From contig NC_088855.1 in the NCBI RefSeq assembly GCF_963853765.1, forward strand, positions 58,094,001-58,158,000: a stretch of 64,000 nt of DNA, given 5' to 3'. Shown one piece after another: positions 1 to 64,000 of this stretch. Every line of letters begins with the position of its first letter. Positions within the stretch are counted from its first letter, which is position 1. The notes under the pieces are model-generated. The model saw only the letters and a program-made list of their open reading frames with translations. It had not been told where the DNA came from and ran no database searches. The position numbers and the translations under genes were made by a program. The DNA comes from Magallana gigas (lineage: Eukaryota).

Positions 1-2492
1 AAATAGATTTCTCCTTCTTTACATGTACAGCCTGTAACGGAAGTATTGGTCCTCATTGTTCCTTGCCATGCCCTAGAGGATACTGTGGGAATCAGTGCAT
101 GAATCAGTGTCGCTGTGATTATTGTAATAGCCAGACCTGTGTGTGTAACAGTAAGTATCTGATAACAAACTTAACACGAACATGCCCAGAGTCTGACATA
201 TGATCGTATTATCGAAGGTTGGTTCACGAGGTATCTCGGAAATCTCACTCTTTGAATTCTGTATGGGTTTTTTTAGATTGGATTTTTATTGATTAGAAAA
301 TGAACTCCCGAGAGTAGTTCAAATTACATCTATCACAAAAAAAAATCATTATGTTACATATGTAAACGTATTCACAATGTTAAAATATCAAGCTGAAGGC
401 AAATGTATAACCCAATGCTTGAAGCCAACCCTTTGATACATTTCCCTGTCATCCTGTGACTCGGTAGGACAATCTTACTATGCAAAGAGTGAAATATTTA
501 GTTTCCTGGAAACAGTTTCACTGATTCCGGTGTTATTCAGGACAGAGATAAAAAATAATCATTTTTGTAATATCAATATGAAGTTGTAGTATATATTGGT
601 AGAAATTCGTAAAATATGTGAAGACTGATGATTTCTCAAATATCAAAAACGATAAATACATCCGAATTAATGTTTAAACCATAACTGTTATGATAGGAAA
701 AAAGAAACTTCGGAAGATATGATGTTAAACATTTGATGATGCAATCAGAAAGGATTCGATTATTTTTCCTAATCTACTTTTTGTTTTTGTTATGTGATTT
801 GCTGAATGAATCATAAGTATGGCAATATTAAGCCACACCCCCTCTTGCCCCGGAAATGGAGGGGACCTTCGCCTTATGAGAAATCTTGTTTATATGATGT
901 CAAAAACACATGACAACATTCATGCGTATCTTTTTTACAAATTGATGTAAGTTTTTCTAATTATTCCAACCAATAAAAAAGTATAATTTTTTTATTCAGA
1001 ATATTTTAATCAAAAACGTTTATTGTTGAGTAGAAAGTTTAATACTATATGTCGTCTTTTAAATAGTAGTGTTAACACCGAAACGACATTCCATCAGGCT
1101 TTTTTCTTTTAAGTATCATTTATACTTTTAGCAAATTATACAATTTCATTAAAATGTATTAAAAAAATGTTGAATACAGTTTTGGTCCTGAATGTAAACA
1201 CCCAAGTTTGAAGTATTCGTGAGCACGTAGTGTCATTAGGTTTTATAGCATGTGAACGAGATGTCAACGCGAAAACATTGTCGGCATGCTGTAATGAGCT
1301 AACGCATTTGTACACAAAAGAAAGAAAAGACAGACATAAATGATGTATTGATGGCCCCAAAAAGGGGTATTAATGACGTTCTAGTTTATTTTTTCTCTGG
1401 CCAGGTGTGAAAATGGTAGTTTATATCTTAAAAGATATTGTTCACATTTATTCTTTTGTATGGAAACTTATCAAGTCCTAAATAGAATATTTTGTCAACG
1501 TAATAAACTATTTTCATATTTTTTATATTTTGTAAACAAACCTGTGTACATGTCTATTCAACATGCTGTAATTTCGTACACTTTTCCCCGCATACATGCG
1601 CAAAACCACACATGTATGAATGTTTTTTAGATATGCATAAGAAACCATCCTTTCTCCTCACATTAATAACCTTTGTATTCAATTAACACCAATGAATAAT
1701 CTGTCGTTTTCGTCACAATGGATTCTTTAATACAGCTCATCATTCTGAAAAAATTTGGGTCGCAAAAATAGCGTTTAATACGGCGTATACAGCTTTAACA
1801 AAAACATAGAGAAGCAAAAATTCATTGATATAGCTTTTTAACAAACAATTACTTAGACTTGTTTTTTGTTTTAATCGGACAAATATAATTTAGTATTCCA
1901 TTAGTCGGATAAACTGATAGTGATACACATGTGATAAAAAATATATTAAATTTTTTAAATTATTGTTTAGTATAATTGATCGAAGATGGCTATCAAGATT
2001 CTATTTTTTTAAATCTTAATCAAAGTCTACCTGGATTCAGCCAATTTATTATTGCTTTTTTATTTTTGTCACGTTTTGATACTCTCCCTCTATTGCAAGC
2101 AAAATCTTACAAAGATTACGCCCTTAAAGTTACAGAGTACAGAAATCTGAAGTACAGACAATATACAACACGTTCGTTATCAAAAAAGTTACAGATTCAA
2201 CAAACAACAGCTGAAGTTGTTTTAAGTAGCTAGGGGGTATATAAAGATTGAATGTATCTCAATCACAGCAATCTAGAATTTGACAGAATATGGTTTGAAT
2301 TTTCAAATGATATACTTCCCAGTAAATATACAATATACCAATAAGGACTTGAACAGTTCAGGCTATGTTGATCGGTTACACCCTTTAAATCAAACTTTAA
2401 AAAATGTCATCTATTTGAAATACCATTGGTTTTAGGAAACGTATACAACAAATGTGGCTGCCTTATTTGCAACAGGTGTTTTAATTATATCC

Positions 2493-2622
2493 NNNNNNNN
2501 NNNNNNNNNNNNNNNNNNNNNNNNNNNNNNNNNNNNNNNNNNNNNNNNNNNNNNNNNNNNNNNNNNNNNNNNNNNNNNNNNNNNNNNNNNNNNNNNNNNN
2601 NNNNNNNNNNNNNNNNNNNNNN
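2493..2622. other. Assembly gap (N run)
   Basis: 130 N bases. Confidence 1.
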
Positions 2623-4264
2623 AGTAACACGTGATGAGAAAGCAAATATGTGAACCATCTTCATAAATGTTAAACTCATTGTTGTTAATCAGGAAGTATT
2701 TCGTAAGGATTTAATCAGATCGTTATTTTATAGTATGGTTATAGTGTAATATTCTTCTCTAGATGAGAGAGAAAACCCAAATCTCTAAAAATCGTTGTGA
2801 AATCGCTGCTGCCCTCTATTGTCCTTTTTAAAATTCGACAAATGTTTCAATTGACGGTATCGGATGATCTAATAAATGAAAGCTGAACTCCAATGGTTTT
2901 TCACTGTAATAGCAATGCTGTTTATACCGATTGTACTTCGAAGACACTACGAGTCATGAACGCTAAATATTTTTGGAAAAATTGGTGGATAGCAAAATAC
3001 ACTCTGATTGACTACATTGCTCTTATCAGCGAATAAACAAGTTTGAGATAAATGGGTGGAATCGCGCGTTACATTACTCAATGAAAAAGTGACAGAGATA
3101 CTGAAACATAAACCCGAGGAACTAACCGATACGAAAGTGGTTTTTTTTACACCTGATATGACCCGATGTGTTTTTTTGTGATTGTCAAAAAATACTATAA
3201 GTGGAAAATATACCACAACATAATGATTGTAGGCTATAGAGATGAACATATTTTTAATTTTTACGTAATTTTTACGTAATTTTGCACTCTTAAAATGCTT
3301 TCCCTGTACATATGAAACGTGGTTTAAATGCAATACTGAGGTCAAAAAATATCAAGCAAACTTTGTCATTAAAATATTTTAAAAGTGTTTCTATATACTA
3401 TTAAATTCTATTTCAATTTTATTTTTATAAATGAGTTCATATAATGCATATAGAGATAATAATACCGAAAACTGAAAATGCATTGAAGCCGCTTTCAAAT
3501 GATAATATTTTTAAATATCCGAAACTAAATCTATCCTTCTTAAAAAAAACTAATAGAAGCTGCAAGCTGAAGGTATGAAATCATTATTTAAGGAATGAAT
3601 ATAATTTCTACCTATGTTATACGATATAACATAACTTGGGGCAGTTTACGCTTTATAAACCGCGAAGCACCTCTAAGTATAATTATTCTCGTCTCCTTTG
3701 TGTTGAACATTTGTATCTTGCTGATAAGAAAATGCAAGATAAAATTGAGAAACGGAGAGCAATAAAAAGAAAAGTTTAAAAAGAGGATTATTTTCTCGAT
3801 GAATTTTGTAAAACAAACCTAATCACTAAAATTCAAAACTTTGAAAATTTTATCAAATAGTACAGTAACTGTAAAATTGTTTATAAATGCATTGAATGTT
3901 GGCTTATTTCTTATATTTCCCATAAGAAAAATAATACAACGTTTTAAAGGAAATAATGATTTATTCTGAAATCGAACGATTTAGACAAACAAACCAAATA
4001 AAACATCTTTTATGCTATTAGGATTATTTTTATTTGTCATAATTTGTTTATAATACCAATATCATATCAATTAATATTTTTTCATTCAAATATATCTTAA
4101 AATTTATTTTAAGCCATTGTTTAACTATTAAAAAAATTAAATACCTTAGTATATACTCTTTCAACTTATTTATTTATAAAATATGTAAGTTATAAATCTA
4201 TCTTATTGCAAAGAACATAGCATTACAATCCTTAATATCAACTTTTATAGGTTATGTTTTAAAT

Positions 4265-4800
4265 GCATTGATGGTAACCTAACAACAAAACTTTAAGATA
4301 AACGCGATCCTTACTTATGTAGCAATATACCTTCCTCTCCTGCATATGGTGTTTTTGTCTCTTAGTTGATTCGATACGCAAGGGCATGCTCTTCGTATGA
4401 ACAGTTTCTAAGGCGAGGCAAGCTACTGACAAACAAGTTGATAAAACATGACTATCAACAGTCTCGTTTGAAGTCATCTTTTCGTAAGTTCTATAGTCAA
4501 TACAACCACCTTGTCAGCAAATACAATCTTCCACTGGGTCGCATGCTGACTGAGGTTATTCATACTAATTGTTAGACCATAATCAATCATCAAATTGTCA
4601 ACGCACTTTTCCGAATTTTTTTTCCCCGATTACGACAAAGAGCACACGGCGGGTGTGACCGGTCAGCAGATGATTCTTAGTCCTCCTAGGCACCTGATTC
4701 TACCTATATCTTTTTGGGGGTCCGTATTGCTCTGCTTTGAATTTGTATTTCGTTTCAGGGATTTTTGAGATGGCTCACGGTTTGTTATTTTCATTTTTTC
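4265..4800 (+). mobile_element. 5'-truncated, decayed retroelement: C-terminal part of a Penelope-type reverse transcriptase plus 3' tail
   Basis: Reads TKL*DKRD..PYLCSNIPSSPAYGVFVS*LIRYARACSSYEQFLRRGKLLTNKL...SFRKFYS...TNC*. The SNIP..PAYGV..SQLIRYARAC block is typical after the RT core of PLE-like elements. It has in-frame stops and is followed by a GC-richer tail (GGCGGGTGTGACCGGTCAGCAG...GGCACCTGATTCTACC). Confidence 0.7.
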
Positions 4801-5261
4801 ATGCCCCTCATTATTCATACCTGTTATGTAATGATTGATAAATTAGACTTTAAGTGTAATATTGAGCATTCTTTTGAAGGATAAATTCTTCAGACTCTTT
4901 CATGACAGATTTGCAGGAATGTAATGATGTCAGATCAACAACTACCAAGCGTTTTGAATACGAATTATTATTATTAATCGGCTTAATTCTGTTTTCTCTT
5001 TAGCAGCTTTTCTTTGTTGGCTTTATAAAGGGTAAATGTTAATTTATAGCATAAATTTCATTTATATAACACACTTGAGAAAAAGAGGCTCATGGAAGTT
5101 AACTGTTCAGGTGAGTATTCATTTATCTTTTACAACTTATTTGTATAAATTTAAGAATAATATATATTAGATGTTTTTCTTTTTCATCACAGATATAACA
5201 CAAGAAAATTACGTCAAATATGATATGATAAGGTTATCACAGTCAGTCCTATACGATGATA

Positions 5262-5297
<36 letters not shown>

Positions 5298-6629
5298 TGA
5301 AGATACACACGGTATAAACACGTGTCAATATGGATAAACCAAGACCACTCGGATCGGACTATAACTTAAAAAGTAGCTTTTATAATGAATTACGATATAA
5401 TTCATGACTGGAAAGAATCACCAATTTTAAGAATCTACTTGACAATAATTTGAAAATGCCAAGTCCTGTACAACTACAGATGAACAGTCTTTTTTACTTT
5501 AAAATTATTATTCTTTATTTGCTCGAGCTATACAGACATATACAAACGTTGTCCAGACATTTTGACTATTTGCAGTTTTAATGTATTTCAAAGTAGTAGG
5601 ACAACTTGTAGTTTTGGAAACACTAGTTTTGTAGAATATGATAACCTCGACGCATTCAGTCCTAACAATAATCAATTAAACTACTTTCTTTTCTTTTTTT
5701 CTTTTTCATCTTTCTTTCCTCCTTTTCTAGCTTTATCACCGGTGTGAGATCGGTTTGTCCAGTGTACGACATCAGCGTGAGATTTTTCTGTCTTACATTG
5801 TGTATTAGTACGCCGCTTTAAATCGGTGTCTGTTGTAGAGAAATGCAAAATGATGTTTTGAGATTATCCATTGAGTAGTTGTTTTGCTTAATTCATCACA
5901 ATTTATCATATTTTTTAATGAAATAAATGTTGTATACTCTCATTTTGACTTGCACTATTTGAAGCACGCGGATGGATAAGCAACAGGAAATAATCATTAT
6001 ATACTCGTATATTCGTCACCATTTACACCTGTTTAAAAATAGCAATTGAAATTGTAAAAATATTTTAAAGTAAAATATAAAAAGTGGTGCTGCTATTAAA
6101 ATATGTATTAGCAAACACTATATATTTCACACTATATATTTCACCGACACCAACTGGTGTTTAATAAGTTCACCAGATATATCGGTCAGATAGTTGCTGC
6201 CACTTCGTAAATCCTTAAGAAAATCTTAACAGTAAATCAAGTACCAAATCTCCACGCGCTCGCCTTAATTCTTCCTCCGACGTCTTTAAAAAAACGGAAT
6301 TAATTATTTGCAGAAAATTTACCCCTTATATGTTAGACCAATACGCAATGTTGGATTCAAATTACTGAACAATTAAGAGAAATGCTGCTCCCCTATCCCC
6401 TCAACCAAAACCACCATCACCACTGACCCCTAATGTGATTTATCTATCACGAAGTTGAAAAGTACTGAAAACAAATTAACTATCAAACATTAAGCAATAT
6501 TTACGTACATGTAGCAATCGATAATACATTTGAATTAACCCTCTAATAGTTAAATCATAACATATTATAATATGCTAGAGTTACAATGTAATGGAACAAA
6601 ATTTTCCTTAAATAAATGATACATACTCA

Positions 6630-7480
6630 GCAGCTCTGTCAGTCTGACTTAACCATGGTGACGTCAACGTACGTAACAGAACTGATACACCAACACCGTA
6701 TTATCTTTCTATAATAACGCTCAAAACAGAAATTTAGAACAGGTGGGGGTTTTCCTGTGAAAGATACATAAACACTTTTAGTGAGATTTTATAGTATTCA
6801 TATTTAATGAAAATGTATTTACAAACACTTTTCTAAATATCCTCCAGTTGAAAACAATAACAAATAAACTGTACTTGGGTTGTCAATCTTTATGACGATG
6901 ATTTTTTTTTTATTTCTGGACACCGTGACGGACAAACCAAACCAGCTATAGAACCAAAACCAAAACATACGTGAGGGTAAAGCAAAGTTCAACTCATCAC
7001 TGAACATTTTGATTTTTACAATGAAAGATATTAAAAACGTTTTTATGGACTGTTTAAAATATTTCTAACACATGCATCTTTTAACGGATAGAGATTCACA
7101 GGGGGTTGGGGGGGGGGTTGGGGTCGATAGTCTACTTTGACGCCACCGACTGCAATGAGCTGAATCAAAACGTGGTGATGACCCTTATTATAGCCGGTGT
7201 GTTATGCCTTGTCGCACTCTCCTTTATCGTAGTCAGGATATACAGATGGGATATAAAGTACTACATACATGCATGCAAGTACAACAAACTCACTTCTCTC
7301 CCGGAAACATGCGTGAAGTCTTCCTCTACGATATATTCGTCGCATAAAACACACGACACCTGAAATGGATCATGGCGGAACCGATCGAACTAATCGAACA
7401 TAACTACAAACTCTGATTGCACGAAAGAGATATCATTCCAGGCGTTCTTGAAAGTATGGATTTCAGTCGCAATTTCTATT
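6630..7480 (+). pseudogene. Toll-like receptor pseudogene: promoter/5'UTR homology joined directly to the LRRCT end, TM and partial TIR
   Basis: 6630-7100 aligns to 18210-18770. 7130-7478 aligns to 20465-20835 (DATDCNELNQNVVMTLIIAGVLCLVALSFIVVRIYRWDIKYYIHACKYNKLT...). The LRR ectodomain is deleted, the TIR part has nonsense changes (TAC>TAA, TGT>TGA) and deletions, and it stops early in TIR. Confidence 0.85.
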
Positions 7481-8979
7481 TTTTTTATACTATTATTATG
7501 TTGATGAATAATGGTATTTTTTGTTTTAACAAATCTCTGCATGGTTAACAGGCAAATGTTATCTAATAATTGAATGTAAAAATCTTTCATGAGATGCGTG
7601 AAAGAAAAACATACAATTCGTTTATACCGCCTCATTGTGTAAATAAGATGCATATAATATGAATATGAATTCCTGTGTTCCTTAAAAAGAAGATTAAATA
7701 CAATAAGAGCTTGTAAATAGTGTCCAATTATACAAATATCTAGCAGTCTATCTTCATTTTGAATTCCTTTGTATAAAGCGTTGCATAATCATTTACCTGT
7801 GTGAAAAGTTGTGGTTAAATAATGGATCGCAGATGTTTTCTGAATAGTTCCTTTGGTACCTTGAAACATATATTTAACATATAGTTGTTTAAATACATGT
7901 AAATACATCAGTTGATATAATGAATTTGTTAAAAGTTTATTTTACTTTATAAATTATAATTTTAAACCTATTTATTCAAACAGTAATCATAACTTCAGTA
8001 TAAAATACTTAAAAATTGTATGCAAACAAGAGCTACTTTTTCACATACTTGCCGTCAACTGAGTAGAAGAGTATGATAAAATCAATAAAAAAACACGCAA
8101 AAGAACTTGACTAAAATGAGACACTGTACCAACTCAGTACTCACTGGTCACAGGACACCCCTGGAGACTAACACTGTACCATCTTAGTGCTCACTCGTCA
8201 CAGGACACCCGTGGACGTAGTAAACGATTTAGAAAAATAGGCACTTTTTTAAAACAAGCTGACCAGATTACGAAATGGTCAGGTTACAACAATAGTTTTT
8301 CTCAATAGTTTCCTAAGTGAATCAACAAAATCAAGAAATAAACATCTAGTTAGAGTTCCATCAACAAAGACAGCTGCTTACTGGTTACAGTACACCCGTG
8401 GACGTGATAGCAGCTCTCCTTGGAACAGTTACACCGATTCTCACACCGAGCTCCGTATGAAGGATGACGACAAGGGATTTTGCAGTTGATATCATTGTTT
8501 GGGTTAAAGTATCCTGGGGGACATTCTGTAATTTAATAGCTGGCATTGGTGTGTAGTCATAAAGTTTATATATCCACGTACACTTCTATTTCTCATTTTT
8601 CTTACTACATATATGATACATTTTCCCTAGTACCAAAAGAAAATATGGAGAAGAGTTAGTGACTGTTGAAAAATTTAAGTTAGTCAAAGTTCATAACTTT
8701 CATTTCTTGAAGAATCAAAGTACTGAAGAACTGACGGGAGTTGATTTTGTCGATGTTTTTAATGATATGTTATTTTGCATGACAAGGACATGTATACGTA
8801 GTTTCTAATATATATTTTTTTATAATATGAATTTTTGAACTTTTTCGACTAGAATGTCGAGAAACCTCCATATGAATCATGTTAAATAATATTTAAAGAT
8901 AAAATTAATTCAATCAAACTATGTATCAGTGGTAGAAATATTTCTCGAAAATTGTATGGATCCAAGCAATATTGAACTC

Positions 8980-9068
8980 TAGTCTCGTCCAACCAAACGC
9001 TCGGCTGACACCGTAAATCTCCGACAAGGGTTTACGGAGACAGTTGAGCGTCGAGTTGAACGAGACTA
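8980..9068. mobile_element. 89-bp hairpin MITE with 10-bp target-site duplication
   Basis: TIR TAGTCTCGT..C AAC / GTTG..ACGAGACTA. TATTGAACTC is present on both sides (8970-8979 and 9069-9078). The interior is also self-complementary. Confidence 0.75.
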
Positions 9069-12056
9069 TATTGAACTCTGGCGTAGGAATACATACGACT
9101 ACAAAGAATATTTAAATTGTTCGTACCATTTAAAATCTGACTATGTTTAAGGTATTTGTAAATAAGTTTCCTTGAAAAACAATGCTTTAGCATACATTAC
9201 ATCGAATTCATCAATTATTTTCAAGAACTAAGTCTTGTCAGGAGCAATGATTTGTGCTGAGGTCCAAACACTGTTTTACTTTCGGTTTGTCCGAGTGACT
9301 GCATAGGAGAGTTGATTAAAAATCAACTCCCAAAAAGAGTATGTGATTTAAATAAAAACAAAAATAAACTTTTCTTTACACAATTCTTTTCTGAGTAGAA
9401 ACAAATAAAATCCTTTGATTTTACAAACGGTTTTCAAAAGCTCTGTTAAGCAATTTAAATAATTAATTTAATTCAAATATGTTAACATTGTTCATTGAAC
9501 TCTTATCTTTTAACTTTAACTATGCGTGAATAATATCGTAGCCAAGCAAAACTTTAAGAACGTTGGGTAAACGTATTCTATAAATAGCAAACGGTAATGT
9601 TATATATTTTTGCTCATTTTATATGATAAACTAAAAAAAATTATTTTTTATCTTATTTGATTTCTTTAAGACAAAGAAACTAATTGTTAAGACTTCAAAT
9701 TTTGTATGTAAGATCAGCATAATTTGAGGGGGGGGGGGGGGTGATTTTTAGCTCAACATCATCATAGTGCATTTATGATAACTGAAATTTATCATTTTAA
9801 TGATCCATTTGTACCATCTATTGTTGCAATATTCTACACAAATAAGTATAAGTATAATTAAATTTATGGTACCCATTTTGTTGTTTGATATGATCTCTAT
9901 TTAAACTAAATGGTACAGTTTTGTGTTTCTTACCTCTAATATATAGAATAATACACATCAGATCACATATAAAATGTTAGCTTTTGTAGCATTTTGATAA
10001 TCTGTTTTTCCAGGGCAGAAATTGCAATAATTTTCTATTGTATGTTTTTTCCTCCAAGATACTAAAGTAGGACTTCTTAGATTGGTTTCATTTTTTAGGG
10101 TCTTCTGCCAAGAATGTTATCATGTTAAAGTTGGGGGGGGGGGGGTTCAGTAGAATGTGCTGTATAAAATGTAGATAAGACAAAAACACAGAGAAAAAAT
10201 ATGTTCCTATAATATTCATTGAATTAAAATGTTCAAAGATTACCGTTAGGATGGAAACAAATTATGTTGTTTTGAATACAATAAAAAGCTGACTCGAATA
10301 ACATATTGGTATTGTTAATAAATTAACGGTATGCAAGCTAAAATTGTTCTTTTTTAAACCTTATCCCTCTGGTGTTTCAATTCTTATTTTGATTATTGAG
10401 TTCATATTTTTGGCATTTTTTGGAACAGTATACGTATATTTAGTAAAATAGATTCAACAAAGCCACATATTTTACTCGTTACCTGTGAATTTCGACACTA
10501 ATGTCGTGAATACCGATTTTTGGCAGCGGACAATGTATAAATTTGTCTGATATAATGGCATATATTACATTTAACTCTAGATTGTAGTTCAATATTTTCC
10601 AATTACATTATGATATATGTTAATAATAATAGTTTCTGCTACTATTTTCTAGTATAGTAGACATTTTAGCTACTAAAAACTTTAAGCTAAGGAAATATCA
10701 GAAATTATTCTATGGGACTCACTTAATGAATACAGTAATGATAGAACCCTTCTCCTATTTGTTTTAGAATTTAATCGTTTGCAATATCTAAAAGCAATTA
10801 AGCTTTTGTACGGTTTTTCAAAAATGTCTTACTCGGACACTCAATTTTTGTATCCATGATTTTTTTCAACTTCGTGTCTCATGCACCCAATATTTTGTCA
10901 GGAAGCTCTAAAATGCACCATGTTTGGCATGAAATACTAGGAAAAAATGTATTGGAATTAATCACTTTTTATAACAGCCGCAAATTTCACATGTTTGTGA
11001 AAGGACCAAACGTGTTCACAGGAAGTCCCACGAAATTAATCCTTTGCGACTAAATAAGCAATGTTTAGAAATACTAAATTGTGATGATTAATTTGATTCG
11101 ATTGCTATATAGATAAAATGGTCATTTTCATGAACTTATATAAATTCTTTATCAGATGTTTCATTTCTTTTCAATTATGTCACCTGTGTACAAAATGATT
11201 TGAAAACAACATTTGAATTAATATTTTTACTGGAAAATTGACTGTAACTAAGCAATGGTTTCTGAGAAACAAAATCTGGGAACATTTTTGATAAAAGCTA
11301 ATAATAATAAGATATATCAGAATTTTGAGTTGAAGTTTGAATAGAGTCAGTTTTAAAATTCTATCATGAGCACTGTTCAAACCTTTGATGAACATCCCAG
11401 TTTGCTAACCTATACGATCTATATAACAAAGCAAAACCAACCAGCGGATTTCTAACAACAACCAAAGGAGCCAATTCAAGATGAGTATCAGCGTAAAAAG
11501 TACCATTTAATTTATAACATGACTGTAAAGTTAACTTTTTCCTAAACTCAATCGCAAATTATTTTTGTAATCATATGGTTAATTTGAAAGATGAAGAGTA
11601 AGGTAACCTACCCAGGTGGCCCGCAAATAGATTGACATTTTCCTAAACTAAGTAATGCCAACAATGCAACACAGTTTAAGGATTTGTGAACATATGCCAT
11701 ATTCTAGTATCATGATGTTTTAAGTTAGCATTTTACAATTTTAAATGTGTGAAATTTCCTAACAGGAAAGCAGTGATGTGAGATAATTAGCAATTTATTT
11801 TTGCAAACTTTTACGAGTGTTGGTTGGCTACACGAATCAACACAAAATAATCATATCTGGTATCGGGAATATCTGTTGTTCCGCTAAATCGGGCGATTAA
11901 TTATAATATAATTTATTATCACATGATTAAACATATTGAAACAGCTATCAGATATTTTGTCGATCAAGCCGGAATTAAGAACGAGGAAATGTTTAATACC
12001 TTTGGGAGGAAGTTTTCATGTCATTAATTGTGAGATCACTTAAAATAAATAGCTGG

Positions 12057-12059
<3 letters not shown>

Positions 12060-12137
<78 letters not shown>
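12060..12137. repeat. (TA)n microsatellite
   Basis: About 39 uninterrupted AT units. Confidence 0.98.
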
Positions 12138-12138
<1 letters not shown>

Positions 12139-12186
12139 TTAAATAAATAAAACAGAATGCGACAGTCCAAATTAAATAAATTGTTT

Positions 12187-12225
12187 ACTGTTAGCGCTTT
12201 CAGCCATGTCGGCTCTTCAGACAGT
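12187..12225 (-). ncRNA. Minimal type I hammerhead ribozyme motif (mirror copy)
   Basis: Reverse complement of the motif at 12234-12272. Confidence 0.65.
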
Positions 12226-12233
12226 TTTGTAAA

Positions 12234-12272
12234 ACTGTCTGAAGAGCCGACATGGCTGAAAGCGCTAACAGT
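12234..12272 (+). ncRNA. Minimal type I hammerhead ribozyme motif
   Basis: ACTGT (stem I) - CTGAAGA (core) - GCC gacat GGC (stem II) - T - GAAA - GCGC - TA (palindromic AGCGCT stem III, CUA site) - ACAGT (stem I'). There is one extra U before GAAA relative to the canonical core. Confidence 0.65.
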
Positions 12273-12334
12273 AAACAATTTATTTAATTTGGACTGTCGC
12301 ATTCTGTTTTATTTATTTAAGTATTTTTTGCTGT

Positions 12335-12473
12335 NNNNNNNNNNNNNNNNNNNNNNNNNNNNNNNNNNNNNNNNNNNNNNNNNNNNNNNNNNNNNNNNNN
12401 NNNNNNNNNNNNNNNNNNNNNNNNNNNNNNNNNNNNNNNNNNNNNNNNNNNNNNNNNNNNNNNNNNNNNNNNN
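12335..12473. other. Assembly gap (N run)
   Basis: 139 N bases. Confidence 1.
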
Positions 12474-23160: not shown

Positions 23161-25984
23161 CACCCTTGCGAATGTTATTGTCATTTAAATTTTAGACCAC
23201 GTGGGTTTATTTGACCCTTTCAGTTTCGCAGTAAAAATCGTGCCTCGTGTTTATAGTCTATTTAAGAGAATCTATGTACTTGTAGTCAAATATAAATTCT
23301 AGAGGTTTATTGATTTTAAATTTTATCTTCATTAATTGGTGGATAAAATGTGTTCTAGAAATAAATGTGACAATACAAAAAATAGCTATTTTTCTGCTGT
23401 TGCGACAATTAACATGCGTGGTAGAGATCCCCCCCCCCTAGAATTAATTTTCGATCCGCGCCTGACCTAGTAATAACATCAATAGTGAAACAGACTGTAC
23501 TATTTTATGCAGACTGTTCCTTGAAAATGGCTCGATATACTATGTTTTTATGCAATACATTCACCCATTATTTTTTAAAAAAACAAGGTATTGCACACCA
23601 CAAGCATCAAACGTGGCTATGATTTTATTAAGCAACCCAATGTTTATATTATCAACCACTATACACGTGGTTGACCACGAACGATAACTCTGTTCTGAAT
23701 ATCATCGTTTAATTTAAATAACCGCTAGACGGTGAAATAAGACATACATCTTAAAGGATGTTGATGTTTTAACATAAATCAAAGTAGAATATGATATGAA
23801 AATCGACCAGTACTTACGTATTTTGAGAATATTATCCGAACACTTATACTTCCGCTCGAATTTCACAGGAACTGAACAAATCTCGGTGAAGTCTCGTGAA
23901 CTTTCATTCGAGCACCTCTGGATTTATTACATACATAGCAACGATAAAGAAAAAATTCCGAACACATTCGCAGGGGTGCAGTAGATCTTGAGAAGATGTT
24001 GAAAATGTGAAAAGTTTACGGACAGACGGAAAAATAAAATAAAAAAATATTCCTCAAGTATTTCCGAAAATGCCTTTCTTGGCTGTCCTCGGTGAAATAA
24101 CGTGTATTTTAAACGAAATTAAGACAATTCAAGAGCGTCCACTATTTTTATAACGCTACCAGGTAGTATATTGAGGAGTTCAAGCCGAGTTATTTGATTT
24201 TTCTTCCTTCCTCACGTATGTTGAGTCACAAATGACTCGTTAAGGTATTCAATGTATAATGGAGGGATATTGAACAATTTTGAATCATTTTAAACTAGTT
24301 AAATATTTATTGCTAGATAACTATCAAAGTGAAATGAACCAAATTCACATGACAGACAACATATAAGGAGCCGGTCATTTTGCACCTAATTTTTTTTTAA
24401 AGAGTTATCTATCCTTGAATAAAAAAAGAAAATTTTAACTTCGTTAAAATATCTGCGGTAAATGATTCATTTTATTTCATATTTTAATAAAGAGAAAGTT
24501 TATGCATGTATTGACCAAGAGCGTTTTGCGAATTTTAAGTTACTTTTTACAATATCTTAAGAAAACATACGTTGCCCATAGACTTCAATTCAAAATTCCA
24601 GGTGTAATTAGTTGGACCATAATCAATATTTTGAAAATTCCTTTGGTGGACTATTTTTATTTTATAACACCTTCAAAATGATATCATGATTAAGAATATC
24701 GGACCATTCATTTATTTGGTACAAAATGTGGTCGTTATACATCGAATACCTTAAATCAATGTACATGTAGCACAAGAACAGTGCACTCACTATACTATAT
24801 AAGTGTGAATATTTCAATTGAAACAAATACTGGCAGTTCAAGTTATTGCTGATCTGTACAGTATGTTATAATATTGCGGTGTTATTTTAACACGATTACT
24901 GGCAGATTACCGAATTATACAGTACACTATATAGGCGTGGTGTTATTTCAATACAAATACACCGGCAAGTTACTACCGATTTGTACAGAATACTGTTTAA
25001 GTGTGGTGTCATTTCAACACAATTCCTGATAGTTTACTACCAATCTGTACAGTTTTGTGCGACTGCGTGAAGATCCCGTATCGGTTTTTAATGTTAGAGG
25101 ATAAAGTTATACTAAATAATGAAAGAAAATTAAGTATCTAAAATATTTACAATAGTTAGAGTTGATGGTTAATGTTTGGTCTATACAGCATGCGCAGGGG
25201 TTCCGCCTTTACCATTAAACCCAATACCCTCCCTGGCTAGAAAACGCACAAAAATGCTAATCTGCTTTGATTTTGTCAAAATCGACATTATCGACACCCG
25301 AGTATGATCACTTAATGTGATATAACATCAGAATAATTATAGTTGTAAACGATGGTGAAATGGTATCGATAAAAAAATGTATAATACCAAACATATAGCC
25401 ACAGAATTGTTTCAGTAGCTCTACAAGAAATCGGGTTGACGAGAACCCGATTTTCCCATAGAGCTAGCTACAGTTTTGCATAGATTTGAAATGATGTATC
25501 AACAATCGTTGACCATGCTTACAATAGATGTTTTAAAATATCATTTCAAAATATCGTAAACGATAAAGTAACTTAGAAGGGGTTGAGACCAACAGTATTT
25601 TTTGAATTTGTCAAAAACATTTACATTAAAATGAACTTTCATCTTCACCAGAAAATTGAAGTAATATAGAAAATTCTTAGCGCAATAAAATAAATCTTTA
25701 AGTAAATAAATAAATAAACAAATAGTAAAGAAAGCATCAGAGAAGACATCGCTTACATGGACAGGATTTATTTAGGCCGTGTCTACTGTCAAATCTTTCA
25801 GTGTCATTATAAAATCTATTTTATATATATGATTTTTAAAAAAAATTCTGTTATTTATAAAAAAAAAATTAGGTTTTAAATACCAATTTTTTAATTACTA
25901 TTTAAATCTTATTTTATTTTGGTAATAAAAGCAACTTAATGTACATGTTGAAATGTTAAAAATACAAACAAACTCCATGCATCT

Positions 25985-28900
25985 TTAGGTTACTTTCAGT
26001 ATATTGTCATAGTTATGCTGGTTTGCTTTCAACAAAAACTCCAGCCACTTCTGATCATCCTCTCCCGTCATATGACTGGATCTGGAAGGGGAAGAAAACA
26101 TTAACATCAGATTTCCCACAGTAGTATATATATATATCATATTTGATTTCCCTAAGATATTGTGTCTGCTAGTTTACAGGAATAGGTGTATCTGATAAGT
26201 TACCTCAAAAATCCCAAGACTGTCTGATGGATCTCAAATAACGTTTTTCCCTTAAATCCAAAAAATAAATGAAATATAAACTACGAAATTTCAAGTAAAC
26301 AGCATATAATTAATCTAAAGTATATTCACCAAGAAAAGGTAACTATTGTTTTTTGGTAATGAATTTAAATACATGTATTTCAAAAGTAGTGGATGGTATT
26401 GAAGTTATTTTATATTGCTTTATAATAATGGAAATTTGTTGAAACATAATACTGATTAAATAGATATTTATCTTAAAAATATAGTTTAAATCTAAATTTA
26501 GTAGTTGTCACTGTTTCAGCATTCCAACTGGCTTGATAAGATAATAAAGGGTGTCATCAACCACTTTGCTTACTTTTTCTTGGACCTTGCACAGGTCGAC
26601 AGGAGGGTAGAGGTCCATAATCAGGTCATCTACAGAGGGACTCAGCCTCTCCGACAGCTCCGCCAGTTTGTCCAGTTCCTGGATTTCCATTGGCCGCTGA
26701 GTCAGGCCATTTGATTGGACACAGTCTGTGGCTTTCTTGATGAGAGATTTTGTGGTTTTGATGAGGCCCACACAGGGTTTGGTCAGAGCTTTGTCTGATT
26801 CTGTCCACTGAGCTCCCCCTTCCCCACCCCCCTCCTCGTCAAGGTCACACAAATCGTCCTGGATACCATCCCCCTCAATGGCCTGTAGGATTATAACATA
26901 CATTGTATGTATAAATCAAATCATTAATAAGGTACAAATTAACCCCTTTGATGATATCAATTAATAATGTTTATTGTTATACTTTCATGTTAAATACTGA
27001 AATCTGATTGGTTAAGACGCAGTTAATAATATTTTCTATTACCCTCAGCGTTAGTAACGCCCTTAGCAACGGGTAACATTAAAAAATGTTACATGCGCGA
27101 AAATTATGCGCGTACGGTTCGCTGTAGAATTGATGTTATTCCTATATAAAAGCAGTAAAATTTTCTGAAAAATTAAGACATTCAGTATAACAAAATAAAT
27201 AGTGCCTCCGCTTCGCGTCGGTTGACAATGGTTTTCTCGGGGTGTCAGTTTCAACTGTTACCCTCCCAAACAGGCACTATTTATATAATATTTTATGAAC
27301 CCTCTTCAATATCAAATTATCAATGATTTTGTAAATATGAGGAAGTTAATAGTCTTCAATAAATATAGGAAACATGTTCATAGACTATAAAGTGATGACC
27401 ATCAGAAATCACATAACCTTAGTACGTGTACTTATATGGAGGAAAGTAAATGCAAATCAACTTTTCAATTGCTCGGGCTTGCAATAATAAAATCCTTGAA
27501 TTTGTTTCAAATTAATTTAATATCATGTCAAACACTATAATTTGTACTTTACACAAAACTATCATAGAACATATTAGAACTCTCTATCATGGAATATATT
27601 ACACTGTAGAACTCTCCACTGTATAGAGGGTCTTTTAGTTATCATACCGCCCAGTCTCCACACTGGACTATAGTCACAGTATCTAAAGCTGTCACTCTGA
27701 TGATCAGTTATCTGACAGAAATATTAATAATACCTCTGGTCGGTGTTAAGAAGTAGTTGCTGCCTTGGATAAAATAACCGTTATAAAAAATGTTAAACAA
27801 CTGAGTCCCTACTACAGACCCTGTTCCTACCTCTTCAATCTCCTCCAAGGCATCTTTAATGAGCTGAGAGCAAGTTTTCAGTTCCCTCACTACGGCATCT
27901 TTATCATCTGACAAACAACAAACCAATCAATTTTGACCAAGGTGGTCACATAATCTGATTTTCATTGATAATCAGAAATCCAAACCAGATGAGAAAACAG
28001 AGGAAAAATTGCAATTTAACAACATTAAGAATAGATTTCACAATTCCTCACTTTTTGGCATACTGGCAAACAGGTTGGCATCCTGCCAGACAGTCCCAGT
28101 AGATTGTAGCTGTTGTTGATTTCTGTGAAAGCAAGAGCCATTTATACATAGGATTATAATCTATCATATTAGATCCATTCATGGAAACATTATAATCTAG
28201 CATATTTGATCCATTCATTCATAGGATTAGATTCATTCATGCAAAACATTAAAATCTATTATATAAGATCCATTCATTCATAAGATTGTAAGCTATCATA
28301 TTAAATCCTTTCATACATAAGATTATAATCTATCATATTAGATCCTTTCATTCTTTCATACATAAGATTTTATTTCATCATATTAGATTTAATGAATAAA
28401 TTTAATTTCTACCTATGTTATATGATATAACATAACTTAGGGCAGTTTACACTTCATAAACCCTGAGGCACTTTAAAATATAGCATAAACTGTCCCAAGT
28501 TATGTTATACTCGTATAACGTAGGTAGACAATAAATTTATTCCTTATAATTTAAATAATTTTCTACTAATAAATAAGGCCTATTGCATAGTAAAATGATG
28601 TTAATTTGTACAAAATTTAAACATAATGTCAAGGGGATTAAATCAATACATTTTGCACCCGCCTTGTATTGTGATGTTGGCAAGTTATAATATACGATAT
28701 ATATGAACTTATTTAGCCAATCAAATGATGTGTTACAACCAGAATTAAATTATTCATTTATATATTCATCTGTTACAATAATAAAATCTGCATTGCATAC
28801 CCTGCACATCCCTCTTGAATGTTAGAAATCAACTCCCTCATACTATCCAGAAGAGATAACACTGTATCTTTTGTTGACTTGATTAATCTCAACCCTGCAA

Positions 28901-31900
28901 AACATAACAAAAAGAGGCATTAAATCTTGTAATATAACAAGCAAAGGTTCACATACATACAGAAAAAAACCCTGCAATATATCTTAAAAGATACACATCT
29001 AATTCATTTTATTCATTTTTTCTAAGCCAACTGGTCCCTATACAGTTTTGAGACACTGTGAATATTAATTAATTTGAAAGTTGGTATAATTTTCAGTTAT
29101 GAGCTTACTCATTATTAGGTCTAAGGGAGATAACTATAATGTTTATGCTAATATTAGAGCCCAAGATATAAATGAAGGGAAATGTAAGTATGAATATTGG
29201 ATTGAATTCACATACAGGTCAAATTATTGTTTACCACTGACTTATAAATAGTATGCTCTATCCATCTTATAACCACTTCTTGTATTCATAATTTGATGAA
29301 AGCAATTGATCCTACACGGTTTTTTTCATTTAAAAATGTGAAACGCAAACATGAACAATTGATTTCTTTTTTGTAAACATGGCATAATGACTTCAAGTGT
29401 TTTGCTTGCATATTGTAATGATGTGCTAATTTAAAACTGATTATGATCTATACGATAATGCAGTTCATGACATCATACTCATATAAATGACAATTAATAA
29501 TAAGATGTAAAAAAGTAGGCATATCTGGTCTTATTTGAATCTGATGATCTTAGTGATTCAAACAAAAGACAAATTAAAATCCAAGTTGACAAAAGTTTTT
29601 AGCATCATAGCATTGGAGCATTAATACTGTGCTATATCATAAAGCTGAAAGGCATATTACTAAAAAAGTAATTCCTAAATGGTGCAGTTCTAAAAAAAAC
29701 TTTACAAATACAAATAAAAGATTAATTAAATATTTTTTATCACCCACCTTGAAAAAATCCATTGGTTAATTAATTAAGCCTTAATCTTATCAATTATCAA
29801 AAAATCACAGATGATGAGTAATGTGTACCTTGGGATGCTGGCAGGGTGTAAAAAAGGGAGACAAGGGCTAGAATGGCCTTTTCTGCTTGACTGAACAGAG
29901 AACTGCATTCCTGAAATGATACTGAAGTGTGTACACATATACACTAACAAGGAGTATAGGTCTGCCTCAGAATTCTTTTCATCTTTAAGTAGCTGATACC
30001 TTATCTGATGGTGCTGGACTTCCACAGAAAGCCATAGAAATTTTTGTAGCTTCATGGGAGATAACTTTGAATATCTTCTCTGTAAGCAAATAAATTGACA
30101 AGAAGATAAATTATTTTTACCAGTGAAAATTGCACATGCCTTGATGGATACATTTGTTTAAAGGTTTAATAACATATTAAATAAATCATAAAATCAACTG
30201 TGTAAAACAGAGATTGAATTAATTTAATTATAATCTTTAGGCTTTATAAAATTTAAAGTATATAGTTACTAAGTACATTTGATCCTACAGCCACACCATT
30301 TATGAGGTGGAATAACACACATGGAAATAGTCACTAAAATTAAAAGTATACTATGATAAATAAATTGTACATATGTCAAATAAGCCAAAAATTTGCAGTT
30401 TTGGGATAAAAAATGAAAACCTAAATGAATCAATTTAGTAAGTAACAACAAAAGCCCCTGCGGGATTTGAACTCAAGATGTATGGATCACAAGCCCAACA
30501 TGTGATGATGTGTTATTCCACCTTATATGCAATTAACAGAGGGCTCACGTCCCCTTTGGGCAAAGCTAGTGTGTATAAGTGAGAATAATGAGAATTTTAG
30601 TGATTAAAAACTATGCTCTATGAACTTGAAAATCATCTTTAAAGATGGCAGTCAGAAGCTTTGCCATTCTGAATCACACACCTAAATCTCATTATCATCC
30701 ATTGTTTATTTTGGAGATACATAACACAAATGTCTGGGTGATGCAGACTTACATCACCTCTAAAGAGTGAAAGCAAATTGTTTTGAAACTTTTATAAACC
30801 AAATGATTAATTGTCAAGCTGTGTCTGCCTCTTACCTGGTATATAAAAATTTGACCTCTATTGTGGCCCCCACCCTACCTCTGGGGCTGATGATTTGAAC
30901 TTACCGGTACTTGAATCTACACTGTCTGAGGATGGTACAAACAAAGAAAAAATATTTCAAGCCAAATGATTTTTGGGGAAGAAGATTGAAGATTTTTCTT
31001 CCTTTATTTTAATGTAAAAATTTGCACCCCCCCCCCCCCAAAAAAAAAATAAAATAAACAAAATCATGAAAAAATCCTGAACTGTTATCTACTATACATT
31101 GTACCCAAAGACGCTTCCACACAAGATTCAGCTTTTCTAACCAAATGATTTTTGAGAAGAAGATTTTAAAGAGTTTTTTTCTATATAGTCCTATGTCATT
31201 CCTATTCCTAAAAAGTTGATCCCCTGTTGTTGCCCCTTCCTTCACCTGAGGATAATGGTTTGAACAAACTTGTATTTACACTACCTGAGGATGCTTCCAA
31301 CGGTATCAGGAGAAAACGTACCCAGGAGAAAACGTACCCAGGAGAAAATGTACCCAATTTATAGGGTACGTTTTCTCCAGGAGAAAACGTACCCGGGTAC
31401 GTTTTCTCTAAGAGAAAACATACCCTATAAAAATCATAATTATACTACTTAATAGTTTTTAATACTTTTAATACTATTTCGCATTATAAATATACAAAAA
31501 TGTAAGAATTTTATAGATATATGAATTTAATACTTTATAATTTTAAAGGGGTTGGACATATTAAATAATTTTCAAATGCTACTTTCATGCATATATTTCA
31601 ATGCATAGATGTATAGAAATATATTCATTTTATGAATTATATCTTTATAATAATTGTAACAACTTTTTTTTAGTACGAATGACATGTCATAAAGTGTTAT
31701 ATCAGTCTACTTCTTCTAATTATCCATTTGTCGGTAGCCTTACCGATTTGAGTTTCTCTATGCGAGATCCCCTGATTTTAATTATAGTGATAATTAAATA
31801 CCTAAGCAGTTATTATTATGTAATATTATGTATTGTCTCCCCGCACAGGAGGTAGAAATATTCACTCTCCACACATTATACATGTCAGAAGCGTCGGGAG

Positions 31901-33818
31901 CAAATTGCCTGTTCGATGTTACATTTCGTAGTAGTTTCCATATATATATATGAATCAAACAAATATTTAAAAGACTTGGACTTGGTTTTATTAAGCATCT
32001 TTGTTTATAGATAATTACAATAAAAACTAATTATTTAACGGTTTCGTTTATGGTGGATTAATAGTCGACTAATTAAACTGCTCAGGCCATGTTCGTGTAT
32101 GTGTATGTTACAAACTATTGTCTTAATAATTTAAGTACGTGACTATGCATTTAAAAACAACAGCAACAAATTATACAAATGTTTATTGTATATTTTATTT
32201 TGTTTCATTTGAGAATATCTATGAAAACCATTATTTATTATTTTCATAGTGCTGAAACGAATACCATAATTCAGTATTCAAATATTCATGAGTGCTATTC
32301 GATTCGTATTCGAACATTCGTATCATATTTGATATTTGGTATTACTAAGTAGGTGTATGTGTAGACTGCTTAAACACGTCAGTTCGAAGTTGACACTCTG
32401 ACAAATGACAATGCATGAGTATCCATTGAATTGGATGCACATTTATTTTTTTATGCAAATAATAATATACTGATTTTTAAATTTCCATCAACTACAATCA
32501 AAGGATTTATTACTTCTTTAATAATATACTGCAGTCCTAACACCTGTGTGAGACCGATACGTAACTTCGTAAGTCAGTCCAAATATTTTCACCATGTTTG
32601 ATATAGTATATCGAGGTATCTTTTAAAAAAAAAAACTTTCGATGTACCTTTCATTATTAACTCTCCGTAGCTCACAATCGTTCAACCATTTAAGCAAATT
32701 ATTTTTTCAGCGTCTATTATGAATTGATAAATCCTGAATGTTTGTCTCTGTTCGATGTAAACCCTGCTTTTACTTTCAAGATAAACAAGCATGACGGAAG
32801 AGTTTATTACTCGGTTAAGTAATAGACTCTACCAAGCATGGCAGTCATAGATGGCTTGTCTTTACTTTCAATCAGAGTAAAATGTTTCCAGCTTCTCTTT
32901 TCCATCGTAACAAAGTAACACGATGCTGCATAGTTTACAGTGCTTAATATGGGTGTTAAACATGTGATCGAATATTCTAATGCTAAATATACATTCGAAT
33001 ATTAGAAATTTACTATTCATTCGCGAATATTCGAACATTCGTTTCAGCACTACCATTAGATTCTTCTTGCAATTTACTACTGATATCATCTCTTTACTTG
33101 CCTCAGACGTTTTCCTAAGCACGCTATCCAACCTCAGATAATAAAGCTTGTTAACTTCACGTCAGATCGAGAGTTGCCATTTTTACATGTAAACAAACTG
33201 CACCACCTAACTTCATGGGGCTGGTGATTGTGTTTAAAAGAATATTTGAGGCAAGTAAAGTGACGATATCGATACTAAGTGAAGTGTCCAGGGAATATTT
33301 GGGAATCAAATGTTTCTACAGAATGTGTTTGGAAATAAGATTAATTAGTCCAAAACTAGCGCAATTTTTTGTGTGTGGTTGAGTTGCAATTATTTTTTTT
33401 TTTACCAAAAAAGGCACTGTAGCTCCCAGGTTGTCGATTCGAACTTTTTCAGACCTGGCCCTACAGACCTGCAGCTATCACTTACCCATTTCACTCCAAA
33501 GTTTTTCAGCATCAAAGTTTTCATTGTCTTTCCGGTGAGTGCTGTCATCTGTCGTAAAATAAAGAGTGTGTCAAACGATGCGAAATTCTTTGATACAAAA
33601 ATGTGGTAAAAGGAATACGTCATAACATCATAAAATAAAGATTTATCAAGTATTTGATATGCTATTTTTTTATGACAAATATCAACTCTTAACGTTAAAA
33701 GATAAAAAACTCTTCTTTCAAATTTTGGATAATTACCTCTTAATTGTCGTCTCACTAAATCAATGTTTTGGAGGAAACTTGTGACAGGAGACACACATGC
33801 TTTTCTCTCCTCTGCCAT
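25985..33818 (-). CDS. CCNDBP1: Cyclin-D1-binding protein 1 (GCIP), ~333 aa, 10 exons
   Basis: Exons 33737-33818, 33486-33548, 30000-30079, 29829-29910, 28801-28894, 28052-28122, 27831-27907, 26574-26882, 26204-26250 and 25985-26081 total 1002 nt and are phase-consistent. Motifs: SHEATKISMAF, LFYTLPASQG, STGTVW, IKDALEEIEE, CVGLIK, LSPSVDDLIMDLYPP, WLEFLLKA. Confidence 0.88.
28150..28390. repeat. Degenerate ~45-bp minisatellite (ATAGGATTATAATCTATCATATTAGATCCATTCAT core) in a CCNDBP1 intron
   Basis: Five to six imperfect copies seen by eye. Confidence 0.6.
28395..28545. mobile_element. ~150-bp hairpin element; partial copy at ~3600-3690
   Basis: TCTACCTATGTTATATGATATAACATAACTTAGGGCAGTTTA ... 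TAAACTGTCCCAAGTTATGTTATACTCGTATAACGTAGGTAGA form an inverted pair. Confidence 0.6.
30735..31300 (+). repeat. Decayed Cg170/HINE-related fragment
   Basis: TGTGGCCCCCACCCTACC, CTTGAATCTACACT..CTGAGGATG and GATGCTTCCA motifs are shared with 21947-23030. A similar decayed copy is at ~58560-59120. Confidence 0.6.
32247..33052. mobile_element. TIR element (MITE) with subterminal ATTCG/CGAAT repeats
   Basis: Perfect 16-bp TIR TAGTGCTGAAACGAAT / ATTCGTTTCAGCACTA. Confidence 0.75.
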
Positions 33819-34077
33819 ACCGGATGTTTATAACGCAAATAAATAGATGAACAAGGATAGTTAAAATATTAAATCCGAGAAAATATTACCAAGTTTTCTT
33901 TGTCATTGAGGAAGCATCCGGCAAATTTCCAAAATTTTATCAGTTTAATTTTCTAATAATTTTGATGAATTGCTAAAATACAATTTTTAAAAAAATATTT
34001 TCCTTTGAAATTGGTTTGTAATATTTACCCGGAATATAAAACTCCTAGCAACGTGGGTTTTTGATTGAAATTTCAAC
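33819..34077. promoter_or_regulatory. Bidirectional promoter region between CCNDBP1 and PDCD5
   Basis: Only 259 bp separate the two divergent ATGs. Confidence 0.7.
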
Positions 34078-36074
34078 ATGGCGGACGATGAGTTAGAAGC
34101 ACTGAGAGCTCAAAGAATGGCTCAACTGCAGTCCCAATATGGGGTAAAATGTCATAATATTTAATGTTAAATATGTAGAATACATAGGGTCTTACTTACA
34201 TCGTATACATAGTTTTAATGTTCTGTTTTAATTATTATCAGTAATACCATACACCAATTGACCAAGTACGTGCATGTAAGAGAACAGGTATGGTCAACCG
34301 ATGTGGTGCATGAGTGTATGTACCACATATTTTGTAGGGTGGCGGGGCTGGAAGGCCGAGTCAGGAAGAACAAGAAGAGAAGGCCAGACAGATGACTGAG
34401 ATGAAGAACTCCATTCTGAGTCAGGTCTTGGACCAACAAGCCAGAGCAAGACGTAGGGGTTTATGTGCTTGTTTATCAAAAACTCTCTATAAATCCTCAG
34501 TTAAATTTGTCCACTGGTATTAAGCCAATATGCATACCATTTGGTACGCTTATCATAAGATGATGCCAAGCTCTGCAGTTTCGTAAATTTACATTGCTCT
34601 AGTTATTTATTCATGCCTACAAAAAGATATACATTCCATAAAACAAATAAGAATGTCTGGATATGCATACCATCTGTATGATACCACTTATATAGAAATT
34701 GAATTGTTTTTCTAAGGAGAACTACATACATGTATGCTATGCTCTTTCCTGTGGATTTTAGTTCATCATTTTGGCATTATATAACTTAAGTTATTGCAAT
34801 AATAAAATTCAGAATGTTCAATTTCAATATGCTGAAGTTTTAACATGCCCAGTCAGTTGTTCAATGTTCATACAAACAAATTTGTATGCCCACAACAAAA
34901 AATATGCATCTTAGAAGGTCAGGCAGACAGCTATTTCAAACACTGCTGTAAATGAATTATGTTATGCATGTTTGATATTTGGCAGATATTGTTTTATTTT
35001 ATTAACGAAGTAAGCATAGTAAGGCATGATTTAGCACTTATTTGGATCAATATTTTTCATACATTTATATGTATGACAATTAAAAACCTCTTGATTAATC
35101 ATGTGTCATTTGTTTCACAGAATAAGCTAAATAGAATATATGGCCAAAATAATGTGAGCTACTGAGACCCTGTCTTTACTGATATTTATAAACCTGGTGG
35201 CTTTTTAGATCATTCTAGTTGCATTGTCATGAATTATATTGTGATAAATTTCTAATTTGCAGTTAACACAATAGCTGTAGCTAAGCCAGAAAAAGCTAAA
35301 ATGGTGGAGAACATGCTCTGTCAAATGGCTCAATCAGGACAAATCCAGAACAAGGTAATTTGATTTTAAAAATACTGGAATGGAATGGAATCATTAGAAT
35401 TCGTGGTGGCTCAATTTTCATGGTATTCGTGGGTAGCCCTCGCCCACAAATTTACATCCTCAACGAAAACCAATTATAAAAGGTTTGGTTTACCTACTGA
35501 AACTGAAAACTGACTCATCAATGAAATTGGATCCCCACGATCAAACAAAAAACCCACAATCCACGAAAATTGGCCCCCACGAAATTAAATGATTCCACAG
35601 TAGATGGGCATCAGATCACATATATTTTACAGTGTACATACTTTACCCATGTAGACAGTATAGTAGGTGCCAATGAGTACCAATACTTCAGACTATACTC
35701 TTGTGTTAGAAGAAAAAGTAGATGTGTACAATGTGGACTTTACAGTTGTGTTGTTTTCTTCATCTGTAGATTGGAGAACAACAGCTGAAAAGTTTGTTGG
35801 AGAGAGTGTCTGAGCAGACGGCAAAGAAAACCACAGTAAAGGTCAGCCCAAAGGAAGCCTAGCGTTTATATCTCAGAAAAGAAATAGCATATATGCATTA
35901 TTTTAAAAAATTTGTTTTCACCATTTAAGAGAAAGGAGTATAAAAGATTTTTAAAAATGGTCATTGCTTTAAAAAATTGATAAGTAAATCAAATGAAATA
36001 ATATATTACAATTTTTGTACTTTGAACTTTGACAGTTCAAGAGAAGAGGACTGGATGATTCAGATGAAGACTAA
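34078..36074 (+). CDS. PDCD5: Programmed cell death protein 5, 127 aa, 5 exons
   Basis: Exons 34078-34143, 34338-34452, 35263-35354, 35770-35841 and 36036-36074 (384 nt). MADDELEALRAQRMAQLQ...[37 protein letters not shown]...KTTVKFKRRGLDDSDED*. Confidence 0.97.
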
Positions 36075-36700
36075 AGTAAATGGATGTGAATGTGTGAATC
36101 TGTTGGCTGTTGTGGACATTTATAACAGCAGTAATGCTACTACCGACTGACCAATCAGTGGGCTATAACTTTGTACCGGTATATTGTGTGCTTGTTAATC
36201 TACTGTCTGTGGGGTTATCCTGACAAAACATTTTATGAACTGAAATAATGATCCTGATCCTAGGAATTTCCCTACCTGCTTCTCCATACCAAAGCTAGGA
36301 GGACCTTTTGGAGCATCCCGCTGAGAGCTAGAGTGGTTCTTTTTATTATTTTAATAAATATGATGTTCTTATTATCAGAATTAAATTATTTATTATTTGT
36401 CTTGTTTTGAATTTTACACTTTTTTACTAACAATAATGTTGAAAATAGCAAATTTATTCTTCCTAGCAGTTATTTCCATGGAAAGAAAAATAATTGCTGT
36501 CCATTGGAACAATCATCTTGCCACTGATTTATTAAACCATAGTGTGGTAGAATCAGGTATTTGGCATTCCTAGTATACTTTGATGATACAAAATGTATTG
36601 TTGGCAGACGTGTGGAGTATCAGTCTTAATATTCTGATATTAAAGGCCAGGCAAAAACTGACTGAGGTGGAATGTGAGAAAACAATGCTACAGGTGATTA

Positions 36701-36906
36701 CTGTAGAAGCAGAAATTTTCGTTGATGATTTAATTTTGTTACTTTCGTTGGCAGTATAAATCAATGAAATTAAATCCATGATGAATTTTTAACCAAAGTA
36801 TTAATGAATACAAAGATATTATGATACCTATGACAAAATTAATGCCAACGGAATTTTTTTTTAGTTCAAAAGCATTTTGAACCAACGAAAATATGTGCTT
36901 CTACAG
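36701..36906. mobile_element. Tc1/mariner-type MITE with TA duplication
   Basis: TA-CTGTAGAAGCAGAAATTTTCGTTG ... CAACGAAAATATGTGCTTCTACAG-TA. Confidence 0.75.
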
Positions 36907-37502
36907 TATTATCGATGACTTTACACAAGAGAAGTTGGTTCAAAGCAATTTCACAGATTGTTTGAATGTAGGTCTAGTAAACATCGTTTTACACAGGAAA
37001 AAATGTATGAAGGCTTATATAAATTAACTGTTATATCTAGGGATTAAATTGTAATAGATTTTTGAAACTTGAGTTTAAATAAATTTTAGCTTGCCCAAGG
37101 TGAACTAAAGCAAGCTTTTTTATCACTACAAAATTGTTTAAGATAGAGCCAAGGACATCATTTAAAATGAAATGGTTTAAGTAATATGTGGTATTAATTA
37201 CTGTGCAGGGGTAATAAACAGAGCTGATCTAAGAAGAGAGGAGTTTTGGGATTAAAAAGACGAGTACCTTCTTATCCAGATTCTATTTTGTCTGTTTAAA
37301 ATTATGGGACCATCCTTAGCCGGATAAGAGAAATCAGTCGTTCATCATCTTCGTAAATATTTGGTTCCAAAAATGTTTTTGTTAATGCTTTTAATGAGTC
37401 TAGGTGTGCATTATTTCATATATCCCCTTCCCTATACACTGCTTTGTGACAAGTAAAACTAAGACGTTACTTTATATTTATTTTACCGATACAACTTCAC
37501 AT

Positions 37503-48951: not shown

Positions 48952-50491
48952 ATGGCGTCCTTTCTCCTTGTTTTTCTTGCCATTCTAGCCCAATATGGAG
49001 TTGTATGTGATTTCCATGGCAACAAAAGATTTATTTTCAATCCTACTCCTGCCACCCAGACCTCTCCCGACCCAGCGTTCACGGCGGTGGAGCTCCAGTA
49101 TCTCCGTGAGGAAGTTCACCGTCTGGGTGACACAAACATACACCTGTCGGTACAGAACTCCATGCTGACCTCACAGGTACAGAGTCAAACCGCTCAAATA
49201 CAAATTCTGAAGACTAATTTAACCAACTTGGAGAACTTACGAATTCACGAAAATGGTGTCTTTGTCGATAAAATAAACAAGATGGACGCTATGGTAAACG
49301 ATTCCAAAGCTTTGGTTGCTGGTTTGACAAGGAATGTTAGTAGTTGTTTGCTTAACAACAATCAACTGGAAGAAGCCTTAATCAGGACCAATAATAAAAC
49401 CAGCCTCCTCGAGAAAAAGCTGAACGATTCGCTAGTCATACAAAATATGGCTGTTCAGACGGCCGTAGAACAATGTCGTCAGAATGAATCTGCGCTGACT
49501 CAACATCTTCAGGTCAACATCTCAAGCTTACAGCTGAACTGTTCTCATCAACTCCTGCTGTTAACGGACAACGTTCATCAGCTTCAGACCGAGACAAATT
49601 CTCTCATGGCTAACTGGACGTCATGCGTCAACCTTAACTTTCAACTCCAGTCAACGATAAATGCCTCGCAAAACAGAAACCAAGTGTTGGATCAAAAGCT
49701 ACATGACCTCAGAATTGAAAGAGACAACCTCAGCTTGGCTCTGCTGCAATGCCATGGGCCGAGGCGAGGTTTGTCTTGTTTATTCTTTTCGTATAAAATT
49801 AGAATACTTGTTTACATATAATAAGCTAGAGAAGCAAAAATCAAGTTTTTTTCAATCACATCATAAATGGACCTTTGAAAATTGACATTTATAACATGAT
49901 ATGTTTTTGGTAGACTGTGGACTAGACTTGGTTTTCCTGGTGGATGAATCGGGAAGCGTGGGCCAGGATAATTTTGACATTTTGAAAGATTTCATGAACA
50001 GGATTATCCAACATCTTAACATAGGACCACGTGACAATCAGGTGGGGATAGCGACTTACGCGAGCACCGCCCAGAGGGAGTTTGACCTCGATTCCTACTC
50101 CACCAAAACGTCCCTTATTCACGCTGTACGAAACATTTCCTATAACCATTCGGGCTTGTCATTCGTGTCACGTGGTCTTAGACTGGTAGCAAATCATTTT
50201 TTCAATGGGACCCACGGGGATCGGGCCAATCACCCCAATGTTCTCATTATTCTAACAGACGGAGACCCACTGGATCCCTCTCGTGCAAAACTCGAAGCCT
50301 CATCCCTGGAAAGCCGAGGGGTCGAAATTTTTGTGGTTGGAATCTCGCGAGATGGCACCAATCGGAATTTGATTGACTTGGCCACTGATTCTAGTCACAT
50401 CTTGCCTTTCTTAGACTTTGGAGACCTTGACGGACCAGCATTTGCCCAGGAATCCATACACAAACTGATGGCGGCGTGCCAAACTGTATAG
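48952..50491 (+). CDS. Secreted coiled-coil protein with C-terminal VWA domain, ~464 aa, 2 exons
   Basis: Exons 48952-49768 and 49914-50491. Signal peptide MASFLLVFLAILAQYGVVC, long heptad-rich region with many NxS/T sites, then DCGLDLVFLVDESGSVG...VLIILTDG...GVEIFVVGI. Confidence 0.88.
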
Positions 50492-50632
50492 TGTATACTT
50501 CATTGTATTGGTATAAATTGCTGAATGCTTTTTATATATTGTTTGATCAAGTCATTTACTATTAGATTGGCATTAAAGAGTTCCCATGTATTGATTCAGG
50601 TCAACTGTGAAGTTTCTCTGCCTTTATATATA

Positions 50633-51029
50633 GAGCGAGTTCGATCACAAACTACCATGACTACGGTCGCCGTAGTTCGACTAAAATGAGATCGAACTCA
50701 CTTTAGTCCGACTAAAATGGAACCGTGGTCCAACCAACGGAGAGTCTCTGGTCTGTCGCTGGTCAGGTAATTTAAAGATGGCGGCGGAAAGCGAAACCTC
50801 CAAACTTTGCTTATTTAAATGAGCACAACATGCAATGTGTTAAATTTTAGCTCACACACATGTGATCATATTATGATTTAATGTGTTTACAAGGTATTTT
50901 CCTTCTTTTTTCATGAACAATAAAATTATTTAACAAGACATCGACCAATGTGCGTTCGAACACAGACATGCGCACCAAAAGTTTTCCTTACTACCGTGGT
51001 TGAACTCTAGTTAATGATCGAACTCGCCC
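50633..51029. mobile_element. ~400-bp TIR element
   Basis: GAGCGAGTTCGATCA / TGATCGAACTCGCCC termini, with internal GATCGAACTC and GACTAAAATG subrepeats. Confidence 0.6.
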
Positions 51030-51136
51030 ATTAAAAAGTTTGCTTTTAAATTGGTAAAAATGTTTAATATACTGTAATAATTTTGGCTGACAAAAATTGT
51101 GTAAAACTCATCAAAATATAAGGTTTCTGAAGGTAA

Positions 51137-51203
51137 TGACGTCAATCAAATTTGATTGATTGTGACGTAACACACTAGAAAGCTGTAGTTTATTGTGACG
51201 TCA
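51137..51203. promoter_or_regulatory. Cluster of three CRE/ATF sites upstream of the TSSK gene
   Basis: TGACGTCA 51137-51144, TGACGTAA 51163-51170, TGACGTCA 51196-51203. ATG at 51259. Confidence 0.55.
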
Positions 51204-51258
51204 TAGTATCACCAATATCGTAAGACCGTAATGGTGTAAACAAACAGAGCGTACAGAG

Positions 51259-52651
51259 ATGGTAAATGAAGGCGATAAAGAGGAAACGGGGTCGCAGGGA
51301 AACGACGACACTGCCTCAATAACCACCGCCAAATGCAAAGCGGGCAAACGGTTCCAGGTAAACAAGCTCACATAGTCAAGTCTGTCCATTATATTAAAAA
51401 AGATAGGGTTCTTTTAGCATCGCTGGTTATTGTTGTAAATAAAATTCCCTTTTTTAATGTAATTAATTCAAACTTGTATTCAATGTGCTAAAAGATTTTA
51501 TTTTTTGCTCAAGTTACATTTTTTATTGATTATTTTAACGTACTAATTGCATATGGTATTTTATACGTTGATATACCAAAGATATAATAGGCTTGTACAC
51601 GATCTATGATCTAAACTGTGTACATAACGCATTAGTTAGCTGCAGACTGTAGCGTAGGTTAAGGGTCTGTTTTAGAACTTGTACCTAATCCCACAGCATC
51701 GAAAAGATAATGTTGATATATTTATACCAAACAATGTCTGAAATAGCTGAGATTTCTCTTTTTTTTCTTCAGATTTTAGAAAGTCAGGGCTTCATTGTGG
51801 GGAAAACACTGGGCCAGGGTTCTTACGCGTGTGTGCGGTCGGCTTATGACGTGAATCGAAAACATAAAGTAGCCATAAAAATTATTTCAAAACGAAAGGC
51901 GCCTGACGATTTTCTACAAAAGTTTTTGCCGCGAGAGATTGAAGTGATCAAAATTCTTAAACACCCGTGCCTCGTCTCGTTTTACCAAGTCATTGAGACT
52001 ACCACTCGCTTCTTTTTGGTCATGGAATTGGGACATATAGATCTTTTGGATTATATCAGAACCAAGAAGAATATTCCGGAGCAGCAGTGCGGGACTTGGT
52101 TCCGGCAGTTCCATGAAGGGATGTCCTATATGCACTCCAAGGGCGTGGTCCACCGCGACCTCAAGTGTGAAAACGTCCTTCTGGATAAGCACTACCACCT
52201 GAAGGTCACAGACTTCGGATTTGCCAAGAGGATTCCAAAAGTCAAAAACGGCGAGTTTAAGCCAAGTGAAACTTATTGCGGTAGTTATGCGTATGCGCCG
52301 CCAGAAATCCTAAAGGGAACCCCATATGATCCGTTCTTCGCCGACGTGTGGAGTATGGGCGTGGTGCTCTTCACCATGCTGTACGGAAGACTCCCGTTCG
52401 ACGATTCCAACCACAAGAAGTTGCTGAAACAAGTTCAACAGAAGGTGGTGTTTCCCGCCAAACCCGAGGTGTCCGAGGAGTGCCGAATCCTTATCGTCAA
52501 AATGCTATCCAAAATGCCCGAACGAGTGCCTCTCTCCAACATCAAGTTCGATCCATGGTTCAAGAAATTTAGCACCGAGGAAGAGAGACCGGCTACAGCA
52601 GGAGGGGCCACGGCGGGGGAGGGGACGGGCCAAAATGTGGAGGCGTCCTAA
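51259..52651 (+). CDS. TSSK: Testis-specific serine/threonine kinase (TSSK family, TSSK4-like activation loop), 325 aa
   Basis: Exons 51259-51357 and 51773-52651. Motifs LGQGSYACV, VAIKIISK, FLPREI, HRDLKCENVLLD, DFGFAK, SETYCGSYAYAPPE, DVWSMGVVLFTM, LPFDDSN. Confidence 0.93.
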
Positions 52652-53176
52652 GGGCATGGTCTGCCTCAAAACGCTATGCACACACACAGTTTCCATATCA
52701 TGCTCATTATTTACTAAATTATTTTAAATTTTCATCGGCAAAAACTGTTTTAAAGTCTTACTTTATTGATACTCTTATTTAAAAGTCTTACTTCTACTGT
52801 TATTTTTATATGTATAAAAAAAATAACAATTGATTTAAATTGTGTTTTGTGATAGTTTATTTGACCATACAAGCGAATTGCGCCCAGGCTATAACCACTT
52901 TGTTAACAAGACACATTATAAAACAAACAAGAGCGGGTCACTCGACACCCACAGTATACAGGATTTCAAATAAATCACAAACAGACTTTTGTTGATACGT
53001 CTGTGCCTGACCTATATTATGTCAAAGTGAGACTACGTTCATTATGTATATTCAAACTACTAGTTGTAAACCTTTGAGAGTATGGGAGGAGCACAATTTA
53101 AAGACATTTTGTTTTAAAATAAGAGATGAACACCTACTCAAGATTATCAGGCATATAAAATTCTCACAAGACACCA

Positions 53177-53179
<3 letters not shown>

Positions 53180-53212
<33 letters not shown>
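53180..53212. repeat. (CT)n microsatellite
   Basis: Read directly. A second, interrupted (CT)n tract lies at ~58380-58445. Confidence 0.95.
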
Positions 53213-53216
<4 letters not shown>

Positions 53217-53937
53217 AATGGTAGAGTTTAGAGTATTTAGCACCAGTTAACTATATACAGAGCTTCTATGTACACATGAGTGTGACTGTACAGGGATGCT
53301 GGTATTTACATTATGTACAAATAATCTGATTATATAACATACATGTTAATTACACACAATGAATAATACAATGTAAAGCATTTTTAATGTTAAAACCTGT
53401 AAACTCAGAGACCGCTGTGATGAAATCTGCAAGTATAGACTGATTTTTGACACATTTTCCTGTTCAACTACAAGAAGTAATCCATTACCCAGACTTCACA
53501 GTAGCCATACATAAAGTGAAAAGTTTGTATACATAGTTATCTCCAGATTATCAGAAAAGCATATTGTTTGAAGAAATAAATATCACATGTAAAATATAGA
53601 CATACATGTATATAATAAAAAAGCAACATGAACATATCAATACGGCAGTCACAACAAAACAAAAACATTAGTGAAAATGTTAATATAATCATCACAGTTT
53701 AGTGGATTTCAAGACAAAATAAAACAATTTCAACCAATAATAGATTTGCTTTCCCCACTTTGTAGAATAACACCAGAAAACAAGGAAAAAACATTAAAGA
53801 TGAGCTCTAATACACAATGCTGATTGCGTGTTGTTTGTTGACGATTTCCATCACAAAATGAGGTCCAACTACATGTAATACATTTTATCAGTGAATCTAT
53901 ATATGACTGGATTTCTTCATTTATTTGGCAAAGGACT

Positions 53938-56900
53938 TCAATTCGCATTCACTGGGGCTGGAGGCTCAGGTATCAATGAGGTAAAAAATGTAGTCAGAAA
54001 ACTCCAGGCAAGGGTCAGACCCCTGGGGGGTGGGGGTTCCACAGCCTCAGGAGCAGTACCCTCTGTTGGGGGGTCCAAAGTCTCTGGGGAGGCACCTTCT
54101 GTTTGTGTTGTGTCATTGGCCTACAAAACCAGAAAGTTAGTCACCATGTCATCAGTAGTAAATTCCATGAAGAATTTAATGGTATTAATTGTTTTCACAG
54201 AATTTGCGTATAAATAAGGTAAATTAGTCGAAAACTAGCGCACGTTTTTCTGCGCAATAAATATACAATTTTTTCAATGGGTGGCCCTGTAGCTCTCCGG
54301 TCTGTCAATATTTTTTTTCCCAGAGAGCTACAGTTCTGCAGCTACTTGGTGACTACTCTTTACTTGGTGACTACTCTTTACTTGGTGACTACTCTTTACA
54401 TGGTGACTACTCTTTACTTGTGTGCTTTAATACATATTTTGATTTGAATCTAAGATATAATAAAATATCTAAATGTGATTTGATAGAGATAATAAAGTGC
54501 TACAATTTGTGAATCAAGAAATTTTGAACAAAAAAGTGTTGGCCATCTATACATGCATTTGAAAATAATGAAACTGGCAATATCAATTTTGATAGATACG
54601 TGTAGTTGATTCACATACAAGATCTGAAGACAATTAAACAACATACAGCAAGGCATAGAACTATTTATTTATCTAGAAGTAAATCCTAAATTTTGGATCC
54701 AATATCTGATCTAGTTTTTCAAAACTACAATTTACCACCTGTATAACTTTCTATACAATAATTTCAGAGAAGAGATTTGATGGACTACTGTAACAGTCAA
54801 TCAATTTCAAATTCAACACATGTAAATAACTCTATTCTTAATATCATTATCATCCCTTCGTCTATCAATTTTAGTTGTAACTTATCGAACACAATATTCT
54901 CATCTTTGGACAATTAAGCTGCACCAAACAAAGAGAAGAAATGTCAGTAGAAGGCACCAGTAGTTTGCATGGATTGACATGATGCAAATACAGGGAGCAG
55001 ACTTTTGGGTTTTACCTGGGCGCGCTCTGTATTTTCCTCTGTCCCAGGGTCCTGGGGCGCTGCTTCTGGCTGCTGTGGCTGTTCCTGTCCCTCGTTGACC
55101 TCATTTTCTGCCTCAGGATTCCTTCGACGAACAGCGAACCAACCGGTCTGATATCTACAGTAAACACAAGAATGTTTTAACTACACAATACATGTTTTGT
55201 CCCCTAAAAAAATAAATCAAGGGTTCTTTTTCAAAGAAAGGTCTGTTTATTCTTTAGAAATCCCCAAATAACGTTTGTGTCATGGAAAGAAATAAGTTGC
55301 ACTTTTAAATTTATGAAAACATATGTTGATATATTCTCAAGTTAAAAACTACAAATTCTACATCTACATGTGTATTTTACTTTGAAGCTTTTTACACTGG
55401 CATTTCTGACCTAAATAACAATTATTCAAGCGATACTTGTAGCATTATCAAATTATTTAAGAATGTATCAAATAAACTTACAAATAAACGAAGAAAAAGA
55501 AGGCAGCGACAGCCAGAAATCTGGTGAAGTTGGAATAGAAGTAGACAATGCTGATTAGGACCATAAAGCGACTGAAGGTGTAGACATAGTCCAGCCAGTC
55601 CCGCTGTCCAAACTCATCATCATCGTCGTCATCCATCCCACCCTGGGCATTCATCACTGGGTTAGCGTTGTCCGGCCTCGCAGCGGGGGCTTCCTGGACA
55701 TTCTCCACAGGAACCTGGTTCTCTGCCTCAGGGGCAACAGTGGCCATCAGGGGCTGGTATGTCCCTGTTTGATAGCTGTAAGTAGGTCAACAAAGTCTCA
55801 TTTAGGGAATCATTCAAGCTGATAAAAGCAAACGTTTTCTGGTACAAGACTACATGTACTAACTATTGCATGTAGTGGGTTGCCATCTGGTAGTAGTAAT
55901 TCTGCATCATCATCATGTACTGTTCATGGGTCAAGGCCATTCCTGGGTTGTTGGGCATTGTCATGACCGGAGACTGTAGAGGGGAGGTTGTGCTGCTGGG
56001 GCTGGTAACAAAGCTGGAACATAAATGCTCAGAATTACTCACACAAAAATATATCTGGAGTTGAAATTTTTATTTGGATTATAATGCATGCAAAACCTTT
56101 TACTAAAAGACAATAAGCTTATTCAAAAAGTGTTTCTCTAGTACACAATTAATTTCCAAAATCCATATACAAAGCATAATACAACCAAGAGTACAACTGT
56201 GGTAACTAAATGTTTATTTAGAGATTCCTAATACTATGTTTTGTCAAACTATGATAAATGATGATTGTATCATCATGATTTATTGATTTAAAAAATCCAT
56301 CTACTGACTCAAAGATTCTGAGTACCATACTGGCAGGGAATCTGTTTACTAAATAAATTTCAGAAAGATTTTGAAATTATGTTTTTTTCTTTTAAATTGC
56401 ACTTCTTTTTGCCCTTTTTAAAAAAAATTCTAGTGCTTATGCAAGAAAATCTTATCATGAAGGTTTATAACTAAAAGCGTTGACTTCAGAAAGTAATGAT
56501 AAGAAAAAAGTGATGGGGAATCAGAAATCTTGCCTTGAAGGCTTGGATCAGCTGTAAGTGAGTGTAAGTTACAGAGTCTTAGCTTACCTGGCCATAGTGA
56601 CAGGTAGGCTGCTGGGACTATGAGGAATGCGATGGCGGAGTCCCTCTGTACTGTGTGCGCTGTGCGTGGCTTGTGTGCTGGTTGTGCTGTGCGTGCTGCT
56701 GTTTGTTGAGCATGAAGAGGATGTGTTGCTAGCTGCTGCTGCTCTTTCCTTAAGAATAATTCAGAAAAGATTATAAATACAAATATTTCTCTTCATCAAG
56801 TTAACAAAATCAACACCAATTTCTGACTGTAACTTACTTTAGCCTTTTGAGATTCATTATAAGAATGGTCAACACATGGAGAACACACTAAGTGGACTGT

Positions 56901-57847
56901 ATGATGAACTTTTTCTTCATTCTAGTAAAGAAAAAAGAAGTATATATAAAGGTAAAGATAAAAACACATTAATAATAAATTGTTAATGGTTAAAGATAAA
57001 AGACAATATATCCGCACCTGAATAATAATTTCTTTTAATGTCATTTCATCAGCTAATAGTTTTCCAGAATATATAAGTCTTTGTTGTGTTTCTTTCTGGA
57101 AAGAAAAGGAAATATAGGTCAGTTGCTAGTGATATAAATGTTTCAATAGCTTGAAAAGAGTGATAAGTAATTTCATTGATCAGAATGTGGCTCTTTGTTG
57201 TATGAAAATGAACAATAGAAATGATTTTAAATGATAGGTCATTAGGTGATACTCCGTATAGTATGTATAAGCTTAATACTGCCACAATTCTAATTTCACT
57301 AGCGAATTGTTTTTAACCCTATGCTTATTTAGTACAGTTTTGGTTCTTATATTTACTGAAGGGTTTTAGCTGAAGCCTAGGGCATTAGCTAAGGTCATTC
57401 CCACCCCCATCCCCAGCTTTATTATAGATCACACTGATATACATGTACTTTCGCAAAGTTTCAGTAGGTAGATAACTAATTGATGTACATAAAACAATTG
57501 ACGTTACATCATCTTTCATCAAACTTTGTCATTTTACCCTGCAAAAGAGCAGTACCGCAGTTACCATGAAGGGATTTATATCTAAATCTTGTCTATATGA
57601 TGACATTAATAACACCACAGAATACAAAAATAGGGTATAAACAGTATTTCAAGGAACGTCTGAATCATTTTGAAGCCCATGATCACTGAAGATACCTTTG
57701 GGTACTTACTGGGTTACTGGGGTACACATCCTCTAGGTGCTTCTTTAATTTCTTCACAGTCCAGCCTAACATGCATTCGACCGTGTGATCTTCTATTCTT
57801 TGATTTGGAGCTCGAATTACCAGCGTTACAGAAGCATTTATATCCAT
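53938..57847 (-). CDS. HERPUD: Homocysteine-responsive ER-resident ubiquitin-like domain protein (HERP), ~408 aa, 8 coding exons
   Basis: Exons 57710-57847, 57018-57095, 56838-56921, 56588-56748, 55864-56013, 55482-55775, 55016-55154 and 53938-54120 (1227 nt). Motifs: Ubl VTLVIRAPNQ...QRLIYSGKLL...HTVHLVC, EGLRHR, RDWLDYVY...YFYSNFTRF, YQTGWF, FFTSLIPE. Confidence 0.93.
54345..54420. repeat. 18-bp tandem repeat x4
   Basis: CTTGGTGACTACTCTTTA unit. Confidence 0.9.
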
Positions 57848-58092
57848 TTTCCTTAAATTATAACGTAATTTTACATGTAAACAATGTAACCCTGAAATCA
57901 ATATCAGTAAATAGTGCTTTGTCAACAAGAGAGTGGTCCTGTTAATGCCATAGGTGAGAAAAAAATGAATTAACCAAATTCTAATGACAAAATCATAACT
58001 CGTCATACTTTACCTGTTTCGTTATCTAAAGATTAAAGTTCTCGTTATGCGCGTTACGATAAATTTAGCTGAGAAATGTCGAGTTGAGGTTA

Positions 58093-58130
58093 TGACGTCA
58101 CCAAAAACAAAGTTGGCGTTTTCTGATTGG
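58093..58130 (-). promoter_or_regulatory. ERSE-like element plus CRE in the HERPUD promoter
   Basis: Minus strand CCAAT-CAGAAAACG-CCAAC (58112-58130; CCAAT-N9-CCAC/AAC spacing) next to TGACGTCA (58093-58100), just upstream of a likely non-coding exon whose donor is at ~58012. Confidence 0.5.
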
Positions 58131-58387
58131 CTAACGCACGAATACCCAGAGATCATGCAGATAGTGCACTTGTTTATTCACAGTGTTTCGTATGCTCCCA
58201 AAATAAGTGTCGGGCTTTCAATTTTTTATTACTTACGATATTGCTTTGCTTATGTCTACAAACCATGAAAACTTGAAAGTTCATGCATGACAATCGAAAG
58301 CGGTTGACATGGCATTTCGTACCCAATATAATTAGCCCCACGGGTTAACATCCCGAAATACCTCTAATCGGAGTGAATTCTCTCTCT

Positions 58388-58430
<43 letters not shown>

Positions 58431-59797
58431 CTCTCTCTCTCTCTCGCGAAAGTTGTTTTTGTCTATGATAAGCCCCACAGGCCTTGACGGTCACCTGAAT
58501 ACCATTGACCAACAGCACTATGTGACTCAAGCAAGTAAAAATAATGTTCTCTAAATGATCATACATTTTTGTCAACCCTCCCTCCCCAAAAAAAACCTTA
58601 AACCCCGGACCTGCCCCATGGGCAGTGATTTCACAATTAAAGAAGATGATATTATGGACATACATGTAATCACAATGATTTAGTATAAGTAACTCTGAAG
58701 ACTATGAATGTATATACAGATGATCATATTATAAAAAAAAAAATTATACATTTTCACTATGTGGCCATATTGGCTATACGCATTTCTAAAGACCTAAACC
58801 TCTGACCCAGAGGTCATCATGAGGTTCACAATTTAGGTTGAAAGCTTCATTAACACCATTATAAAGCATTTAGTCCCCCCCCCCCTCTACATTGTACAGA
58901 AGATTTTCAGTAAGATTTATAGAAGTAATATGGCCATATTGGTCCCGCCCTTTACAGTGTAGCGATCTATTATTAGGAGCAGATCAAAGATCTAATTTTA
59001 ATTAATTTGATGAATTTCACAATTTTGGTAGAGGGTTTCATGGACATCATATAACCATGCATTTATTTATTTTTCCAAATAAAGATTTTTTTGACTTTGT
59101 GGCCTTTTTGACCATGTTCATGGGGCCCATTTCTTTCTTTCTTTCTTTCCTCCAAATGGAGATTATCATAACATATTTACAAGAACATAAATATATAGAC
59201 AATTATAGGGAGAAAGAGATAATGTAGGTCAATACTGGGTTGCAATGATCCAGTACATACAATACGTAATTACCAACAAGTTTACAGGCGTACACACACT
59301 GTCTAGATAGATATATAATCGGTATATGTGACAACTGTCTAGAAAAATATTTTTGTTACAAATATAATTTAATAATCCATTTTTTAAAAGTGACTTGACA
59401 TGATTTAAGCAAAAATGTTTAAAATTTTATTTCCCCATCTAAGAATAATTAAATAAGACTATTAAGTCGGCAAATATAGAAAGAAGACTAAACAATGTTG
59501 TACCTTGTTTGTATTCTTATTTCATTTAGATTTTAAATAGTGTATGTAGTCCTTTTTATGCATTAAAATGGCATTTAAAACTATAAAACATATTGTCTCT
59601 TGGAGAAAAACGTTCCCTAGGAAGTGAGTACGTTTTCTCCCGGGTACATTTTCTCCTGGTACCGAATTTTTGACATCGGGTTCGAAATTCTTTGATTAAG
59701 GCCATTCGGATCTCTATTGAAGTATAAAGACCCGAGGAGTTCCGGCACATATTATGTAAACATAAATTTTTCACGTTGTCGTTGATAACATTTGGGT

Positions 59798-62700
59798 ATG
59801 GAGTCCCCTACTAGAAAAGAAATCTTGCATAATTTTCAGACAGGGGTCATCGACGCTGAAGAATGTTTCTGTATGATTGTTTCTCTCGATGGTTATGATT
59901 CAACGAGACAACATTTCCTGAAAAACATTGATTTCTTGAGGCTCACTAATCCTAAGAAGTACAACGAACTCTTCACCGTTTTTGCAAATTACTTTGAAAA
60001 ACCTCCATCTGGTGCATTTTTAGATCCTATAGGCTGTAGTGTTGAAAATGGATACTTAACAAGTGACTTTGGGTATGAACTGGAAGTAGAACTCGCATCA
60101 GCCCTCTCATTGCAAGATCAGAGTGAAAGCCTTAACAGCAAAGCATCTTATGTTAGTGTTGTACAGGAGCCAATTAGTAAACAAAGAAATACATCAAGTA
60201 ATTCTGAAAGAAATCAACCAAAGAATGTTGACAATACTTTCTCAAAAAATGTGGAAGATGACAATGGTTCAATTACTTCATCGGTCAAAACTAAAAAAAG
60301 GAAAAATAAAGGCTCCACAAACAGGCCTGTGGTTTACTGGTTCAGGAGAGATCTTCGTCTGTATGACAATCCAGCATTGGTTGAAGCGGCCAGTATGAAT
60401 GTCCCTGTTATATTGGTTTTCTTGTGGTCAGAATCAGAGGAGGATCCAGAGGGTGTGGTGGCAGCAGGAGGGGCCACTAAACTATGGTTACACCATGCTC
60501 TGAACCACCTGGACAAATCCATCAGTGACAGATACAACAACAGGATCATCTACAGGAAAACCCAGTCCTGTCAAAGAGAAATCCTGTCACTTATTGAAGA
60601 AACTGGTGCCAAAGCATTGCTGATAAATGATGTCTATGAACCATTCCTCAAACAGAGAGATGACAAGATTTGTTCGGAACTACAGAGGAAAGGGATAGAA
60701 TGTAAGAGATTCCACTCTTACTTGCTGCATGAGCCAGGTTCTGTGTCAGCGGAGTCTGTGGGGATGAGAGGGGTGGGCTCAGTGACCCACTTTATGGAGT
60801 GCTGTAGGCAATCTGATGCCCAGCCCATTGGGCATCCTCTGGATTATCCCCCCACTCTACCCAAACCAGACCAGTTTCCCTCCAGCTCATCTCTTCATGA
60901 TCTAGAACTAGCCAAAATGCCAAGGAGAAAAGATGGATCTATTGTATGTTATCATTTCAAGATAATATGAAGGGAATATTGATTACAAAAAAAAAAAATT
61001 GTTCAATTTTTTATGGTGCTCTTTGAAAAGGCGAGCGTTTAATAGGATTTTTTTTGTAGTAAAAATGTAGAAGTAAAGGAGACCCCCAAATAATCCACTT
61101 CAATACTTGTATTATTATTTTGTATGCACCAATAATTACTTGTCAAATCAGAAATTTACTTACAGTCGTCTGAAAATGATATCTTTTAGATTGACTGGGC
61201 AGCACCAATTGTGAGACAGTGGGATTTTGGAGAAGAAGGAGCGTGGAAAGCTCTAGAACTTTTCTTATCTGAAGGTAGAAACAATGATTTTTTGCAATGT
61301 TTCATTTTCTAGATTTTCAGTGACTTACCTTCCTTCCTAACATGTTAATGGATACATATAATCTTATGATATTTATTTTCATGCTCTGCTGTGGTGGGGT
61401 TCCTTGTTATGTTACATTTTTATGTAACCACAATTTTGCTATACTAAAACTATCTCTTGCTTACCTGTGGGTGTATGTATGCTATACTAAAACTATCGCT
61501 TACTTGTAGGTGTCAGGAAATATGAGAAGGAGTCGTGTCGCGCCGACCACCTGAACACCTGTCGGATCTCTCCGTACCTTCACTTCGGTCAGATCAGTCC
61601 CCGGGCGGTGCTGGAGGAAGCCAGACACATGAAGTCACCCAAGTTCCTCCGGAAGCTGGCCTGGAGAGACCTGTCTTATTGGCTGCTGACCCTCTGGCCT
61701 GACCTCCCCTCACAGCCCACCAGGGTGCATTACAGGGTAAGTCGTAGGGAAATCTACCAGCCCACCAGGGTGCATTACAGGGTAAGTCGTAGGGAAATCT
61801 ACCAGCCCACCAGGGTGCATTACAGGGTAAGTCGTAGGGAAATCTACCAGCCCACCAGGGTGCATTACAGAATAAGTCATAGGGAAATCTACCAGTCTTT
61901 TTAGAATGAAAGGGTCTAAGCTCTACTAAACTTCTCCGTTTGTAGTCAAGTAGATGTAAAAATCACACTCTGATAAGAATGAAACATTTTTATTATGTAT
62001 TACATATTTTATCCCTAGCTGTGAGATACTGGAGAAACAGTGTGTTGTTGAAGTGGTTACATGTTCACACAACCTACATGATATAAAATATCTGTAGACT
62101 CTGTAGCAGTATGAACTCACAGTATGAGATAAATAATCAATGCCAGGTGCCAGTGTATGAACTAATGTTTATATTTCACTACAGGATCAAGCCTGGAGCA
62201 GGGACGCTGGTCACTTGAAGGCGTGGCAGAGAGGTAGGACGGGGTTCCCCCTGGTGGATGCCGCGATGAGACAGCTGTGGCTGGAGGGGTGGATCAACAA
62301 CTACCTCAGGCACGTGGTCGCCTCCTTCCTCATCTCCTACCTCCGCCTCCACTGGGTGGAGGGCTACCGCTGGTTCCAGGTAAATCCAGGAATATAAAAT
62401 GGGAGGGAGATAACCCTAACATGCCTGTTGTATTGTCCTGTAATGTTTGGATAATAAAATTTCTGAATATGATATAAGATAGAATGGACAGAAATAAATT
62501 ATAAAACCATGCATTTTCATGTGAAATCTTCTGATGCTCAGACTAATTTAAGCATTGATTTGTGTTGGTATAGGACACCTTACTGGATGCTGATGTGGCC
62601 ATCAATGCCATGATGTGGCAGAATGGAGGAATGAGTGGGCTGGACCAGTGGAACTTTGTAATGCACCCCGTGGATGCAGCTTTGACCTGTGATCCCGATG

Positions 62701-63384
62701 GAGCCTATGTCAGAAAGTGGTGTCCAGAGATAGCAGCCCTCCCCAATGACTTCATACATCAGCCCTGGAAATGTCCACCCTCCATTCTGAGGCGATGTGG
62801 TATAAAGTTAGGTAAGTATGTGAAAGTTTAGTGAAGCTATTTGGAGGGTTTCTACATAAAATGGGGAGGGGGGTAACATACATGTTATTCAATTACTATA
62901 GTATAACAGAAGCACATTTTCAAGATAGGGAAAAACTGTATTATTTGTTTACAATTTTATGAAATTGTCATAAAACTTTAACAATTCTGATGTCTGATGG
63001 TATTTGATTTCTCTAACAGGAGAGACATACCCATATCGGGTTATATCAGATTTGGAGGGAGCAAGGGAGCAGTCATTAACGGATGTTGTAAATGTTCGGA
63101 AGAAGCACCCAGAGTTTGTGGACCGCCGAACGGGCAATGACCTTGTGCCCCTCCCTGATGGTCTGTGTGTCCCGGTCATCACCAGGAAGGAGTTCAAGTA
63201 CAAGTTGCACCACCCAGAGGCCAAGGACAACCCCCACACAGCTGTACTGAGGGGGTACCGGTCCAGGAAGAGGGACGAAGCCATTGCTTTTGCCAACGAG
63301 AGAGACTTCATGGCAAGTGCTATGAATGAAAGTGTGAAACTTAGTGAGAGAAGATTAAAGGCAACGCAATATGAAGCACTCTGA
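59798..63384 (+). CDS. Plant-like cryptochrome (PCRY-like, cryptochrome/photolyase family), ~751 aa, 6 exons
   Basis: Exons 59798-60943, 61190-61274, 61510-61736, 62185-62379, 62574-62811 and 63020-63384 (2256 nt). Motifs VYWFRRDLRLYDNPAL, ISPYLHFGQISPR, AWQRGRTGFPLVDAAMRQLWLEGW, TLLDAD, DPDGAYVRKWCPE. It has a ~190-aa N-terminal extension and a C-terminal tail. Confidence 0.92.
61713..61892 (+). repeat. 45-bp tandem repeat x4 spanning the exon 3 donor of the cryptochrome
   Basis: Unit CAGCCCACCAGGGTGCATTACAGGGTAAGTCGTAGGGAAATCTAC at 61713, 61758, 61803 and 61848 (last copy has a mutated donor). Confidence 0.95.
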
Positions 63385-64000
63385 TGAAGTAGTGTGTAGA
63401 ATTTGCAAATATCGGGTGTAGATGAGCTGTTTAGTGTTGGAGGATTGAGGACATGAGTGTGTGATACGCATAAATGAAGATGGTTTCTTGGGATGTGGTT
63501 TGGAATATGTGAAGAATGGGGTGTTTTTGCTAACAATAATGACTTGAACACATGCGTGTGGCAACTGCTTTCCTCTTTGAGCAGTGCATGTGGTTAAGGA
63601 GGAATTACATGTATTTATGTCTTCCACGTTGGTTTATAATTATTTATTAATCAAATAAAATTTTGACTTGCCTGAATTTTGTCATTACACAATCTTTACT
63701 GGGACAATACTGGTATGTTATTATTTTGTCGCCATCACATACGTAGTTATTATGCTCCATTTTACAGATTTGTAATACCAGTAGTACTGGCATATCTTAC
63801 AAAGGTGAACAGGTGCTCTGTTGTTATTAAAAGAATGCCTACTCAGTTTCTTAATGAAGCCCACTGTTTGTTAATGATTATATCCTTGGATTTCAGTGTA
63901 TCATTATTGTTTTAAGTCTAATGTCATTAGATGCACTGTCTGCCATTTGTACACTTAAAAATCTAGCAGCATTAAGCGTGGAATTCTCTGCTGACTAATC

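What the first reader, a model, noticed from the sequence alone, without database searches (positions are those of the whole stretch)
12135..12324. Palindrome made of two back-to-back minimal hammerhead ribozymes
Seen: each 94-bp arm contains ACTGT-CTGAAGA-GCCgacatGGC-T-GAAA-GCGC-TA-ACAGT. The inversion centre sits only ~4 nt 5' of stem I, and the left arm runs into a 39-unit (TA)n tract. Established: Penelope-like elements carry minimal type I hammerheads with a palindromic stem III that cleave as dimers, and often have inverted terminal repeats. Inference: whichever strand is transcribed, the RNA contains one sense ribozyme and its full antisense, so it can either self-cleave or fold into a ~94-bp dsRNA hairpin. 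That would be a built-in cleave-or-silence switch, and it records template switching right next to the ribozyme. The extra U before GAAA is non-canonical.
Basis: partly seen in the sequence, partly recalled or inferred. Interest (0 to 1): 0.72.

Follow-up and report, generated by a model that had tools for sequence, protein, structure and literature searches.

The report
Head-to-head Penelope retrotransposon end stubs
The palindrome is an ordinary insertion scar: two extremely shortened 3' ends of one young Penelope-like retrotransposon, each carrying the element's own small hammerhead motif, joined head-to-head inside a (TA)n microsatellite of an oyster genome.

Summary
Arms 12135-12228 and 12231-12324 are 94 nt long and 100% complementary. 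They abut a (TA)39 tract, and each arm holds a type I hammerhead-like motif with one extra U before GAAA.

Each arm is the last ~90 nt of a young Penelope-like element (RT plus C-terminal GIY-YIG). The genome holds at least 124 copies of its hammerhead core and at least 162 copies of its 3' terminus.

More than half of these 3' ends sit in head-to-head pairs. The 5'-5' junctions lie anywhere from inside the ribozyme to 3.1 kb upstream. The window copy is the short end of that continuum, and its junction position is not special.

One arm of each pair carries a ~33-nt "tail", and both outer flanks are (TA)n. This architecture is already published for these elements.

Eight families in this genome show covarying stems I and II around fixed boxes, so the motif is a genuine PLE hammerhead. 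The extra nucleotide is a lineage trait.

The cleave-or-silence switch is not supported. Each transcript holds one sense ribozyme, made after its antisense, and the hairpin (-157 kcal/mol) dwarfs the ribozyme fold (-9). No RNA reads could be assigned to this locus.

Reads did not independently confirm the local junction. The scan found the same structure before on other pieces of this genome (s1-385405, s1-388606).

The parts
12060..12137 (.). (TA)39 microsatellite. It is the target site and the left outer flank of the insertion.
   Evidence: TRF finds period 2, 39.0 copies, 100% matches. Every copy of the family examined abuts (TA)n on both outer sides.
12138..12228 (-). Left arm: the last ~90 nt of a family-1 Penelope-like element, 5'-truncated. 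It lacks the tail and ends directly in (TA)n.
   Evidence: It is 100% identical to the 3' terminus of at least 50 genomic copies. It aligns to the reference copy from +89 back to about -10 relative to the ribozyme start.
12187..12225 (-). Hammerhead-like motif of the left arm (stem I, CUGAAGA, helix II, U, GAAA, GCGC, UA, stem I). The predicted cut lies 3' of the base at 12192 on the - strand.
   Evidence: Pattern and descriptor hits.
12229..12230 (.). Centre of the palindrome: the 5'-to-5' junction of the two truncated copies. The surrounding 10 nt (12225-12234) differ by one base from the family's sequence upstream of the ribozyme.
   Evidence: Position 12232 reads T in other copies.
12231..12323 (+). 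Right arm: the last ~90 nt of the same element in sense orientation.
12234..12272 (+). Hammerhead-like motif of the right arm. The predicted cut is after 12267.
   Evidence: Cross-family covariation is shown.
12324..12334 (+). Readable start of the one-sided 'tail' extension that follows the 3' end of one arm in every pair. It runs into the N stretch (12335-12473), which was not filled.
   Evidence: The same 11 bases begin a ~33-nt tail in other copies, always on one arm only.
12474..12981 (+). Neighbouring fragment of a second Penelope-like family. It holds a remnant of the C-terminal endonuclease ORF (12534-12692), its own hammerhead-like motif (12920-12956) and its 3' end, then (TA)n at 12982-13000. 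It is context for the finding, not part of the palindrome.
   Evidence: At least 45 genomic matches, also in -/+ pairs. The motif was parsed.

Best explanation
The palindrome is a dead-on-arrival double insertion of a young, transcribed Penelope-like retrotransposon (PLE) into a (TA)n microsatellite.

Shown:
- Each arm is the 3'-terminal ~90 nt of the element. That is its minimal type I hammerhead motif plus 53 nt.
- The arms are joined 5'-to-5', so both 3' ends face outward into (TA)n.
- One arm carries the family's one-sided ~33-nt tail.
- The same head-to-head layout recurs across the genome with arm lengths from about 45 nt to 3.1 kb.

Inferred:
- The GIY-YIG endonuclease nicks both strands of the TA repeat.
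- Reverse transcription is primed from both 3'-OH ends on the 3' region of element RNA.
- The two minus-strand cDNAs stop early and are joined to each other, often at short palindromes or microhomologies.
- A fold-back of a single cDNA is a less likely variant, because only one arm has the tail.

The hammerheads are passengers of the element's 3' end. In this context they cannot fold. If the locus were transcribed it would give a 94-bp hairpin RNA, a possible Dicer substrate, as a by-product rather than a designed switch.
For: - Identity. The arm matches at least 50 loci at 99-100%. The hammerhead core occurs 124 times with at most 3 mismatches, 79 of them exact. The terminal 31-mer occurs 162 times.
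- Element type. [quoted passage not shown] These ORFs diverge outward and end about 170 nt before the hammerhead.
- Architecture. In every pair one outer end abuts (TA)n directly and the other carries the tail and then (TA)n.
- Continuum of junctions. There are 28 pairs among the 100 listed exact 3' ends. The inner distances are 26, 32, 41, 54 (three times), 73, 79, 97, 117, 122 (the window), 129-148, 163-228 and 0.5-5.5 kb.
- Junction sequences. Junctions fall at AGC|GCT (three loci), at the helix II hairpin, at AAAA|TTTT and at AAAAAC|GTTTTT.
- Arm similarity. Arms of a pair are near-identical, for example 0 arm-specific differences over 1,256 nt in L036.
- Other families. The same palindrome type occurs in another PLE family next to (TA)n (L113:380-504). 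Outward-facing -/+ GIY-YIG pairs are common across many families.
- Literature. Inverted 5'-truncated copies, a one-sided 30-40 bp tail, a (TA)n bias (for Naiads) and hammerheads in pseudo-LTRs are described in PMC8557442. Dual minimal hammerheads on opposite strands 100-700 bp apart are noted in PMC4209133.
- Energetics. The full hairpin folds at -157.3 kcal/mol. The ribozyme-containing arm alone folds at -9.2 kcal/mol.
Against: - The local junction is not confirmed by independent reads. No listed contig bridges 12229/12230. The window-specific A at 12232 is absent from run X1 and is at most a minor share of run X3.
- The right flank enters a run of N.
- The formation mechanism (two primed cDNAs joined to each other) is inferred from anatomy only. 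No biochemical model for PLE inversions exists in the literature I could search.
- The asymmetric tail is not explained by a simple symmetric two-priming model.
- Target-site duplications cannot be read inside (TA)n.
Confidence: 0.85

Rival explanations
1. One reading: the palindrome is a built-in cleave-or-silence switch. The transcript would either fold the sense hammerhead and self-cleave, or fold into a ~94-bp dsRNA hairpin that feeds RNA silencing.
For: - The motif has all conserved hammerhead boxes and a palindromic helix III.
- A transcript of the locus would certainly form a long perfect hairpin.
- Inverted Penelope copies give siRNAs in flies (PMC3681739).
Against: - There is only one sense ribozyme per transcript, while this minimal class needs a dimer (PMC4209133).
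- In either transcription direction the antisense arm is made first, so the sense arm zips up as it emerges.
- The hairpin folds at -157 kcal/mol and the ribozyme arm at -9.
- Junctions in sister pairs cut through or remove the ribozyme (D = 26-97), so no selection keeps two intact ribozymes.
- The arms are identical because the insertion is young, which is not conservation.
- All RNA reads carry the letter of other copies at 12232, and there are none on the left flank beyond 11750.
Confidence: 0.03
2. Assembly artefact: a fold-back or chimeric read created a false palindrome at a hard-to-assemble (TA)n repeat next to a gap. The real locus would hold one truncated copy or none.
For: - The palindrome lies between a 78-bp TA repeat and a run of N.
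- No independent contig bridges the centre, and the junction-specific base at 12232 is not seen in run X1.
- PMC8557442 notes that such PLE structures cause assembly problems.
Against: - At least 28 analogous pairs lie on nine of the ten large sequences, each with its own junction and with unique flanks and no N.
- One-sided tails are consistent with biology rather than with read chimeras.
- The same structure occurs in a second family.
- The same architecture is reported from other species (PMC8557442, PMC4209133).
Confidence: 0.07
3. Same identity but a different origin. A single minus-strand cDNA folded back on itself (snap-back) and primed its own copy, instead of two separately primed cDNAs being joined.
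For: - Many short pairs are symmetric, with both arms ending at the same base and with 0-6 nt at the centre.
- In L070 the junction uses the helix II hairpin stem exactly as a self-primed 3' end would.
- Some pairs share a private variant in both arms, for example C6:32137461/32137504 and C3:34348330/34348395.
Against: - Exactly one arm of each pair has the tail. A self-copy of the first cDNA should reproduce the tail on both arms.
- Junctions at 6-nt palindromes without any loop (AGC|GCT) cannot form an intramolecular hairpin, but they fit the annealing of two identical 3' ends.
- Long pairs are strongly asymmetric, for example -2231 against -1538.
Confidence: 0.25
4. A miniature DNA transposon (MITE) with 94-bp terminal inverted repeats, inserted at a TA site.
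For: At first sight it shows a perfect inverted repeat flanked by TA, with many copies at variable spacing.
Against: - The 'repeats' are the 3' end of an RT plus GIY-YIG retroelement.
- The inner boundaries vary from copy to copy.
- The outer ends are asymmetric, with a one-sided tail.
- No transposase lies between long arms.
Confidence: 0.01

Closest known systems
Complex tandem or inverted insertions of endonuclease-positive Penelope-like elements (Evgen'ev & Arkhipova 2005; Arkhipova 2006; Craig et al. 2021, PMC8557442)
   Same: [quoted passage not shown]
- Heavy 5' truncation.
- An inverted 5'-truncated copy adjoining the other copy.
- A one-sided 30-40 bp tail.
- Microsatellite target.
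- Hammerhead in the terminal repeat region.
   Different: - Here both copies are truncated to ~90 nt, so nothing but two ribozyme-bearing ends remains and the result is a perfect palindrome.
- The published (TA)n preference was stated for Naiads, which have an N-terminal endonuclease. This family has the canonical C-terminal endonuclease.
Minimal type I hammerheads of metazoan PLEs (Cervera & de la Pena 2014, PMC4209133)
   Same: - CUGANGA and GAAA boxes.
- G10.1-C11.1 pair.
- Short stem I (5 bp).
- No stable helix III, but a palindromic GCGC that allows dimers.
- Location in the 3' or terminal repeat of a PLE.
- The paper already noted pairs on opposite strands 100-700 bp apart.
   Different: [quoted passage not shown]
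- It has instead an extra U between 11.1 and G12.
- Helix II is only 3 bp, against their 6-8 bp.
- Cleavage is untested.
L1 twin priming (5' inversions of LINE-1)
   Same: The second nicked target strand also primes reverse transcription. This gives head-to-head segments joined at microhomologies.
   Different: In L1 the second primer anneals internally, so the two segments are different parts of one element (an inversion). Here both arms start at the element's 3' end, which gives an inverted duplication.
Inverted-repeat Penelope copies as siRNA sources in Drosophila (PMC3681739)
   Same: Rearranged copies with inverted repeats can give dsRNA and 21-22 nt siRNAs that map to the inverted part.
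   Different: That was shown in flies with long inverted repeats. No small-RNA data were available here, and no RNA could be assigned to this locus.
Animal non-LTR retrozymes (tandem hammerhead repeats, circRNAs)
   Same: A type I hammerhead with a weak helix III, linked to PLEs.
   Different: Retrozymes are direct tandem repeats that place two sense ribozymes on one RNA. Here the repeats are inverted, and no direct tandem of complete ribozymes exists in this family.

Membership tests
Penelope-like element, endonuclease-positive (C-terminal GIY-YIG) | A single ORF with a reverse transcriptase followed by a C-terminal GIY-YIG endonuclease | tested here: met
   Long copies of the same family (L031, 646 aa) hit Pfam RVT_1 (E = 2.8e-08) and GIY-YIG at residues 559-644 (E = 1.8e-07), both above the curated cut-offs. 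The window copy itself is too truncated to hold any ORF.
Penelope-like element, endonuclease-positive (C-terminal GIY-YIG) | 5' truncation with tandem or inverted adjoining copies and a one-sided 30-40 bp tail | tested here: met
   There are 28 head-to-head pairs among 100 listed 3' ends, with a tail on exactly one arm. One locus (L061) has an upstream partial direct copy, which is a pseudo-LTR.
Penelope-like element, endonuclease-positive (C-terminal GIY-YIG) | A hammerhead motif in the terminal repeat or 3' region | tested here: met
   The motif lies about 170 nt after the ORF stop and 53 nt before the 3' end in all copies. Sister families carry one 170-550 nt after the GIY-YIG domain.
Hammerhead ribozyme, type I, minimal PLE class | Conserved core C3U4G5A6N7G8A9 ... 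G12A13A14 ... U16.1 H17 with no insertions | tested here: inconclusive
   All boxes are present, but one U is inserted between C11.1 and G12. An extra nucleotide at this place also occurs in 4 of 7 other PLE families here: U in families 2, E and F, and A in family C. It is absent in A, B and D. The MFE fold pairs it with A9.
Hammerhead ribozyme, type I, minimal PLE class | Stems I and II supported by compensatory changes among relatives | tested here: met
   Eight families have eight different stem I sequences, all paired: three pair types at the first position and five at the second. Helix II is GCC/GGC, GCCC/GGGC, GGAU/AUCC or GGGAC/GUCCC. The descriptor hits 12 times on the sense strand and 0 times on the antisense strand in 12 kb downstream of GIY-YIG.
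Hammerhead ribozyme, type I, minimal PLE class | A palindromic helix III or loop 3 that allows an active dimer | tested here: met
   The sequence is GCGC flanked by A15.1 and U16.1. Cofolding of two arms forms the 6-bp AGCGCU duplex plus both helices II and swapped stems I. Other families have GCGC, CUAG or AU.
Hammerhead ribozyme, type I, minimal PLE class | [quoted passage not shown] | tested here: not met
   A9 is followed directly by G10.1 in family 1. The bulge is present in families C and D.
Hammerhead ribozyme, type I, minimal PLE class | Score above the Rfam gathering threshold (RF00163 and clan) | tested here: not met
   There is no hammerhead hit at the gathering threshold or at E<=10. 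As a control, canonical minimal hammerheads of families A and B are also missed, with the best hit at 18.5 bits and E = 1.9. The test therefore lacks power.
Hammerhead ribozyme, type I, minimal PLE class | Site-specific self-cleavage | not testable with these tools
   This needs in vitro transcription of dimeric constructs. Published PLE minimal hammerheads cleave only weakly even as dimers (PMC4209133).
Retrozyme (non-LTR, animal) | Direct tandem repeats with at least two consecutive complete hammerheads | tested here: not met
   Copies are paired in inverted orientation, not direct. The only upstream direct partial copy (L061) lacks the CUGAAGA half.
MITE / TIR DNA transposon | Fixed terminal inverted repeats with constant inner and outer boundaries, and a transposase-bearing autonomous partner | tested here: not met
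   The inner boundaries vary from +45 to -3122, the outer ends are asymmetric, and the interior encodes RT plus GIY-YIG.

The most novel reading that the evidence does not exclude
The palindromic helix III of the minimal hammerhead may serve mainly to pair two element RNAs, not to cut RNA. The RNA dimer would offer two 3' ends to the two nicked strands of the (TA)n target. Head-to-head double insertions would then be the default outcome (56 of 100 sampled 3' ends). The palindrome in the window would be a footprint of such a dimer-templated event in which both cDNAs stopped just past the ribozyme. Two observations would fit a structural rather than catalytic role. An extra nucleotide next to G12 is retained in 5 of 8 families. 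And this family amplified to more than 160 insertions without any cis tandem of ribozymes.
Probability: 0.08. Interest if true: 0.65.

Novelty: new member of a known kind. Interest (0 to 1): 0.15.

Why it matters
As a discovery it matters little. It is the shortest form of a published insertion architecture, and the proposed riboswitch-like function is not supported.

It has practical value for annotation. Perfect hammerhead palindromes next to (TA)n in bivalve genomes should be read as truncated double insertions of Penelope-like elements, not as new RNA genes, MITEs or microRNA precursors. Rfam's microRNA models score them spuriously.

The family-wide data give raw material for the unsolved integration mechanism of these elements:
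- junctions at short palindromes;
- a tail on one arm only;
- a single locus that keeps the 5' body;
- a lineage-specific extra core nucleotide.

Tried and rejected
- Rfam gave no hammerhead hit at the gathering threshold or at a relaxed threshold. Only generic microRNA-hairpin models matched, and I rejected those as artefacts of any perfect hairpin. The control showed that Rfam is blind to this class.
- My first idea was a MITE or DNA transposon with TIRs at a TA site. I rejected it after finding RT plus GIY-YIG ORFs between long arms.
- I saw an apparent hot spot of junctions 0-18 nt upstream of the ribozyme. I rejected it as ascertainment bias from probing with the ribozyme. With the terminal 31-mer as probe, the junction density simply falls with distance.
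- An apparent recurrent truncation at -33 was an artefact of a 19-nt deletion in the reference copy I had chosen.
- I considered the tail to be the first 33 nt of the next unit (a tandem or circular template). This cannot be decided. Only one locus in the genome continues from the tail into the 5' body, so the tail may equally be the extreme 3' end that the inverted arm lacks.
- MAFFT alignments of the short ribozymes were out of register, so I built no covariance model. I counted covariation from a structural parse in a script instead.
- Reads were only short-read contigs and short RNA reads.
- A genome-wide tail search listed one hit that overlaps the window's N stretch. I did not follow it up or use it to fill the N.

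Full report
**Observation**

The window holds a perfect inverted repeat. The arms are 12135-12228 and 12231-12324, each 94 nt, 100% complementary, with 2 nt between them. The left arm continues into (TA)39 at 12060-12137. The right arm is followed by 11 readable bases and then a run of N from 12335 to 12473. I did not try to fill that run.

Each arm reads ACTGT CTGAAGA GCC GACAT GGC T GAAA GCGC TA ACAGT. This is a type I hammerhead layout:
- stem I of 5 bp;
- helix II of 3 bp with a 5-nt loop;
- a palindromic GCGC in place of a stable helix III;
- one U inserted between C11.1 and G12.

The predicted cut after 12267 is correctly placed.

Rfam does not call a hammerhead at the gathering threshold or at E<=10. 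It reports only microRNA-precursor models, which any perfect hairpin would match.

**What the arms are**

The right arm matches at least 50 places in the window's own genome at 99-100% identity. The genome is 564 Mb in 29 sequences.

Copy counts for the family are:

| Probe | Matches |
|---|---|
| 37-nt hammerhead core, up to 3 mismatches | 124 (79 exact) |
| Terminal 31-mer | 162 |

Copies very often come as a - copy followed by a + copy, at spacings from a few bases to 5.5 kb. In the long pairs (L031, L033) the space between the arms holds two ORFs that run outward, each ending about 170 nt before the hammerhead. The 646-aa ORF of L031 hits Pfam RVT_1 and, at its C-terminus, GIY-YIG.

The arms are therefore the 3' ends of a canonical endonuclease-positive Penelope-like element (PLE). 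Each pair is two 5'-truncated copies joined 5'-to-5'.

**Architecture of the family**

In all pairs examined, one outer end runs straight from the element's last bases into (TA)n. The other outer end carries an extra ~33-nt tail before (TA)n. The tail motif occurs 66 times.

Only one locus in the assembly (L061) continues from the tail into a 5' body. It reads (TA)n, a partial upstream copy that starts inside the ribozyme, the tail, a 3.8-kb unit, the tail again, then (TA)n. That is the classical pseudo-LTR layout. With a single such locus I cannot tell whether the tail is the start of the next unit or the extreme 3' end of the element.

Arms within a pair are nearly identical, for example no arm-specific difference over 1,256 nt in L036 and none in the window. 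Copies are 97-100% alike, so the family is young.

PolyA RNA reads and a 3.6-kb RNA contig cover the 3' end plus tail. These reads carry the letter of other copies at 12232, and their upstream parts match the family's 3' UTR. They therefore show that the family is expressed, not this locus.

**Where the junctions lie**

When I probed with the ribozyme, junctions seemed to pile up 0-18 nt upstream of it. That was ascertainment bias.

The exact terminal 31-mers listed for sequences C1-C9 give an unbiased sample of 28 pairs, which is 56 of the 100 listed ends. D is the distance between the two terminal 31-mers:

| Inner distance D | Where the junction lies | Pairs |
|---|---|---|
| below 117 (26, 32, 41, 54 three times, 73, 79, 97) | inside the ribozyme or the last 53 nt | 9 |
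| 117-149 | 0-18 nt upstream of the ribozyme (window = 122) | 6 |
| 150-230 | further upstream | 3 |
| above 500 | far upstream | 10 |

Junction density falls steadily with distance. The place next to the ribozyme is not special.

The junction sequences are informative:
- Three loci join exactly at the centre of AGC|GCT, the helix III palindrome.
- One locus joins at the helix II hairpin.
- Others join at AAAA|TTTT or AAAAAC|GTTTTT.
- Some have a few filler bases.

The window's centre (12225-12234) equals the family's upstream sequence with one changed base.

**Is the motif a real hammerhead?**

I took 20 regions downstream of GIY-YIG hits from other PLE families in this genome. A simple structural descriptor found 12 motifs on the sense strand and none on the antisense strand in 12 kb. 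Shuffles of the 64-kb window gave 2.15 hits over both strands, or 128 kb.

With the second family in the window (12920-12956) this gives eight families. They share these features:
- fixed CUGA(A/U)GA and GAAA boxes;
- eight different, fully paired stem I sequences;
- four different G-C-containing helices II;
- a palindromic helix III (GCGC, CUAG or AU).

This is good comparative support for a conserved PLE hammerhead.

The closest family by protein is family A, at 56% identity over the C-terminal 330 aa. It has GCC GAUCA GGC followed directly by GAAA, so it lacks the extra U. An extra nucleotide at that position occurs in five of the eight families, so it is a lineage trait and not damage private to this locus.

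Whether it allows catalysis is unknown. The MFE fold pairs it with A9, which would disturb the core. Rfam also fails on the canonical family A and B motifs, so its silence on the window is uninformative.

**The proposed switch**

A transcript in either direction contains the antisense arm first and the sense arm second, because the arms are joined 5'-to-5'. The full hairpin folds at -157.3 kcal/mol. The arm alone folds at -9.2 kcal/mol.

Minimal PLE hammerheads need two sense copies to build helix III, and they cleave poorly even then (PMC4209133). The palindrome offers one. Sister pairs lose part or all of the ribozyme. No RNA was seen on the left flank beyond 11750, and none was specific to the junction.

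I therefore reject the cleave-or-silence switch. Production of dsRNA and siRNA from inverted Penelope copies is a known by-product in flies (PMC3681739). It could apply here only if the locus is transcribed.

**Most likely origin**

This part is inferred from anatomy. The endonuclease nicks both strands of the TA repeat. Both 3'-OH ends prime reverse transcription on the 3' region of element RNA. The two minus-strand cDNAs end early and are joined, often where their ends can pair.

Fold-back of a single cDNA explains the symmetric short pairs and the helix II junction. It does not explain why only one arm has the tail, nor the loop-free joins at 6-nt palindromes. I give the two-primer route about 60% and fold-back about 25%.

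The literature describes the architecture but offers no tested mechanism (PMC8557442).

**Caveats**

The local junction is not confirmed by independent data. The available runs were short-read contigs and short RNA reads, and none bridges the centre.

Against a fold-back artefact stand dozens of analogous pairs elsewhere, each with its own junction, unique flanks and no N. The same structure also occurs in another family at L113:380-504, again beside (TA)n.

**Comparison and verdict**

The structure matches the published description of PLE insertions: an inverted 5'-truncated adjoining copy, a one-sided 30-40 bp tail, a microsatellite target and a hammerhead in the terminal repeat (PMC8557442).

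It is the extreme short form of a known kind, with a lineage-specific core variant. The scan reached the same reading at other loci of this genome (s1-385405, s1-388606).

Interest is low. The residual novel idea, that hammerhead-mediated RNA dimers template the double insertions, is possible but untested.

Noticed in passing
window 12474-13000: Right of the N stretch lies a fragment of a second Penelope-like family. It holds an ORF remnant ending at 12692, its own hammerhead-like motif (AAACUC CUGAUGA UUUAAAAU GAAA CUAG UU GAGUUU) at 12920-12956, 25 more nt, then (TA)n at 12982-13000. One TA microsatellite has therefore been hit by two different PLE families. The second family has at least 45 genomic matches, which also occur in -/+ pairs.
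   Followed up: partly
G000 C7:35748186-35751534; C8:36384098-36389530; C3:57770677-57772377: Families 1 and 2 lie side by side at several other loci as well (coordinates). Either they share (TA)n targets or they insert next to each other.
   Followed up: no
L113:380-504 (G000 C3:39749989-39750113): The same kind of perfect head-to-head hammerhead palindrome occurs in a different PLE family (B). Its centre is CAGTAG T CTACTG. It sits directly after a (TA)n tract that itself follows the 3' end of yet another family (C).
   Followed up: partly
L061 (G000 C2:48626000-48632700): This is the only locus in the assembly where the family-1 tail continues into a 5' body (pattern count 1). Its layout is an upstream partial copy, a 3.8-kb unit, then the tail. 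All other copies seen are 5'-truncated.
   Followed up: partly
L042 (G000 C6:32137348-32137540): Two short hammerhead palindromes lie 113 bp apart. In the second, both arms share the same A-to-G change next to the cleavage site. This looks like a local duplication of a palindrome, or a more complex multi-arm insertion.
   Followed up: no
L031:4830-4890 and window 12805-12865: TGACGTCA-like (CRE/ATF-type) palindromes sit 20-100 nt upstream of the hammerhead in both families. They may be promoter elements of the terminal repeat.
   Followed up: no
window 12153-12306: With relaxed thresholds Rfam scores the palindrome as several microRNA precursors, for example MIR8742 at 70 bits and E about 1e-15. 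These scores are below the gathering thresholds. The hits are generic to a perfect hairpin and are a trap for automatic annotation.
   Followed up: yes
window 12330-12356 (overlaps the N run): A genome-wide search for the tail motif listed a hit whose coordinates overlap the window's N stretch. This suggests the N run is a mask rather than an assembly gap. I did not read it, follow it up or use it.
   Followed up: no
There is no credible helix II. The hit is probably chance, since shuffles give about 2 hits per window.
   Followed up: no
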